DNA from: a virus
IMG/VR virus record: IMGVR_UViG_3300023179_000016
Coordinates: 1 to 64,000 of that record
Length of the DNA: 64,000 nucleotides
Reading direction: 5' to 3' (one strand)
Made by a program: the position numbers and the translations under genes. Shown piece by piece: positions 1 to 64,000 of this stretch. Below the pieces are notes generated by a model that was not told the DNA's origin, made no database searches, and saw only the letters and a list, made by a program, of their open reading frames with translations. How positions within the stretch are numbered: the first letter of the stretch is position 1; each line of letters begins with the position of its first letter.

Positions 1-127
1 TCCTCGATACTCTTAAAGAACTTGCAGATGCGCTTGGCTCTGATCCAAACTTTGCTACCAGCGTAGCCAATAATATTGGTACTGCTAAGCAAGAAGCTAA
101 AGACTATGCTGATGGTCAGGTTGATGC
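1..127 (+). repeat. Exact intragenic direct repeat of 880-1006
   Basis: 1-127 is identical to 880-1006 (offset 879). Confidence 0.95.
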
Positions 128-1271
128 TGAAAAAGTTCGTGCAATGGCTGCTGAAGGCGTTCTTCAGGGCAATATTGATTCTGAACAGACTGCTCGCATT
201 GCTGGCGATAATGCCCTTGATGCTCGTCTTGACGTGCTTGAAGGTGATGAGAACACAGCTGGTTCAGTAGCTAAAGCTCTTAAAGATGCTAAAGCTTACA
301 CTGACCAAGAAGTTTCTTCTGAAGAATCTGCTCGTATTGCTGGCGATAATGCCCTTGATAGCCGTCTTGACGTGCTTGAAGGTGATGAGAACACAGCTGG
401 TTCAGTAGCTAAAGCTCTTAAAGATGCTAAAGCTTACACTGACCAAGAAGTTTCTTCTGAAGAATCTGCTCGTATTGCTGGCGATAATGCCCTTGATGCT
501 CGTCTTGACGTGCTTGAGGCAGATCCAGTCACTAAAACTTATGTTGATAATAAGGTTATAGATCTTACTTCTTCTATAAGCGATGTTGATGCATATGCTC
601 AAGATATACGTGGCGATCTAGATCAAGAAATACTTGATAGAGCTGCAGACGTAAATGCTGAAGAGTCCCGTGCAATGGCTGCTGAAGGCGTTCTTCAGGG
701 CAATATTGATGCTGAAGAATCTGCTCGTGTTGCTGCTGTTTCTGCCGAGGCTCTTGCTCGCTCTACTGAAGATGCTTCTATCCGTTCTGATTTTGCTGCG
801 CAAGATGCTGCAAAGCTTGCAGAAGCTAAAGCTTATACTGACAGTGAAATCGCTGATCTTGTCAATAGTGCACCAGCTGTCCTCGATACTCTTAAAGAAC
901 TTGCAGATGCGCTTGGCTCTGATCCAAACTTTGCTACCAGCGTAGCCAATAATATTGGTACTGCTAAGCAAGAAGCTAAAGACTATGCTGATGGTCAGGT
1001 TGATGCATTAGGCGACAGATTCATGGTTCAGTATAAAGTACTTGAAGATGGCGACATTACTGCAGAAGAATATGCCCTAACCTATAAAGGTTTTGCTAAT
1101 TCTATGGTTGTATCTATCGACAGACTCATGCTTCTTCCTGGAATCGACTATGATATAGTCGTTGAGAACAGTGTTTCTGTTATTAAGTTTACTTCTTCTT
1201 TAATGAGCAGCGATGAAGCACCTCAAAAAGATGATGTTTTAGTTGTTCGTTATCTCAAAGACGTTCGATAA
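3..1271 (+). CDS. Tail fibre protein, 5'-truncated by the window edge (coiled-coil repeats)
   Basis: Frame is open from position 3. Contains the phage tail-fibre motif APAVLDTLKELADALGSDPNFATSV twice and EESARIAGD-type repeats. Confidence 0.8.
   Translation, partial: LDTLKELADALGSDPNFATSVANNIGTAKQEAKDYADGQVDAEKVRAMAAEGVLQGNIDSEQTARIAGDNALDARLDVLEGDENTAGSVAKALKDAKAYTDQEVSSEESARIAGDNALDSRLDVLEGDENTAGSVAKALKDAKAYTDQEVSSEESARIAGDNALDARLDVLEADPVTKTYVDNKVIDLTSSISDVDAYAQDIRGDLDQEILDRAADVNAEESRAMAAEGVLQGNIDAEESARVAAVSAEALARSTEDASIRSDFAAQDAAKLAEAKAYTDSEIADLVNSAPAVLDTLKELADALGSDPNFATSVANNIGTAKQEAKDYADGQVDALGDRFMVQYKVLEDGDITAEEYALTYKGFANSMVVSIDRLMLLPGIDYDIVVENSVSVIKFTSSLMSSDEAPQKDDVLVVRYLKDVR
191..517 (+). 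repeat. 138-bp (46-aa) tandem repeat, about 2.3 copies
   Basis: ARIAGDNALD(A/S)RLDVLE units start at about 191, 329 and 467. Confidence 0.9.
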
Positions 1272-1288
1272 TATCTCAATTAGTTGAT

Positions 1289-1329
1289 GAATAGACGAGA
1301 AGACGGCTATATGCTCTTCTCGTCTATTC
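1289..1329 (+). terminator. 15-bp perfect stem-loop after the tail fibre gene
   Basis: GAATAGACGAGAAGA / TCTTCTCGTCTATTC; no clear U-tract. Confidence 0.6.
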
Positions 1330-1433
1330 GCAACACAATATTTAATTTAATTTTTAATATTTATCTTAACAGATAAGATTACGGTTCATATCAGAATCGG
1401 TTAACTACGGCTAATGCCGGTAAAGGAAAAAAC

Positions 1434-3584
1434 ATGGCAACATTAATGGTTCGTAAAGACGGAACAGGTCAATATACTCAAATCATGGCCGCTATCTATG
1501 CAGCGACCAACGGCGATGTAATCAACATCGGTCCTGGCACTTATAAAGAAAACATAGAATTTTTAGGCAAGAGTCTTACTCTTCAAGGCGCTGGAAAAGA
1601 TCTTACAATTGTAGAGGGTAAGGCAGCTAATGATACTTTAGTTGGAACTTGGTTTGCTGGCGATCAAACAATTACGCTTGCAAATTCGACTAATGCAGTT
1701 GTTGGAAAAGCTATTTCTGGAACAGGTATCACTGCTGGAACTAGAATTGCATCAATAAGCGGAAATCAAATGATGCTTAGTTTGGCGTCTCCAACCTCAG
1801 GAAACTTTTCTAAGAACGTTATCACTTATCAGACTGTTCAATTTTCTGCTGCTCCCACTACCGGTGTTTTTAAATTAGCTTACGGAGCGACTTCAACTGT
1901 AAATATTGCCTATAACGCAACTGTATCAACTATTCAAACCGCTTTAAGAGCAATTTCAGGTCTTGGATCTGTAACCGTTTCAGGTTCTTTTTCGGCTGGA
2001 TTTACAGTGGCTATGGTTGGCGTTACTTCTCCGGTTAATGTCCTTACATCCAATAGCAATACTACTGGCAAAACTATCACTATTTCAAAGACCGGTGCAG
2101 TTACTGCAGGTTCTAGTATCGTGATACTTCCAGATACAACTTCAGTTGCAGTTGGTCAAAAAGTTGACGGTGTTGGTGTAAATGCAACTGTATCTGCTTG
2201 GAATTCGACTACACGCACTATGACCTTAAGTTCTCCAGCCACCGCAAGCAACGACAACGTCACCCTGTACTTTAGACTTGCTAGATCTGGGATAAGCATT
2301 ACGCAGGCAAACAACCCAGCGTCTGTTCCTGCGACAATAGCCATGGCTAATACAAGCGACGGTATGGTGATTAAAGATCTTTGCGTTATCGGCTTTGATT
2401 GGACTTCACCTGGTACAGAAGCCGCTGCCATATCATTTGTAACCGCCAGCGGTCTTGCCCCTGGACACAAAAATTTCATGATTGACGGTTGTAAAATAGT
2501 TGCAAACGGCGATGCTGCGATAATGTCTTCTGCAAATCCATATTTAGATGGTGGAGTAATTCAAAATTGTCTATTTGAAGGCAAGACATTCGCAGGCTCT
2601 GAACCAGCAGATGTGCCGGCATTTTCTACTTTTACTGTCAATGCTGTCATTAAATCTATAGGTGCATCGTCGACAATTGAAGTTTCTAGCACTAAAGGAA
2701 TAGTTGTCGGATCTACAATGCAATCGCCATCTGGCGCTTGGGCATCTAGCGCAACAGTTCAAGCCATAAATGGAAACATACTCACTATCAATAAATTGGT
2801 TTCTGGTCAAGTGAACGATACTATTTCTGCGACCGTATCTAACGTAGCATATGTAGTACCAAACGTAGCAAGAAATCTAGTTTATATAGGTCAAAACGTT
2901 GTCGGCTGTGCGGCTAAAAATATTACTTTTAAAAATAACGTAATAAATGCTCAAACTGGCGCGTATATTGCATCAAGTGACAACAAAAATATGTTTAATT
3001 CTGTTGTTACTATGGAAGTCATAAACGGTGTATGCGAAGGTAACATTATTCTTGCTACATCGATGGTCGGTGTTGGGGCTGGTTTCTCAAACTATCTATT
3101 TAGAAATCGTCAGGCTGGCGCTGTAATTCAATACAATGTTGACTACACCAATGGTCAGTCGTTGTTGAGTGTTTATGCACCAAACGGTTCTGCTAAAGAG
3201 AATATTAAACCTAGCGGTTCATTAGTGTCTCAATCCCAGTCTGCAAATTCTGCTCCAGAGGTTCAAATGAGCGCTGGCGATGTCAATATTTTAAGCGGCA
3301 TATTGAACCATCCAACGTTTAAAGATCAAACCGCATGGAAGATGGTTGCCTTTATTTACAAGCACGAATCTTCGGCTAAACGTTTAGTCGGAGCATTTAA
3401 AGATTTTACCGCCGGTAAAAAAGCAAAAATGCGCAAGAGAAGCGGAATATCGATTGGTCAAAAATATGAATTACATAAAATAATAGTATCAGATGAATCT
3501 AGAAATCTTGCTGTAATTAAGCGCAGCGAAATAGCATCTGCTTCGAATTATGATTTTACATTGTCGTCGGACTGGGAAAATTAA
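1434..3584 (+). CDS. Tailspike / pectin-lyase-fold (beta-helix) virion protein, putative depolymerase
   Basis: N-terminus VRKDGTGQYTQIMAAIYAATNGDVINIGPGTYKENI is the typical pectinesterase/beta-helix start; T/S/G/V-rich; SD AAGGA upstream. Confidence 0.65.
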   Translation: MATLMVRKDGTGQYTQIMAAIYAATNGDVINIGPGTYKENIEFLGKSLTLQGAGKDLTIVEGKAANDTLVGTWFAGDQTITLANSTNAVVGKAISGTGITAGTRIASISGNQMMLSLASPTSGNFSKNVITYQTVQFSAAPTTGVFKLAYGATSTVNIAYNATVSTIQTALRAISGLGSVTVSGSFSAGFTVAMVGVTSPVNVLTSNSNTTGKTITISKTGAVTAGSSIVILPDTTSVAVGQKVDGVGVNATVSAWNSTTRTMTLSSPATASNDNVTLYFRLARSGISITQANNPASVPATIAMANTSDGMVIKDLCVIGFDWTSPGTEAAAISFVTASGLAPGHKNFMIDGCKIVANGDAAIMSSANPYLDGGVIQNCLFEGKTFAGSEPADVPAFSTFTVNAVIKSIGASSTIEVSSTKGIVVGSTMQSPSGAWASSATVQAINGNILTINKLVSGQVNDTISATVSNVAYVVPNVARNLVYIGQNVVGCAAKNITFKNNVINAQTGAYIASSDNKNMFNSVVTMEVINGVCEGNIILATSMVGVGAGFSNYLFRNRQAGAVIQYNVDYTNGQSLLSVYAPNGSAKENIKPSGSLVSQSQSANSAPEVQMSAGDVNILSGILNHPTFKDQTAWKMVAFIYKHESSAKRLVGAFKDFTAGKKAKMRKRSGISIGQKYELHKIIVSDESRNLAVIKRSEIASASNYDFTLSSDWEN

Positions 3585-3637
3585 TCGAACAATATAATAA
3601 TGTTTTATTTACAAGTATAGGATAACAGGAAATTTTT

Positions 3638-6600
3638 ATGTCAGATATTAGAATTAAGAAAAAATTTATAGGTTCAGGAACAGTAGGAACAGAAAAGATA
3701 CTATTAGAAAACGATAGTGCTGTTCGCGCGCGAAATGCCGCAAATGGCGCAGATGTTGATCTATTTAAATTAAACGGTAGTGATAGATTAGAGTTTTTAA
3801 CCATACCTCAAGTACCAGCAGATCCGCAAGATGCAGATGATCTTGCTCGTAAGCAATATGTAGATTCGCTTGTAAGTGGAATAGAATCTATGCGCAGTGA
3901 GGTCATAACCTTATCTGAACAGCAAATAAACAATCAATATATTGATTTAGAATTTAAAATAAATACTGATGGTTTATTTGTTGCCACTGATTCACGAATT
4001 CTATTGTTTAAGAACGTGGACTATTCATTAAGTGAAGTCATGAATTCGAGCGGCGAAACCATAAGTCGTTTAAGTTTTATGGGACCTTCAGCTATTAATG
4101 GAGATACAGAATTAAAAGAAAACGATGTTCTCTACATAAATTATTTTCCAGTAAGCGGAATATCTATTAGTAGTGGGGGCGGAGGCGGAAGCGGTCAAGA
4201 TGGTCGTTCTGTATTGTCTGGTTCTTCAAATCCATCGTCTGGTGCAGGTAATTTAGGTGATTTTTATATTAATACTACTAGTTGGAATATATTTGGGCCT
4301 AAAACACTTTCTGGATGGGGATCTGGCACATCGCTAGTAGGTGCTACTGGCCAACAAGGTCTTATCGGTCCGCAGGGTCCTATCGGTCCACAAGGTCCTG
4401 CTGGCGCAGATGGCGCAGATGGATCTATAGGTCCACAAGGTTTACAGGGTCTTACCGGCCCACAAGGTGCTACTGGTGCTACTGGTGCAACTGGCCCACA
4501 AGGTCCTGCTGGTGCAACTGGTGCAACTGGTGCTACTGGCCCGCAAGGCCCTGCTGGTGCAACTATTATTGAGGGATTTCAATATTATCAAGACGATTTA
4601 CGCTATCCAATGGTTCTTGATGCGGCTAATAAAGTAAGAGTAAATTTAGCACAGGATTATCAATTAAATGATCTTAGGGTAGGAGATAAAATAGTTAGTG
4701 GAAATTGGTGGAGCAATGGTCCAAGCGGTCCTCATATAGCTTCTATAGTTAGAACTGCAAATTATTTAGATATAACTTTTACAGCAGATCTCAAAGACGT
4801 TTTAATTAATAGCGGTTGGGCTATTCAAAGCCTAGTTGTTCTTATGAAAAATTTTGACAACGTATCGCCTCCAGTTGAATACACTGGATCAAACGGCGAT
4901 TACTATTTAGCTAAAATTAGCCCTACAGACGTTCGTTTATATGGCCCTAAAACAGATGGATCTTGGAGTTCTTCTTATGTCCAATTGATTGGTCCTGCTG
5001 GCCCTGCTGGCGCCGATGGTGCTGCTGGTGCTGCTGGTGCTAACGGTGTTGATGGCGCAACGATCATCGCAGGCCTCTACGAATATGATGAGGTGAACGA
5101 CAGAAATATCGTCCCACCTAATCTTGGCAAAGTCGGCGACTATTTTATAGAAAAGACTATTTATCACATCCATGGACCCAAAACTGCGTCAGGCTGGCCT
5201 ATATCCGGTCTCAATATGCAAGGACCTCGAGGTCCAGAAGGTCCTCGTGGTCTTACTGGCTCGCGTGGCGCAACTGGTGCAACTGGCGCAACTGGTGCAA
5301 CTGGTGCAACTGGTGCAACTGGTGCAACTGGTGCTACTGGTCCACAAGGCCCGCAAGGTCCTGCTGGTCAAGCTTTTTCTATAGCTAAAGTGTACGTTTC
5401 ATTGTCTGAATTGTTAGCGGATACTAGTCCATCGGGAATTGTTTCGGGTCAATTTGCTATAATTGACACTGGAAATGCAGAAGACGCAGATAACGCAAAA
5501 CTTTATCTTTGGGATGGATCTTCATATGGTTATATAACAGATTTGAGTGGCGCACAAGGTATGACTGGTCCACAAGGTCCACAAGGTATACAAGGTCCAC
5601 AAGGCGATACCGGTCCACAAGGTCCACAAGGCGATACCGGTCCACAAGGTCCTACTGGCGCAACTGGAGCAACTGGCGCAACTGGAGCAACTGGTCCACA
5701 AGGCCCGCAAGGTCCTCAAGGCTTGAAGGGCGATACTGGCGATCAAGGCCCGCAAGGTCCTCAAGGCTTGAAGGGCGATACTGGCGCGCAAGGCGTGGCT
5801 GGAAATAATGGAGCTGCTGCTAGTATCTCAGTTGGAACCGTCACTACTGGCGCGGCAGGATCATCCGCGACTGTGACCAATGCCGGAACTTCAAGCGCCG
5901 CCGTATTCAATTTCGTAATACCTAAAGGTGATAATGCTGTCATCACTGGCGCTGCCAGCACTATCACAAGCTCTGATCTGACCGTTAATCGCGCGGTGAT
6001 ATCGAACGCTTCAGGAAAAATTGCTGTCTCGGCTGCGACTGATACCGAATTGGGCTATCTTTCGGGAGTTACTAGCTCAATTCAAAATCAATTCACAACA
6101 AAAGCAAATCTTGCTGGCGGGAACAATTTTGCCGGAAAACAAATAACTACGGCTAACGCATCTGAAGCAGGATTGATGATTGGTTCAACCGCGAGCGATC
6201 CTAGCTTACTGGCTAATGGGGATATTTGGTACAACTCGGCAACTAACGAGTTAAAGCATCGGCAAAATGGCGTTTCAATTCCAAATCGTAATCTGCTCGG
6301 AGTTAGAGTCTTATCTACGGTCGGAGTCGGGACCTATACGCCTACCCCCGGAACGAAATATGCAGATATCACCTTGATTGGGGGCGGTGGAGGCGGCGGT
6401 GGAGTTACCGGCGCAACATCGAGCGTGGGTGTCGGAGGCGGCGGTATGTCGGGAAATATCATACGACTTTATTTGACCGTTACTTTGGCAAGTTATTCAA
6501 TCAGCATCGGAGCTGGAGGAGCGGGCGGAATAGGAGGGAATTCGGGTGACACAGGCGGCACAACTTGGATTAACACTGGCAGCGCAATTAACTGCTTTGG

Positions 6601-6934
6601 CGGGATTGGCGGACTTGTCGGCGCTGCTGGAACTACAGTCGCTTTTGTGGCCGGTGGAAGCACTGCCACCGCGCCGCCTACGGCGGGATTTATCAACGTA
6701 AGAGGTACTCCCGGAAGTGTAGGCATACGCCTCAGCGGGACAGTGGGACGACCGGGTGCAGGCGCAAGTTCTCCATTTGGCGCGGGAGGTGCCTCAGTCG
6801 GAGTGAACGGTTCCGGCGAGAACGGTACGGGCTACGGCGCTGGAGGGAGCGGCGCATTGAGCACTCAGGCGACCGGCACCTTTAACGGCGGCAGCGGTAG
6901 CCAAGGCGCGATCATCATTTTCGAGTACGCATAG
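3638..6934 (+). CDS. Collagen-like (GXY) tail fibre with C-terminal glycine-rich domain
   Basis: Long GPQ/GAT triplet runs, repeated GxxGDFY...GPKT..GW modules, Gly-rich C-terminus ending [12 protein letters not shown]. Confidence 0.85.
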
Positions 6935-6965
6935 TTTTATTGAGTTTTCTTCAATATATCCGTAA

Positions 6966-7064
6966 GATAGGATACGCGACGGGGGCAGTCTCGCCTCAGC
7001 GCTTGACTACAGCGCGATCAGCGACAACGTGGACAACCTTGAGTTCGTTCAGGTGTACTCGTAA
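6966..7064 (+). pseudogene. Orphan GC3-rich 3' gene fragment (DRIRDGGSLASALDYSAISDNVDNLEFVQVYS*)
   Basis: Startless frame with GC-ending codons between the tail fibre stop and the terminator. Confidence 0.3.
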
Positions 7065-7072
7065 TATGCGCG

Positions 7073-7113
7073 GAGTGGCTTGGGTAGGTTATTTAAACCT
7101 GCTTGAGCCACTC
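7073..7113 (+). terminator. Long hairpin ending the tail fibre unit
   Basis: GAGTGGCTTGGGTAGGTT pairs with AACCTGCTTGAGCCACTC (G-U allowed). Confidence 0.55.
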
Positions 7114-7323
7114 TAATAGCTGAAATAATTATTGTCAAACTAATTATATTGTGATAAATAAAGTATTAGAATCAACAGATTAGTTGATTTAAATTCAAAC
7201 AGAGCTTTATATATTATATTTATGCAAGTATCGTAGATGGCGGGAAAATCAGTAGAGCAATTAGTAAAATATATGAGTCATATAATAATATGATATAATA
7301 TATAAATTATATTATAGTAAATT

Positions 7324-7695
7324 ATGTCTATAAGTCGTACTAATTTTGATATCGATCAGGGTTCAGATTTCATATTAAATATGGCCCTTCTAGACTCTGA
7401 AAATAACCCAATTGATTTGACAGGCGCTGAAATATTAGGTCATATCAGAAAGACTGCATCTAGCGATAAGATCGAGACCGAATTCGACTTTGTCCCTGTT
7501 AATCTAGCAAATGGCGAATTTATAATAAGATTACCTGCCGCTAAGACTTCTTTATTAAAGATCATGCCTTCTTTTGCTGCAGAAAGAACTATTACGCAAT
7601 ATGCGTACGATATAAAAATAGCCTATCCAGATGGCGCCATAAATAGAATCCTCACCGGCATCATCAATATATCACCCGAAGTTACTAGAGAATAA
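7324..7695 (+). CDS. Baseplate / tail-fibre adaptor-like virion protein
   Basis: DQGSDF...PIDLTG...YDI...G.I.ISPEVTR pattern common in phage tail adaptor proteins; TGATATAAT at 7291. Confidence 0.55.
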   Translation: MSISRTNFDIDQGSDFILNMALLDSENNPIDLTGAEILGHIRKTASSDKIETEFDFVPVNLANGEFIIRLPAAKTSLLKIMPSFAAERTITQYAYDIKIAYPDGAINRILTGIINISPEVTRE

Positions 7696-7696
7696 G

Positions 7697-8053
7697 ATGG
7701 CAACAACTATAGTTAAAACTATCGTAATAAGGGAACAGTCTACTCCGATAAAGACTATAGTTGTTAATCGGGGACCTAGAGGTCTTTCTGGTACATCTCA
7801 AGAATACGCTATAGTAACACAGACATTTAATTTAAGTAATCAAAACATATTAGATAAAAAAGTAATTCTTAGTTCTGCGCCGGTCAATGAAGATATAACA
7901 TTAACTGTCGATGGAGCGGGCGCTGCCTCTATAATAAATACTGATTTCGCCCTAATAAATAATAGAGAGATATCTTGGGCAGGTCTTCGTCTAGAGTTTA
8001 TATTGGACAATAGCGACACCGTATATATAAGTTATCGCACAAGAACATCTTAA
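7697..8053 (+). CDS. Small virion structural protein
   Basis: GPRG motif; C-terminal beta domain resembles domains in ORFs 3-1271 and 3638-6934. Confidence 0.5.
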   Translation: MATTIVKTIVIREQSTPIKTIVVNRGPRGLSGTSQEYAIVTQTFNLSNQNILDKKVILSSAPVNEDITLTVDGAGAASIINTDFALINNREISWAGLRLEFILDNSDTVYISYRTRTS

Positions 8054-8103
8054 TCGTGATATAATATTTATTCTTGCAAATGGTTGTGAGAATACGGTAA
8101 GGT

Positions 8104-11100
8104 GTGGTAATGTTAGAAAAACGTCTGATTGCGGTTTCTCCGCAATCGTTTATTGCTGACGGTGGCAGCGATGGTTTAATCAGTGTTAATGACACTAGTT
8201 TATTTAAAGTAAAACAAGAAGTTATAATTACAGCTACTTCTTTGCCAACTTTAGATCAAATAGAAATAAAAAGAATCATAAATTCTAATGTCATGTTTGT
8301 GGGTCCTAAAGGCGGAAACATAGATTCTAGAATTAATGTAAGCGCATATACATTAATTTTATCAGCTAAAATATCTGCTAACGAGCAAAAAAGACCATCA
8401 ATACCGTTTGAAGAATACACTAGGGCCGTCTATGACGAAGAGCCTATTGTAGCCGATAGAGTTGTTTCAGTCGACAAACATGGTCAATACTATACTGTTG
8501 ATAACCCTCTCCCCGTACAGCTATCCGACGGGTCTTTAAACATCGGCACGGTAAATGCAGAGTTAGAGGTACAACTAAGTCACAAGGATGGTTATCCTAA
8601 TACTGGCGATGTAGCCGATTCTGTAAGAATAGGTGACGGTACAGAAACATTAGCTATAAACGCAGATGGATCTATTAATGCCAATGCAACTGTAACTGCA
8701 AATAACTTAGATATTAGAGATTTAACATTTGCAACTGATAAAGTTGATGTATCTGGCTCAAATGTTAATGCAACTGTAACTGCAAATAACTTAGATATTA
8801 GAGATTTAACATTTGCAACTGATAAAGTTGATGTGTCTGGCTCAAATGTTAATGCAACTGTAACTGCAAATAACTTAGATATTAGAGATTTAAATCATAC
8901 TCAAGATTCTATAAAAATCGGAGATGGAATAGATTTTCTAGCGATTAATTCTGATGGTTCAATAAACACAAATACTGAGATTAGCGCTACAGACGGGGAC
9001 AATATTGGACTACAGGTTCAGCAGAGAAATTTAACGCCAGACGATACAAAATATAATAAAAAAGTCACTGCTGTTACAGGCTCTGGCACATACGGCGATA
9101 CAACATCGCTTGATGTATCGCTTCACGATCAAAATGGTAATGCCTATACGACATTAAATCCACTGCCGGTGAACTCAACCGCAATACTAAATAAACTAAG
9201 CGCACCATTAGATTTTTTTGGTAATCAATCTGTATCAATTAGAACAAATCAAATCGAGGTCCAATTAGATGACATTAATTGGACTAATTTTATAGATGCT
9301 ATAAATGTAAGTACGGGTTCAGCATCGCAAGCTAATGGTCAAGTTACACTTACTACTGGCACTAATGCTAATGGTCGCTATGCGATAATCAGTAAGGACT
9401 TTGTTAAATATAGACCAAATTCAGAAGTTGGATGGGGCTTTACGTGGGCATTTCCTACTGTGTCAATAATCGGTGTAACTTTGAGAATCGGCGCCACCGA
9501 CGACGCGACTACTTGGGCCAATAGTGTTTTCTTCTCGCATGAGGATGGAATCTTTTCGTTGAAATATAGTCGTAACGGTACTATTATATTCAGTGCGCAG
9601 CGATCTTCATGGCTAGATCCGTGCAATGGTGCTGCAGGCAGCGCATATGTAGATTTTGCAGGTAATCCGGTCGTAATGGATATATCTAAAGATCAACTTT
9701 CTCGTATTAGAGCTGGTCTATTTGGTCATGCTGGTTTTATTGTTGAGATACTTGCTCCAAACCAGACATGGGTAACCATTTACAGACACACAAATATCAA
9801 CGATGCCTCGGTTCCAGTATTCTCTAACTTTGATCTTAAGGTTGCAGCTGAAGTTAAAAAAGTGGCAGCAGGTTCTGGTGTATATACTCTTTCTAGTGCA
9901 TGTTGGGCTGGTTGGGCAGGATCTCAGTTGATTAGGCTGTCTGATCCTATCTCAGATAGATCACTTACTCAGATTACAAGAACTATAATTGAAGGTAAAT
10001 CTAGTTCTGGCGGCGGCACATTTATTCCGGTTAAGGTAAATCCTTCTGGATCGTTAGAAGTGTCTCTTGGCGATATTGCCGGCGTTACCGGCCAAGACAC
10101 AATGGCTAATTCTTTGCCGGTCACTATAGCTTCAGATCAGACACCGGTAGATGCCGGTGTGGTTCTAGGCGATCAATATACTCCAAACATACCTGACACC
10201 GGGACAACTCAAACTAGGCTATTAACCGATCCCGATAATCAACTAAAGATTCGTGGAAATATGTTGACAGACGAAGGAACGTACAGAGACGATTTTTCTG
10301 GTATATCGCTTTCACCCGATTGGGTAGTTTCTACCAATGGTTCTGCATCGTATTCCGTCGGATCTTCTCTATTAACGTTATCTTCAGGCGTTACATCTGG
10401 TAATAGAGTTACTGCTGTCTACGCCGGTGATTATGGTCCAATAAGTCTTAGAACAAATTTTAGCATTTCCAATAGATCTGCAAATCAGGTTGTAACTGTA
10501 GGTTTTCAAGATTCTGGGGCAGGTGCGTATTTTGAATTTACAGGTACAAATAATACTCAATTAAGATGTATTACTCAATCTTCCACGGATCCCACCGATT
10601 TTCAAATCACTGCTATTAATTATTTTAATGGCTCCAACAGCAGTCAAAGTCATGAATATTACATAGAAGTTCAACCAGATCAGGTTAGTTTCTTATTGGA
10701 CCAGCAGTTAATAGCTCAACATAGGTTGCATTTACCCGGACCATATGATGTGGTTGATTTAAATTTAGAGGTGTTAAATACAGGCGCCGCAACAAACACG
10801 AATATAGTGTTTGATTATATTTATTTGATAAACCAAGATTCGATACAAATAAATAACTCGTTCGATGGAGATTCTTTACCGATAAGACAAAAGACAGGGT
10901 TTATATCAACATACGCTGCAGCTACAGCAAATTTTACGTATGCAGCTAATGGTACTGATATTTTTACTATAACCGGTAGTAATTCAAAAGTAGTTAAAAT
11001 AAAACATATATCTGTAGATGGTACTCAAACTGCTACCGCAACTAGAACCGTAAGTTTAATAAAAAGATCTAGTCAAAATGTAGGTGGAACTTTTACCAAT

Positions 11101-11394
11101 TTAACAGCCGTACCGTATGACTCCTTCAATGAATCTGCTACAGCCACTGTGCGATATTATACGGCAAATCCAACTACGTTAGGTACTACAGTAGGAGCAT
11201 TGCATACCGAAAAATTAATAATTCCCTCTACTGGCGCTACAGTAGAAGACTCATTGGTTTGGTCTACTATAGAGGCAACCACCATGCAAGACATAACTCT
11301 TCGTTCTTCTAATGAAGTTCTTGCCTTGAATTTTGGTGGGGTTACTTCAGCTGGAAATCTAATGAACGTAGATGTTGTTTGGACCGAGGAGTAA
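8104..11394 (+). CDS. Large beta-rich virion / receptor-binding protein (lectin-like domains likely)
   Basis: 1096 aa, T/S/N-rich, repeated IGDG...LAINxDGSIN; TGATATAAT at 8057. Confidence 0.6.
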   Translation: MVMLEKRLIAVSPQSFIADGGSDGLISVNDTSLFKVKQEVIITATSLPTLDQIEIKRIINSNVMFVGPKGGNIDSRINVSAYTLILSAKISANEQKRPSIPFEEYTRAVYDEEPIVADRVVSVDKHGQYYTVDNPLPVQLSDGSLNIGTVNAELEVQLSHKDGYPNTGDVADSVRIGDGTETLAINADGSINANATVTANNLDIRDLTFATDKVDVSGSNVNATVTANNLDIRDLTFATDKVDVSGSNVNATVTANNLDIRDLNHTQDSIKIGDGIDFLAINSDGSINTNTEISATDGDNIGLQVQQRNLTPDDTKYNKKVTAVTGSGTYGDTTSLDVSLHDQNGNAYTTLNPLPVNSTAILNKLSAPLDFFGNQSVSIRTNQIEVQLDDINWTNFIDAINVSTGSASQANGQVTLTTGTNANGRYAIISKDFVKYRPNSEVGWGFTWAFPTVSIIGVTLRIGATDDATTWANSVFFSHEDGIFSLKYSRNGTIIFSAQRSSWLDPCNGAAGSAYVDFAGNPVVMDISKDQLSRIRAGLFGHAGFIVEILAPNQTWVTIYRHTNINDASVPVFSNFDLKVAAEVKKVAAGSGVYTLSSACWAGWAGSQLIRLSDPISDRSLTQITRTIIEGKSSSGGGTFIPVKVNPSGSLEVSLGDIAGVTGQDTMANSLPVTIASDQTPVDAGVVLGDQYTPNIPDTGTTQTRLLTDPDNQLKIRGNMLTDEGTYRDDFSGISLSPDWVVSTNGSASYSVGSSLLTLSSGVTSGNRVTAVYAGDYGPISLRTNFSISNRSANQVVTVGFQDSGAGAYFEFTGTNNTQLRCITQSSTDPTDFQITAINYFNGSNSSQSHEYYIEVQPDQVSFLLDQQLIAQHRLHLPGPYDVVDLNLEVLNTGAATNTNIVFDYIYLINQDSIQINNSFDGDSLPIRQKTGFISTYAAATANFTYAANGTDIFTITGSNSKVVKIKHISVDGTQTATATRTVSLIKRSSQNVGGTFTNLTAVPYDSFNESATATVRYYTANPTTLGTTVGALHTEKLIIPSTGATVEDSLVWSTIEATTMQDITLRSSNEVLALNFGGVTSAGNLMNVDVVWTEE
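8683..8893 (+). repeat. 84-bp (28-aa) tandem repeat, about 2.5 copies
   Basis: NATVTANNLDIRDLTFATDKVDVSGSNV starts at 8683, 8767 and 8851. Confidence 0.9.
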
Positions 11395-11400
11395 TCATTT

Positions 11401-11727
11401 ATGACTATTAGAGAAATATCATACATCTGGAAAAATTTTACATCTAATTTAAATAGACATGGATTACCGCTACCGACTATTAGAGATCCTAAGACGGGTA
11501 AGGGAAGTATTTCTCTAACACTGGTATTTGTTAGCTTTAATACAGTTCTTGTGGGACTTGTTGGCAAATGGTCTGGTGCTTTAGGTGGAATTGATATTGC
11601 TCAAGCATTAAATTTATTTTATGCTTGTGCGGCTCTTTATTGGGGCAGAAAGTTTCAAGGTAAAGATGCTAATTTTGGTGACTCTGAGGGCGTTAAGCAA
11701 GACGGCGACACGTACACTAAAAACTAG
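11401..11727 (+). CDS. Small membrane protein, holin candidate
   Basis: Two hydrophobic segments and a charged C-terminus at the end of the structural block. Confidence 0.4.
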   Translation: MTIREISYIWKNFTSNLNRHGLPLPTIRDPKTGKGSISLTLVFVSFNTVLVGLVGKWSGALGGIDIAQALNLFYACAALYWGRKFQGKDANFGDSEGVKQDGDTYTKN

Positions 11728-11912
11728 TCTTCCTTTGCCTCATCGTCTTCTTTAGATATCAGAGATTGCAGCTCATATAATGCACCAACTAATTGATGCA
11801 TTCTCACTTCTATTTCTGACAATCTTGATTCTAATGTTTTCTTTTCGTCTTGAAGATCGTATATCTTTTGCGATATAAGGTTTATTCGTTCTTTTATCTT
11901 ATCATTTAGCAT
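11724..11912 (-). CDS. Hypothetical coiled-coil protein
   Basis: Heptad pattern; overlaps the upstream gene stop. Confidence 0.6.
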   Translation of the reverse strand: MLNDKIKERINLISQKIYDLQDEKKTLESRLSEIEVRMHQLVGALYELQSLISKEDDEAKED

Positions 11913-12498
11913 TTTTGTCTCTTTTAGACCTAGAAAGTCTAACGCCTGTCCATTTAAACTCGCCTTCCGTAGTGGAGGTAAGTAAGATCATTTCTGAATT
12001 GTACCAATCAGGCTTATTGCTATTGGTCCATATTGGTTCTTTCGCATCGTGCTCCCATTTATATATCATTGTCATTTTATACGCCATCACGGGATCTTCT
12101 ATTTGTTTATAGGGCGTGCAATTTGCAAACGGCGTCAATTCGCCAATGGGTATAAAATTTGCTCCCCTCGTCAAAACGGGGATGTTATACGACATGCAGT
12201 GATCCGTGCCCCTCCTGCCCTTTATCTCGTTTATGAGGGCGATGGTATGATTTAATAGCCATTCATAATTGCTTCTGCTCTCTTTTACCCATAGGCAACT
12301 AGGATGCTTCTGCCACGCTTTTGTCTTAAAAGGGTTGCCGGATATCTTAGATATCGGCAGATCTGCAGTAGATCCGCCATGATGCGCTATGGCATTGGCC
12401 AATAGAGATGCAGACTCTATGATCATCTTATTGACCCTGAGATCATCTAAGTTCTGTGCTGATGTTTTAGGATCAAAATCGGTGGAAAAAATATTCAT
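11902..12498 (-). CDS. Pyrimidine-dimer DNA glycosylase (DenV-like family)
   Basis: MNIF...SAQNLDD.RVNKMIIE..SLL and HPSCLW..ESRSNYEWL motifs; SD GGAGG. Confidence 0.75.
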   Translation of the reverse strand: MNIFSTDFDPKTSAQNLDDLRVNKMIIESASLLANAIAHHGGSTADLPISKISGNPFKTKAWQKHPSCLWVKESRSNYEWLLNHTIALINEIKGRRGTDHCMSYNIPVLTRGANFIPIGELTPFANCTPYKQIEDPVMAYKMTMIYKWEHDAKEPIWTNSNKPDWYNSEMILLTSTTEGEFKWTGVRLSRSKRDKNAK

Positions 12499-12609
12499 AT
12501 TTACCTCCGCAAATCATTATACAAATCAATTGTATATCTATGCCTTTGCCTAATCAGCACTCTATGATATGATAGGTGTATGTAATTTTAATGTTTTGCA
12601 ATTCGTTTT

Positions 12610-13011
12610 ATGGCTAAAGATACAGAAGATAAGCTAAGCTACATACAAGAAAAGATTGACGATGTCGATAGTTGTGTAAAGAACATCGATAAAGAGTTGG
12701 CCCTTCAGAAAGCCGCTTTCGACGATCATTTAAAGCAGGACGAAAGAATGTATGAAGAGTTCAAGCGCATGAACGACATTCTCCAGCAAAACACGGACTC
12801 CTTAAAAGAACACATGCATAGAACCGAATTGCTAGAGTCGCTGGTCCAAAAGATGGACGTTAGACTCAGTCCGTTAGAGATACAGAACATAGAAGCGCAA
12901 GCTATAAAAGCTTATAGAAATAGTGCCATCGTTAAGTTTGCTAAGATTGTTGGTATAGTTGCAGGCTTAGTGGGCGTAATCGCGACTATATGGCCACTAT
13001 TTAAACACTAA
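12610..13011 (+). CDS. Coiled-coil protein with C-terminal TM helix (possible lysis protein)
   Basis: Heptads followed by IVGIVAGLVGVIATIW. Confidence 0.5.
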   Translation: MAKDTEDKLSYIQEKIDDVDSCVKNIDKELALQKAAFDDHLKQDERMYEEFKRMNDILQQNTDSLKEHMHRTELLESLVQKMDVRLSPLEIQNIEAQAIKAYRNSAIVKFAKIVGIVAGLVGVIATIWPLFKH

Positions 13012-13048
13012 ATAAATTCATGATATAATCTATACTGTAGGAGTATAT

Positions 13049-13336
13049 ATGTTAACTGCAAAGACCAAAAAACGCCTCATCAACGCTCTAACTAGAAAGA
13101 GCCTGGCTGATGAATTAGAAGCCGCACTTGCTGCAAGCGCGCCATTGAGTGCTAAACTTAAGCGGGCAATTGAAGTTGCACTTGCTAGTAAAAAGGCTGC
13201 ATTAGATTTAATAGCAGCTGTTCAAACCGCTGGAGCTCAATCTCTTAAATTAGATACCAAAAGACGCATAATTCAAGAGATGGCAAGCAAGACTGCGGGT
13301 AACGAAGTTATATCTCAGGCACAATCTGCCAACTAA
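13049..13336 (+). CDS. Basic Ala-rich hypothetical protein with internal triplication
   Basis: TKKRL/LKRAI/TKRRI repeats; TGATATAAT at 13021 and SD AGGAG. Confidence 0.6.
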   Translation: MLTAKTKKRLINALTRKSLADELEAALAASAPLSAKLKRAIEVALASKKAALDLIAAVQTAGAQSLKLDTKRRIIQEMASKTAGNEVISQAQSAN

Positions 13337-13346
13337 TTAAATTAGT

Positions 13347-13763
13347 TTAGAGATGGGATGGGGACTCAAGAAATTTCTTGAGTCCCTTTATTTTTTCTTC
13401 TACAAAATATTTGTCGTTGAGCTTCCTGTTTCTTCCTGATGGGTGCGGCATATGATAAAAGCTCAACTGTAGCAGTGTCAATGCCCTTGCAGCGCTATTG
13501 CCCAACGCTATTAATTTATAGTTGTTGCGCTCATCTAATGATTTTTTAAGTCTAATCGCAGACTCCCTTATGTCTTTTGCCGACAGAGGCTTATTATCTT
13601 TAGTTTTAAGATCGCTTAGATTAAGATACTCTATAGATAGTTCTACATCTAATCTTTTTATCCATGAATCTAATACCCTCCTAGATAGAGTATCGTTATC
13701 AAAAGGTCTATTAGTAGAGGAAGAATTGCTGGGATTTGAACCGATAAAGATTATTCTTGTCAT
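13347..13763 (-). CDS. Uracil-DNA glycosylase-like superfamily protein
   Basis: FIGSNPS, IALG and HPSGRN motifs. Confidence 0.7.
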   Translation of the reverse strand: MTRIIFIGSNPSNSSSTNRPFDNDTLSRRVLDSWIKRLDVELSIEYLNLSDLKTKDNKPLSAKDIRESAIRLKKSLDERNNYKLIALGNSAARALTLLQLSFYHMPHPSGRNRKLNDKYFVEEKIKGLKKFLESPSHL

Positions 13764-14266
13764 CTTTTTTTATGCTTGTTGGCTATTTTACGTTTAGTTT
13801 TTGGCTTGTTCAATAGGTAGGTCAAATAATAATAGCCTGTGTCTTTACAGAACATGTAATCCACAGCCAGATCGTCCATATGAAGTATATCTTGCCAATC
13901 TCTATATAGAGACTTGGCGATAACCTGCGTAATGCCGCAGCTAAACAACATACGCATGCACAGTCGACATGGCGTGTGAGTACATATAAGCGTAGTATTT
14001 TGCGTACCTATTCCATGCTTCGCGCAATTAAATATCAAGTTCTGTTCTGCGTGTAGTATGTATTCATACTTATCTGGTCTCTTTGACGGCAGTTCGTCAT
14101 CTTGAGCTCCGCGTATAAAACCGTTGTATCCGGTTGCAACTATAGCGCTGGAATCATTCTTTATTAGAATTGCACCGACCTGCGTCTCTTCATCATGAGA
14201 TCTTTGAGAGACTATGTCGGCCATGTTCATGAAATTCTCTATCTTAGAGATTCTTTTTCTAGACAT
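13760..14266 (-). CDS. dCMP deaminase
   Basis: TGYNG, HAEQN and TPCRLC zinc motifs. Confidence 0.85.
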   Translation of the reverse strand: MSRKRISKIENFMNMADIVSQRSHDEETQVGAILIKNDSSAIVATGYNGFIRGAQDDELPSKRPDKYEYILHAEQNLIFNCAKHGIGTQNTTLICTHTPCRLCMRMLFSCGITQVIAKSLYRDWQDILHMDDLAVDYMFCKDTGYYYLTYLLNKPKTKRKIANKHKKR

Positions 14267-14555
14267 CGTCTTCTGTCTCCGTGGTTCCGTATATCGGAGA
14301 ATTTTCTTCATCGATCTTGTCTAGATAGTCGCTAGACTCTACAAAACTTTTTTGATCGACTTTGACCGGCTTTAACACTTTCACTTTAAACATCTTCTTA
14401 ATCTTGCCTCTTACCGGACAAATTATTTCTATCTCCTTCTCTACTATCTCTAGTATATTGGGATCTGCGGTTTTAGTTTTCTTTTGTTTAGTGCTTTTTT
14501 TCATTTTCTTTTTCTTCTTGGGTTTTTTCTTCTTGGTTTTTTTTACGGTTTCCAT
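14259..14555 (-). CDS. Lys-rich hypothetical protein
   Basis: Coupled ORF in the operon. Confidence 0.55.
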   Translation of the reverse strand: METVKKTKKKKPKKKKKMKKSTKQKKTKTADPNILEIVEKEIEIICPVRGKIKKMFKVKVLKPVKVDQKSFVESSDYLDKIDEENSPIYGTTETEDDV

Positions 14556-15076
14556 TCTGCCTCTATTATCTGTTGTATGGCTCTTGAATATGATTCTATT
14601 AATTTAGAGCTATTTTTGTATGCGAATTTGCACCATTCATTATACGAACCATGAACAATGAGTGTAGTGTATATATTTATGGGTGTCAATATTTGACTTA
14701 TGTCGCTGTCTGCGCCGTCGGCTCTATAAGCCTTGGGATTTATCATTAAAGCCTGCGTAGTCCTATCTATATCGTCAGATATTAGATCGTTCAACTGACG
14801 ATCTTTAGTACCTATCTCATGAGATTTAGGTATGAACGCCTCCAACTCCGGGGATGGTTTAGTGCCTATTATCTTAAAGTTGTATTTTGATAGAGTTAAT
14901 TGAATAAAAATTGGGCACTTCAACACGAGTGTCAAAGTGCCCAATTCTTCTATGGAAGAGGGATAATCGCCGCCAAAAAATTCTTGGCCGATATCGCGTA
15001 ATTTTTTAGTAGTATTACTGCTATCTATTAGACCTACATAGCCCTTATCAAGGACTGGTATCTTGCTTATCAGCAT
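14543..15076 (-). CDS. Degenerate ThyX-fold protein lacking the catalytic motif
   Basis: IPVLDKGYVGLID start, CPIFI and LTP...YT segments match ThyX, but RHR/SxRY are absent. Confidence 0.5.
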   Translation of the reverse strand: MLISKIPVLDKGYVGLIDSSNTTKKLRDIGQEFFGGDYPSSIEELGTLTLVLKCPIFIQLTLSKYNFKIIGTKPSPELEAFIPKSHEIGTKDRQLNDLISDDIDRTTQALMINPKAYRADGADSDISQILTPINIYTTLIVHGSYNEWCKFAYKNSSKLIESYSRAIQQIIEAEWKP

Positions 15077-15500
15077 CTGTGTTTTCTATCTTTTTGGGCA
15101 AATTTTCTTGAGAAGAATCAATTATGTTTGCCTTGCATGTATAGGTTTTAACTTCGTCAAATACACCACCTAACATAGATTCAGTCACGATATCTTCATA
15201 GTGCGCTTCTATGTAATCGACTGTGTTCTCGTCCAAGATTTTAGCTGGCTTGTCCTGCTCTCTTTCCAAGATTACGACTTTAGCATGATGTTGGTGATTT
15301 CTCCACATCAAGCCAACGTTCTCGCACATCTCCTCAAACGAGAATGGGCCCTTGATAGTGGAACAGACAAATTTAGGTCCACTTCTATCACCCTGATTTA
15401 CCGCAACCACATATTGTTTATTCTTGAGATCGCTAAGATCCATCGTCTCAAGTTCTGCGATAAAATCTTCACCTGTCTTGACCGGCAATGTATTTTCCAT
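15048..15500 (-). CDS. Hypothetical protein
   Basis: CCGA-TATA promoter motif and SD GGAG upstream. Confidence 0.65.
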   Translation of the reverse strand: MENTLPVKTGEDFIAELETMDLSDLKNKQYVVAVNQGDRSGPKFVCSTIKGPFSFEEMCENVGLMWRNHQHHAKVVILEREQDKPAKILDENTVDYIEAHYEDIVTESMLGGVFDEVKTYTCKANIIDSSQENLPKKIENTDADKQDTSP

Positions 15501-15516
15501 AGATATCTCCGATATA

Positions 15517-16290
15517 TTATATATTCGGATCTTTGAGTTCTTTATATGAGCGGGGTCTAGCCGTATAGAACACTTTATTACATAAGTCTTTTCTAGAAAT
15601 AAGAACTTCTTTGTTTAGGGAATTTATGGCCCGCGCCACATATTTACCCTTGATACTATTGGAAGAATACTTGGGATAAACTTCCAATATTGTCAGGCAG
15701 TTGTTTACAGATCGCCATATTGAGGCACCAACTTTTATGTGATTACTGATAAATTTATTTAATTTAACAGGGTTATCTATCCTAATAGATATAGACTTAT
15801 TGTGCTTGGCTATCTCTCTATGTAGCTTAGATTTTGATTTAAGTACGGCGCATGGGTCATAGTTTTCTATGTCTCCCATTATTATAGCATCTGCGTAGTC
15901 GGGATCAATCATGTAAGTTAACGTAGAGCCTCGCGATGAATTGTTGCTTGGCACGACACTAATTAAATTAGTGGTGTCTGAATAATCTAGTTGGCTAAAA
16001 TCTAACATACTGTATAAAAAACCCGTAGGTCTTCCATTTTTAGAGAGTCTCTTGATATAAGGAAAACCTAATTTATCGATATATAGGACTCTATATTTTA
16101 TGACCGAACCGTATGCGTCTCTGACGTAATCTTTATTGTCTGTTCTTGCCACTAGATAATCACCCAGATTAAACTGGGCGACATGATCCAGCGCATTGAC
16201 GATTCTTTCTGTGATTAAAGCGCAGTCCTTGACATCTAAAAAATCGTCTGCCGAAGGTGGTTCTCCGTTTATACCCTTTAACTCATGCAT
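15517..16290 (-). CDS. Hypothetical protein
   Basis: 257-aa ORF coupled to the thymidylate-synthase-fold gene. Confidence 0.65.
   Translation of the reverse strand: MHELKGINGEPPSADDFLDVKDCALITERIVNALDHVAQFNLGDYLVARTDNKDYVRDAYGSVIKYRVLYIDKLGFPYIKRLSKNGRPTGFLYSMLDFSQLDYSDTTNLISVVPSNNSSRGSTLTYMIDPDYADAIIMGDIENYDPCAVLKSKSKLHREIAKHNKSISIRIDNPVKLNKFISNHIKVGASIWRSVNNCLTILEVYPKYSSNSIKGKYVARAINSLNKEVLISRKDLCNKVFYTARPRSYKELKDPNI
15518..15529 (-). promoter_or_regulatory. Example of the recurring CCGA-N-TATA promoter-like motif (about 20 copies in the window)
   Basis: TCCGAATATATA just upstream of SD and ATG; also near 19440, 28434, 44184, 46161, 48359, 50875, 51310, 55626, 57752, 58370, 58546, 61438, 61941, 62581, 62990, 63671. 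Confidence 0.7.
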
Positions 16291-17080
16291 AATTTTTACC
16301 TAACATCTTAAGAACAGTCTGCGTATCTTTTTCATATATATGAATAGAATGGACTGTGTGCGTATATGTACCCATTTTTAAAGTAGGATATGCGTCTCTT
16401 AGATCTTCTACCATCTTGGGAATTAGACTGCAAAACCAAGGTAGATCATACACTAGACCTTTTACAAGATCATTACTTCGCATTACGATAGATAAGTTTA
16501 ATCTATCTTCTCTTATCAAGAATAATCCGTGCATGGTGCATGTCTGATCTTTATTTCCGAACCACTGGTGGTCCGGAAGAGAAAATCTAAGTATCGCCTG
16601 TCGAGTATCCTTATCTCTCTTAAGAGACTCTATGCACCACTCCCATGGAGTTCTTCTTATGGGCTTGGTAATATACAGTGCGCCTTCTTTGGAAGTAGAT
16701 TTTATTATCTCTTGCGGCACCTGTTCAAAATCAGATCCATGAGACTTATTTGCCCATATAAGGTGACCATACGCAGAATTAATAGTGCCGTCGGGGTTTG
16801 CAAGAGACAGCCAAAACTTACTGGCCTTGCCAAAATCTTCCGCTAGATTACTGCAGCTCTCATATAGTTCATTTTCTTTTATAGAGTAATTCTCTATAAC
16901 TTGATTTCTGGAGCTGTCTAAGGTCTTGAGAGGCAAACTATCCGGGCACAGCACTTTAAAAGTATAATCTAATTTCTCTCTTATAGGTTGCCCTCTGGGA
17001 GAAGACTTGATGTCAAAATTAAAATACACGTCCTCTAGGGTGCCGAGATATGCTTGACTAGGCGTCTCATATGATTTCAT
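16283..17080 (-). CDS. Thymidylate-synthase-fold enzyme, likely dCMP hydroxymethylase/methylase
   Basis: DKDTRQA, catalytic Cys in KDQTCT, MRSNDLVKGLVYD (Asp at the ThyA Asn177 position), SIHIYE. Confidence 0.75.
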   Translation of the reverse strand: MKSYETPSQAYLGTLEDVYFNFDIKSSPRGQPIREKLDYTFKVLCPDSLPLKTLDSSRNQVIENYSIKENELYESCSNLAEDFGKASKFWLSLANPDGTINSAYGHLIWANKSHGSDFEQVPQEIIKSTSKEGALYITKPIRRTPWEWCIESLKRDKDTRQAILRFSLPDHQWFGNKDQTCTMHGLFLIREDRLNLSIVMRSNDLVKGLVYDLPWFCSLIPKMVEDLRDAYPTLKMGTYTHTVHSIHIYEKDTQTVLKMLGKNYA

Positions 17081-17282
17081 CTATTTCGTCCCACATGTCG
17101 TAATGTTCTTTTTTAACAACTATTTCGTCTATGTCGTGACGAAATTTATACTGTCTATTCCAGTACCATACGACTAACTTTATCGATGTCGGCGAATCTT
17201 CGAGAACTTTCGTGACATCGATATCTATATCTATAGAGTTTTTATGTCTATATCTTTTAGGCGCCTTGAATTCTGTTATCAT
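17067..17282 (-). CDS. Hypothetical protein
   Basis: Coupled ORF. Confidence 0.55.
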   Translation of the reverse strand: MITEFKAPKRYRHKNSIDIDIDVTKVLEDSPTSIKLVVWYWNRQYKFRHDIDEIVVKKEHYDMWDEIDEII

Positions 17283-17283
17283 A

Positions 17284-17826
17284 TTAGTAAGGTAGACCTA
17301 TCTTAAGCAACAAAAAATCTTTGCCGTTGTTTGGTTCTTTTATTCCAGCATTTGATATGTGCTTGTAACATAGACTTATATTCGTACCGTTATTAGAATC
17401 TTTTATACCAATGCATACATCGTGAAAGAATTGAAAGTTAGACCCTAAATTATTGTCAGTTCTCCCTATCAGGCCGATACCATTAGCCAATGAGGCAATT
17501 AATATGTCGTTTGTTATTGTTGTTCCGAGCTGGATAGAGCCGTATGGATTATAGCCGATAGCATCCTTGTTTGGAAACATCCACATGCCAGTCTCCATCG
17601 ACCAATCGATGGTATTAAATGGTCTTATGTCTAGAATCTTATCTTTGTAGCCCAAAGATATTATCCTAGTGCTGGATGTGTTTCTAAGATCCATTCCGTT
17701 CTTTATGAACGTCTCGGATGCTTCAGACGTAGGAACTATCGATAGGATTGCGGTGATAGCTGCGACGATGAATATTAGTCGCCACTCTCTATTTCCCACA
17801 TGGTCTCTTCCAAGTTTGAGTGCCAT
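17284..17826 (-). CDS. pagL: Lipid A 3-O-deacylase (PagL / acyloxyacyl hydrolase) family outer-membrane protein
   Basis: Signal-like N-terminus, LGSNFQF, YKHISNAGIKEPNNG catalytic His-x-Ser motif, aromatic C-terminal residue. Confidence 0.75.
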   Translation of the reverse strand: MALKLGRDHVGNREWRLIFIVAAITAILSIVPTSEASETFIKNGMDLRNTSSTRIISLGYKDKILDIRPFNTIDWSMETGMWMFPNKDAIGYNPYGSIQLGTTITNDILIASLANGIGLIGRTDNNLGSNFQFFHDVCIGIKDSNNGTNISLCYKHISNAGIKEPNNGKDFLLLKIGLPY

Positions 17827-18161
17827 ACGCCGTATCCATACCTCTTCTTAGTTAGACGTTTCATCAACTGACCTATCCTGTTGAATAGATGCTGATATAC
17901 GAACGTAGATTCTTTGACAGATTTACCTTCTTTTGTCCTATAGTCTGGATTATAGTTGTAAAGCGCTACGCAGACTTCTGTTCTCAGATGCTGCCTGATG
18001 TCATTTACGCACATGCCGGTGTTGCCGAGTGCCACTTCACCCTTATTCTTGATAGTAGAAGCTTCATTCCAATTCTTTACTACGTAATCTCTTATGTATT
18101 TCTCTACCATCGGTTCGTACTTCAATATATCGTCGTTATTTAATTTACGATCGCGCTTCAT
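17775..18161 (-). CDS. Sigma-70 region-2-like protein (no region 4)
   Basis: YEPMVEKYIR...DIRQ...VALYNYNPD...STFVYQHLFNRI resembles regions 2.1-2.4. Confidence 0.55.
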   Translation of the reverse strand: MKRDRKLNNDDILKYEPMVEKYIRDYVVKNWNEASTIKNKGEVALGNTGMCVNDIRQHLRTEVCVALYNYNPDYRTKEGKSVKESTFVYQHLFNRIGQLMKRLTKKRYGYGVWHSNLEETMWEIESGD

Positions 18162-18669
18162 GTTTTTCCTTCATAGCCTCTAGCAGAGCAAATATATTTG
18201 GGGTATGTTGTTTCTTATCTTCTAAGATTTTAAAAGAGTTAGGATCTACCAAAGGCTCCATGTATGTGTATATCAGTAACATGCCGTCCAATACTTCGTC
18301 TGAACAATTGTATTTTACATTGTAGACCCATTTATATAGTTTAGTCATCTTGGGATTTTTACATGGCATGTTAGACTCGATAAAGGCCACCATGTTTGTT
18401 ATTACCGTGGTGATAACTTGACTCGTTATGGTATCCGGATACACGTCATATTTTTTACTTCTCATGTTAAAAGTTTCGCTGTAGCACTCAGCCACAAGTT
18501 TAGCTAATGGCTCGCTCATGTCCATTTGAGCCTTATATTTGAAATTTTCATCTTTTTCCACGCGAATACTGTAACCCTCGATAGGATCGGGAATAGATAC
18601 CTTGAATATCGGGGTAGAGGGTGTAATACTCTCTATGTATTTCATTATGCGTTTCTTGGCCGAACTCAC
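18145..18669 (-). CDS. Hypothetical protein
   Basis: Coupled ORF with SD GGAGG. Confidence 0.65.
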   Translation of the reverse strand: MSSAKKRIMKYIESITPSTPIFKVSIPDPIEGYSIRVEKDENFKYKAQMDMSEPLAKLVAECYSETFNMRSKKYDVYPDTITSQVITTVITNMVAFIESNMPCKNPKMTKLYKWVYNVKYNCSDEVLDGMLLIYTYMEPLVDPNSFKILEDKKQHTPNIFALLEAMKEKHEARS

Positions 18670-19412
18670 GATACTTCCTCCATGGAGTAGATAGGATTTC
18701 CTTTGTGGGTCATAACTTTAAGTCTGCAGAAATTAGATAGAGCAGAAAGATCGCCTTTTGTTATATAAAGCGCGATCCAATGACCCATCTTGTCCGCTAG
18801 GTCCGTGTCCTTAATGCTCCACTCGTTATTTTTAAAGATTTCGCGGAGTCTGTTTATCAGAACGTGTCTTTTTTTCTTGATAGATTTCTGCTTTATTCCA
18901 TTTTCGCATTTGCCTAGCAGTTCCATTATCTCGTTTACTCTGTTGCCACAAGATGGATGAAAGTAAACGGAATATATCTCGCCGAGACCCTCTTGACCTA
19001 AGATTTTACTGAGAACTTTTTCTTCTACTGTAGAACCGGTCTTAATAAGTTTAATTTGACCGCCGGAAATTACACCATTGACATGATCAATGATCGGTGA
19101 ACCTTCCAGTTCAAATTTGAAACTATCTAAAAGAATAGATTTATTAGAGTAACCCATACTCTTCATCTTGAGCATGGCACTCTCTTCTATTGGATTCTGA
19201 GGTTTATAGGTATTGCTCACATGCCTTAATACGCCATTCGCGTCTATATTAAGACTCCATGAGTCTCCAACTATATTTAGATAGGTGGGATAATCGACCA
19301 CTATACAATCTGGTAACACGGCCAGGACTTCATTTATTGAGGACTCCATAGGCTCTGTGGCCGCGGATATCCAGTCTAAATTTTCAAACTTTTTATCTAC
19401 AAAAACGCTCAT
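18666..19412 (-). CDS. Hypothetical protein
   Basis: Promoter motif at 19428-19440 and SD GAGG. Confidence 0.65.
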   Translation of the reverse strand: MSVFVDKKFENLDWISAATEPMESSINEVLAVLPDCIVVDYPTYLNIVGDSWSLNIDANGVLRHVSNTYKPQNPIEESAMLKMKSMGYSNKSILLDSFKFELEGSPIIDHVNGVISGGQIKLIKTGSTVEEKVLSKILGQEGLGEIYSVYFHPSCGNRVNEIMELLGKCENGIKQKSIKKKRHVLINRLREIFKNNEWSIKDTDLADKMGHWIALYITKGDLSALSNFCRLKVMTHKGNPIYSMEEVS

Positions 19413-19446
19413 ATTTTACCTCGAATAGATATACGTTCGGTAAAAA

Positions 19447-19734
19447 TTACTTGCGGGTAATGGAGAATCCCGCTTCTTCGGCCTCTTTAAGAGATAGGTC
19501 TCCGCGTTTTTCGTGCTCTCTTCTAGTTCTAAGATAAGAGAATTGTTCAAATTGAACCCATTTACCTTCGGGCGTCACCGTCTTATACACAACACCCTGC
19601 TCATCTTGAAAATAAGAATTAACGCCTATTTCTTTTACCACGTCTTCCAGGGCGGACTTTAGTTCTTCGTAATAGCGTTTTACTTCTTCTTTCTTCTTTT
19701 CCAGATTCACAAATTTCTGTTGTGCTGGGGTCAT
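19447..19734 (-). CDS. Hypothetical protein
   Basis: SD GAGG; coiled-coil N-terminus. Confidence 0.6.
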   Translation of the reverse strand: MTPAQQKFVNLEKKKEEVKRYYEELKSALEDVVKEIGVNSYFQDEQGVVYKTVTPEGKWVQFEQFSYLRTRREHEKRGDLSLKEAEEAGFSITRK

Positions 19735-20071
19735 CCTCTTCTCTCCTCGTTAAAAAGCTTTCAGCTATCTTATCCAAATAAACTTGATCTGGGCACTGCT
19801 CGCGTATCTGATTCACTATGTCTTTGTAAACATTTATCGCTCTGCTATGACCATGAACTTTAAATTCTACTGTCATAATATCATTGGATCGGGATGGAGT
19901 TATAGTGGTCTGGTTGCCTGCGTCGTCTGGTTCAAAAGTGATTTTTATGTTGTAGCAGAAAAAAGTTAATCTGCTCCTGCCGTAATAACGCAGATCAATA
20001 TCTTCATCTAAATAGATAGAATAGATCTTTTTTGCTACCACATACATCTTGTCGGTGGCTATCACTATCAT
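19619..20071 (-). CDS. Hypothetical protein
   Basis: ATGA-coupled ORF. Confidence 0.55.
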   Translation of the reverse strand: MIVIATDKMYVVAKKIYSIYLDEDIDLRYYGRSRLTFFCYNIKITFEPDDAGNQTTITPSRSNDIMTVEFKVHGHSRAINVYKDIVNQIREQCPDQVYLDKIAESFLTRREEDDPSTTEICESGKEERRSKTLLRRTKVRPGRRGKRNRR

Positions 20072-20646
20072 TGTGGAGTCTCGTTATGTTCTTCTTTAGG
20101 TTCTTCTTTAGATTCTTCTTTGGGTTCTTCTTTTAATGGCTCTATTAATTTAAGCTTAGCTTTAGATTTAGATTTAGTTTTTATAGTTGGTTCGGCAGAC
20201 ATGTTATTTCTAGTCATGAACTCAGATAATTTCATTGTTTCTAACTTTGATTCTGAGTTCATTATCGTGATTTCTGGGTCAAAACCATCATTCAGTATCG
20301 ATTGCAAAATGCCCTTTTTCTCTTCTTCCATCGAGGTTATCTTTCTCGATAGACTATTTTTATACTGGCCGTCTAGTGCATTTTTTTGAGGCAGTTCAAC
20401 CTGCATCTGCAGATCTAACTGTTCTTTGGTTATCTGCTTGACCTTGTTCATTCTTTCTTGAACATCTGTAGCCTTCTTTAGGGTATCTTTGACTTTATCT
20501 AATTCTTTGTAGAAATCCATAACTCTGGATTTTTTCTTCTTCATCTCTTTTCCAGCATAATAGAAAGCCATCGACATCACAGTCGCAACACCAAATACAA
20601 AACCAACAATTCCGCCAACCAACAAACCTATAGCTCTATCGGACAT
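20068..20646 (-). CDS. Membrane-anchored coiled-coil protein
   Basis: N-terminal TM helix; C-terminal KEEP repeats. Confidence 0.6.
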   Translation of the reverse strand: MSDRAIGLLVGGIVGFVFGVATVMSMAFYYAGKEMKKKKSRVMDFYKELDKVKDTLKKATDVQERMNKVKQITKEQLDLQMQVELPQKNALDGQYKNSLSRKITSMEEEKKGILQSILNDGFDPEITIMNSESKLETMKLSEFMTRNNMSAEPTIKTKSKSKAKLKLIEPLKEEPKEESKEEPKEEHNETPQ

Positions 20647-20653
20647 TTAAACC

Positions 20654-21052
20654 TCACAGAAAGTTTTTTTCAAACTCTTTATTCAAGATACAGTTTTCTA
20701 TTTTTTTAGCAATGAGGCCGCTATAGTCTTCTATAACTCTTATATTGCACGCGTGCCTCATCATCTTAAGATCTTTTATACTAAGTGTGTCTAGATACGA
20801 TGGATCTAAGTGATAGCACCATATGTGGTTCTCTATCTTTTTTCTTACGAATTCTTTATATTTATCTTCTATCTTAAAGTATATTATGCATAAAAAACTT
20901 ATTGGCCAAAGTATGGCCAACATGATTACATTAGCGTCCATTATGGGTTGATAGGTGTAATGTCTAAAGTCGGCATTCAATACAACATTTATTATAGCAG
21001 TAACTAATATTATTAGTGTCACTATACAAGTATATGCCAATAAATACAGCAT
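20654..21052 (-). CDS. Membrane protein (2 TM)
   Basis: Two hydrophobic segments. Confidence 0.55.
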   Translation of the reverse strand: MLYLLAYTCIVTLIILVTAIINVVLNADFRHYTYQPIMDANVIMLAILWPISFLCIIYFKIEDKYKEFVRKKIENHIWCYHLDPSYLDTLSIKDLKMMRHACNIRVIEDYSGLIAKKIENCILNKEFEKNFL

Positions 21053-21126
21053 TTATACTTTATACTTCACCATTGCACTTTACATAATAAAAACTGGCAC
21101 TATATTATAGGTAAAGGAGTACACTT

Positions 21127-21465
21127 ATGTTACCATCATTATTTATAAACGATATGTTTTTTAAGGACTTAGAGCTCAATAGATGCCATAGAGATGACAT
21201 GATTGAGAAAAACAAGAATGAATCTATATTGTATCTCGATTTACCGGGCGTAAAAAAAGAGAACATAAAGCTAACAGTGGAAAATAGATATCTCGTGGTG
21301 GAGTTCGAGAGGTCGGATCACATCAAGAACAAAGGCAAGAAGACCTATGTTCTTCCTGATAGGACAGATATCGATAAGATAGAATGCTCTTTAGAACACG
21401 GGGTTCTGAAGATACAATTGCCGTTGTCAACCTCAGCGCGTCCCAAAGAGATACAGATACGATAA
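21127..21465 (+). CDS. Small heat-shock protein (Hsp20 / alpha-crystallin)
   Basis: DLPGVKKENIKL...LP...D.I.CSLEHGVLKIQLP; SD AAGGAG. Confidence 0.9.
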   Translation: MLPSLFINDMFFKDLELNRCHRDDMIEKNKNESILYLDLPGVKKENIKLTVENRYLVVEFERSDHIKNKGKKTYVLPDRTDIDKIECSLEHGVLKIQLPLSTSARPKEIQIR

Positions 21466-21689
21466 TGAACTTGGAGGCCAGGCGCGAGTCTGGCCTCTCT
21501 AACACCTGCAGATAGCAAATCTGCCAATACCGTTACGCCTAGCTAAGGCACCCTAGTCATCAGTGTTAGAGTATATAGGTTCAACGTGTCTCTAAGCGCC
21601 GACATGCGCGCAGCGGATTCCCACGTCGCTCCAAGTTACCTCGCCGAAAATGTGCTCGATAAGATTCGAGTATCGACGGCGAGCGCTTA
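21466..21689 (+). ncRNA. Candidate structured non-coding RNA of unknown family
   Basis: Many nested stems, a GNRA-capped 10-bp hairpin, a long-range 9-bp pairing; G-U wobbles work only on the + strand. Confidence 0.55.
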
Positions 21690-22694
21690 CAGCTTCAGTG
21701 TCTTGTGAGGCATGCTCTCTATCTTACCAGATTGTGTCACGATAACAAACTGCACCTTTTCCTGCAGTTCTCTGATATTACCGGCCCCAGCATATGTTAA
21801 TCCAGATCGCAGTCCGCCGGCAATATCAGACAATATTTCGTCTTGATTGTCGTTGAATTTAACCAGCGTAGATACGCCTTCGGATGTTTTCCACGACGAC
21901 ATCTGACCCATAAAGTCCTCTTGGGCTTCCTTGCTCGCCATACCTCTATATTCTTTATAGAGAGCACCATTTTTTTCTACTACTGCACCTGGAGTATATT
22001 TGGTTCCAGCCAGCATGCCGCCTATCATCACAAAATCTGCACCGAACGCCAGAGCCTTGACTATATCACCAGCAGTTTTTATTCCGCCATCTGCCACGAT
22101 AGATCGATCTATGTCTGCGCAGGCCTCGACGGAAGCTAAAGTGGGTATTCCAAAACCAGTCTTTATCCTAGTGCTGCAGACAGAGCCTCCGCCGATACCT
22201 ACCTTCACTATGTCGGCGCCATTGTCTGCCAGATACTGCGCTCCAGTCCTAGTAGCGACATTGCCTGCCATTATGCAGGAGTTCGGCATCATCTCTCTTA
22301 GACGTCTGAGAGCTCTACCTACATAAGTGGCATGCGCGTGCGCGACATCTACACAGAAATATGTAGCGCCTGCATCGCGCAGTGCTTCTGCTCTCTGCAT
22401 CTCAGATTCTGAGACACCTACAGAGACAAACACATTACTGCTACATTTTTTAAAATCTTCTACGTTTCCATCTATCGACATGAATCGATGTAGTGCGCCT
22501 ATTCCGCCTCTAGAGGCTATATAGTTGGCCATATCGCTTCCCGTGACGGTATCCATGTTTGCTGTTATGACCGGTAATTTAAGTGCAAGCTTATTTGTTT
22601 TATCGGTAGAGGAGATCGTTACGTCTCTTCTCGATTCATACTCGTTGAATGATGGTATTAATAGAATATCGTCAAACGTTATAGCTTCGCTCAT
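21687..22694 (-). CDS. IMP dehydrogenase / GMP reductase family (no CBS domains)
   Basis: ANMDTVT, DVAHAH, AGNVAT, KVGIGGGSVCSTR, ADGGI, YRGMAS, GLRSGLTYAG. Confidence 0.9.
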   Translation of the reverse strand: MSEAITFDDILLIPSFNEYESRRDVTISSTDKTNKLALKLPVITANMDTVTGSDMANYIASRGGIGALHRFMSIDGNVEDFKKCSSNVFVSVGVSESEMQRAEALRDAGATYFCVDVAHAHATYVGRALRRLREMMPNSCIMAGNVATRTGAQYLADNGADIVKVGIGGGSVCSTRIKTGFGIPTLASVEACADIDRSIVADGGIKTAGDIVKALAFGADFVMIGGMLAGTKYTPGAVVEKNGALYKEYRGMASKEAQEDFMGQMSSWKTSEGVSTLVKFNDNQDEILSDIAGGLRSGLTYAGAGNIRELQEKVQFVIVTQSGKIESMPHKTLKL

Positions 22695-22712
22695 CGTGAC
22701 TCCTATGTTGGT

Positions 22713-22910
22713 TTATTGACTGCACTTATTGGGGCATTTTAATATAAGTTGTGGTATCGTGCCCTTAATCTTCACTCGATAAAGTATACATTCTTCTAGG
22801 GAACCGACGCGCGTGTAGGAGATTTGATGCTCGTTCTCCGATACTTCTTGTTTAAAACAAGAGGAGACAAGCATTACTATTAGACTTAATGCAAATAAAT
22901 TTTTTTTCAT
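22713..22910 (-). CDS. Small lipoprotein
   Basis: MKK, hydrophobic core, VSSC lipobox-like site. Confidence 0.55.
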   Translation of the reverse strand: MKKNLFALSLIVMLVSSCFKQEVSENEHQISYTRVGSLEECILYRVKIKGTIPQLILKCPNKCSQ

Positions 22911-22920
22911 GTTTTAATAG

Positions 22921-22995
22921 TGGCTGGGAGGGTAGGAGTCGAACCTACATAATACGCATTAACAGTGCGGCGCATTACCATTATGCTACCTCCCA
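22921..22995 (-). tRNA. tRNA-Asn (GTT)
   Basis: Cloverleaf TGGGAGG...CT GTT AA...GGTTCGACTCC...CCTCCCA G CCA. Confidence 0.9.
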
Positions 22996-23109
22996 ACGCG
23001 ATCCGTTATATGATTATACCTTTTTAAGGAGGACTGTTTCGTGTAGAAATTTATATCGTATCGACAACGTTAAGCAGTGAAAATATTAAAAGCGGATTCA
23101 TAGTTAAGC

Positions 23110-23817
23110 TTAATCTATTAACTTGCTAGCTGCATTCCTAATAAACCAATTAGTATGGTTCAGCGCCTTATCAATCCCATGCTGTGCTATGTAACCGTCT
23201 AGCCATGGTTTAAAATCAGGGTGATAAAAGGCACTTTCTACTACCTCTTGATTCGGATGCTCCAGCGTCTTCTCAATCCCATGCTGGGCTATGTGACCTT
23301 TTAGCCATGGTTCAAAATCAGGGTAATTAGTAGCATTATATGCAACAACTCCATTTGGATGCTCCAGCGCCTTCTCAATTCCATTCTGTGCTATGTAACC
23401 GTCTAACCATGGTTTAAAATCAGGGTGGCCAGTAGCATCATATGCAACAATTCCATTCGGATGCCTCAGCGCCTTATCAAGGCCATGCTGTGCTACGTAA
23501 CCTTTTAGCCATGGTTCAAAATCATGGTGATTGGTGGCATTAGATGCAATAACTACATTCGGATGCTCCAGTGCTTTCTCAACCCCATGCTGAGCTACGT
23601 AGCTAGCTATGTATGGTTTAAAATGTCTGCTGTGCTGCGCTATATTAAAATCATTATTTGCAGTACACTTATCAAATAATCTTTTAGAAAATGCTTTTGA
23701 ACTACCTATAGCCGCGGCTATATCTTCATCTTTACGGGCCAGAGGTAATAGTTTCTCTGCATGCTCTTCTTTAGCGTGCGGATGGTTAAGCAGTGAAAAT
23801 ACTAAAAGTGGGTCCAC
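23110..23817 (-). CDS. Helical repeat protein (five 34-aa repeats)
   Basis: F(K/E)PWL.GY.AQHG..KAL.HPN repeats; SD AGGAG then GTG. Confidence 0.7.
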   Translation of the reverse strand: MDPLLVFSLLNHPHAKEEHAEKLLPLARKDEDIAAAIGSSKAFSKRLFDKCTANNDFNIAQHSRHFKPYIASYVAQHGVEKALEHPNVVIASNATNHHDFEPWLKGYVAQHGLDKALRHPNGIVAYDATGHPDFKPWLDGYIAQNGIEKALEHPNGVVAYNATNYPDFEPWLKGHIAQHGIEKTLEHPNQEVVESAFYHPDFKPWLDGYIAQHGIDKALNHTNWFIRNAASKLID

Positions 23818-23825
23818 TTCGGCTC

Positions 23826-25391
23826 CTATTCACTGTGACTTTTGTCTATATTATTTATTAAATCTTCTATATGTTGAGCCGAGAATAATTTATATATATT
23901 AGCGTGCCTCAACAGCAGCTCTAGCTCCCCGTCTTTTATATCTCCTCTAATATAAGAGTTGACTATATTATCTATGTTTTTGTCATTTTTTTTATATAAA
24001 TTTACGGCCTTATTATGGTCCGATATTGTGCTTTGAAAGGCTTCGGGAAAATTATCTTCATCCAACTCATTTTCTGTATCTAATACATCTATGTTGGGTT
24101 TTTTATCTTTTAGTTTTTTATTTAGTTCTGGAGATAAATCGGACACGCTGAAGTTGTTTTGCGGCAGATATCCGCCACCTATGATACCTTTTATATCTGG
24201 ATGATCGCTTAAAAATTCAACTATAGCCCCGTGATCTTTTTCACTAGGTTTGAAATTATGCGGCCCTTTCATTTCTCCAACGTATCCGTTGTTTACTATG
24301 AATGTTGAACTTAAGTTATCGTGATATTTTTTATGGTTTCTATCGGTTTTTTCTTGACCAAGGTAGTGTACCCTGTCGTCCTCATGGCTATTAGCGTTTC
24401 CGCAGTGTCCTAATTTTAGGCCTAGTGTATTGCACGATGGAGTACCTGTATTAAACCAGGTTCTATTGTCGCTAGTATCCATCACCTTGAAATTTGTACT
24501 GGATGGTCTATATACGTGATTTTCAAATTCTTTTGCTTTTTTTTGAGCAATCTCTTCTGCCTTCTTTATCAAAGAGTCTAAGCCTTCGCCAAAATTGAGT
24601 TTGGACACGTCATGCTGTCTTAACTCGTCATGTATCTTCATCTGGCCAGAAATATGCTCTAATGTATCCATGTTGGCATTAAATATAGACGGATTGTCTC
24701 TATAGTGACGAGTAAGCCAGACGTCGTGATTAGAGTTCGGAAAAAGATCTCTTATTTTCTTAACTGCCTCTATGTGTTCCGGTTGATTACCTACGTCGCC
24801 CAACATCTGAGTAAGTTGTTTTCTACTGGCCTTGCGTAGATTTTCACTATTTTCATAAAAGTTTTTTATTGTTTTTTTAATAAAAACCTTTATCATGGCG
24901 TCATGTAGAATATGGGATTTTTCTGCGGTCTTTATTAAAAGTGCAGTCTTGAAAGTATCCATATCTATGTTGTTTTTTGACAGTTTTTTACGCCACTGTC
25001 TAAGTTTTTTGCCGTCTACTTTGTGCCTGCCTCTATTTAATTTTTCTGGCACCATTCTGACATTAGACGACGCATACCCCTTGCCGTTGTTTTTTCTATC
25101 TGGGCTTAGTTTTTGTTTAGTTTTCTTTTCTGCTCTTTGAACCTGTTTAACTATTGCTGCTCTATTACCTCTGCCAGACGATTTATGGTGTGCGGTACCA
25201 TTTTTTCCATCTTGACGTCTTAAGGCATCGTCCGCTTTAGTCTGGGCTCTCTGCCAATGACCAGGTTTGTGCTTATTTTGGCGAAGTTTTTTGAGGCAGG
25301 ATGAACACCTGCCGGAAGGATTGGACTTATCTGCCGATGCTTTTCCGCATCTTGGGCATTTTTTTTCTAAAAATTCAATGTATTGACTCAT
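23826..25391 (-). CDS. Probable virion-associated protein (N-terminal Zn ribbon, basic region, GHCG domain)
   Basis: CPRC...CSSC; ENLRKA motif; TATAAT 6 nt before the ATG. Confidence 0.55.
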   Translation of the reverse strand: MSQYIEFLEKKCPRCGKASADKSNPSGRCSSCLKKLRQNKHKPGHWQRAQTKADDALRRQDGKNGTAHHKSSGRGNRAAIVKQVQRAEKKTKQKLSPDRKNNGKGYASSNVRMVPEKLNRGRHKVDGKKLRQWRKKLSKNNIDMDTFKTALLIKTAEKSHILHDAMIKVFIKKTIKNFYENSENLRKASRKQLTQMLGDVGNQPEHIEAVKKIRDLFPNSNHDVWLTRHYRDNPSIFNANMDTLEHISGQMKIHDELRQHDVSKLNFGEGLDSLIKKAEEIAQKKAKEFENHVYRPSSTNFKVMDTSDNRTWFNTGTPSCNTLGLKLGHCGNANSHEDDRVHYLGQEKTDRNHKKYHDNLSSTFIVNNGYVGEMKGPHNFKPSEKDHGAIVEFLSDHPDIKGIIGGGYLPQNNFSVSDLSPELNKKLKDKKPNIDVLDTENELDEDNFPEAFQSTISDHNKAVNLYKKNDKNIDNIVNSYIRGDIKDGELELLLRHANIYKLFSAQHIEDLINNIDKSHSE

Positions 25392-25418
25392 GCATATATT
25401 ATACTATATATATGAGCG

Positions 25419-25934
25419 TTAATCGTGGTCGTATGTGGTGACCGTTATGTCTTTTTTAGATATAGTTATCTGAGCATGATCGCCAAATTCATTCAGTAGG
25501 GCGTCCGAAATAGCATCCAACTTACAATGGATGATGTGCATGTCTCTGCATATATATTCAATACGCTCTAACTCTTCAAAATTCAATATGTCTTTGTTTT
25601 CACAGAGTATTCTTTCTATGCCATGGATCGTGCTATATCCATCATCGTCTAACCACTTAGAACCAATACCTAATTCGACACCCGATAACTTATACTCCAG
25701 ATAAAGGATTTGAAAAGTACACTCCTCGCCGTCATTAAAATATGGTGTATATTGAGACCACCTGACAGACTCAATATGCTTGTTTATATTGACAATGCTC
25801 TGCAGTGCTTTTACTATATTGCGCACTACTTTGCGCTTCTTCTTTGAAAAGATCTCCCTATCTTCGTCTAGATCTTTTAACTGCGAGTCGATATCAGTCA
25901 AAATCGATTTTTCTTTTGTCACTCTTTTTACCAC
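25419..25934 (-). CDS. Conserved phage hypothetical protein
   Basis: W.QYTPYFNDGEEC.F and FGDH motifs; start uncertain. Confidence 0.6.
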   Translation of the reverse strand: MVKRVTKEKSILTDIDSQLKDLDEDREIFSKKKRKVVRNIVKALQSIVNINKHIESVRWSQYTPYFNDGEECTFQILYLEYKLSGVELGIGSKWLDDDGYSTIHGIERILCENKDILNFEELERIEYICRDMHIIHCKLDAISDALLNEFGDHAQITISKKDITVTTYDHD

Positions 25935-26241
25935 CTAACCATGTATAAAACGGCATCTCACCTAAATAATCTTGGATAGTTGGTATACGACCCATATCGT
26001 CAATTACATGTTGCTCTGCTATATCTCTAACAGAGACAGTCTTTCCATCCGAGTTGACGATATTGATGCCAAACATCTGTTCGCATAAAAATATGCCAAA
26101 AGAAGAGTGGAGAATTGCTCTGTGTCTCATGTCTGGAAAATGACTCTTGGTCTGATCAAGCCAATCATGTATCTTTTGATAGTCTTTCTCTATTCCGCCC
26201 CATCGTTTGACCGAGATTTTTCCGTGTAAAAAAGGTTTCAT
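25894..26241 (-). CDS. DUF6915-like protein
   Basis: H..ISVKRWGG...DY..IHDWLD.TK...D.RHRAILHSSFG...EQHV..D pattern. Confidence 0.65.
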   Translation of the reverse strand: MKPFLHGKISVKRWGGIEKDYQKIHDWLDQTKSHFPDMRHRAILHSSFGIFLCEQMFGINIVNSDGKTVSVRDIAEQHVIDDMGRIPTIQDYLGEMPFYTWLGGKKSDKRKIDFD

Positions 26242-26243
26242 AG

Positions 26244-26498
26244 CTATTTGTTTTGCCCCAATGCAATACGAGCTATTTCTTGATATGCTTCATCTAAGTA
26301 TCCGCCTATAGATGATGGGGCAATATCTCCATCTGCAATCTGTTTTAATGCTTGCTTCAAGCGGATATTTTCTCGTTTTAGTTTTACAAAAAGTTTATTA
26401 TTGCAATCGCAGAGTTTTTCCGGATAACACGATGTGTCTGTGACGTACTTGTTTTTATGTCCCCTTAGAGATTTAATTTTTTCACGTCGTTTTTTCAT
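26244..26498 (-). CDS. Small protein related to the ENARLREAL/ARAALEGK array family
   Basis: ENIRLKQALKQIA...EIARIALG. Confidence 0.55.
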   Translation of the reverse strand: MKKRREKIKSLRGHKNKYVTDTSCYPEKLCDCNNKLFVKLKRENIRLKQALKQIADGDIAPSSIGGYLDEAYQEIARIALGQNK

Positions 26499-27018
26499 AT
26501 TTTGCTTTTAACTCCGCTGGCAGTTGTTCCCAGTCGTCATCGCTGACACTGCTACGTTGCGGCTCTGACTTTTCTAGACATCTGTATTTTTTCTCTTCTG
26601 GCTTGCGGGCCTCGATGACCGGTACACTGGAAATGCCCAAGCCGGTCTCCGCAAGCATGGCATCCATCTTGGCGCCGTTGATATACAGATAATCATTGGC
26701 TATGCATGCAACAGACATTGTCAACTGTATCTCTGAGCTATATGAATAATGCTTACTGCTGAAATATGTAGACCATACATCAAATTTGACACAAAGATCG
26801 GTATTCTTATATAGGATCTTTACCGTTCTATTGCATCTCATGGGAATCTTTCTCTTACCTATGACATCGTTGAATAGCGATATACCCATGTTATAGAAAT
26901 AAGTCACGATGTCATTTTCTGAGTCACCAGATATTGCTTTGATCGCATACATGAGACTGTTGCTGATCTGCAGCGATTTAAAGATGACCGGTCTATTGTT
27001 TACCTTAGCTACTTCCAT
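26482..27018 (-). CDS. Hypothetical protein with C-terminal DWEQLPAELKAKY tag
   Basis: SD AGGAG before ATG 27018. Confidence 0.6.
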   Translation of the reverse strand: MEVAKVNNRPVIFKSLQISNSLMYAIKAISGDSENDIVTYFYNMGISLFNDVIGKRKIPMRCNRTVKILYKNTDLCVKFDVWSTYFSSKHYSYSSEIQLTMSVACIANDYLYINGAKMDAMLAETGLGISSVPVIEARKPEEKKYRCLEKSEPQRSSVSDDDWEQLPAELKAKYEKTT

Positions 27019-27019
27019 A

Positions 27020-28402
27020 TTATCTCCTTGAGCTAGAGTCTGGAACTTTAACAGTCTCACCGATTCTCTTCAGCGGATGATCCTCGGTGCCGTTCTTACT
27101 GATGATCCATAGAACTTGCGGAAATTGTTCTCCGGGTTTGAGCCATGACTCATATTCTACGTCGCCGTAGCAACCGTCTGTAATGATGATGCTGAGATCG
27201 CCTCTGCGCTTCATTACGTCTTGTAGCGTCTCCGTTAGATCTGTTCCGCCGCTCTCGATCTGCGATCTATCGATCTTGGTACCCATCTTATACGATTGAC
27301 GACCGTACGCAGCCGTGTGGAAGAAGGACATATTGCACTTGCGAGCGCCCACCTTCAAGAATTGATCTACAATCTCTAGGAATTCGTTTAATTCTTCGAT
27401 TGAGACCGAACCAGACGTATCGAGGTGTAGCTCGAGTTTGGGTAGTTCGCCGACCTTAGTACCTGGAGCCTTGAAACCAAATCGCTTAGATTTTCTAGTC
27501 CACGTAGATTTGCGATCGTGCCCTGCAGCATGCTTCTTCATCGCAGACATGATGAGGGCACGATAGTTGAGTTCTGCCCTGCGCGTCTTGATGTCGTCGA
27601 GCAATTCCTTTACATGGCCAGGCATGTCATCGTACGATAGGCGAGCCTTCACCATGGCGCGCTTGACTAGCTCCTCTGTGGCGTCAAGCATATCTTTTTC
27701 TTCTGCTGCGCCATCCCACATGTGCTCGTCCAGAGTCTGAGGAATATCACTTGATTCTGTTCCGCCGCCAGAGTTACCTTGTCCATCGCCCGACTCTTCA
27801 TCTGGATCGTCGAATCTCTTGATCAGGCGCTCGTAGTATGTCTCCATGGTCTGGTTTGCAGGCCACGGAATCTTAGCATTAGTTTTCTCGTCGAGGTCGA
27901 AGAAGTCTGCAACATCGATGCATCGACCCGGGCACATCTCGTTTGGACATTGCTCCATCTTTTCTGGAGGAGGGCAGGCAGCGCACCCTTTGGGAATGTC
28001 CTTGATGAACTGATTGATTGCCATATCGGCCGCGACATTCATGAGCATCCGCTTTCGGGCAGAGATCTTCATGAACGGTACGCGAAGTGGATGCTTATGC
28101 GTGATATGAGAGAGTTCATGTATTAGGACAGCCTTGCGCTGTGGACCTGTCAACTTCCTGCAAAAGAAAAATGGATTGATGAGCATGTCCCAACGTTTAG
28201 CATCTGTATTAAACAAGATGCCTGCAGTCGGCAGAGTGTGCGAATAAGAGATAGTTAGACATTGCAGAACAGACCCGAGGAATGGGTGTGTCTTTGATGT
28301 CTCGTAGATCGCGGTGGCCAGACATTGAGTCTTCTCCTCCACGGTGACAAACTCTTTGTCCATTATATCTTTGGTTATGTTAGGCCTAATTCTAGACGAC
28401 AT
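27020..28402 (-). CDS. VWA domain / putative metallopeptidase (DUF2201-like)
   Basis: HELSH, AADMAIN, DTSGS MIDAS, GGTD, ITDG; SD AAGGAG before ATG 28402. Confidence 0.85.
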   Translation of the reverse strand: MSSRIRPNITKDIMDKEFVTVEEKTQCLATAIYETSKTHPFLGSVLQCLTISYSHTLPTAGILFNTDAKRWDMLINPFFFCRKLTGPQRKAVLIHELSHITHKHPLRVPFMKISARKRMLMNVAADMAINQFIKDIPKGCAACPPPEKMEQCPNEMCPGRCIDVADFFDLDEKTNAKIPWPANQTMETYYERLIKRFDDPDEESGDGQGNSGGGTESSDIPQTLDEHMWDGAAEEKDMLDATEELVKRAMVKARLSYDDMPGHVKELLDDIKTRRAELNYRALIMSAMKKHAAGHDRKSTWTRKSKRFGFKAPGTKVGELPKLELHLDTSGSVSIEELNEFLEIVDQFLKVGARKCNMSFFHTAAYGRQSYKMGTKIDRSQIESGGTDLTETLQDVMKRRGDLSIIITDGCYGDVEYESWLKPGEQFPQVLWIISKNGTEDHPLKRIGETVKVPDSSSRR

Positions 28403-28440
28403 ATGGCTCCTTTTATAGATTATAATAAAATCGGATAAAG

Positions 28441-28481
28441 CAACATGCCCGGAACTGGGAGGAGTAGTTCCGGGCATGTTG
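28441..28481. promoter_or_regulatory. 16-bp perfect intergenic hairpin with an anti-SD-like loop
   Basis: CAACATGCCCGGAACT-GGGAGGAGT-AGTTCCGGGCATGTTG. Confidence 0.6.
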
Positions 28482-28510
28482 GCCGATGCGCATTTGGTGC
28501 AGCACCGATT

Positions 28511-29656
28511 TTATTTCTTGGGTTTATCGACACCAGTCGCGCGCGAGATCTTGATGTTATCTTTCAAGATCTTGACAAGTTCTGGATGACGAACGCTGAA
28601 TTGCTTGAAGAATTCAGTGATCTGGCCCTTAGATTGTTTGTACCCGCACGCCTTGATGAGGTTGACAGCATGATCTGCAGGGATGATCTTCGCTACTTCT
28701 GCCATGGTGTCCTCGTCGATCTGGTCCTGCTTGCAATCTTTCTTGAGGCCACCGTAGTGCTTCTCGATCGATTCGACCGTGGCCGCGATCATGTCGCCCT
28801 GATAGGTCTGAGGATCGGACTGCGAGCGCAACCTGGTGAATGCCGCAGAAGAATCCTTGATGATGTCTTGCGCGGTCACTGGAGCCTGCTCGAACCTGAA
28901 CTTGTGGTATTCATTGCCGATATCTTTACCCAAGATAGAGGCAGCGACGATTCGGTGGAGCTGCCTGTTCTTGTCGATACCGGCCATCTCGGCAGCATTT
29001 ACCTTAGACCAGGTGCGTGGCGAGATGTATTGCCCGTCTTTACCAAGTTCCTTGGTGGTTTTATATGTCCAGATGCCGCTGCCGACGAACATCTGCACGC
29101 CTTCGTGCCAGGAACTATTCTCCATGAAGTCGATGAACGATATGTGGTCGAATTCAACCTCAAACGACTCGAATCGATCGCGGAGAGCGGCGTCCATCGT
29201 GTTGACGTCGTATTCCGAAGAATCCGGATTGACGCAACCTGCGATGATCCAACCCTTAGGAAGTTCATAGTTATGAACCTTGCGGTCGGTGAGAAGCTGC
29301 ATGAGACAGTTCATGACGCCGGTCGTACCGCGATTCGGCTCCTCGAGAAGAATAAGGCCTTCGCTCTTCTTGTCATTTGGCCAGAATTCCGGCAGGCGAT
29401 GCTTGGTCCTGACCGTGCCATCGGTATCTCTCTCGGTCTCGGGAAACCCGATGAGATCGGGAGCTTCCATGTAGGCGATTCGCAGATCGAGAAATCCGAA
29501 GTTGGGATTCCGTTCGCGCTGCTTTTTGACCCATTGCTGCACGATCTGCGATTTACCGAGACCGGCTTCGCCGGTAAAAAGAGGGTTGAACACTTGACCG
29601 AGCTTGCGTGCCTCGGCCGCCACATCCATAATGCTGAAAATATTGTTTGGTTTCAT
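28511..29656 (-). CDS. MoxR-like AAA+ ATPase
   Basis: GEAGLGKS, LLEEPNR, DAALRDRF, SPRTW; adjacent to the VWA gene. Confidence 0.85.
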   Translation of the reverse strand: MKPNNIFSIMDVAAEARKLGQVFNPLFTGEAGLGKSQIVQQWVKKQRERNPNFGFLDLRIAYMEAPDLIGFPETERDTDGTVRTKHRLPEFWPNDKKSEGLILLEEPNRGTTGVMNCLMQLLTDRKVHNYELPKGWIIAGCVNPDSSEYDVNTMDAALRDRFESFEVEFDHISFIDFMENSSWHEGVQMFVGSGIWTYKTTKELGKDGQYISPRTWSKVNAAEMAGIDKNRQLHRIVAASILGKDIGNEYHKFRFEQAPVTAQDIIKDSSAAFTRLRSQSDPQTYQGDMIAATVESIEKHYGGLKKDCKQDQIDEDTMAEVAKIIPADHAVNLIKACGYKQSKGQITEFFKQFSVRHPELVKILKDNIKISRATGVDKPKK

Positions 29657-29713
29657 TCTTCGTTCCTCCGCTTGTGATATATATATGATCAGAATTTAGT
29701 CGTAGTCCGGCAG

Positions 29714-30022
29714 TCAATGATATTCTCTAGAGTCGGGTTCACCTATGGTCATAGATGCCACTAGCCTAGAAACATACAGATTTGAAAGTTTCTGTCTAGC
29801 TGCAAATACATCGAAAGAGGACTTGTCGTCTTCTTGAGCTGCTCTAATGGCTAGAGTCTCAAACGTCTTGGCGCTTATAGTCATCAAGTTTATCAGCGTA
29901 TTTAACTCCTCTTTTGACATGGTCAAATTTATAGTGCCTACTTGCACAGTAGGTGCAGACTTCAGTACCTCTTCAACCGGCTTACTCTTTTTCTTCGTCT
30001 TCGTCTTCATCTGTCTCACCAT
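29714..30022 (-). CDS. Hypothetical protein
   Basis: Operon ORF. Confidence 0.55.
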   Translation of the reverse strand: MVRQMKTKTKKKSKPVEEVLKSAPTVQVGTINLTMSKEELNTLINLMTISAKTFETLAIRAAQEDDKSSFDVFAARQKLSNLYVSRLVASMTIGEPDSREYH

Positions 30023-30293
30023 CGATTAATTTGTCAATAAACTTAGACTTGATTCCAGGAGGAAGCGCGCTGATGTCGATTTTCGGCGCTTTATTTTTCT
30101 TAACTTTAGGTTTAAGTCTAGTCTCACTATAAAAAAGTTCAGCCTCCTCCATAGACATCATGGAGGCGCAACCGATGAGATTTTTCTTAGGAACAACGCT
30201 CTTGATTTCGCTAACTACGGTCGGTATGAGCGTGATTACTCCACCCCTGGCCATATATTCTTCAACAGATTCAGTCTTTTTACTTGCCATCAT
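29982..30293 (-). CDS. SutA-like RNAP-binding-motif protein with IDISALP tag
   Basis: SVEEYMARGGVITLIP matches the SutA RNAP-binding motif (EEFLxRGGK); acidic tail. Confidence 0.55.
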   Translation of the reverse strand: MMASKKTESVEEYMARGGVITLIPTVVSEIKSVVPKKNLIGCASMMSMEEAELFYSETRLKPKVKKNKAPKIDISALPPGIKSKFIDKLIDGETDEDEDEEKE

Positions 30294-30319
30294 TACCTCA
30301 ACGAGGATTCGTTTCGGGA

Positions 30320-30784
30320 TCAGTCGAATAGTTTTTCGTCTAACGCAGCGGGAAATATGCAATTTAACTTTTTTAAGTAATCAAGTTGTTCTTTTTCTTT
30401 TATTTTGTTTATTAGGTTGGTTCTAAATTTCTTAAATTTTCTATAGGACTTATTGAATATAGGAAACTTGTATGCCACATCGATAGCTGCATCCGCCATT
30501 ATCGCCTTGTGCGGACTATCTACGTCCCTGAAATAGATGTAGCAACTTAATTTTTTAGAAAAGAATGAATAACTCAATATGATGGTTCTAGGTGAATTAT
30601 TGGGATCTAAGTAGGTATCGCCGTTTATGTCTATCTTCAGGCGCCACACTATAGTGATATAGCTCTTAGTCGTATCCAGTATAGGCCACAGTGGATCTTC
30701 CAATAGCTCAAAGCATTCAGGTGAACTATTTAAACTCTCATTTAATTGTTTAATAGTTAGCTGAATTAACTCATCTTTTGTCAT
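30320..30784 (-). CDS. Hypothetical protein
   Basis: 154-aa ORF. Confidence 0.6.
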   Translation of the reverse strand: MTKDELIQLTIKQLNESLNSSPECFELLEDPLWPILDTTKSYITIVWRLKIDINGDTYLDPNNSPRTIILSYSFFSKKLSCYIYFRDVDSPHKAIMADAAIDVAYKFPIFNKSYRKFKKFRTNLINKIKEKEQLDYLKKLNCIFPAALDEKLFD

Positions 30785-30880
30785 TTTATAATACCAACAT
30801 AGTATATTTTACCCATTTCGCATCCTTAAGCGAGGGGCATACATACGGTTAGGTAGAATTAACTTGTATAGAGGTCCTCT

Positions 30881-31708
30881 ATGAAGATAGAATTAGATGA
30901 GCTTTTAGCATACGGCGTAGACATTAAAAATAGAAAGATATACTTCGGTTCTCCTCTGGACGGCATAGACAATGAGTCTATAGGTGATTTTACTCAGGCT
31001 TCCATAGAGTTGGCGGTCAGAGCCCTACATAAGCTGTCGGCAGATGCTCCTGGTAAACCAATAGAGATATATATGAATAGCTATGGTGGTTCGCCATACG
31101 ATATGTTGCGTCTTCACGACGAGATATTGGCAAGCCCATGTCAGATAAAGTTCATCGGTAGCGGTGTCATAATGTCTGCAGCCACATGGATAATGGTGGC
31201 ATGCGATGAGCGGTTGCTTCACCCCAATACTACAGTCATGGTGCACGACGGCACTGATGGTTTTGAAGGAAAACATACGGATGCTCAGATTCAAGCAGCG
31301 GAGATGAAGAGACTTCAAACGCTGCTATATCAAATATATGCTGTAAATTCTAGAATGCCTAAGGAGTTTTGGGAAGACGTGTGTCAAAGAGACCTGTATT
31401 TAACAGCAGATGAGGCCATAATGCTGGGATTGGCAGATAAGATAATAGAGCCAAGAAAGAGAGGCAACTTAAGAAAGGCGAGACAGTCCGCTTTAAAGAA
31501 AGTGCCCTCCAGCAAGGACATGAAGAACCTCATACACGGTATATACGCTAGGATAAATAAGTTAAAGGTTCCTAAAATAGAACTGAACGAGATTAAAAAA
31601 GAACCCGTTGATCCTAACTTAGTTCTTCAAGAAAATCAACCAGAGCAAAACAAAAATGCGCCGGCAGAGGTGTTAATCTCGCCGGCGCATCAATCTGTTA
31701 TCGCCTAA
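30881..31708 (+). CDS. clpP: ClpP-family protease
   Basis: YMNSYGGS, MSAA (Ser), VMVHD (His), RDLYLTADEA...GLAD (Asp). Confidence 0.85.
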   Translation: MKIELDELLAYGVDIKNRKIYFGSPLDGIDNESIGDFTQASIELAVRALHKLSADAPGKPIEIYMNSYGGSPYDMLRLHDEILASPCQIKFIGSGVIMSAATWIMVACDERLLHPNTTVMVHDGTDGFEGKHTDAQIQAAEMKRLQTLLYQIYAVNSRMPKEFWEDVCQRDLYLTADEAIMLGLADKIIEPRKRGNLRKARQSALKKVPSSKDMKNLIHGIYARINKLKVPKIELNEIKKEPVDPNLVLQENQPEQNKNAPAEVLISPAHQSVIA

Positions 31709-31709
31709 T

Positions 31710-31979
31710 TCAATTAGTGAAAGAACGGCTGGACTTCCTGGTCCTCAGTGCTCTCAGCAGTCGTTGGCGCGGCGTGCGGCCGAGCGATGAATTATTCAGC
31801 ACTCGCGAGACATTACCTCCGACATAAGAGGAGAGTGCGGCAATCTTTGCACTGCGCGCGCCTGCTCGAGGACTCAGAGCGCTGACGATAGAAGAAAAAT
31901 CGCTGACCTGACTAGAGGTGAGAGATTCAACTTCGGACATCAGAAGGCTGATAGTGTACTTATGAGTGACAAACGACAT
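31710..31979 (-). CDS. Small basic hypothetical protein
   Basis: SD AAGGAG before ATG 31979. Confidence 0.55.
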   Translation of the reverse strand: MSFVTHKYTISLLMSEVESLTSSQVSDFSSIVSALSPRAGARSAKIAALSSYVGGNVSRVLNNSSLGRTPRQRLLRALRTRKSSRSFTN

Positions 31980-32043
31980 AGTTTCTCCTTTGATTTGCGT
32001 GCTTATACCGCCATCGCGCGTGCACGCAGTCACGCGATGGTTT

Positions 32044-33033
32044 TTAGAAATGGAAACCCATCTTAGAACTCTTGTCGTCAAAATCTTTCGAAAAGAGTTC
32101 TTTATGTTTTATTAGTTCGTCTATGACTTGCTCATATGTCTTATCATGAAGTTCTGCTCTTACCGCAATTTCTTCTAGATGGGCTATGCTAAAGCTTTCT
32201 GTGCCCTTCTTGGATAGAGCAGATTTTTCTACTTCCGTCAAAGACCTTTTGCATATGAACTGCATTAATTCTATTTTTTCTTCGACAGACGGAGCCTGTA
32301 ATTTCATCATCAAATCGAATCGGCCGGGGCGATCAGCAAGAGAAGAAAGCAGGTTTTCTGGGTGATTTGTGGTTGCAATGATGAATGTAGGTAATTTAAA
32401 TACCTTACCTACTCCGTCTAATAAGTTCAATAGACCAGAATCGACTGCATTCGCGCCCCTGCTTGCCTGCCTTTCCCCGCCTCCTATATCTTCTATAACT
32501 AGAACCAGTTTTGTGCACTCTGATGCATATTTCGATCTCACACTAAAAAATTTTACGATCTGGTCTGCGTCGACATCAGATGTGGGCCAAACGGCCACTA
32601 CAGTGCCGGGATCTTGTTTTAGAAGATCTAAACATACTTTTTCTATCGCAGAGGTTTTTCCCATGCCGGGAGAAGAATACAATAGTACCCCTCTTTTTTT
32701 AGGTCTATTGAGACGCTCATATACATGAAGTTTTTTAAAGAATGTATGCGCCTCATTTATGATTTTATTGGTGTTTGTAGCAGAATCCAATAAGTTTCTT
32801 TCTTTAAAGAGAAGAGTCTTTAATTCTAGACCCGCTCTAGTTTCTAGAAACATGTAGGTTCCGGGTTTTATTTCGTAAAGATCTTCTTGTTCTATACTGT
32901 GAAACTCAAATTGATATATGTTTTGAGTATCTTGAAAGCATAGATCTGATTCTGGCAATTCAGAGCATGCGCCATTTGCCATCTCAGTAAATGAGGTCTT
33001 CTTTTTTAGAATAAATTTACCTTGTTTGCTCAT
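32044..33033 (-). CDS. AAA+ ATPase
   Basis: RGVLLYSSPGMGKT, LVIEDI, LLNLLDG, ATTNHPE, DRPGRFD. Confidence 0.85.
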   Translation of the reverse strand: MSKQGKFILKKKTSFTEMANGACSELPESDLCFQDTQNIYQFEFHSIEQEDLYEIKPGTYMFLETRAGLELKTLLFKERNLLDSATNTNKIINEAHTFFKKLHVYERLNRPKKRGVLLYSSPGMGKTSAIEKVCLDLLKQDPGTVVAVWPTSDVDADQIVKFFSVRSKYASECTKLVLVIEDIGGGERQASRGANAVDSGLLNLLDGVGKVFKLPTFIIATTNHPENLLSSLADRPGRFDLMMKLQAPSVEEKIELMQFICKRSLTEVEKSALSKKGTESFSIAHLEEIAVRAELHDKTYEQVIDELIKHKELFSKDFDDKSSKMGFHF

Positions 33034-33050
33034 TAAATTCTCGTTAAGAT

Positions 33051-33299
33051 TTAAAATGTCTTGCCAATTGCTGGACCATTATAGTCTACGTTGACTCCGC
33101 AAAATGAGACATTGTATATTTTTTTGTCGATACCGTATTCTACTTCTTCAAGTTCATCGATACCCCACGCAATTGTGGAATTACTAGAAAATTTCATCAG
33201 CCTATTTGACACACGGCCATTATCGTGTATGAACTTGTTGTTAGAAAATATCCCACTGTCTGGATCAGAAAGGCGCCATTTAATTTTAAAGTTTGACAT
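33051..33299 (-). CDS. Hypothetical protein
   Basis: Operon ORF. Confidence 0.5.
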   Translation of the reverse strand: MSNFKIKWRLSDPDSGIFSNNKFIHDNGRVSNRLMKFSSNSTIAWGIDELEEVEYGIDKKIYNVSFCGVNVDYNGPAIGKTF

Positions 33300-33421
33300 T
33301 ATTCTGTGTTATCTTCTCTTATCTTTTTAAGATACCAGCACTTTATGCACACTAAATGCAGTGCATAATCTTTATTGGCTAACCAAACTTTATGCCAGGA
33401 GTGTTCACATTGATCAGTCAT

Positions 33422-33802
33422 TTATTTAACCAACGATACTGCGAGATCTACTAGATAATCTGGCAAAATATTAAGATCTATACCCTTGGGAAGAGGTTGG
33501 GACGCTGAACGGGGTACGTGTTTAGATGTTAAAGCTTTTTTTCTCATGCCGCCATTTAGCGAACTTGCTCTTTTTAGATGATTCATCACCATACTCTTCA
33601 CATAGATGCGAACATTGCGTTTTATAGTAGTAGGTTTACTGTAAGTAACATGTCCAGCACATATGCTGTCTGTAATCGAATCGCATATCCTATCGATGTC
33701 AAAAGTAGACAACAGTGACAATGCCACGTCTTTTCCAAAGACAAAACTGTTGCCCAAAGTTTTGGCAACTTCATCTACGACCGCTTGCTTTTGACTCTTC
33801 AT
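33422..33802 (-). CDS. Divergent member of the QKEAV/NWLRKDxRLNGG paralogue family
   Basis: SQKQAV...YVKSMVMNHLKRASSLNGG...IDLNILPDYL. Confidence 0.6.
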   Translation of the reverse strand: MKSQKQAVVDEVAKTLGNSFVFGKDVALSLLSTFDIDRICDSITDSICAGHVTYSKPTTIKRNVRIYVKSMVMNHLKRASSLNGGMRKKALTSKHVPRSASQPLPKGIDLNILPDYLVDLAVSLVK

Positions 33803-34105
33803 TTATTCACCAAAGGAAAATTGTTTTTGATTTTTATCTGTAACGATCAATAGTGTCAGTATTTCAACTGGCAAAATGTTCCATTTATATTCCAATAATT
33901 GGATTTTACCAATTGTATTTAATTTTTTGAGCAATGATTGTATTTCTTTAGGTCTATCAGAAGAATTCTTAATGGTCTTAATGGCGACCACATCTATCAG
34001 TCCCTCTTCTTTCAAGAAGAAGAGAACGTCTTCAAGTTGACCAGTCAAGTCATTTAATCGTTTAAGAGCTTCTATTTCAGATCTAATACTCACGGTGAGT
34101 TCCAC
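33803..34105 (-). CDS. Hypothetical protein
   Basis: Operon ORF. Confidence 0.5.
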   Translation of the reverse strand: MELTVSIRSEIEALKRLNDLTGQLEDVLFFLKEEGLIDVVAIKTIKNSSDRPKEIQSLLKKLNTIGKIQLLEYKWNILPVEILTLLIVTDKNQKQFSFGE

Positions 34106-34108
34106 ATA

Positions 34109-35041
34109 TTATGTCGACATGTCGATAGGATCTCTGAAACCTTGAAAAGAGGGTATTCTAGGTAAATCTTTTACCCCAACCTCTTGGTATCTGTATCGAA
34201 CTATCTTTCCCAAATACTCTTCTTTATTGTCCCAAATCCTTTTTCTGAGAGAATCATCTAGGCCTTTACCCGTGCCTATTCCGAACTCTCTACCGTCGTG
34301 AACATCTTTCACGAACATGGTGCCTAATGTATTGACACCCACCATACCCGCTTTCGCAGTGGATCGCTTGGTATGACCCAATTCATCCAGCGATGCTTCA
34401 TTGGTGTTATGCAGTCTTTCTTCTAGTTTAACTATGATTGCTTCTGAATCTACGAATCTTTTTATCTTGACTAGATATTGTTCTTTGAACGATGACCGAC
34501 CGCATTTATAGGGTCCAGTTAATTTTCTGGTCATTATGCCCTCATGACCTTGTCTTATCGCCTGTTCCTCGTATTCCAATAATTCTGCCTCGTTGTTGAC
34601 GATTGTGGGTAACACCAGGACGCAGAACTCCGGTTTATCATTTGCCCAGGCAACCAAGTCTTTGACTCTATCTATGTAAGGCTTATCTATGGAGTCTTTT
34701 ACGAAATCAAAGATTTGATATATAAAGTTAGGTTCGCCATCTTCTGACATCACCTCGCTTTGGATGTCAGAAAACTCCTTCAAAGAACCGTCTCGATTTA
34801 TAGTCATCAATTCGCCGTCGAGACCGTCCGGCAATACAGACATTTTGGCTTGAATATACCTATTAGGTATGTCCTTGAATGATCTAGACAGCGACTTAGA
34901 ATTAAGTCTTAAACACCTGATGCCATCTAGTTTAATAGATGCCGCTAATGGGTATTTTAAATCAACAAATGACATCTGCTGACCACGACTATTTTCCATA
35001 GAGGCGGCCAACATGGGTTTCTTAATCATAATTCTCTCCAT
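34109..35041 (-). CDS. ATP-dependent DNA ligase
   Basis: KLDGIR, LDGEL, IFD, EGIMTR, LVKIKRF, PRIPSF motifs. Confidence 0.9.
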   Translation of the reverse strand: MERIMIKKPMLAASMENSRGQQMSFVDLKYPLAASIKLDGIRCLRLNSKSLSRSFKDIPNRYIQAKMSVLPDGLDGELMTINRDGSLKEFSDIQSEVMSEDGEPNFIYQIFDFVKDSIDKPYIDRVKDLVAWANDKPEFCVLVLPTIVNNEAELLEYEEQAIRQGHEGIMTRKLTGPYKCGRSSFKEQYLVKIKRFVDSEAIIVKLEERLHNTNEASLDELGHTKRSTAKAGMVGVNTLGTMFVKDVHDGREFGIGTGKGLDDSLRKRIWDNKEEYLGKIVRYRYQEVGVKDLPRIPSFQGFRDPIDMST

Positions 35042-35063
35042 CCGAAAATGGATAAATTCGGAT

Positions 35064-35984
35064 TTAGTACTTTTTCAAGAAATCTTGCATATCTTCTTGA
35101 GATACGAGCATTGACCAGCCAAATGAATCGCCGGCAAATAGAACACCGATTACTTGACCCCATCCATTTACCACAGCAGACCCGCTACTTCCAGGTTGCG
35201 CGAGAATTGTTGTAAAATATGCGTTTTTAGTAACATTCATGCACACCTTAACTACATATTCTAGACCTAAAAAATCCCTTTTTTGAACTAGGACTTTGTT
35301 TTTAGGCTTATCGCATTCGCTCTCAAGCATTCCACCCAGTTCTTGGGGAATTAATTCTTCTGGCGCGCTACCCATCTTAATGGAGATGTATCCTTCTGGA
35401 ATCTCTATGTCTTTAGACATGATGAGAGTACCTTTTGTCATCGTCGTCAAATATCCGGCAGGATGCCCAACCGCTGCCAGCGAGTCTCCCTTGTCTGGAG
35501 GCGAAGTACTGACCGTTAGACCTTCTACTCCTGGCATGCCCTCTAGTAGGCAAAGATCAGTTTTTTCAGATCTATGTAATATGGATCTAGGTATAAACTC
35601 GCCATTGTCATCCATCACAGATAAGTGGGCTCCGTCTGTTGACGCATCGCATACATGATCGTTTGTTAGCAAATATGATTTGCCACTCGGCGCCTTCACC
35701 ATGAATCCTGTGCCGCTACCGATTCCAGGTTCAAACATTATATAACTCTTTGATCCTACTTTATTTCTTAGCCAAGCGTCCCTAAGTTCCGGGGCTTTTA
35801 CAGCAATAGCTGCAATGGCTGCCGCAATAGCTGCAGCTAAAGTTGTTGCAGCAATAGCGTCTTTATGCTTCAGTACTGCCTTTTTAGCATTGGCAATTGC
35901 AGGTTTTAATTTTTTGTTGAGTTTAGTTTTAACTTTAGATTTTTTCATTTTGACTCCAATATTTGGATATTCTACCTCACTCAA
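35064..35984 (-). CDS. Membrane-anchored trypsin-like (S1) serine protease
   Basis: GTGF, LTNDHV, DLCLL, PGSSGS triad. Confidence 0.85.
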   Translation of the reverse strand: MSEVEYPNIGVKMKKSKVKTKLNKKLKPAIANAKKAVLKHKDAIAATTLAAAIAAAIAAIAVKAPELRDAWLRNKVGSKSYIMFEPGIGSGTGFMVKAPSGKSYLLTNDHVCDASTDGAHLSVMDDNGEFIPRSILHRSEKTDLCLLEGMPGVEGLTVSTSPPDKGDSLAAVGHPAGYLTTMTKGTLIMSKDIEIPEGYISIKMGSAPEELIPQELGGMLESECDKPKNKVLVQKRDFLGLEYVVKVCMNVTKNAYFTTILAQPGSSGSAVVNGWGQVIGVLFAGDSFGWSMLVSQEDMQDFLKKY

Positions 35985-36781
35985 CGAGAGTCTAACATAG
36001 ACTTCACGAGTTTTCCTGTTTTTACAGCAGTGGCCTGCGATGTACCAGTGCTCGACTCAGAAATCTTCTCTATGCCGTAAGAAATTCTAGATACGCCGTG
36101 TTCCCAACTATTGACATAATTACCATAGTTAGAGCTATAATAGCGATTATTGTTAACATCTAGGTTACCTACTACAATTAGGCGCTCATCGTACATCGCT
36201 GGGTAAAAACTGCAACCTGTAATAGTTGTTTTGTTATTGACTTTTTTATGTGTCGCGGATCCAAGTTCGCAACCATAGTTGCCAGCAGCAACTACAACTT
36301 TTATGCCCGTATCAAGAGCGCGCTTGATATACTTTTTTTCTTCATCGTTTGAGGATCCACCGCCAGCAGATATGTTTATGATGTCCACTTTGATGTTGAT
36401 CGCCCACCTGAGCGCATTCACCATGCTTCTGACAGTAGAACTAGATGTTGCTGTGCGGGGATCATAGAATTTGAGTATGACCTGACAATAATTGATCTTT
36501 TTATCTTTGAGGGACAAGAGCTCATCGTCGCTGCGGGCGACAGAATTTTTTGCATACTGATCTATGAGGCCACTAATGTGAGAACCATGACCAGAAGTAT
36601 CTATCAGAGATGTTTTTGTGAAATCTCGATGACCATGCTTACACATGGAAATAGAATTCTTAGCTAGATTGCCAATGCCGCTATCTATTACTGCCACTAT
36701 GATAGGCTTATCGGCATTAGCAGAAGAGGCAGAGATGAAACCGCAGACGATAAAAAAAGATATTTTATTTAGAATCTTCAT
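35981..36781 (-). CDS. Secreted subtilisin-like (S8) protease
   Basis: Signal peptide, VAVIDSG, HGSH, AAGN, GTSQA. Confidence 0.85.
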   Translation of the reverse strand: MKILNKISFFIVCGFISASSANADKPIIVAVIDSGIGNLAKNSISMCKHGHRDFTKTSLIDTSGHGSHISGLIDQYAKNSVARSDDELLSLKDKKINYCQVILKFYDPRTATSSSTVRSMVNALRWAINIKVDIINISAGGGSSNDEEKKYIKRALDTGIKVVVAAGNYGCELGSATHKKVNNKTTITGCSFYPAMYDERLIVVGNLDVNNNRYYSSNYGNYVNSWEHGVSRISYGIEKISESSTGTSQATAVKTGKLVKSMLDSR

Positions 36782-37046
36782 TGTTGACAGATACCATTAA
36801 ACGTTCTAAACACTTGTAGATATCGGATCGGTATTTGTCGTCAGTAAAATGAGAGCAATCTTTAATATGTTTCTTTATGTCCTGTTGGGATAAGCCCATG
36901 TCGATTAGCTTTTGATATACGGATAGCGCTTCTATCAGAAGACTAAAATTAAATGGTTTATTTTCTGATTTGTCGACAGAAGATTTATTCTGCCGTTCAA
37001 ACCGTTTATTTTTTGCTCTTATTCTGTCGTCTTCGTAGAATCCCAT
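36765..37046 (-). CDS. Hypothetical protein
   Basis: Coupled ORF. Confidence 0.5.
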   Translation of the reverse strand: MGFYEDDRIRAKNKRFERQNKSSVDKSENKPFNFSLLIEALSVYQKLIDMGLSQQDIKKHIKDCSHFTDDKYRSDIYKCLERLMVSVNNEDSK

Positions 37047-37423
37047 ATCTTTTCACCAAATAGTTCTTGTGTCTCTTCAAGAGAGTATACCGGATAATCT
37101 ATATCTAAGTTTTTAGACTTAGGCTGTTTTGCAGGCCTATTGCTTTCCAACAACAGCAATGCGCATTCTTCCGGGGTGAAACTGGCGTAACTGGCTTCTT
37201 TGGAGGAGAAGATTTTTGAGCTCACCTTGAATTCGATCTCTGGATCGAACTTTTCCGGTACACTCTTTTGTAATTCCATCTGCTCTCTTTGTCGATCGCT
37301 GATCGACTGTGACTGAATCACGGACAGCATCACGCGCTCTACCTCTTTATATGTGCAACCTAAAATTTGGTTGCAGATAGATTGCTTTGCATCTTTACTA
37401 TGAAGTATCTCGTTGGCTCTCAT
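37019..37423 (-). CDS. Hypothetical protein
   Basis: Coupled ORF. Confidence 0.5.
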   Translation of the reverse strand: MRANEILHSKDAKQSICNQILGCTYKEVERVMLSVIQSQSISDRQREQMELQKSVPEKFDPEIEFKVSSKIFSSKEASYASFTPEECALLLLESNRPAKQPKSKNLDIDYPVYSLEETQELFGEKIWDSTKTTE

Positions 37424-37567
37424 AAGTCTATCTTCTTTATTTAATAGACTTAATCCACTAATGTCTTTGATCTTCTGTTTGAGTCGCTTTGACAGAAATT
37501 AACTCCTACACCTAGATTATATCACTCGACTATATAAAGTCGAACGACATCTACGTTAGATTATAAG

Positions 37568-37885
37568 TTATTGTTCTGTCAGAGATTTTTCTAGATCTTG
37601 ATCAAATGTCATGCTGTAGGCAACAGCGGCGCACTCCTCGACTATCTTAACAAAGTACTCGTCTTTAAAGGCCGGATGGTCTGAAGTGGAAATGGCTTTG
37701 CACACTTCATATTTAACCCGCTCTTGGTTTGGAAAAGATGGCTCATCGGTGAACGATTCAACTGCCTTAAGCAGTTCTTCCGGGACAGGTATATTAAAGT
37801 GGCGCCAGAAATCTAGCGCGCTCTGACAATCTCTTGCCGAGATGACCACTTTACCTTCATTTGCAGCAGTAGTTTCTTTGCTCAT
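37568..37885 (-). CDS. Hypothetical protein
   Basis: ATGA-coupled to the ClpP gene. Confidence 0.6.
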   Translation of the reverse strand: MSKETTAANEGKVVISARDCQSALDFWRHFNIPVPEELLKAVESFTDEPSFPNQERVKYEVCKAISTSDHPAFKDEYFVKIVEECAAVAYSMTFDQDLEKSLTEQ

Positions 37886-38553
37886 TTTTCCACCCGTTGT
37901 TTTTTAATATCGGATTTTTGTTTCTTAGTCTTCTTTATTTTAGGACTTAGAGTGGTTTTATTGTGCTTATCTATCATTGGTTTTTCGGGTGTCTGAACTA
38001 TTTCATACATAAGATTGGATACTATCTTAGGCGTCCCTATTGCGTCTATGATACCAAATTTTAAAGCTGAGGGGGCATCCATATATCTATCCCTGCCATC
38101 TTGCTTTTTTATAAGCTCTCTAATCTCTTCATAATCTTTGAATCCGCAGTTCTTAGCTAGGAGGCCTAAAAAGTGCTCGTTTAATCTTTTGGTCTCAGTG
38201 ATGTCTGCATGCATATCGTGGACATCGCCTGCGGTCCCAGAGCTTGTCTCGTGCACCATAACCCTACTGTGCTTACCGCAGAACCTAATGTCTCCGTGGC
38301 TCAATAAGATGGCTCCGCAAGACATAGCCTTACCCATGCAGGTTGTAACTACCGTATTTGGTATTTCATCTATCGTCTCTATCATTTTAGCCAGGGCATC
38401 AACGGAGCCGCCATAGGAATCGATGTATACCATTATTGGTCTTCTTGGGTCCATTCTAGATTGATTTAAGATGGCATCTCTAAACTTTTGAGCAGATTCC
38501 TCGTCAAACTTAGTCACCCAAATCTCATGAGATCTCACGAAGTCATCTTCCAT
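37882..38553 (-). CDS. clpP: Second ClpP-family protease
   Basis: YIDSYGGSV, GKAMSCG, VMVHE, DRYMDA..ALKFGIID. Confidence 0.85.
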   Translation of the reverse strand: MEDDFVRSHEIWVTKFDEESAQKFRDAILNQSRMDPRRPIMVYIDSYGGSVDALAKMIETIDEIPNTVVTTCMGKAMSCGAILLSHGDIRFCGKHSRVMVHETSSGTAGDVHDMHADITETKRLNEHFLGLLAKNCGFKDYEEIRELIKKQDGRDRYMDAPSALKFGIIDAIGTPKIVSNLMYEIVQTPEKPMIDKHNKTTLSPKIKKTKKQKSDIKKQRVEK

Positions 38554-38648
38554 TTTGCACCACCTTTTATATATTGTACTAATTTCGTTTTTTAAATGGT
38601 AAATATGGTAAAATTAACTTATAATAACTAATCAACTGAAGCACTTAT

Positions 38649-39287
38649 ATGGGTCAACTAATTAAAAACGTGAACGAATCTTATGGCTCCGCAGCAAACA
38701 ACGGTGCGTCTGCGCAACCGATGGCTATGTCTGAAGATCATGTTTGTACCTCAAAGTGCGAAAAGACTGTAGTTAAGTCAAATGGTCAGTGGCAATTAGA
38801 GAAAAGATGCTGGGAAGGATATAAGCCAGTTCCTGGCAAGAAAGCGTATAGCAAGGGATCTTGCGAACCGATTAAAAAAGAAGAAGTTGCGCCTAAAAAT
38901 TCCAACAATAGAGAGACATACTTAGAGGCTTTTGGAAAATCAGATATAGAGATGTCTATGTATGACAACGAAGACATAGATATGTTATTTGGGTCTGATG
39001 TATCTAAAGAAACAGAAGATGCTCTAATAAAGGCCATATTAGCCAAAGGTTGGACACCTAAAAAAGAACATAAGTCAGAAAAAGGCGGCTTAACAGAAGC
39101 TGGTAGAAAGTCATACAATAAGGCGACTGGCGGCAATCTAAAAGCGCCACAGCCAGAAGGTGGACCTCGTAAAAGAAGTTTTTGTGCGCGCAACAAGGGA
39201 CAAATAGAGATGCACAACATAGATTGCAAAAAAGACCCAGAAAAAAGGGCTTGTAAAGCAAGACGTAGATGGAAATGTAGCAACTAA
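38649..39287 (+). CDS. Probable virion-internal protein (DUF6321-like C-terminus, NGQW motif)
   Basis: CWEGYK...GSC and GGLT.AGRK.YN..TG.NLKAPQ...RKRSFCAR...RWKC; TGGTAAAAT promoter. Confidence 0.6.
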   Translation: MGQLIKNVNESYGSAANNGASAQPMAMSEDHVCTSKCEKTVVKSNGQWQLEKRCWEGYKPVPGKKAYSKGSCEPIKKEEVAPKNSNNRETYLEAFGKSDIEMSMYDNEDIDMLFGSDVSKETEDALIKAILAKGWTPKKEHKSEKGGLTEAGRKSYNKATGGNLKAPQPEGGPRKRSFCARNKGQIEMHNIDCKKDPEKRACKARRRWKCSN

Positions 39288-39302
39288 AAAGGGTATGAAA
39301 AT

Positions 39303-40145
39303 ATGTCTAACCGTCTAGATTGGTCTGAATGGATTTTACAAAAGAATAATGAATATAAAAAAGAACTAAACAAGATGGAGCCCAGCGTTGTTCCAGCGAT
39401 GCCTCCTGGCGATGGTTCGCAGAGAAGACCTAAGAAACCACCTATTGTTCAACCAGATCATAAAGAGCCCGTCAAGCCGAATAAGAAGGATGAAGTTGGC
39501 AAGCCAATCTTACCTAAACCAAAGAAGAATGTCACTAGCGTGGTAAAAAGTTTACCAGATTGGTCTGAATGGGTCTTAAATAAGAACCAGCAAGCTACAG
39601 AAGAATTAAATAAAGGGGTTGCCGTTGCAGTCCCACCCTCTTCAGATGATGATTCTAAATCTAAACCTAAAAAAGGTGAGTCTGTGTTTAACATAGGCCA
39701 CGTTAATGAAGTTGCCGCAATGAAAGATCACAGTGAAACTAAAAAACTAGCGCATTCACTGGTAGATAATTCTAATGCAAAACCAGAAAATAAAAAGAAA
39801 ATAAAGCTAATGATCGACAAATCTAAATCTTCTGCTCATTTAGCTCAAGGTATGGCTAATCATATACTCGCTCATCCAGGCGAGGGATTGAGGGTAATCA
39901 AGAATGAAGATGAAGATTCACAAGAATTGTCTTTAAATAAGGCCAAAGATATGGCCGGCGACGATGTAGATTCTAGCATGTTAATGTCCGAACTTGAATC
40001 AATGGATCATCACATAGAGGAAATAAGAGATCACTTAAAAGAATCTGAAGTTGCGCCTGACTGGGTTAAAGCTAAAGTTTCTAGAGCTGCATCTTCTATT
40101 TCTGATATAGCACATTATGTGATGGGTATCAAACAGCATAAATAA
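39303..40145 (+). CDS. Probable virion-internal protein (two DWSEW motifs)
   Basis: DWSEW(I/V)L.KN...ELNK twice; PDWVKAKV...I..Y C-terminal module. Confidence 0.55.
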   Translation: MSNRLDWSEWILQKNNEYKKELNKMEPSVVPAMPPGDGSQRRPKKPPIVQPDHKEPVKPNKKDEVGKPILPKPKKNVTSVVKSLPDWSEWVLNKNQQATEELNKGVAVAVPPSSDDDSKSKPKKGESVFNIGHVNEVAAMKDHSETKKLAHSLVDNSNAKPENKKKIKLMIDKSKSSAHLAQGMANHILAHPGEGLRVIKNEDEDSQELSLNKAKDMAGDDVDSSMLMSELESMDHHIEEIRDHLKESEVAPDWVKAKVSRAASSISDIAHYVMGIKQHK

Positions 40146-40826
40146 TCACCACTCTACGGCTCTTGCTATTAGTGGTAATTCTGCCTTGAATATCTCTTTA
40201 CATTTTTCTGCTATGTCCATATGCTCTTTCTGAGTACCGTTGGCAGATCTTAATTCTATATAATGGATCCAGCTTCTAATAGAACCGCTCATATATAGTG
40301 TCGTTGCGGTTCCTAACGGAAGAATAAACCTGGCGCACTCCTTTGCAATACCGTTATTGAGTGCCCAAGTGTAATGCTCAAAAGAATTTTTCCAATTTTG
40401 TAATTGTCTATTTTCCCACTCGTTTTTTATGTGCTGAGGCACGTCATCGATTGAGTTTTGTCTATTCTTGTTGTCTTGTCTTCTGGCCGCTGTAAGTACT
40501 AAACCAGATTCATCTACAGAGGAATATCTCTGGCTAAATTCTTGAAATGTAAAAGATCTATGGCGCAATATTTGAGGCGCAATTGCCCTAGAAGTTTTTA
40601 TCTGTAGAGTCATACTGGCCATCTCAAATGGACTCCAGTGCTTATGCTTTATCAGATAATTGATTAGTTTTTCTGAATTACTAAAATTTAATTGATTATT
40701 CGGATTGCTTACCCTAGCGCAATACGAAATTATTTCCTCTGCGTTGGGAGTGCACGACACCAACTCCACGTCTTTATCGCTGTAAAAAATATTTTCTAAG
40801 TTATTTTTATTTTGCTCTATGCTCAT
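40146..40826 (-). CDS. thyX: FAD-dependent thymidylate synthase
   Basis: HWSPFE, QILRHRSFTFQEFSQRY, KECAR..LP, TQKEH. Confidence 0.93.
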   Translation of the reverse strand: MSIEQNKNNLENIFYSDKDVELVSCTPNAEEIISYCARVSNPNNQLNFSNSEKLINYLIKHKHWSPFEMASMTLQIKTSRAIAPQILRHRSFTFQEFSQRYSSVDESGLVLTAARRQDNKNRQNSIDDVPQHIKNEWENRQLQNWKNSFEHYTWALNNGIAKECARFILPLGTATTLYMSGSIRSWIHYIELRSANGTQKEHMDIAEKCKEIFKAELPLIARAVEW

Positions 40827-40973
40827 ATTTGACCCTCATGTTCTGGTAATATATTTCTACCACGTATGATTTACATTTTCGATCGCGTAAATTTTAAACT
40901 CTCATACATATACACATCAACAGCTTCATTGCTGCAAGAACAACAACAAAAATAAATTAAAAGGGAGTCGACC

Positions 40974-42875
40974 GTGAAAACACCATGGGGCGAATTGGGC
41001 TATATTACATTCAAAAGAACATATGCAAGAAAGTTAGTAGAAGATGATGCTAGCTCAAACACTGAAGAATTTGAAGATACGATAGAGAGAGTAGTCGAAT
41101 CTTGCAGATCGCAGCTAAAGGTTGGTTTTTCGGCAGAAGAGGAAGATAGATTAAGAAAATATCTTCTAGGTCTAAAGGGAATGGTTGCCGGTAGATTTCT
41201 ATGGCAATTAGGATCAAAAACAGTCGATAGACACGGTCTCGCGTCTCTGCAGAATTGCGCCGTCACTGCTGTAGACCATCCAATCAGACCGTTTGTTTGG
41301 GCATTCGATATGCTAATGCTCGGTTCTGGGGTTGGATACAACATACAAAGAGAGTATGTGTACAAGATGCCGCCCACACTAAATAAAGACGTGAGTGTAA
41401 CGCGAAAAGACACTAAAGATGCAGATTTCATTGTGCCGGATTCCAGAGAGGGTTGGACAGAACTTTTAGATAGAGTACTGAGAGCATTTTTCTATACTGG
41501 TAAGAGCTTTACATACTCAACGATGTTAGTGAGAGGCAGAGGTGCATCGATCAAAGGTTTTGGCGGAGTTGCTTCTGGTCCAGAAGAATTGTGCTGGGGA
41601 ATAGAGAAAATTGCGGAGATAATTAAACTCAGAAGAGGAAAACAACTTAGGCCAATAGATTGTCTAGACATCATGAACATAATCGGATATATAGTGGTAT
41701 CCGGAAATGTCAGAAGATCTGCGCAGATAGCGATAGGCGACATGGACGATTTACAGTTCTTGAACGCAAAGAGATGGGATTTAGGAAATGTTCCTAACTG
41801 GAGAGCGATGTCCAATAACTCTATTGTCTGTAATGACATGAACCTTCTTCCTGAGCAATTTTGGCAGGGCTATATAGGCAATGGGGAACCATATGGTCTT
41901 ATAAATCTAAAGTTAGCTAGAAATTGCGGCAGACTTTTAGATGGAGAAAAATATCCAGATAAAAATATTGTTGGCTTCAATCCGTGCGCAGAGCAATCCC
42001 TGGAAGATAAGGAGACCTGCTGTCTTGCAGAGATATTCCTTCCAAATATTGCCAATAAGAGTGAACTAATGGACGTCGCATCAATGCTTTACAGAATAAA
42101 TAAGCACTCCCTTAGATTGAGGTGCCACCATGAAGATACAGAATCTGTGGTGCACAAAAACATGAGGATGGGTATTGGGGTCACTGGATATCTTCAAGCC
42201 ACAGAAGAACAACGTTCTTGGCTCTCTGAAACTTATGAATTTCTTAGAAAATTCGACGATGAATATTCTAGATCAAAAGGTTGGCCTAAGTCGATCAAAT
42301 TAACTACTACTAAGCCCAGTGGAACATTAAGTCTATTGGCTGGAGTTACTCCCGGTGTTCATCCAGGCATATATCAGTATTTTATAAGAAGAATACGTAT
42401 GTCGTCCGATTCTCCACTGGTTCAAGTATGTAAAGATCATGGATACAAGATAGAGTTTCAAAGAAACTTTGATAGGACAGAAGACAAGAATACCGTGGTA
42501 GTAGAGTTTCCATGCTCTTACCCTGTCGGAACAATTCTAGCAAAAGATGTATCCGCTATATCTCAACTTAATTGGGTCAAAAGACTTCAGACAGAATGGA
42601 GTGACAATGCTGTATCGTGTACGGTGTATTATCGCAAAGAAGAGCTACCAGAAATAAGGGAATGGCTTAAAACAAACTACAATGACAATATTAAAACTTG
42701 CAGTTTTTTATTACACAGCGATCACGGTTTTGATCAAGCCCCATATGAAGAAATTTCCAAAGAGCAATATGAATCGCTTAAGAATAAGACGATACCAATA
42801 TCTAGTATGCAACTTGGGTACGTTGAATTCTTAGATTCGATGGAGTGTGCTTCTGGGGTCTGCCCCGTAAAGTAA
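40974..42875 (+). CDS. nrdJ: Class II (B12-dependent) ribonucleotide reductase
   Basis: LQNC, GNVRRSA, NPCAEQ, CCLAE, KPSGT, C-terminal CASGVCP; no beta-subunit gene nearby. Confidence 0.9.
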   Translation: MKTPWGELGYITFKRTYARKLVEDDASSNTEEFEDTIERVVESCRSQLKVGFSAEEEDRLRKYLLGLKGMVAGRFLWQLGSKTVDRHGLASLQNCAVTAVDHPIRPFVWAFDMLMLGSGVGYNIQREYVYKMPPTLNKDVSVTRKDTKDADFIVPDSREGWTELLDRVLRAFFYTGKSFTYSTMLVRGRGASIKGFGGVASGPEELCWGIEKIAEIIKLRRGKQLRPIDCLDIMNIIGYIVVSGNVRRSAQIAIGDMDDLQFLNAKRWDLGNVPNWRAMSNNSIVCNDMNLLPEQFWQGYIGNGEPYGLINLKLARNCGRLLDGEKYPDKNIVGFNPCAEQSLEDKETCCLAEIFLPNIANKSELMDVASMLYRINKHSLRLRCHHEDTESVVHKNMRMGIGVTGYLQATEEQRSWLSETYEFLRKFDDEYSRSKGWPKSIKLTTTKPSGTLSLLAGVTPGVHPGIYQYFIRRIRMSSDSPLVQVCKDHGYKIEFQRNFDRTEDKNTVVVEFPCSYPVGTILAKDVSAISQLNWVKRLQTEWSDNAVSCTVYYRKEELPEIREWLKTNYNDNIKTCSFLLHSDHGFDQAPYEEISKEQYESLKNKTIPISSMQLGYVEFLDSMECASGVCPVK

Positions 42876-42894
42876 TCATGCAACTGTAGCAGTG

Positions 42895-43323
42895 TCAGCC
42901 CGCGGGAACGTTCTTGCGGGCTGACTTTGCTAACTTATCACATGCCTCGTTATTCAAATCACCTGAGTGACTTTTGACCCATGTAGTCTGTAAATTTAAT
43001 TTAGAACTAAGCTCTTTCAATTCAAGATATAGAGTTATCAAATGTTGCGCCTTACACGAATAAGTGCCATCTGCGTAACCTAATACAAGTTTAGAATCAC
43101 TGATAAGTGAATATGTTTTCTTGTCAGAAAGATTCTTGCATATCTCTAATGCCTTTTTTAAACCTTCAATTGCGCCACGTAGTTCAGCAGAGTTATTTGT
43201 TGCATCTTTTATGTGCCCAGAATCTTCTGCAACTAATTTACCGTCTATTAATATTCTATATGCCCATCCGCCATTCTTAGTCTGCGTATTTCCAGATCCG
43301 TCAGAGTATATATCTACATCCAT
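42895..43323 (-). CDS. rnhA: Ribonuclease HI
   Basis: IYSDGS, GGW, TNN.AEL, SDS, WVKSHSG..NEACDKLA. Confidence 0.9.
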   Translation of the reverse strand: MDVDIYSDGSGNTQTKNGGWAYRILIDGKLVAEDSGHIKDATNNSAELRGAIEGLKKALEICKNLSDKKTYSLISDSKLVLGYADGTYSCKAQHLITLYLELKELSSKLNLQTTWVKSHSGDLNNEACDKLAKSARKNVPAG

Positions 43324-43349
43324 AGTATAATTTATACGAGGTAAATAAA

Positions 43350-43652
43350 ATGCCAATGAGCCCAGGTGGACTAAAGTCCAAGATAAAAGAGACTATATAT
43401 AACGGATTAAAGACGCAATTTGGTCCGGCTGCTAGCAAGGGAGATGGTTATGATAGTGAGGCCAATGCCCAATGGCAAAAGATGGCAGAGGCCATATCTG
43501 GCATAGCTGCCGACATAATAGATGAGATCACTAGCAATGCCCAAGTTGAACCAGGAATATCCATTACCGGCATAGCTAATACCATTGGCGGTCCTTCATC
43601 TCAGACTGGACCAGTCTCAGGCTCTACCAGTTCACCTGGTAAGATTTCTTAG
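43350..43652 (+). CDS. Probable small virion protein
   Basis: TAGTATAAT promoter plus SD; Gly/Ser/Thr-rich C-terminus. Confidence 0.5.
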   Translation: MPMSPGGLKSKIKETIYNGLKTQFGPAASKGDGYDSEANAQWQKMAEAISGIAADIIDEITSNAQVEPGISITGIANTIGGPSSQTGPVSGSTSSPGKIS

Positions 43653-43945
43653 CTTTTCGTTGAGACTTCGCTGACCTCTTGTCTGGAGAATCTTGGCACC
43701 CAAGTGGATTCAGCAGAATATACTTCTATAGTGCGCGTCACCTCGATGGCTTTACCCGTATATAGAGTTTTTGCCTGACTGACGGACGAGAGTCTAAGAC
43801 AGCCAACCATAACACCTTCGCCTGGATTTTCCTCTACGATTTCGACGGTAAGAACCGCTTTTTCAGCATCTTCGCCGCCAACTCTAGAATAATCATATTT
43901 CATCTCTTTCAGAGACTCCAGGAGCGAAAGAAAATCAATCTTCAT
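43649..43945 (-). CDS. Hypothetical protein
   Basis: Operon ORF. Confidence 0.55.
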   Translation of the reverse strand: MKIDFLSLLESLKEMKYDYSRVGGEDAEKAVLTVEIVEENPGEGVMVGCLRLSSVSQAKTLYTGKAIEVTRTIEVYSAESTWVPRFSRQEVSEVSTKS

Positions 43946-43946
43946 A

Positions 43947-44162
43947 TCAACGAACCTTTCTCTCGAGGTTTGATCGACTTTTTTCTGCGTACTCTATGAA
44001 ATCTTCAATGTGTCTCATGAGAGAGGTCGCTTTCTTTTCTCCTAGAGATACCAGTGGATATTGGCCAATTTTATTGTCGCTATCATCCACTTCCCAGACT
44101 GAAAAAACATTTGAACCCTTAAAAGATTCAACAAATACTTTAGATTTCATCTTGTCCTCCAA
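43947..44162 (-). CDS. Hypothetical protein
   Basis: Promoter motif at 44171-44184; SD GGAGG (start may be 44150). Confidence 0.55.
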   Translation of the reverse strand: MEDKMKSKVFVESFKGSNVFSVWEVDDSDNKIGQYPLVSLGEKKATSLMRHIEDFIEYAEKSRSNLERKVR

Positions 44163-44514
44163 TATTGGAGATATTATATTCGGGAGGTAGTTCGCCCGTC
44201 AAGAATCTTTTGTCGACAGAAACAATGACATCCATGGCGTGATCGCACGCCATGTTTGCGTAGTGCTTACTTCTTAATAGAAATTCACGAAAATTATTTG
44301 AGTAAAGTAGGTCAGATAGGGCTCTTTGTCTTTGAATTTTAGCCTTTACAGTCAAAATATTGTCACCTTTTACAGGTAGACATCTTAGCATTGTTGCTTT
44401 ATATAGTGCAGAACTGCGCTCCGCAGCTATGTTTGCGGAAACATATTTCAATGTGGAAAGCATCAATCTTTTAATTAGAGTTATTGCATCGATTGCTTGG
44501 TCTGAAGAGTTCAT
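44140..44514 (-). CDS. Hypothetical protein
   Basis: Operon ORF. Confidence 0.45.
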   Translation of the reverse strand: MNSSDQAIDAITLIKRLMLSTLKYVSANIAAERSSALYKATMLRCLPVKGDNILTVKAKIQRQRALSDLLYSNNFREFLLRSKHYANMACDHAMDVIVSVDKRFLTGELPPEYNISNIGGQDEI

Positions 44515-44983
44515 CTAAATACTCTTTTCTCTTGTTCTTGTACTGTAGTGTAGTTAATATGCGCGGACTCATTATAGATATCGGCACATTTTCTTCTTCT
44601 ACCTCGCAATGATGCCTACCAAGAACGCAATGAGCAAGTTCGTGAAACACCAACATCTCTTTTTCTTCCGGCGACATTGGATACCACGTGTCTGTTTTTA
44701 TCCTGATGTAGGACTTGCGGAAGTTGGCATAGCAAGCACCGATAGTATCTGGATCATCATCAACCAGATCAAATATTAGTGTAATATTTTTGGTATCTAT
44801 CTTTAGACCTCTAATCTCTGCTTCCTCTTTAAAGAGAAGTACCAGCGGTCTAAATTGCGAATCAACATATGGATCTATATCGCTTTCTACGATAAAAGTA
44901 TTTACCATTGAGCAGCCGGCCAACAATATCGATAGAAAACTTAGCCTCTTTGTTAGGTCCAACTTATGAGATAATTTAGTCAT
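44471..44983 (-). CDS. Zincin metallopeptidase-like lipoprotein
   Basis: LAGC lipobox; HELAHCVLGRHH; SIM Met-turn. Confidence 0.75.
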   Translation of the reverse strand: MTKLSHKLDLTKRLSFLSILLAGCSMVNTFIVESDIDPYVDSQFRPLVLLFKEEAEIRGLKIDTKNITLIFDLVDDDPDTIGACYANFRKSYIRIKTDTWYPMSPEEKEMLVFHELAHCVLGRHHCEVEEENVPISIMSPRILTTLQYKNKRKEYLDELFRPSNRCNNSN

Positions 44984-45162
44984 GGTAATCTGCTCCGAGT
45001 GTCATATTGCTGTTCTTAGACCGCACGAGGAGCTCGTCTGGTGGTTAAAATGCCCAACGTGTGGATTCTGCTGCTTTGCCATAGAGTCAATGCACCCGTC
45101 GCGAAGAGAATTTGCATTAAAAAATCCGTACATTAGATGGGACCATCACTTAACCAATAAGA

Positions 45163-45615
45163 TTAAAATTGAAGAGTAATTCCGGTCTCTGCGACTTCTC
45201 TATTCCACTTTATGTAGTGATTTACAGATTTATTAAGTGGATTTTTAAAAGTACTTTGATAATGTTTTTTGATTGCTATGGTATACAATCCGCCTACAAC
45301 AATCAAGAAATGATCTTTATTGATGGGTGTATCATCTAGTAAAGAATAAGCCTTGTTCTCCAAAAAAGAGATCTTATTATTCACTGCACGCTTCAATGTT
45401 TCATAGCTGTGCTGAGCCCCTGTCTGTATAAAAAATGCTCTTTGCGCTGCAATAAAGGCGGTTCTATCTATAGAGCTAGATATCGGCAACATAGATTCAA
45501 GCGGCGGAACAACATCAAACGATAGAGCTTTAGTCGGAGACATTACGACTATCGCAATCAAGATAATGAATATGATTGTGTCAATAGTCGTCTTCAAACG
45601 AGGCACCATCATCAT
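45163..45615 (-). CDS. Secreted / membrane hypothetical protein
   Basis: Signal-like N-terminus; C-terminal Phe. Confidence 0.5.
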   Translation of the reverse strand: MMMVPRLKTTIDTIIFIILIAIVVMSPTKALSFDVVPPLESMLPISSSIDRTAFIAAQRAFFIQTGAQHSYETLKRAVNNKISFLENKAYSLLDDTPINKDHFLIVVGGLYTIAIKKHYQSTFKNPLNKSVNHYIKWNREVAETGITLQF

Positions 45616-45810
45616 ATTCTCTGTGAGATCTATAGTTTTCTATTTCGTGGCACACGCAAAGTTCATTGGACGCGCCGCAGTCATCACAAAAGCGAAGAGA
45701 TATTTCGTCTATGGTTTTCAAGTGCTGGTTGTCTATTATAGACAATGCGTTTAAAACCCATACAACTTCACCAACTAAACTAGTAGTGTATTGATCTTCA
45801 AATAGATCGG

Positions 45811-46134
45811 TCACGTCATTTTACCTTTAGCGTTTGAACCATTTACAGTAAGGAGGCAGCGATCGCTGCCCTTAGTTTTATAAGTAACCTTACCATTGTT
45901 GCCAAGATTTGATGTCTTGCTTCTAAGTTTAGTGGCATTGATTATGTAATTGGTCAATCCCGGATCACTGTTGATCTGGATAGAGCAACCCGTCTTGTGA
46001 TCGTAAATCATATTGCCTGTAAATCTTACGGCGTCATCTTCTGCACAGTCTGAGCAATGCGTAAGTTTGCCGGGCTTGCCACGGCGCAAATCAATATTAT
46101 ATTCCATGTCGCACAGTTCACATTTTTTCTGCAT
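45811..46134 (-). CDS. Zn-ribbon protein
   Basis: CELC...CSDC; promoter motif at 46151-46161. Confidence 0.6.
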   Translation of the reverse strand: MQKKCELCDMEYNIDLRRGKPGKLTHCSDCAEDDAVRFTGNMIYDHKTGCSIQINSDPGLTNYIINATKLRSKTSNLGNNGKVTYKTKGSDRCLLTVNGSNAKGKMT

Positions 46135-46165
46135 ACAACCTCGAGAGGTTTATATATTCGGTATA

Positions 46166-46819
46166 TTATTTAAGCAATTTAGATATTTCTAGATCCAGAC
46201 GGTGCTGAACAGCTAACTCGTCTATTTTAGATCTATTTATGTCTTTGCTTATATCTCTATTTATGCCGCCTTTAGGCTTATCATCTAGTCTAAAGCAGAT
46301 ATAGTACGCGTATCCGTTATCCCAAACGATAAAGGCATTAATCTTTTTAAGTAAGAAAAGAATCCGATTGTGATACTTTTTTGTAAGTTTATATGTCTCT
46401 AGCTTACATTTGACATATTTTTTTTCTGCTCTAAGGGCCTTCTTAAGCAAGAATTGCACGCCTAGTTTCAGATGTTTTACAGGGACTTTGGAAGAAATAT
46501 TAGATCTATAATTGTCAGATTTAAGAATTGCAGTGAGTCTATCGATATCTTTCTTCGACAGGGAAGAACCAGTAGAATTATTTAGCTCTAAAAAAGCTTT
46601 TAAGTTATTTGCTGCAGTTTCGTAATAGTACATCGAATATCGGGCCTTCGAGCGCCGATTATTTATCTCGTTCCTAAGCGAAAGGATATAGCAAATTTCT
46701 TTTATTAGAGAAAAATCTTCCATCGCACTACTTGCGCTGTTGCTCCAGCAGTTGCTTGATTCTGGATAAGGAGTATTCGGTGTATGACATTGGGGCTTGT
46801 CGTCCGCCGTCAACTGCAT
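46166..46819 (-). CDS. Hypothetical protein (start probably near 46723)
   Basis: Long ORF in the operon. Confidence 0.5.
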   Translation of the reverse strand: MQLTADDKPQCHTPNTPYPESSNCWSNSASSAMEDFSLIKEICYILSLRNEINNRRSKARYSMYYYETAANNLKAFLELNNSTGSSLSKKDIDRLTAILKSDNYRSNISSKVPVKHLKLGVQFLLKKALRAEKKYVKCKLETYKLTKKYHNRILFLLKKINAFIVWDNGYAYYICFRLDDKPKGGINRDISKDINRSKIDELAVQHRLDLEISKLLK

Positions 46820-47120
46820 TCAACAGCGGCTTGAACAAGCAGAACACGCCAATGTTAAAGGTGATAGCTGCTAAAAGAGCAGAAGTCTTTTCAGTGAACG
46901 GCAGAGTGATATTTGACGTAATGACCAATGAGCTCAACGCAACGAGACACACACCAAGTAGTACGTAGGGCATGGTGGATCTCTTACGTGGCTGAACAGC
47001 CTCTGTTCTTCTATCGTTATCTATCATGATGTTGGTCCTTACCTTTTTTCGTTTTTTTGTAGAGACAGTCTTCTTTTTAAGAGTTCGACGCATTATTTGC
47101 TCCTCACGAGTGCTTTGCAC
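46728..47120 (-). CDS. Membrane protein (2 TM)
   Basis: Basic N-terminus followed by two hydrophobic helices. Confidence 0.55.
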   Translation of the reverse strand: MQSTREEQIMRRTLKKKTVSTKKRKKVRTNIMIDNDRRTEAVQPRKRSTMPYVLLGVCLVALSSLVITSNITLPFTEKTSALLAAITFNIGVFCLFKPLLNAVDGGRQAPMSYTEYSLSRIKQLLEQQRK

Positions 47121-47338
47121 TTGACATATTCGACCACATCAAATTTGAGACTTCTATACGCGACTATGAACAGTGTTAATCCAGAGGTTACAGACATCAA
47201 CCAAGTGACAGGAAACAGTCTGGTCGCATTCATGGACATTAGCAGCATATATGTCAATACATTTAGTGACATCCAGGCGCCAAAGCCGCACATAGCTAGC
47301 CAGCAAAAAATAAAAAGTTTTAGCAGAACGCGCATCAA
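47093..47338 (-). CDS. Small membrane protein
   Basis: Two hydrophobic helices. Confidence 0.55.
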   Translation of the reverse strand: MMRVLLKLFIFCWLAMCGFGAWMSLNVLTYMLLMSMNATRLFPVTWLMSVTSGLTLFIVAYRSLKFDVVEYVKCKALVRSK

Positions 47339-47829
47339 TCCACCTTCCTCAAGTCTGGAGAGATTAGCTCTGAAAAATAATAGTTCTCCAGAGGTTTATA
47401 GAAGTCACCATAAAAAATGCTCGGATACATGAAGCTTGAAGGTACCTTGTATGTTAGATTTTGTTTTTTGTACGACATCTTATCGGTCGTATGATCTCTA
47501 TTGAGGTGACAATGTCCAATTTCGTGGAAGATGGCGCTTACTTTTTGATCTTCCGTGACATTTGGATCGTTCCAATAAGTCGGATCTACGTAGATGTACT
47601 TGTCTTGGCCATTTCTATCTGACCAGATAACACAGAGACCAATTACGGGTTTCTGCATATCCTTGAATTCAAAGTCAATATCTGACACCTTGCTGCCGCT
47701 CATTGCCTCAAATTTGGCTACATATGGTACAAATTCTGGCTGTATCTTGCCTATCTTGACGGAATGGACTTCCGGGGCACAAGAGGTAGATAGCGCAGTA
47801 ATCATGATGGTGGCAATTTTATTCTTCAT
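47335..47829 (-). CDS. Zincin metallopeptidase-like lipoprotein (paralogue of 44471-44983)
   Basis: STSC lipobox-like site; IGLC; HEIGHCHLNRDH; SFM Met-turn. Confidence 0.75.
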   Translation of the reverse strand: MKNKIATIMITALSTSCAPEVHSVKIGKIQPEFVPYVAKFEAMSGSKVSDIDFEFKDMQKPVIGLCVIWSDRNGQDKYIYVDPTYWNDPNVTEDQKVSAIFHEIGHCHLNRDHTTDKMSYKKQNLTYKVPSSFMYPSIFYGDFYKPLENYYFSELISPDLRKVD

Positions 47830-48359
47830 TTGAAGAGATCAACCGAAGTTTAGGTTTGACGACCACAGGCTCCGTATAATTACCAATATCTAGTGTGTCA
47901 AGAGACATGATGGCATAGATTTTACCATCGAGAACGACAAAATCAATATGTCCAAAAATGCACTCCATTATGCGTTGCCCTTTATCTTGTCAGATGATTT
48001 AATATCGGATTCTAGCTCTTCTAGTTGCGAATCCAGCCTCAGCGCCTGCTCTAAAAACATGTCCTTTATGACGCCATTGGACCTTTTAGCTGCCCTCATT
48101 GAGACCTTGATCAACAACTTGACGAAGTCCATTTTTTTCTGTTTAGATTTCAACAGTTTTTTCTTAGAGATTTTTTTTGCCATCTTAGCACTGTTTGACA
48201 TCGCATTTCTTACAGAAGAGATAAATATCTGTAAAACCGACATACTCGGTCCAATCGTGGATACAAGACTTTATATCTAACTCCAACGACGACGATTCCA
48301 AATCTAACTCAAAAACATATTGATTTTGGTCGTTATCCATAGAGGTATGTATATTCGGA

Positions 48360-48722
48360 TTAAGCGACATCTATCGCTGTATAGCCGCCATCTACAGTGT
48401 AGAATATCGTGTTTATGCCTGCCTTCTTCAAGGCAAGCATGCAGGTAGAACATGGTCTTGCTAAGGCAAGTTTGCCATCTTTGTGCTCTCTAAAAATATA
48501 TGCATCACAGTCTTTAGTGAGATCAAAATCTAAGCCTATCAGGGCATCCACCTCGGCATGAAGGGTGTTATATGATGCATTAGATTTTGGATGAGTCTTA
48601 GTCATGTCGTTGAATCCGACATTTATGACTCTATTTTTTCTAACAATAACACACCCCAACTTGTATTTGGAGGTGCTCTTGCGAGCAATCTTTCTTGCTA
48701 GTTCAAAGTATTTGAGTTTCAT
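48360..48722 (-). CDS. Second cytidine/deoxycytidylate deaminase-family protein
   Basis: VGFN, LHAEVDA, ARPCSTC. Confidence 0.8.
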   Translation of the reverse strand: MKLKYFELARKIARKSTSKYKLGCVIVRKNRVINVGFNDMTKTHPKSNASYNTLHAEVDALIGLDFDLTKDCDAYIFREHKDGKLALARPCSTCMLALKKAGINTIFYTVDGGYTAIDVA

Positions 48723-48940
48723 TTTTGAAACTATGATTTTTGGCGCACCAAGCGCGCAGCTCTGGACCGTATATTAGAATAGACAAAGGTATGTCCCACG
48801 CCTCGAACCATGCCACCCCAGGCGTCAGCTTTAATTTACAAATAAAGTCTAATAGACCAAATTTTGTATTTGCGCTAATAGAGTCCACGCGGATAGGATC
48901 CGCAGTAGATGCGCATGGTTCGAGACGTGAATCACTCATG

Positions 48941-49432
48941 TTAGCTAGCGATGAATTTAGCAGCGAGTTCTGGCGGGAGAACAGAGTAATCGATTGTAGT
49001 GTTCATCTTATTTGTCTGAGAAATCTCAGCAGTCCTGTTGTCGATGTGGCCCTGAACCTCAGCGATCTCGCTGGGATCGGTGAGAGTGGAAAGAAGGGCA
49101 CGAAGCGCTTTTAGCTGAGGGTCAGAAGAACCCTTACGAGAACCAGGATTCTTTGCTGCATAAGATACGCCGCCGTTCAAGCGAGTATCTTTGCGGAGCC
49201 AATTTGACTGAAGACCGGAGACATACGCCCGCAGCTCAGAAGCGTTAAAACTCTTATCAAGAGCGATGTTTCCAGCAGAAAAACCTTCTACCAGAATTTG
49301 GTTAACCTGCAACCGCAGTTCACGAGTCATCATCGAGCTGATATTGTCGCCCTCAGATACCGTGATATTGTTCTCAGCCAGAACGTTCATAACTGCTGAA
49401 TAGACTGCTTCTTTTTGAGTTTGCTTAGACAT
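48941..49432 (-). CDS. QKEAV/NWLRKDxRLNGG paralogue family protein
   Basis: QKEAVY...YVSGLQSNWLRKDTRLNGG...DPQLKALRALL...IDYSVLPPELAAKF; SD AGGAG. Confidence 0.85.
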   Translation of the reverse strand: MSKQTQKEAVYSAVMNVLAENNITVSEGDNISSMMTRELRLQVNQILVEGFSAGNIALDKSFNASELRAYVSGLQSNWLRKDTRLNGGVSYAAKNPGSRKGSSDPQLKALRALLSTLTDPSEIAEVQGHIDNRTAEISQTNKMNTTIDYSVLPPELAAKFIAS

Positions 49433-49914
49433 ATTCTATCTCCTAAAATGTTAACCCGCATAAATCTTGCACGTGATAGCGGGCCAATATCACGTGCAAA
49501 TATGATTATTTTATACCCGATGATTCATTCAACGTTTTTGTTAGTTCCGCGAGAACATCATCAAGTTGTTCTTAAGAGTGAAGTCGTAAATATCTTTCAA
49601 AGTCTCTATAGATATCTTTCATGTCGTTGCCATAAACAAATTCAAACTTATTCAAGTCAGGTAGTTTGTCGAAAAGTTTTCTGGCCTCGTTTAATTTTGA
49701 ATTCATGGTAGCTGTTGTCAACAGCTTAAAAATATAGCCAACGTATATTTTTGGAACTACGGTCTGTTGCAAGCGCGTGTCCTAATGCATCGACATTGTT
49801 CTTCGTTATTGGTTTCGGAACATTTTTTAGGAGGAGCGCTAGTGCAAGCAGAAATTATCGTTAATAACGCATAGACCGCAAATAGTTTAGTTTTCATGCT
49901 GTTCTCGTTTTAAA

Positions 49915-49990
49915 TGGTGGGAGTGGTGGGATTCGAACCCACACTGAACAGGGTTTAAGTCTGTTGTCTCTGCCGTTGGACTACACTCCC
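49915..49990 (-). tRNA. tRNA-Leu (TAA), short variable loop
   Basis: GGGAGTG...ACAGA CT TAA AC CCTGT TCAGT GTGGG TTCGAAT CCCAC CACTCCC A CCA. Confidence 0.85.
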
Positions 49991-49997
49991 GTTTAAA

Positions 49998-50073
49998 TGG
50001 TGGGCGAGGTGGGAATTGAACCCACTACCAAAGGTTTATAAGACCCCTATGCAAACCGGTACACCTCTCGCCC
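49998..50073 (-). tRNA. tRNA-Ile (TAT)
   Basis: GGGCGAG...GGGGT CT TAT AA ACCTT...GTGGG TTCAATT CCCAC CTCGCCC A CCA. Confidence 0.8.
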
Positions 50074-50157
50074 ATACTAGATCTTTTCAGGTGTATGCAA
50101 TCGTCAGGGTCATCTCTTTGGCGTCTTAAATTTACTCCTCATTATATTTTCGGAAAA

Positions 50158-50235
50158 TGGCGACCCCGGCAGGGCTCGAACCTGCGACCCACAGCTTAGA
50201 AGGCTGTTGCTCTGATCCTACTGAGCTACGGGGTC
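50158..50235 (-). tRNA. tRNA-Arg (TCT)
   Basis: GACCCCG TAGCTCAG...ACAGC CT TCT AA GCTGT...GCAGG TTCGAGC CCTGC CGGGGTC G CCA. Confidence 0.92.
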
Positions 50236-50401
50236 GTTTAAAGTTGATCACAGAGTCTCTTCTTCGCCATCCGGGTGATACACGATAACTTCATATTCGC
50301 CAACTAATTCTTCTCCAAGTTCCAAAGCCTCGTCATGAGAGGGAACTTCTTTCTCGAAGACAAGATGACCGATTTCGTTATACGCAACCACCAGATACAT
50401 A

Positions 50402-50647
50402 TTATTCGAGTTCCGAGTAGATGAAATTACCGAGGACACCGAAATGCGCCATCGAATGGCCGAGCGATGTCATCATGTCGACTGCCAGATTTACCTCTTC
50501 GCGGAAATTTTGTTTTTCATCGAGAGATTTGATTCTACCAATTTGAATCCAACCGATGTTGTAGACTTCTTGCATGTTCGAGCACCAGACAACGTAGTCT
50601 GAGTTTTTCCAGCCAATGAGACCGTCGTTGGTCTTGATAAGTCTCAT
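50402..50647 (-). CDS. Hypothetical protein
   Basis: Coupled ORF. Confidence 0.55.
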   Translation of the reverse strand: MRLIKTNDGLIGWKNSDYVVWCSNMQEVYNIGWIQIGRIKSLDEKQNFREEVNLAVDMMTSLGHSMAHFGVLGNFIYSELE

Positions 50648-50848
50648 TTACTTGATACCGAAGCGGATCTTGATGCTGGTCGGAAGAGCCGAGAAGTCTG
50701 CAGGTTTTTTATCTGCATTAGAAGTCGATCGTGACCTAGTTCCCCTAGGAACCCTCCTGGTGGGAAGCTTGGTGATTTTTCCACCAGCTTCCAGAAAACT
50801 TGCGATCTCAGAAGACATTTGAACGCGAACAACAGTTTTACTCCTCAT
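50648..50848 (-). CDS. SutA-like RNAP-binding-motif protein with DFSALP tag
   Basis: EIASFLEAGGKITKLP; promoter motif at 50861-50876; SD GGAGG. Confidence 0.6.
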   Translation of the reverse strand: MRSKTVVRVQMSSEIASFLEAGGKITKLPTRRVPRGTRSRSTSNADKKPADFSALPTSIKIRFGIK

Positions 50849-51061
50849 ATATCCTCCACGAATATATATATTCGGAATCAGTCGTTATGCCCTCGGCCAC
50901 TCTTCGTAGTCAGTGTTCCAGATCTTCTCCATTATTGTGCCCATGTAGACATCGTACATGGAGATAATACCTTCGTCCATCAGGTCTGACAGTTCGTCGT
51001 ATGAATAGTCTTTTATGTTCTCCATGATTTCTAATCTAGAGAGCTTATTCTTGTCGGTCAT

Positions 51062-51262
51062 TTAGTACTCAAATTCGGGTTCGTAGCTGAAATCTTTATC
51101 CAGATCTTCAATGTATTCTACTTCCTCTTCCGAGTACTCGGGCTCATATTCTTCAAAATCTTCAGAGGGACGGGGGAGATCTTCTTCGTCAAACGCGAAG
51201 TTTTCTTCTGCGAGCTCGATGCGCTCAAAATTCTCATCAAGAAATCTTTTGCGTCCGTACAT
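51062..51262 (-). CDS. Very acidic small protein (possible DNA mimic)
   Basis: Extreme D/E content with spaced aromatic residues; promoter motif at 51299-51311; SD AAGGAG. Confidence 0.6.
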   Translation of the reverse strand: MYGRKRFLDENFERIELAEENFAFDEEDLPRPSEDFEEYEPEYSEEEVEYIEDLDKDFSYEPEFEY

Positions 51263-51343
51263 ATTAGGTCTCCTTAATGGTTGATTTTACTTGCAAATTT
51301 ATATATTCGGAAATCCGTCGATATATGGTACTATATACATAAG

Positions 51344-51895
51344 ATGAAAGAGTTAATAAAGTACTTTCCGAATGGGCAGTGGAAAATAGAATCATTGAAC
51401 AAGGTCGGAGAAGGATACAAGAGACTGGTAGAAGATGGGATCGCTCTACTACACCCCGTTACCGTAGAAGGAAGGCCGCTTTCCGATGACGGAATACCAT
51501 ATCATGCGACAATAAAAGCATTCAATAAGGATAAAGACTCCATAGATGATGCGCACGGCATAGCAAACCAGTTAAAGATGGATAAACCAGATGCATCTAA
51601 GGTATTCATACAGCCGCATATATTCAAGGACAGATTTGGCGATGACGTGCACGTATTAACCATGCACGGCGAAGATGCAGATAAGATAATTCAAAACTAC
51701 CATCGGTTCACGGGCATGGGTTGGTTGCCAAGACCAGAAGGATATAGACCACACATCACTGTCGACGAGTCTACTTATAATAAGGCCTTACAATCCGGAG
51801 CAAAGACTGCGGCAGATTTGGGTATTCAGTTTGGTGATGCTGAACTGAGAAGAGGTTTTCAAACGGTATCGCGCTATCCAACCGATACAGGTTAA
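51344..51895 (+). CDS. 2H phosphoesterase (Acb1-like) with NGQW leader
   Basis: Two HxT motifs (PYHATI, YRPHITV); TGGTACTAT upstream of ATG 51344. Confidence 0.7.
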   Translation: MKELIKYFPNGQWKIESLNKVGEGYKRLVEDGIALLHPVTVEGRPLSDDGIPYHATIKAFNKDKDSIDDAHGIANQLKMDKPDASKVFIQPHIFKDRFGDDVHVLTMHGEDADKIIQNYHRFTGMGWLPRPEGYRPHITVDESTYNKALQSGAKTAADLGIQFGDAELRRGFQTVSRYPTDTG

Positions 51896-52431
51896 CCGGT
51901 ATCTAATTGAGTAGTCCAATAAGCGATCGATTGGGCATCGATATATGGAGTCCATTCTTCCGGCATGGATGTTATCCTCACGATAACCTGTGCGGGTAGC
52001 CACTTAGGCTTGATTGGTTTTTTAACCAGTTTCATTCCGGCTTGTTCTGGAGTCATATATGCTTTTTTAGCATTGCACGGTTGACATGCGGCTACTATAT
52101 TTTGCCAATTTGTAAGTCCACCCTGCGCCCTAGGAATAACATGATCAAACGTTAATTCTTTAGTCTGTTTTCTCTCGGCGCAATACTGACACGTCCAGTT
52201 GTCTCTCAGATAAACATTTATGCGACTGAACTGTATCTCGCCTCTTTTTCTAAATTTAGACAACTGCCTAATAACACTAGGCATTTTGAAAATTCTGCTA
52301 GTGCTTCTAACAAACTCTTCCGTCTTTTCTTCAACGACCTCGGCATCGCCTGATATCACTAAAGTCATTGCCTTAGTCCAGCTTATTATCCTTAATGGCT
52401 CGTAGGTGCAATCCAACAACAGAACTGACAT
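51892..52431 (-). CDS. HNH endonuclease
   Basis: RDNWTCQYC...LTFDHVIPRAQGG...WQNIVAACQPCN.KK. Confidence 0.9.
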   Translation of the reverse strand: MSVLLLDCTYEPLRIISWTKAMTLVISGDAEVVEEKTEEFVRSTSRIFKMPSVIRQLSKFRKRGEIQFSRINVYLRDNWTCQYCAERKQTKELTFDHVIPRAQGGLTNWQNIVAACQPCNAKKAYMTPEQAGMKLVKKPIKPKWLPAQVIVRITSMPEEWTPYIDAQSIAYWTTQLDTG

Positions 52432-52556
52432 AGAATGTATTTATTTTATCACGGGTCATTGCATTAAAAATATATATAAAAACATCATAAAAATCTGCTA
52501 CAAGCGTGATTATACTAAAATCAATGATTGTGTATCTTTTGTGGTAAAATTAGCTT

Positions 52557-53078
52557 ATGGCTCTTGCAACTATATATTCATCCGCCGCTGTCTCTATAAA
52601 TAGTGCATTGACGACGGCAGGTATCACTACTCTTCTAGTGGCTCACGCTCAAAATCAGACAATAAATGCGGTCGTCCATAATAATCTTATAGATTACATA
52701 GGATACGTGTTAAACTCTGACCTGATGAAGGTTAACAACATAATAGAGACAGAGCTTGCAAGATACGGTAAATTTGCCACTCTCAAATCGCCCGCAAGAC
52801 CAGTGACCGTACCGTCTAATCCTGTCGATGATCACTATGTTACATTGAACGGCTATTACATAGAAAACTCCGATATAGACACAGACAAAGTATTATTCGA
52901 CGATTTTAAGGGAAAAATAGAGTCGGACGTACGATACTGCTCGTCTGTTGTTCAGAGCAGGGCCAAGACGATACAATGGAATACATCTGACGAGACCTCG
53001 ACAATAACCATAACCGACGTCTCTCCTACAGCGAAGACTATATCGGTTGCCATCACAATAGATTTGACTAAGAGCTAA
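52557..53078 (+). CDS. Hypothetical (probably structural) protein
   Basis: TGGTAAAAT 6 nt before the ATG. Confidence 0.6.
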   Translation: MALATIYSSAAVSINSALTTAGITTLLVAHAQNQTINAVVHNNLIDYIGYVLNSDLMKVNNIIETELARYGKFATLKSPARPVTVPSNPVDDHYVTLNGYYIENSDIDTDKVLFDDFKGKIESDVRYCSSVVQSRAKTIQWNTSDETSTITITDVSPTAKTISVAITIDLTKS

Positions 53079-53084
53079 TAACGT

Positions 53085-54020
53085 ATGCGAGTTACTCCTG
53101 AGCAAATAAAGAAGTATCTTGATATGTATGTTATTGGCCAAGATCAAGCAAAAAAAGCCTTATCTGTCGCTGCATATAATCACAATAAGAGAGTTAATTC
53201 TAGCGGCAACTTGAAGAAATCAAACGTGTTGTTAATCGGCCCTACTGGGTCAGGTAAGACTTATATGGTAACACTATTGGCGCATATGTTGAATGTAAAG
53301 TTCATATCAGTTGATGCCACGCAGTTTACTAGTTCAGGCTATGCTGGAAGAGATGTCGAAGAAATAGCGTTCGAGATAATGTCAGCATGTGACGGTGACG
53401 AGAGCGAAGCTGTAAAATCTATAGTGCACATAGATGAAATAGATAAGATAAGAAAAAAGACCACACACAATGGTGTTTCAGATATAAACGGCGTGGAAGT
53501 TCAACAGGCGCTATTAAAGATGATAGAGGGTACAGATCTAAGTTATGCATCCACCGGATCCAAAACGGACCCACATGATAGAAAACTAAACACAAACAAT
53601 ATCATGTTTATATGTTCCGGTGCATTTGTTGGTCTGGAAAATTCCACGTCGCAGTCTTTGGTGAAATTTGGGATAATACCTGAATTTTTGGGCAGATTTT
53701 CTACTATTGCTACGTTGAATTCCTTGAGCGCATCAGATTTAAAGTCGATAATATTAGACTCTAAAGGATCAATTCTTGAATCTTACAAGGAGTGGTTCTC
53801 GAGTGAGGGCATAGAATTATCTGTTTCTGAGGATGGTTTGGATTGTATTGTAGAGAGAGCACTACTAAAAAACGTGGGGGCGAGAGGTCTACACGGCACT
53901 ATAGATGAAGCTCTACTTAATGCTCAGTTTGAAGCTCCAGGTCTAGTAATAAAACCTAAAGCCTTAATCATAAACAGAAATATGGTAGAGACTGGCATAG
54001 CAAACTGGGTATATGCTTAA
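53085..54020 (+). CDS. clpX: ClpX-like AAA+ unfoldase lacking the Zn-binding domain and IGF loop
   Basis: YVIGQD.AKK.LSVAAYNH, KSNVLLIGPTGSGKT, IDEIDKI, VQQALLKMIEG, FGIIPEFLGR, GARGL. Confidence 0.88.
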   Translation: MRVTPEQIKKYLDMYVIGQDQAKKALSVAAYNHNKRVNSSGNLKKSNVLLIGPTGSGKTYMVTLLAHMLNVKFISVDATQFTSSGYAGRDVEEIAFEIMSACDGDESEAVKSIVHIDEIDKIRKKTTHNGVSDINGVEVQQALLKMIEGTDLSYASTGSKTDPHDRKLNTNNIMFICSGAFVGLENSTSQSLVKFGIIPEFLGRFSTIATLNSLSASDLKSIILDSKGSILESYKEWFSSEGIELSVSEDGLDCIVERALLKNVGARGLHGTIDEALLNAQFEAPGLVIKPKALIINRNMVETGIANWVYA

Positions 54021-54037
54021 AATTATAGGTCAATTTG

Positions 54038-54046
54038 TGGTATAAT
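54038..54046 (+). promoter_or_regulatory. Example of the extended -10 promoter TGnTAnAAT of structural / late genes
   Basis: Also at 7291, 8057, 13021, 38606, 52542 (+) and 60939-60947 (-). Confidence 0.6.
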
Positions 54047-54052
54047 TTCTAT

Positions 54053-54757
54053 ATGGATAAATTTATAGATTGGTCCGAATGGATCCTGCAAAAAAACGAC
54101 GAATTCGCAAGCGAAGAGCTTAACAAGGCAAAAATATACGACATCAAGTCAAAGAAGAAGGTGGCAGATTTACCTTCTGACATTACACCAAAGCGCTCAC
54201 CAAAGTTAAAAGTCATTGACAAGCAAAAAGAAGAAGAAAAAAATAAAAAGTCAAAAGATGCAGACGACAAAGCCACACACAATACAACTCATTACAAATC
54301 TAGATTAAAACAATTACAAGAAAAGATAAAGCAGGTCGTAAAGCCTGCAAATGTACCAAATATATCACCGTCAAAGAAAGACAGTGATATGCTGAAAACT
54401 GAACGAGCAGAAAAGCAAAAAAAACAGTCTGATTTGCCAAGCGGACACTTGGACAGAAGAGATCAAGCAGCTAAGCCGCCAAGCGAGATAGCTAAGAAGC
54501 CAATAATCTCTAGAGTAAAACTACCAGAAGAAAAAAAGCTAGAGACCGAGTCTGTTGAAGAATTCAAGAGAAAGAGGATGGAAGATCTTAGAGCGGCTAG
54601 AAGTGTTCGAGATATCGGGGAAAGAGCCAAACAGTTGTCCGATAAAGAAACCATTATAAGAGATAGAGAAAAAGAAAAAAATAAAGTTGTAAAGACTGAA
54701 CTGTTAAAGACCTTACCGAACGGCCAGTGGGAATTACTCGAAAAAAAAATATGTTAA
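54053..54757 (+). CDS. Basic probable virion-internal protein (DWSEW and NGQW motifs)
   Basis: DWSEWILQKN..EELNKA at the N-terminus, LPNGQWELL at the C-terminus; TGGTATAAT 6 nt before the ATG. Confidence 0.6.
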   Translation: MDKFIDWSEWILQKNDEFASEELNKAKIYDIKSKKKVADLPSDITPKRSPKLKVIDKQKEEEKNKKSKDADDKATHNTTHYKSRLKQLQEKIKQVVKPANVPNISPSKKDSDMLKTERAEKQKKQSDLPSGHLDRRDQAAKPPSEIAKKPIISRVKLPEEKKLETESVEEFKRKRMEDLRAARSVRDIGERAKQLSDKETIIRDREKEKNKVVKTELLKTLPNGQWELLEKKIC

Positions 54758-54815
54758 TAACTCAGATGTTTCTGAGGGCTCTTGCGATTGCGGAGCTCAT
54801 GCTACGGGCTCAGAC

Positions 54816-55058
54816 ATGCACTCTGAATGGTGTGGCGGGTTAAAGTCTCCGCAAGACAGAGCAAAGGATCTTCAAGATAGACTTAATTCTATACAAGGGA
54901 TGAAGGGCGTGAGGCCTCACGATGTCGATAAAAAGGATTACGAGAAATGGGCGGAGACGGGAGACGACGGCGCTATTCATCATTACATGGGCAAAGACAT
55001 GAGAGAGATCTCTAGAGATGGTATGTGCACAAAATGCAAGGCCAAAAATGAGAGCTAG
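54816..55058 (+). CDS. Hypothetical protein
   Basis: H..WC and CTKC motifs. Confidence 0.45.
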   Translation: MHSEWCGGLKSPQDRAKDLQDRLNSIQGMKGVRPHDVDKKDYEKWAETGDDGAIHHYMGKDMREISRDGMCTKCKAKNES

Positions 55059-55075
55059 CCGCTGCATTTGGCGGC

Positions 55076-55103
55076 GTAGCGGTGTCAGCCGCGCGGCTGA
55101 CAC
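55076..55103 (-). terminator. Example of hairpin + GACACYGCYAC element at the 3' end of a minus-strand unit
   Basis: GTAGCG GTGTCAGCCGCGCGGCTGACAC between convergent genes; nine same-orientation copies in the window. Confidence 0.5.
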
Positions 55104-55114
55104 ACTCGAGCAAG

Positions 55115-55333
55115 TTATTCCTCTTCAGTGTACGGGTTGGAGAAGTCCAGCGCGCCAATAAATCTGGTGGCTAGTACAACTTTAGGTCTTGGAATAACCT
55201 CAACCTCTTTCACGTTCACCCTAATTTTCTTGTGATTATACAGCTGCACCAGCAGATTTTCATCTCCAATAGAGTTTAGAACTTTTGCTTCGGACCCTGA
55301 CCAAATGCCGGACTTAATCTTGATCTTCACCAT
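55115..55333 (-). CDS. Small KOW/SH3-like hypothetical protein
   Basis: IKIKSGIWSGSEAKV pattern. Confidence 0.5.
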   Translation of the reverse strand: MVKIKIKSGIWSGSEAKVLNSIGDENLLVQLYNHKKIRVNVKEVEVIPRPKVVLATRFIGALDFSNPYTEEE

Positions 55334-55343
55334 TCGCTGACCC

Positions 55344-55592
55344 TCACTCGGTTGCTTCGCTGTTGTAATTGCGCTGCTGCAGCTCTTCCATGAATCTAGT
55401 ATATGACTTTACGTGTCTCTTGAAGAGAGGGATCGCTTCGTCCCACTTCTCGTCTCCGAGAGCGCACTCGGTCTCTATTACATCTGTCACGAAAGAGATT
55501 GCTTCCGCGTCTGACCCAACCTTCCAAGAAGAAGAAATACCCTTGTTGCTGAGAATGTCATTAACCTGTTCTGCTTTGTTGCTGTTGCTCAT
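55344..55592 (-). CDS. Hypothetical protein
   Basis: Promoter motif at 55614-55626; SD GGAGG. Confidence 0.6.
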   Translation of the reverse strand: MSNSNKAEQVNDILSNKGISSSWKVGSDAEAISFVTDVIETECALGDEKWDEAIPLFKRHVKSYTRFMEELQQRNYNSEATE

Positions 55593-55755
55593 TAGAGCCT
55601 CCCGTTACTTGGAATAATAGATTCGGTTTTTAGAACTATTTATCTTCGTCGTTGTCGTCTGGGATGTTGGGCGCTAGACAGATAGTGATGATCAGCATGA
55701 TAGCCATCAAGATTAGTGGCGCTGCCTCTGATGCCTTGTCTTCCATGTTGATCCT

Positions 55756-56106
55756 TTAGGGAAGATAAGAGAAATGTATCTGCTCTTCTCTCACTTCGCG
55801 GCTGCACTCGCCGCATTTAGTTTCTCTGAGCAATACGGGATCTCGCTTGATTCCGGTGCCGCCGCAACTCTTGCAGACATTAGATTTTAAGCTGCTGATC
55901 TCCGCTCTCAGCGCTTCATTCTCGAGCTCCAATAGTCTCACATGCCACTCGCGGCACGCACATGCGTTGTGGTGGGAAGTGCACTTCGGAATTTGTCTCA
56001 GTTCTTGCGGTAGAGAATTGAGATCGCACTCGCAATCCAGCACTAGATTGCAACCTGGACACGCCTCATTATACATATAATCACTGTTGGACTTGTATGA
56101 CATCAT
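55756..56106 (-). CDS. Cys-rich hypothetical protein
   Basis: Several CxxC motifs and LENEALRAE; SD AGGAG. Confidence 0.6.
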   Translation of the reverse strand: MMSYKSNSDYMYNEACPGCNLVLDCECDLNSLPQELRQIPKCTSHHNACACREWHVRLLELENEALRAEISSLKSNVCKSCGGTGIKRDPVLLRETKCGECSREVREEQIHFSYLP

Positions 56107-56136
56107 TTTCTCCTGTTTGGTTGTTATATTCAGTTT

Positions 56137-56391
56137 TTAATCGGCGAGCTCGAACTTCATCGAGTTGATCCTCTTCACTGGAACCATATACCAGCTGGCG
56201 GACAAACCGGACAGGAAGAATGTTTTGCTGACAATACTCCAGTAGATGTAGGATTTAAAGTTCGGATTATCGTTAAACATGCCCATAAGATCATCACCGG
56301 ACTTCTCTTCGAGACCGATCATGCGAGCTGCTTCTCTGGGATCGACGGTGGTACCATCTTTGAAGATAACTTTCGTGAGTCTTGACTTCAT
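56137..56391 (-). CDS. Hypothetical protein
   Basis: SD GAGGAG. Confidence 0.6.
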   Translation of the reverse strand: MKSRLTKVIFKDGTTVDPREAARMIGLEEKSGDDLMGMFNDNPNFKSYIYWSIVSKTFFLSGLSASWYMVPVKRINSMKFELAD

Positions 56392-56636
56392 TTTTCTCCT
56401 CGACTTAAGAGGTTCTCAATCACTATATTAACTCAAAATACACTACTATCCCACGTGTTTTTATCGTGTCGGTATAAATTACCCATGGAATGGTTGAAAT
56501 GGTTCTTAGTGATACTGGCAGCAGATGTGTGCGCGAGCCTCTTAAAGGAAAGCAATTGGAAGAGATTATTCAAGAAGAAGCGCAAGCGCAGCAGGTCTCG
56601 CAAGGTCGCTCAGATTATACCCCTCAAAAAGGTGGA

Positions 56637-56849
56637 TTAGATCTTCCTGTCCGCGCACTCGTCGCAGCCTTGAATCTCATTGGAGAACGAGTTGCACTCC
56701 TTGCACGACTCAGCCCAGTATAGGTCCACGATGTTCCCCAAGTCCTCGACCTGCACAGAGCACGCCACCGTCGCATTATTCATCTCGTTGTACGGGACGG
56801 CCTCATTCGACTCAAACTCCACGATGATTCTATACTTGGGCATGATCAC
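56637..56849 (-). CDS. Hypothetical protein
   Basis: MPKY start shared with 56846-57037; C-terminal CxxC pair. Confidence 0.55.
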   Translation of the reverse strand: MIMPKYRIIVEFESNEAVPYNEMNNATVACSVQVEDLGNIVDLYWAESCKECNSFSNEIQGCDECADRKI

Positions 56850-57037
56850 TTCACCTTCTTGATGTTGAGAACTTCCTCGTTGAACTCAATATTTTTGTAG
56901 TCGTACTCCACTTCAGACATGGACTTGCGCTTTGAGACCCCGCCGTAGATCTCTGCCGCTCCCCTCTTGGATTTGGCCTTTATGTACCTCACGGAATAGA
57001 TGGTCTGCTTCACTCGGACAGCATACTTCGGCATCAC
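56846..57037 (-). CDS. Hypothetical protein
   Basis: GC3-rich coupled ORF. Confidence 0.55.
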   Translation of the reverse strand: MMPKYAVRVKQTIYSVRYIKAKSKRGAAEIYGGVSKRKSMSEVEYDYKNIEFNEEVLNIKKVK

Positions 57038-57245
57038 TCGACTCTCGCCCCTTTATGAGTTGGTCTCTGCGCATGCCGCGATGTGCTGCGCTACGTCCTC
57101 ATCTACGCCCCTCTCTCGCTTCTCGGCCAAGGAGTCTGCGTCGCACCTGCCGCAGGTCTTGACATCGTAACCCTTGAGCCTCAGAAAGAGAGCTTCGCAC
57201 CTCTCGCACGTATGCTTCACGAACGTCATACCCAAGTACTCCATA

Positions 57246-57392
57246 TCACTCCTCCTCGCAAGAGAGCTCAAACGTCTTCTTGTGCTTGACCCGGTCCTTC
57301 TTCAGGGGGTGGACCTTGCTGGGCAATGGTTCCACCCTGGGTCTAATCCTTGGGCGCTTAATCTTCAGGGTGATCTTCTTCATAGAAGACAT
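57246..57392 (-). CDS. 48-aa basic protein, not in the ORF track
   Basis: MSSMKKITLKIKRPRIRPRVEPLPSKVHPLKKDRVKHKKTFELSCEEE*; SD GAGG. Confidence 0.5.
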   Translation of the reverse strand: MSSMKKITLKIKRPRIRPRVEPLPSKVHPLKKDRVKHKKTFELSCEEE

Positions 57393-57420
57393 AGTGCCAC
57401 CTCATCCTTTCGTTATAGGT

Positions 57421-57711
57421 TTACAGCTCGAACTCCCCAACCTTGGGATTCGAACTCGAATTATAGCGGATCCAGGAGCTGCAGGAGTTGCACCTGACAG
57501 TGACGGGGTCGTAGCGATGGACGTACACGTCGGGGGACCCGCAAGCGTAGCAGCTCCTAGAGCAGTAGATGATGTCGATCAGAGCCTCCATAGTGGTCTT
57601 CTCCTCGCTGTGCTTGCCGCAGGAGGTGCAGGTGAAGATGTACGGGTCGCCCACCGTGTACTCGTCGTCCATACCAATATAGACATTGCAGTGGCGGCAG
57701 TAGATCTTCAT
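57421..57711 (-). CDS. Double zinc-ribbon protein
   Basis: CRHC, CTSC, CYAC, CNSC; SD GAGGAGG; promoter motif at 57740-57752. Confidence 0.65.
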   Translation of the reverse strand: MKIYCRHCNVYIGMDDEYTVGDPYIFTCTSCGKHSEEKTTMEALIDIIYCSRSCYACGSPDVYVHRYDPVTVRCNSCSSWIRYNSSSNPKVGEFEL

Positions 57712-57850
57712 AGGTCTAAATCCTCCTCGATTCCAGCGGATATAATCTCGGGGAAAAGTCGACCGCGCAGAAAAGAGAAGTCCACGCACGTCCCTCATAG
57801 ACACACGTGGACCTCTCTATATCAGCCGGGCTCGCGACCCAACAACCAAC

Positions 57851-58333
57851 TCACTCGCCAGACGTTGCCGTCGGAGCAAACTTGGCAGCGAGCTCCGGGG
57901 GCAGAGCACTGAGGTCGATCGTCGGCTGCTTGGACCGAGCGATCTCGGCGACCCGGGCATCGATGTGGGCCTGGACCTCAGCCCGGTCAGTGACGTCGGT
58001 GAGCGTTCCGAGCAGGGCTCGAAGAGCCTTGAGCTGCGGATCACCAGAACCAGAGCGAGAGCCAGGGTTCTTAGCCACATATGCGACCCCACCGTTCAGC
58101 CGCTTGTCCTTTCGGAGCCAGTTGCTCTGCAGGCCAGAGACATAGGCCTTCAGCTGCTGGTCGGTGAACTCCGTATCGAGCTCGATAGCTCCACCGCGGA
58201 ACCCCTCGAACAGGATCTGGTTCACCATGGCCCGCTCCTCACGGGACATCTCGACTGCACTCGAGAACTCGGTAGTTCCCTTGACGTTGACGACTGCACC
58301 ATAGACTGCTTCTTTCTGACTCATCTTGCTCAT
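57851..58333 (-). CDS. QKEAV/NWLRKDxRLNGG paralogue family protein
   Basis: QKEAVY...NWLRKDKRLNGG...IDLSALPPELAAKF. Confidence 0.85.
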   Translation of the reverse strand: MSKMSQKEAVYGAVVNVKGTTEFSSAVEMSREERAMVNQILFEGFRGGAIELDTEFTDQQLKAYVSGLQSNWLRKDKRLNGGVAYVAKNPGSRSGSGDPQLKALRALLGTLTDVTDRAEVQAHIDARVAEIARSKQPTIDLSALPPELAAKFAPTATSGE

Positions 58334-59322
58334 AACTAACGTTCCTCCGTTGTTGTTCTATAAGATCGGGATATCGGTCACCACGACCGGTATCTTCACC
58401 TATGGGGTGTTCGGTACTCACTCAAAACTGGCTACTTCCGCGTCTGCTGTGGCTACCTACTGCTTGCCGCCTGCCTCCACTGGGGAGAGCTCCACTCGCG
58501 CTACTCCCTGCTCTCTACATCATTACCACCTAGATATATGTTCGGGATAATGGGATGTCGTGTAAGTCGCTGATACTATTGGTGGGGAAGGTTGGTGTGG
58601 AAGGGGTGTAACGGTGCCCACCTGAGTCACACTGAGTCTGACCCGACCTGCACGTCGCACTCACCGAGACTCCCCGATACCCGTCCAGACAGCCGATCGG
58701 GCTCGTGAGGTCATAGGCTCGGCTGCACCCGACAGCCGGCGTAGCAGTGTCGGCGCGCGCTGAAAAGCAGTGGGTAGGGCAAGCAGCCGCTATTATATAG
58801 CCCGGCCAGGGCCATGTGCTGCCAGATCCCTACCCACGGACGCTTGTTGATCCCTTACTGCCTGAGTCTAGCCGTCGTCAGACAGGTCACCAACCTGTTA
58901 CGACCTCTAGATCGTTTCGGCCTTGGAAAGACTCACGTATCCGGGTACGGTTTTGAGAGCCACCCATCATACATATTCAGCAGGAGACAGAACCGTACAA
59001 GATTCTCCTACCGGTTAGACAATACATCCCGGTACTTCCGTCTAACAAGAGTACCGGATTTACCCCTCACTTTACCCGGACTAGGGACCGGTCACCGATA
59101 AGTGTCCTGGCTAGGACCACCGGTGAGTGGAAAACTGACTTACTTTCTGAGGCAGATGATCGGGAGCAGCGCGCGTGTTTCTGCGCCGAGAAGAAAAGCT
59201 ACGAGCGCATGACAGAAAAGCGTCTAATCCTACCAAGGCGGGCGCCGGGAATTGACCCGCCCACCCAGCGACCGCCCGATAAACCGCTGTTTTTTGAGCC
59301 TAGCTAACCTCCGGGGCGTGGC

Positions 59323-59592
59323 TCATTTCCCCTCCAGCGCGGCGCGGGCAATACTTGGCAATGCACAATCACAGGACTTCCCAAATTGAATGTCGCACCG
59401 TTCATGGTGAATGGTCAGATATTGCTTCAGCGCCTCCCGAAGCCTGGCGTTTTCAGCGCTGACTTCCTCGATTGCGACACGATACCCAGCCAAAAACACT
59501 TCTATGTCAATGTGCATTACAGATGCGTCTTTCTGATAGGCTGGGAATCGCTGCTTTAGATATTCTTCTGCCAGTTTTTCGGCTCTAGTCAT
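59323..59592 (-). CDS. Array unit 5 (ENARLREAL...ARAALEGK)
   Basis: Start codon supplied by the preceding repeat (GGAGGGGAAATGA). Confidence 0.7.
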   Translation of the reverse strand: MTRAEKLAEEYLKQRFPAYQKDASVMHIDIEVFLAGYRVAIEEVSAENARLREALKQYLTIHHERCDIQFGKSCDCALPSIARAALEGK

Positions 59593-59792
59593 TTCCCCTC
59601 CAGCGCGGCGCGGGCGATCGATGCGCCACAAAGACAACCAGCGGTATAGTCACAACCTTCATCATGGGCGGCAAATCTTTCCAGCGCCTCCCGAAGCCGG
59701 GCGTTCTCGGCTTCCATTTCGGCTCGTCCGGATTCGTAACCCTGTTGCCATCCTGAGCACGTTCCCTTGCATGGGTGATTCAGCTTGTTCAT
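59589..59792 (-). CDS. Array unit 4
   Basis: ENARLREAL...ARAALEGK. Confidence 0.7.
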   Translation of the reverse strand: MNKLNHPCKGTCSGWQQGYESGRAEMEAENARLREALERFAAHDEGCDYTAGCLCGASIARAALEGK

Positions 59793-60019
59793 TACTTCCC
59801 CTCCAGCGCGGCGCGGGCTTCAATTACTTCCTGTCTAAGTTCATCCCAAGCCTGACCTAGCTCTTCGTCCAGCAGAAGAGCCTCATCCACTTTATTGGTG
59901 ATCTTGCGAAGCGCCTCCCGAAGCCGGGTGTTTTCGGCTAAGAATCGATTCCTGGCCTCTTCAAATCCCCGCAACCACACCAATTCATCCGGACTTCCCG
60001 CCTCAGGTCTTGTGCTCAT
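59792..60019 (-). CDS. Array unit 3
   Basis: ENTRLREAL...ARAALEGK. Confidence 0.7.
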   Translation of the reverse strand: MSTRPEAGSPDELVWLRGFEEARNRFLAENTRLREALRKITNKVDEALLLDEELGQAWDELRQEVIEARAALEGK

Positions 60020-60233
60020 TTAGTTTCTCCATAACATTGGCAGGGAGCATCTTTTCGTCTTCTAAAAAGACGTAATCGTACCCATCCGCGTGTTTCATCA
60101 GGTCTTCTTTTAACGAGCGAATGTCGGAGCTTATCCACTGTCCTAGAACCTGACCGTCTTCAGTGACACACACACCAACCACGTCCCAACCCGGGCTGGA
60201 CCCAAAGATCGGAAATCCATAAGCCTTCTTCAT
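60003..60233 (-). CDS. Non-repeat gene embedded in the array
   Basis: MKKAYGFP start supplied by repeat A; lacks both motifs. Confidence 0.6.
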   Translation of the reverse strand: MKKAYGFPIFGSSPGWDVVGVCVTEDGQVLGQWISSDIRSLKEDLMKHADGYDYVFLEDEKMLPANVMEKLNEHKT

Positions 60234-60565
60234 GCTTCCCTCCCCTCCAGCGCGGCACGGGCTGCACACTGCAGGCACCCCTGGTCGGAATAGCTGCACC
60301 GCTCATCGTGCCCACGGACCATTTCTTTCAGCGCCTCTCGCAGTCGTGCATTCTCAGACCGAAGCATAATTACCTCGTTAAGCCACTGCGGTGGCTCAAT
60401 AATGAGGTAAGACATACCCGCCCTTGTCCCCGGTGGATCGGACAAATGAATTTGTAAAGGCTCTGATGAGGCCAGTACGCAAGCATGGTCCTGAAGCGTG
60501 TTCAGTGAAACTTCTGCACCGCAGCGGGAGCATTTCCCAATTTTGTCGTTTGTAAAAAGGCTCAT
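60230..60565 (-). CDS. Array unit 2
   Basis: MSLFTN...ENARLREAL...ARAALEGREA. Confidence 0.7.
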   Translation of the reverse strand: MSLFTNDKIGKCSRCGAEVSLNTLQDHACVLASSEPLQIHLSDPPGTRAGMSYLIIEPPQWLNEVIMLRSENARLREALKEMVRGHDERCSYSDQGCLQCAARAALEGREA

Positions 60566-60804
60566 TTCCCCTCCAGCGCGGCGCGGGCGATATTTCCGAG
60601 CGTGCAATCGCAGAATCGAGCAGCGTCCAGCGGTGGGTTATCCCGCGAGGCGCAATCGTGGAAATGCGTGTAAGCGTACTCCTCCAGCGCCTCCCGAAGC
60701 CGGGCATTTTCAGCTTCAAGCTCTTTCATTTTTGTAGTGACTTCTTGGTTATACCGATCGGCAGAATCCAGCATGTCCTTTGTGAGATCCAATTCATCCT
60801 TCAC
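60562..60804 (-). CDS. Array unit 1
   Basis: SD AAGGAG then GTG; ENARLREAL...ARAALEGK. Confidence 0.7.
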   Translation of the reverse strand: MKDELDLTKDMLDSADRYNQEVTTKMKELEAENARLREALEEYAYTHFHDCASRDNPPLDAARFCDCTLGNIARAALEGK

Positions 60805-60993
60805 ACAAACGCTCCTTTCCGAAACTGGGGACTGGCCGCCTTATCCTTTTCCGGAGAGAGTTATGTGTGACACTACTACTCTTCGATGAAGTTTCACGAT
60901 CTTACGCGGCACCGCAGGCACTTCAAGCCTTCTGGGCCATTATATCACACTGTGCGAGATCTGTGGAGCTCTACGTAGGTGAGACTCATGGTA

Positions 60994-61206
60994 TCAACCC
61001 TTGTCTTTGCCGAGGCTGATGGGCAGCAGAGCCATCATCTCGGCGATGACCTGCTCGTCGGTCATCGGAGTGAGCTCGGGATTGGGCGTGAGCTCGGCTG
61101 GCACGTTCGGCCAGGGATACGAGGTCATCTTGAAGGGCTTGCCGGCCGCGACGCCGTACACGGTCTGTGTCTCTGTCTCAGAGTTGTAGCACGAGAGGTA
61201 TCTCAT
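60994..61206 (-). CDS. Hypothetical early-region protein
   Basis: SD AGGAG; GC3-rich codons. Confidence 0.6.
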   Translation of the reverse strand: MRYLSCYNSETETQTVYGVAAGKPFKMTSYPWPNVPAELTPNPELTPMTDEQVIAEMMALLPISLGKDKG

Positions 61207-61242
61207 ATCTTTCTCCTGTTGAGATTTAGGATCGGGATGGGT

Positions 61243-61404
61243 TCAGAGGTCCTCGACCAGATACTCGCCCTCGATCTCCAGCTCGACTGCGTAGCCCTGC
61301 TCGAGGTACTTATCTCCCACCTCGAGTGCCTGGTCGTAGGAGTCAAACCTGATGCTGGCGAACCTGGAGCACTGACCGATCTCGCGGACGTGGATGGTGT
61401 ACAT
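61243..61404 (-). CDS. 53-aa protein, not in the ORF track
   Basis: MYTIHVREIGQCSRFASIRFDSYDQALEVGDKYLEQGYAVELEIEGEYLVEDL*; SD GGAGG; promoter motif at 61425-61438. Confidence 0.65.
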   Translation of the reverse strand: MYTIHVREIGQCSRFASIRFDSYDQALEVGDKYLEQGYAVELEIEGEYLVEDL

Positions 61405-61528
61405 TCATATCCTCCATACATGGAATTATATGATCGGGATCGGGTGGGATTCGGTTATATAGTCGGCGTGGCGGTGTCGGTCGGCGAGCAGCCGGGCGGA
61501 GCTTCCTTGCTCCGCCTGCTCACTCAGG

Positions 61529-61879
61529 TTACTTGGAGTAGGCGACCACACCGTACAGTAGTCCGTTACCGGAACCATCGACTGGTTCGTCGACCATCTT
61601 GTATCCGAAAAGCTCCATGTTGTAGTTGAGTGCGTCGAGCATGTGGTCGATCCACTCGTTGAGTTCATGAGCATCGTCGGGTTTCAAGCCGTCGTCTGCG
61701 TAGTCATAGTGGACGACTATATCGCCCAACTTTATTGAAGGAAGAACTCCGTAGTTAGAGATGTTGGTCGGATCGATCGCTTCGACATACATGCTGCCAG
61801 GCATGTCACACTTGGCCTGGTGCGGAGCAGTTGACTCGAGATTGCTCACCAGTTTCACTACGGTGTTCATGTTAGCCAT
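61529..61879 (-). CDS. Acidic hypothetical cassette gene
   Basis: Leader duplicated with that of 62668-62925. Confidence 0.7.
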   Translation of the reverse strand: MANMNTVVKLVSNLESTAPHQAKCDMPGSMYVEAIDPTNISNYGVLPSIKLGDIVVHYDYADDGLKPDDAHELNEWIDHMLDALNYNMELFGYKMVDEPVDGSGNGLLYGVVAYSK

Positions 61880-61945
61880 CAGGCAGACCTCTGGGTTATG
61901 AGTTAATTATTTAACCCATCGACAATTATATATAATGTCGGTAAT
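61876..61945 (-). promoter_or_regulatory. Promoter + hairpin leader + SD, duplicated at 62922-62995
   Basis: ATTACCGACATTATATATAA...GATG(A/G)GTTAAATAATTAACTCATAACC..GAGGTCTGCCTGATG in both copies. Confidence 0.8.
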
Positions 61946-62020
61946 GAGTTTACGGGTGGCGTAGCAGTGTCAGCGAGCAGCTGGGCGGAGCTTCCTTGCT
62001 CCGCCCAACCGCAGGTCAGC

Positions 62021-62488
62021 TCAGGCCTTGAACTTCGCGGCCAGCTCTGCAGGCAGCTGGCTGAAGTCGATGGCGGGCTTCGCGGGCTTGGCGATCTCGG
62101 CACTCCTGAGGTCGATGAAGTGCTGGATCTCAGCCCTGTCGGCCGGGTCAGTCACCGTGCTGAGCAGGGCCTTGAGAGCCTTGATCTGCGGGTCGCCAGA
62201 GCCAGAGCGAGCACCAGGGTTCTTGGTGACCCAGGTAGTCCCGCCGTTGAGTCGCTGGTCCTTGCGGAGCCAGTTGTTCACGAGGCCGACCACGTACTTC
62301 TTGAGCTCCGGCTCAGAGAAGTTGGCCTTGAGGGTGATCTTACCCTCCTTGAACATGGTGACCAGCTCCGAGTGGATCTGGGCCAGCTCAGACTTGCTGG
62401 GCGTGTGAGCTCCGTTAGGAGCGAACTGAGTGCAGAAGCAGCTGACGACATTGAAGACCGCTTCCTTCTGGTTCATTGCTGCGATCAT
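62021..62488 (-). CDS. QKEAV/NWLRKDxRLNGG paralogue family protein
   Basis: SD GGAGG before ATG 62488; NWLRKDQRLNGG...IDFSQLPAELAAKF. Confidence 0.85.
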   Translation of the reverse strand: MIAAMNQKEAVFNVVSCFCTQFAPNGAHTPSKSELAQIHSELVTMFKEGKITLKANFSEPELKKYVVGLVNNWLRKDQRLNGGTTWVTKNPGARSGSGDPQIKALKALLSTVTDPADRAEIQHFIDLRSAEIAKPAKPAIDFSQLPAELAAKFKA

Positions 62489-62667
62489 GCGGGTTTCCTC
62501 CGTTGGTTGGTTGTAGGTTCGGGCGCGAGCTGTAAACTCGAGCATCATGCGCTCGACATTTACAATTAGATATAAGATCGGGGGAAGTCGGTATGCGGCC
62601 GGCGTAGCAGTGTCACGGCGCGCGGACCAAAGGGTGGGGTCGTCCATGACCCCACCGTATCAGCGAC

Positions 62668-62925
62668 TCAACCGGTCAGCAGGTCGTTCCAGTCGACTGG
62701 TACGTAGCACTCGCCGGTCTCGCGGGCGAACTCGGATGGAGTGGGTTCGCGGCCGACTCGCACGTGCTGGTCGAGCTCCTCGATGTAGACGACCGACGGT
62801 TCGGAGTCAGTGACCTCATAGAAGTACTGATCAGCGTCCGCATCCAGCATCTCCCGCTGGATTCCCTCGTGGGTGACGAGGACGGTATAGTCGGTGCACG
62901 GCACAATAGAGATGAGTTTCACCAT
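62668..62925 (-). CDS. Acidic hypothetical cassette gene
   Basis: SD GGAGG; shared leader. Confidence 0.7.
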   Translation of the reverse strand: MVKLISIVPCTDYTVLVTHEGIQREMLDADADQYFYEVTDSEPSVVYIEELDQHVRVGREPTPSEFARETGECYVPVDWNDLLTG

Positions 62926-63084
62926 CAGGCAGACCTCCAGGTTATGAGTTAATTATTTAACTCATCATTCACTTTTATATATAATGTCGGTAATAGGACA
63001 CCAGGCGTAGCAGTGTCGGTGGCTCGAGCTACCGAGCCCGCTGCGGGGCGGAGCTTCCGTGCTCCGCCCCGACCCGCTCTTCGC

Positions 63085-63522
63085 TCAGCGCTTGCCGAAC
63101 TTGGCTGCGATCTCTGCAGGCAGCTTGCTGAAGTCGACCTTGGGTCGGTTCAGCTCGGCGATCCGAGAGTCGATGTGTCGCTGGATCTCAGCTCGATCCG
63201 TCGGGTCGGTGATGGTGCTGAGCAGAGCCCTGAGCGCAGTCAGCTGGGGATCATCGACTCGGGAGGACTTGGGTTGGTGATCGACCCCACCGTTCAGCCG
63301 CTTGTCCTTTCGGAGCCAGTTGTTGAGCAACCCTGAGACATAGTTGCTCAGCTCCTTGTCGGTGTACTCCTTCCTGAGCTCGATGCTCCCGTTCCTGAAC
63401 CCCTCGAACAAGACCTGACGGATGGTTCGGGTCTGCTCAGAAGTCGGCTCGCAGACGCCGACTCCATCGAACCCGGTGATCGCGACCACTGCCTGGTAGA
63501 CTGCTTCCTTCTGGTTCATCAT
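63085..63522 (-). CDS. QKEAV/NWLRKDxRLNGG paralogue family protein
   Basis: SD GAGGAG before ATG 63522; NWLRKDKRLNGG...VDFSKLPAEIAAKF. Confidence 0.85.
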   Translation of the reverse strand: MMNQKEAVYQAVVAITGFDGVGVCEPTSEQTRTIRQVLFEGFRNGSIELRKEYTDKELSNYVSGLLNNWLRKDKRLNGGVDHQPKSSRVDDPQLTALRALLSTITDPTDRAEIQRHIDSRIAELNRPKVDFSKLPAEIAAKFGKR

Positions 63523-64000
63523 GCGATGCTCCTCATGATCCATTGTAGGATCAGTTGACACATCCATGCGTCGGGTTGATTGATATGTAATGTCAGTACA
63601 ACATCACACATCAACATGTAAGATCAGTATTTAATTAAATACCAATCATTTACATATAGATATAAGATCGGAAATCGTCGGGAAGAGATCATCCGAAAAT
63701 AGGGCCCGCCGACCTCGACTTACAAGGGATCCCTAGAGTCGGGACCGGTACACGCTGCGCGAACGCTCTCTACATGCAACTTTTTATAAAATAGGGCCCG
63801 CCACCCTTGCTCCCTAATAGGTACAATTTAACCGGTACCTCTTTTGCCTATTATATAAAAATAAACTCATGAAGACCTATCATTTTAAGAAAGACAACGA
63901 GATACACTCTAGCATACCGAGAATAAAATTAACCGCTCTGCTTCTTCTCCTGAAGATAACGACGATCAAGGACCTAAACCTAGAACACATATGACACGCG

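What the first reader, a model, noticed from the sequence alone, without database searches (positions are those of the whole stretch)
61494..63572. Five RNA hairpins presenting the CsrA/RsmA consensus CANGGANG in the loop
Seen on the minus (sense) strand: GC-AAGGAA-GC (61494-61517 and 61982-62007), UC-AUGGAC-GA (62633-62656), GC-ACGGAA-GC (63044-63071) and GC-AUGGAU-GU (63557-63572). Three unrelated stem sequences all keep a C-G-closed ANGGAN hexaloop and have no U-tract. Established: CANGGANG in a hexaloop is the high-affinity CsrA/RsmA/RsmE site. Inference: abundant early transcripts carry 3'-UTR decoys that titrate host CsrA (a distributed CsrB/RsmZ-like sponge), or they recruit CsrA for stability or translational control.
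Basis: partly seen in the sequence, partly recalled or inferred. Interest (0 to 1): 0.8.

Follow-up and report, generated by a model that had tools for sequence, protein, structure and literature searches.

The report
CsrA-type loops capping phage early genes
An uncultured lake phage ends its small early genes with RNA hairpins whose six-letter tips match the docking site of the bacterial regulator CsrA, while sister phages put ordinary extra-stable loops on the same stems at the same places, so the hairpins are real gene-end signals but CsrA binding is untested and the host is unknown.

Summary
Confirmed. Five sense-strand hairpins with C-ANGGAN-G loops lie at the stated places (5 observed, 0.016 expected in shuffles). 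Four are strong and start 8-13 nt after a stop codon. The fifth is weak and lies in a leader, but covaries in relatives.

The four strong ones are the stem-loop part of a repeated PeSL-like cassette (hairpin, CTGACACTGCTACGC box, CCGA-N3-TATA promoter-like motif) in a 153-kb phage distantly related to Myxococcus phage Mx1.

Across the family the loop is under selection: 64 sense versus 1 antisense, 25 stem cores. But the first hairpin after one orthologous gene carries UUCG (27), GNRA (16), ANGGAN (14) or other loops (62), sometimes on the same stem. The core job is therefore a cistron-end hairpin; ANGGAN is a lineage-specific cap, most likely read by host CsrA.

A CsrB-like sponge is unlikely: one site per gene, 400-650 nt apart. 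No csrA in 43 family records (9 near-complete); host unknown. A phage of a cyanobacterium, a group I recall lacking CsrA, has similar loops, so a CsrA-independent reading stays open. This scan noted the same pattern on other phage DNA; I found no paper on it.

The parts
63557..63572 (-). Leader hairpin, loop AUGGAU, 5 bp; about 34 nt upstream of the start codon region of the 144-aa paralog gene; not a 3' element
   Evidence: all 5 pairs kept in 7 distinct orthologous leaders, 2 pairs with changes on both sides
63536..63553 (-). Second leader palindrome (5-6 bp) overlapping a promoter-like motif; holds a second GGA ahead of the Shine-Dalgarno
   Evidence: 5-bp stem visible in all rows of alignment A3, compensatory change in two (read by eye)
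63085..63519 (-). Paralog A of an unnamed helical phage protein family (144 aa)
   Evidence: no Pfam/PHROG match (8, 9); no clear fold match for the family model (39, 40)
63044..63071 (-). Cistron-end hairpin, loop ACGGAA, 11 bp, 13 nt after stop
63005..63017 (-). Conserved box GACACTGCTACGC
62980..62990 (-). Promoter-like CCGA-N3-TATA motif (inferred)
62668..62925 (-). Orphan ORF, 85 aa
   Evidence: no family match (8, 9)
62633..62656 (-). Cistron-end hairpin, loop AUGGAC, 9 bp, 11 nt after stop; the only full A/U-C-ANGGAN-G-U/A match
62602..62614 (-). Conserved box
62571..62581 (-). Promoter-like CCGA-N3-TATA motif (inferred)
62021..62488 (-). Paralog B (155 aa)
61977..62012 (-). Cistron-end hairpin, loop AAGGAA, 15 bp, 8 nt after stop
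61959..61971 (-). Conserved box
61931..61941 (-). Promoter-like CCGA-N3-TATA motif (inferred)
61529..61879 (-). Orphan ORF, 116 aa
61492..61518 (-). Cistron-end hairpin, loop AAGGAA, 8-bp core with extension, 12 nt after stop
61466..61478 (-). Degenerate box
61427..61466 (-). Two tandem promoter-like motifs (inferred)
58739..58751 (-). Box without an ANGGAN hairpin, upstream of paralog C
57851..58333 (-). Paralog C (160 aa)
57774..57818 (-). 20-bp hairpin after paralog C with a non-GGA loop (AUGAG)
55074..55104 (-). Box preceded by a hairpin with a non-GGA loop

Best explanation
The hairpins are RNA end-signals of single-gene early cassettes. Each cassette runs: stop codon, GC-rich hairpin about 8-20 nt later, a DNA box, a phage-type -10 promoter, next small gene. 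The hairpin marks and protects the mRNA 3' end or processing product, and may attenuate read-through. Shown: the anatomy, strand bias, covariation and loop exchange between lineages. Inferred: the RNA role. In most of the family the cap is an intrinsically stable UUCG or GNRA loop, or another loop. In this lineage and at least one other it is ANGGAN, most plausibly because host CsrA/RsmA binds it and shields or times the decay of these early messages (inferred from the match to the known site; binding untested). The fifth hairpin, with a second GGA and the Shine-Dalgarno 20-35 nt downstream, may be a glgC-type translational control site for paralog A (inferred).
For: Far beyond chance. 64 sense vs 1 antisense ANGGAN hairpins, 25 different 4-bp stem cores, C-G closure in 56/64, G rare at loop positions 2 and 6; RsmN tolerates any base but G at position 2; RsmE consensus in PMC5864733. 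44 of 55 start within 40 nt of a stop codon. First hairpin after the orthologous gene: UUCG 27, GNRA 16, ANGGAN 14, other 62; one stem core occurs with all three loop classes. UUCG and GNRA are also sense-biased, 36:2 and 39:7, so the hairpins act as RNA. ANGGAN-rich G000 and G006 are not sisters in an 8,202-column core tree. CsrA protects flhDC mRNA and CsrB from RNase E (PMC7652899). Single ANGGAN hairpins also lie 7-8 nt after stop codons in lambda and T4, whose host has CsrA.
Against: Host unknown; no csrA in the phage or 42 related records. The pair under the closing pair is G-C or C-G in 46/64, not the consensus A-U/U-A. CLIP peaks of CsrA/RsmA concentrate at 5' UTRs, not after stop codons. 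CsrB-type AGGAN pentaloops are almost absent (1). Cyanophage P-SSP7 has intergenic AAGGAC-loop hairpins, and from my own knowledge cyanobacteria lack CsrA. U-tracts are rare, so intrinsic termination is not shown.
Confidence: 0.45

Rival explanations
1. CsrA-independent loop: C-ANGGAN-G is a third favoured hairpin cap (intrinsically stable or nuclease-resistant, or read by another host or phage protein or a nuclease), used interchangeably with UUCG and GNRA at gene ends. The CsrA match is convergent.
For: Loops are interchangeable on the same stems at the same position. Strict hexaloop, no CsrB-type pentaloops. G-C rather than A-U under the closing pair. Similar loops in cyanophage P-SSP7. AUGAN pentaloops without GG occur at equivalent sites, including this genome.
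Against: I know of no special stability for this hexaloop (own knowledge, not tested). No plausible reader gene is shared by G000 and G006 and missing from the ANGGAN-poor genomes, though G006 is only 41% complete. The P-SSP7 case is one region with short stems. Lineage-wide switching fits a host factor.
Confidence: 0.3
2. Distributed sponge: abundant early transcripts carry these sites to titrate host CsrA and derepress or disturb host regulons.
For: High-affinity-type sites on what are probably strong early transcripts; up to 8-11 per early region in relatives.
Against: One site per gene, 413-650 nt apart, 1-2 ANGGA words per gap, no multi-GGA small RNA; no Rfam match. The single-hairpin sRNA SPA0079 binds RsmA/N yet did not titrate it. 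Most family members do without the loop. The fixed spacing from the stop codon is not needed for a decoy.
Confidence: 0.12
3. DNA-level or neutral origin: the palindromes serve recombination or cruciform formation in shuffling cassettes, and the loop was spread by gene conversion without selection on it.
For: Three of five are copies of one stem; one core makes up 28 of 64. A recombinant junction falls exactly in the 16-nt box. PeSL stem-loops were proposed as recombination targets (PMC2839356).
Against: 25 stem cores share the loop; 64:1 strand bias; the mapped crossover is in the box, not the hairpin; hairpins without a box keep the loop.
Confidence: 0.08

Closest known systems
High-affinity CsrA/RsmA/RsmE RNA site (RsmE-hcnA, PDB 2JPP; SELEX CANGGAYG hexaloop; CLIP ANGGA in apical loops)
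   Same: ANGGAN hexaloop closed by C-G on the transcribed strand; G avoided at position 2.
   Different: Mostly G-C under the closing pair; long GC-rich stems; located after stop codons, not on the ribosome-binding site; single sites; no cognate csrA in the phage.
PeSL cassettes of T4-type phages (Arbiol 2010, PMC2839356; Comeau 2014, PMC4122927)
   Same: Repeated intergenic stem-loop plus early promoter flanking small orphan genes in a variable region; recombination between cassettes (junction in the box).
   Different: Not a T4-like phage; promoter is a CCGA-N3-TATA -10-only motif, not sigma70; extra conserved box; fixed ANGGAN loop; terminator activity not tested here.
CsrB/CsrC/RsmY/RsmZ sponge sRNAs
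   Same: GGA shown in hairpin loops.
   Different: No dedicated small RNA, no cluster of sites, no Rfam match.
CsrA protection of flhDC mRNA and CsrB from RNase E (PMC7652899)
   Same: Precedent for CsrA binding that stabilises an RNA.
   Different: Those cases use two or more sites and, for flhDC, the 5' end; a single post-stop 3' site has no precedent that I found.
Myxococcus phage Mx1 (OR576727)
   Same: Nearest cultured relative: about 24 core genes at 24-40% identity.
   Different: No cassette box, no ANGGAN array, no paralog family, no csrA; it does not establish the host.

Membership tests
CsrA/RsmE high-affinity site | ANGGA(N) in the apical loop of a hairpin on the RNA strand | tested here: met
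   64 sense vs 1 antisense in the family
CsrA/RsmE high-affinity site | C-G pair closing the hexaloop | tested here: met
   5/5 in the window; 56/64 in the family
CsrA/RsmE high-affinity site | A-U or U-A as the next pair (A/U CANGGANG U/A) | tested here: not met
   1/5 in the window, 18/64 in the family; the CANGGAYG SELEX consensus does not demand it
CsrA/RsmE high-affinity site | A CsrA protein is present in the infected cell | tested here: inconclusive
   none in G000 or 42 related records, many partial; host not identified
CsrA/RsmE high-affinity site | GGA-dependent binding | not testable with these tools
   needs EMSA or CLIP
CsrA translational operator (glgC type) | Hairpin site just upstream of a second GGA in the Shine-Dalgarno | tested here: inconclusive
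   fits only the fifth hairpin; for the other four a promoter-like motif lies between hairpin and next gene
CsrB/RsmZ sponge sRNA | Dedicated non-coding RNA with many closely spaced GGA sites | tested here: not met
   sites 413-650 nt apart, 1-2 ANGGA per gap; no Rfam match
PeSL cassette | Repeated intergenic stem-loop followed by an early promoter, flanking small orphan genes | tested here: met
   promoter function is inferred from the motif
PeSL cassette | sigma70 -35/-10 promoter in a T4-type phage | tested here: not met
   no sigma70 excess; CCGA-N3-TATA without a -35; Mx1-like core genes
PeSL cassette | Recombination between cassettes | tested here: met
   one contig (L353) is a chimera of two cassettes of L354 with the crossover in the 16-nt box; single case, assembly error not fully excluded
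PeSL cassette | Stem-loop terminates transcription | not testable with these tools
   no RNA run listed
Intrinsic (Rho-independent) terminator | U-tract after the stem | tested here: not met
   1 of 55 ANGGAN hairpins; none called at these sites
REP/RAYT system | Y1 transposase gene with GTAG-footed palindromes | tested here: not met
   no PF01797 in the genome; hairpin-to-box gap varies from 0 to over 30 nt

The most novel reading that the evidence does not exclude
Some lineages of this phage family replaced self-stabilising UUCG/GNRA loops with CsrA docking loops at the ends of nearly all early genes, so that the host's global regulator caps phage mRNA 3' ends and ties early gene expression to the host's CsrA state. 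This would be a use of CsrA (single post-stop sites on viral messages) that I found in no paper.
Probability: 0.3. Interest if true: 0.75.

Novelty: new variant of a known kind. Interest (0 to 1): 0.5.

Why it matters
CsrA is known mainly as a 5' UTR repressor held in check by sponge RNAs, and in some bacteria it controls CRISPR-Cas (PMC8450108, abstract). Fixed CsrA-type loops after phage stop codons would point to an unrecognised 3'-end role and a way for phages to read host physiology. This family gives a natural swap series (same stem, same position, UUCG vs GNRA vs ANGGAN), so the question is testable in E. coli without the host; lambda and T4 carry single examples.

Tried and rejected
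Phage-encoded CsrA: none in G000, 42 related records or Mx1; two sub-threshold hits lie inside long unrelated frames.

Rfam: nothing in the early regions except tRNA matches.

REP/RAYT: no Y1 transposase.

Trans-acting hammerhead ribozyme aimed at the box (lead from e1-3293241): no core next to a box complement in 12 family genomes or Mx1.

Host search: MAG labels (Cytophagales, Saccharibacteria) disagree and are probably mis-bins; cluster names and Atlas taxa were uninformative. The resemblance of CCGA-N3-TATA to the Bdellovibrio FliA -10 box CCGATA, with a functional CsrA in that genus, is only a hint, since no -35 is present.

Expression: no RNA holder listed; DNA contigs confirm the assembly in lake and freshwater runs of two studies, one of which may be the source of this DNA.

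Blastn of the hairpin against cultured phages and plasmids: chance hits only.

Fold search of the paralog: best Z 5.4, no clear match.

My recollection that GGAM-1 is a CsrA-binding motif was wrong; it is a guanidine riboswitch.

My second-helix columns were misplaced; only helix 1 of that call is used.

Full report
SETTING. The window is the first 64 kb of a 153,399-nt virus record (40% GC, 91% complete) found in lake and freshwater DNA runs. About 24 core genes match Myxococcus phage Mx1 at 24-40% identity. The finding lies in a GC-rich (about 55%) stretch of small minus-strand genes, probably the early region (inference).

OBSERVATION. All five hairpins exist as described. Four are strong (z -2.7 to -5.8); the fifth is weak (z -1.1). 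Five C-ANGGAN-G hairpins in 3 kb compare with 0.016 in shuffles, and the four long ones are the only such hairpins with stems of 8 bp or more in the genome (0.08 expected). Three share one stem. None has a U-tract. Four start 8-13 nt after a stop codon; the fifth is in a leader.

WHAT SURROUNDS THEM. Each strong hairpin is followed by a box, GACAC(T/C)GC(T/C)ACGC, and then by CCGA-N3-TATA ahead of the next gene. Two of the genes are paralogs of an unnamed family with over 2,000 homologs and no known domain or clear fold match. The hairpin-box-promoter unit recurs 207 times in related loci. The box behaves as a DNA site: its distance to the promoter motif peaks near 20, 28-29 and 37-38 bp, best period 10.5 (R 0.42, jittered null at most 0.27; related loci are not independent). 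Its core is about 20-125 times over-represented in every family genome examined, in both orientations and inside genes. One contig is an exact chimera of two cassettes with the crossover inside the 16-nt box. This is the layout of T4 PeSL cassettes, with a different promoter type.

IS THE LOOP SELECTED? Yes. In 205 family loci there are 64 distinct ANGGAN hairpins on the sense strand and one on the antisense strand, on 25 stem cores, closed by C-G in 56. ANGGAN is the commonest 6-nt spacing among strong stems (44 of 199). G is rare at loop positions 2 (3/64) and 6 (5/64). In a set of relatives nearly every early intergenic gap has one, 44 of 55 within 40 nt of a stop. The weak fifth hairpin is kept at the same leader position in seven distinct sequences, all five pairs intact, two with changes on both sides.

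IS IT ESSENTIAL? No. The first hairpin after the orthologous paralog gene has UUCG in 27 cases, GNRA in 16, ANGGAN in 14 and other loops in 62, with similar energies and few U-tracts. One stem core is seen with all three named loops. Of the 12 largely complete or long family records, only G000 and G006 have the array, and they are not sisters in the core-gene tree. That means two gains, cassette transfer, or repeated loss; the tree does not tell which. ANGGAN hairpins sit slightly further from the stop (median 14.5 vs 10-11 nt; p 0.0006 on non-independent data). This genome also has cassette or post-stop hairpins with other loops (57774-57818, 55088-55104).

WHO READS THE LOOP? CsrA/RsmA is the only protein I know with this specificity, and the avoidance of G at position 2 fits RsmN data. 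The phage family encodes no detectable CsrA, so it would be the host's, and the host is unknown. Against CsrA: the next pair is usually G-C or C-G; CLIP peaks lie at 5' UTRs; CsrB-type pentaloops are missing. A spot check found single post-stop examples in lambda (after Q) and T4 (after genes 60 and nrdC.4), none in a Pelagibacter phage, but also a cluster of AAGGAC loops in an intergenic stretch of Prochlorococcus phage P-SSP7. From my own knowledge cyanobacteria lack CsrA, so this is a mild counter-hint. Five phages are too few for a test.

MECHANISM. Shown: anatomy, strand bias, covariation, loop exchange between lineages, one crossover in the box. Inferred: the hairpins define or protect early mRNA 3' ends beyond the terminating ribosome, and in this lineage bound host CsrA takes the place of a self-stabilising tetraloop (0.45). 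Rivals: a CsrA-independent cap or another reader (0.30); a distributed sponge (0.12), weakened by single sites 413-650 nt apart and by SPA0079, which binds RsmA/N without titrating it; DNA-level or neutral spread (0.08). The fifth hairpin with its downstream GGA and Shine-Dalgarno could be a glgC-type operator, but a promoter-like motif right after it may leave it out of some transcripts.

NOVELTY. The parts are known (CsrA site, PeSL cassette). Their combination was not found in my literature searches; csrA genes in phages are published. Earlier unchecked notes of this scan describe the same post-stop hairpins in several other phages; I treat them as leads, not support. What this case adds is the loop-swap series on identical stems. 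Verdict: real, new variant of a known kind, interest 0.5.

Noticed in passing
window 13469-13479, 26545-26555, 31158-31168, 42886-42896 and family genomes G001-G042: The box core GACAC(T/C)GCT(A/T)C is about 20-125 times over-represented in every family genome examined, dispersed in both orientations and inside genes, and absent in excess from Mx1. It looks like a Chi-like or genome-marking protein site, beyond its place in the cassettes.
   Followed up: partly
family loci, box to promoter motif: Spacing is phased at about 10.5 bp, suggesting a DNA-bound activator upstream of -10-only promoters.
   Followed up: partly
L353:1-60 vs L354:5821 and 7776: Exact recombinant junction inside the 16-nt box; fits a 1,955-bp mini-circle or tandem duplication.
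   Followed up: partly
window 63085-63519, 62021-62488, 57851-58333, 48941-49432 (and a distant C-terminal match at 26482-27060): Four to five copies of an unnamed helical protein with an invariant NWLRKD-RLNG stretch; multi-copy in relatives; weak winged-helix-like hits only (Z under 5). A candidate binder of the box, untested.
   Followed up: partly
window 61898-61919 and 62944-62965: Two copies of a 22-bp AT-rich palindrome between promoter motif and start codon; possible operator.
   Followed up: no
window 59323-60804: Five small genes sharing ENARLREAL and ARAALEGK joints; already noted as e1-5826585.
   Followed up: no
L581:2424-2636 (Prochlorococcus phage P-SSP7): Unannotated intergenic cluster of about six AAGGA-type words, two in short hairpin loops, just before a tRNA-like 3' fragment. 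It looks like a CsrA sponge in a phage whose host group is thought to lack CsrA.
   Followed up: partly
L578:44518-44533 (lambda, after Q); L580 near 2445 and 49903 (T4): Single ANGGAN hexaloop hairpins 7-8 nt after stop codons in model phages; direct test sites.
   Followed up: partly
window 49998-50073: tRNA-Ile called with a TAT anticodon, rare in bacteria; three more tRNAs (Asn, Leu, Arg) in the window.
   Followed up: no
window 30881-31708, 37882-38553, 53085-54020: Two ClpP-like genes and one ClpX-like gene; also GMP reductase-like, B12-dependent RNR and ThyX genes.
   Followed up: no
L353:776 / L354:6567 / L054:10438: An inverted copy of the box directly after an ANGGAN hairpin and before a promoter motif, consistent with an orientation-tolerant DNA site.
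   Followed up: no
window 58400-59300: About 0.9 kb without long ORFs, with a box and several hairpins; only sub-threshold Rfam hits.
   Followed up: no
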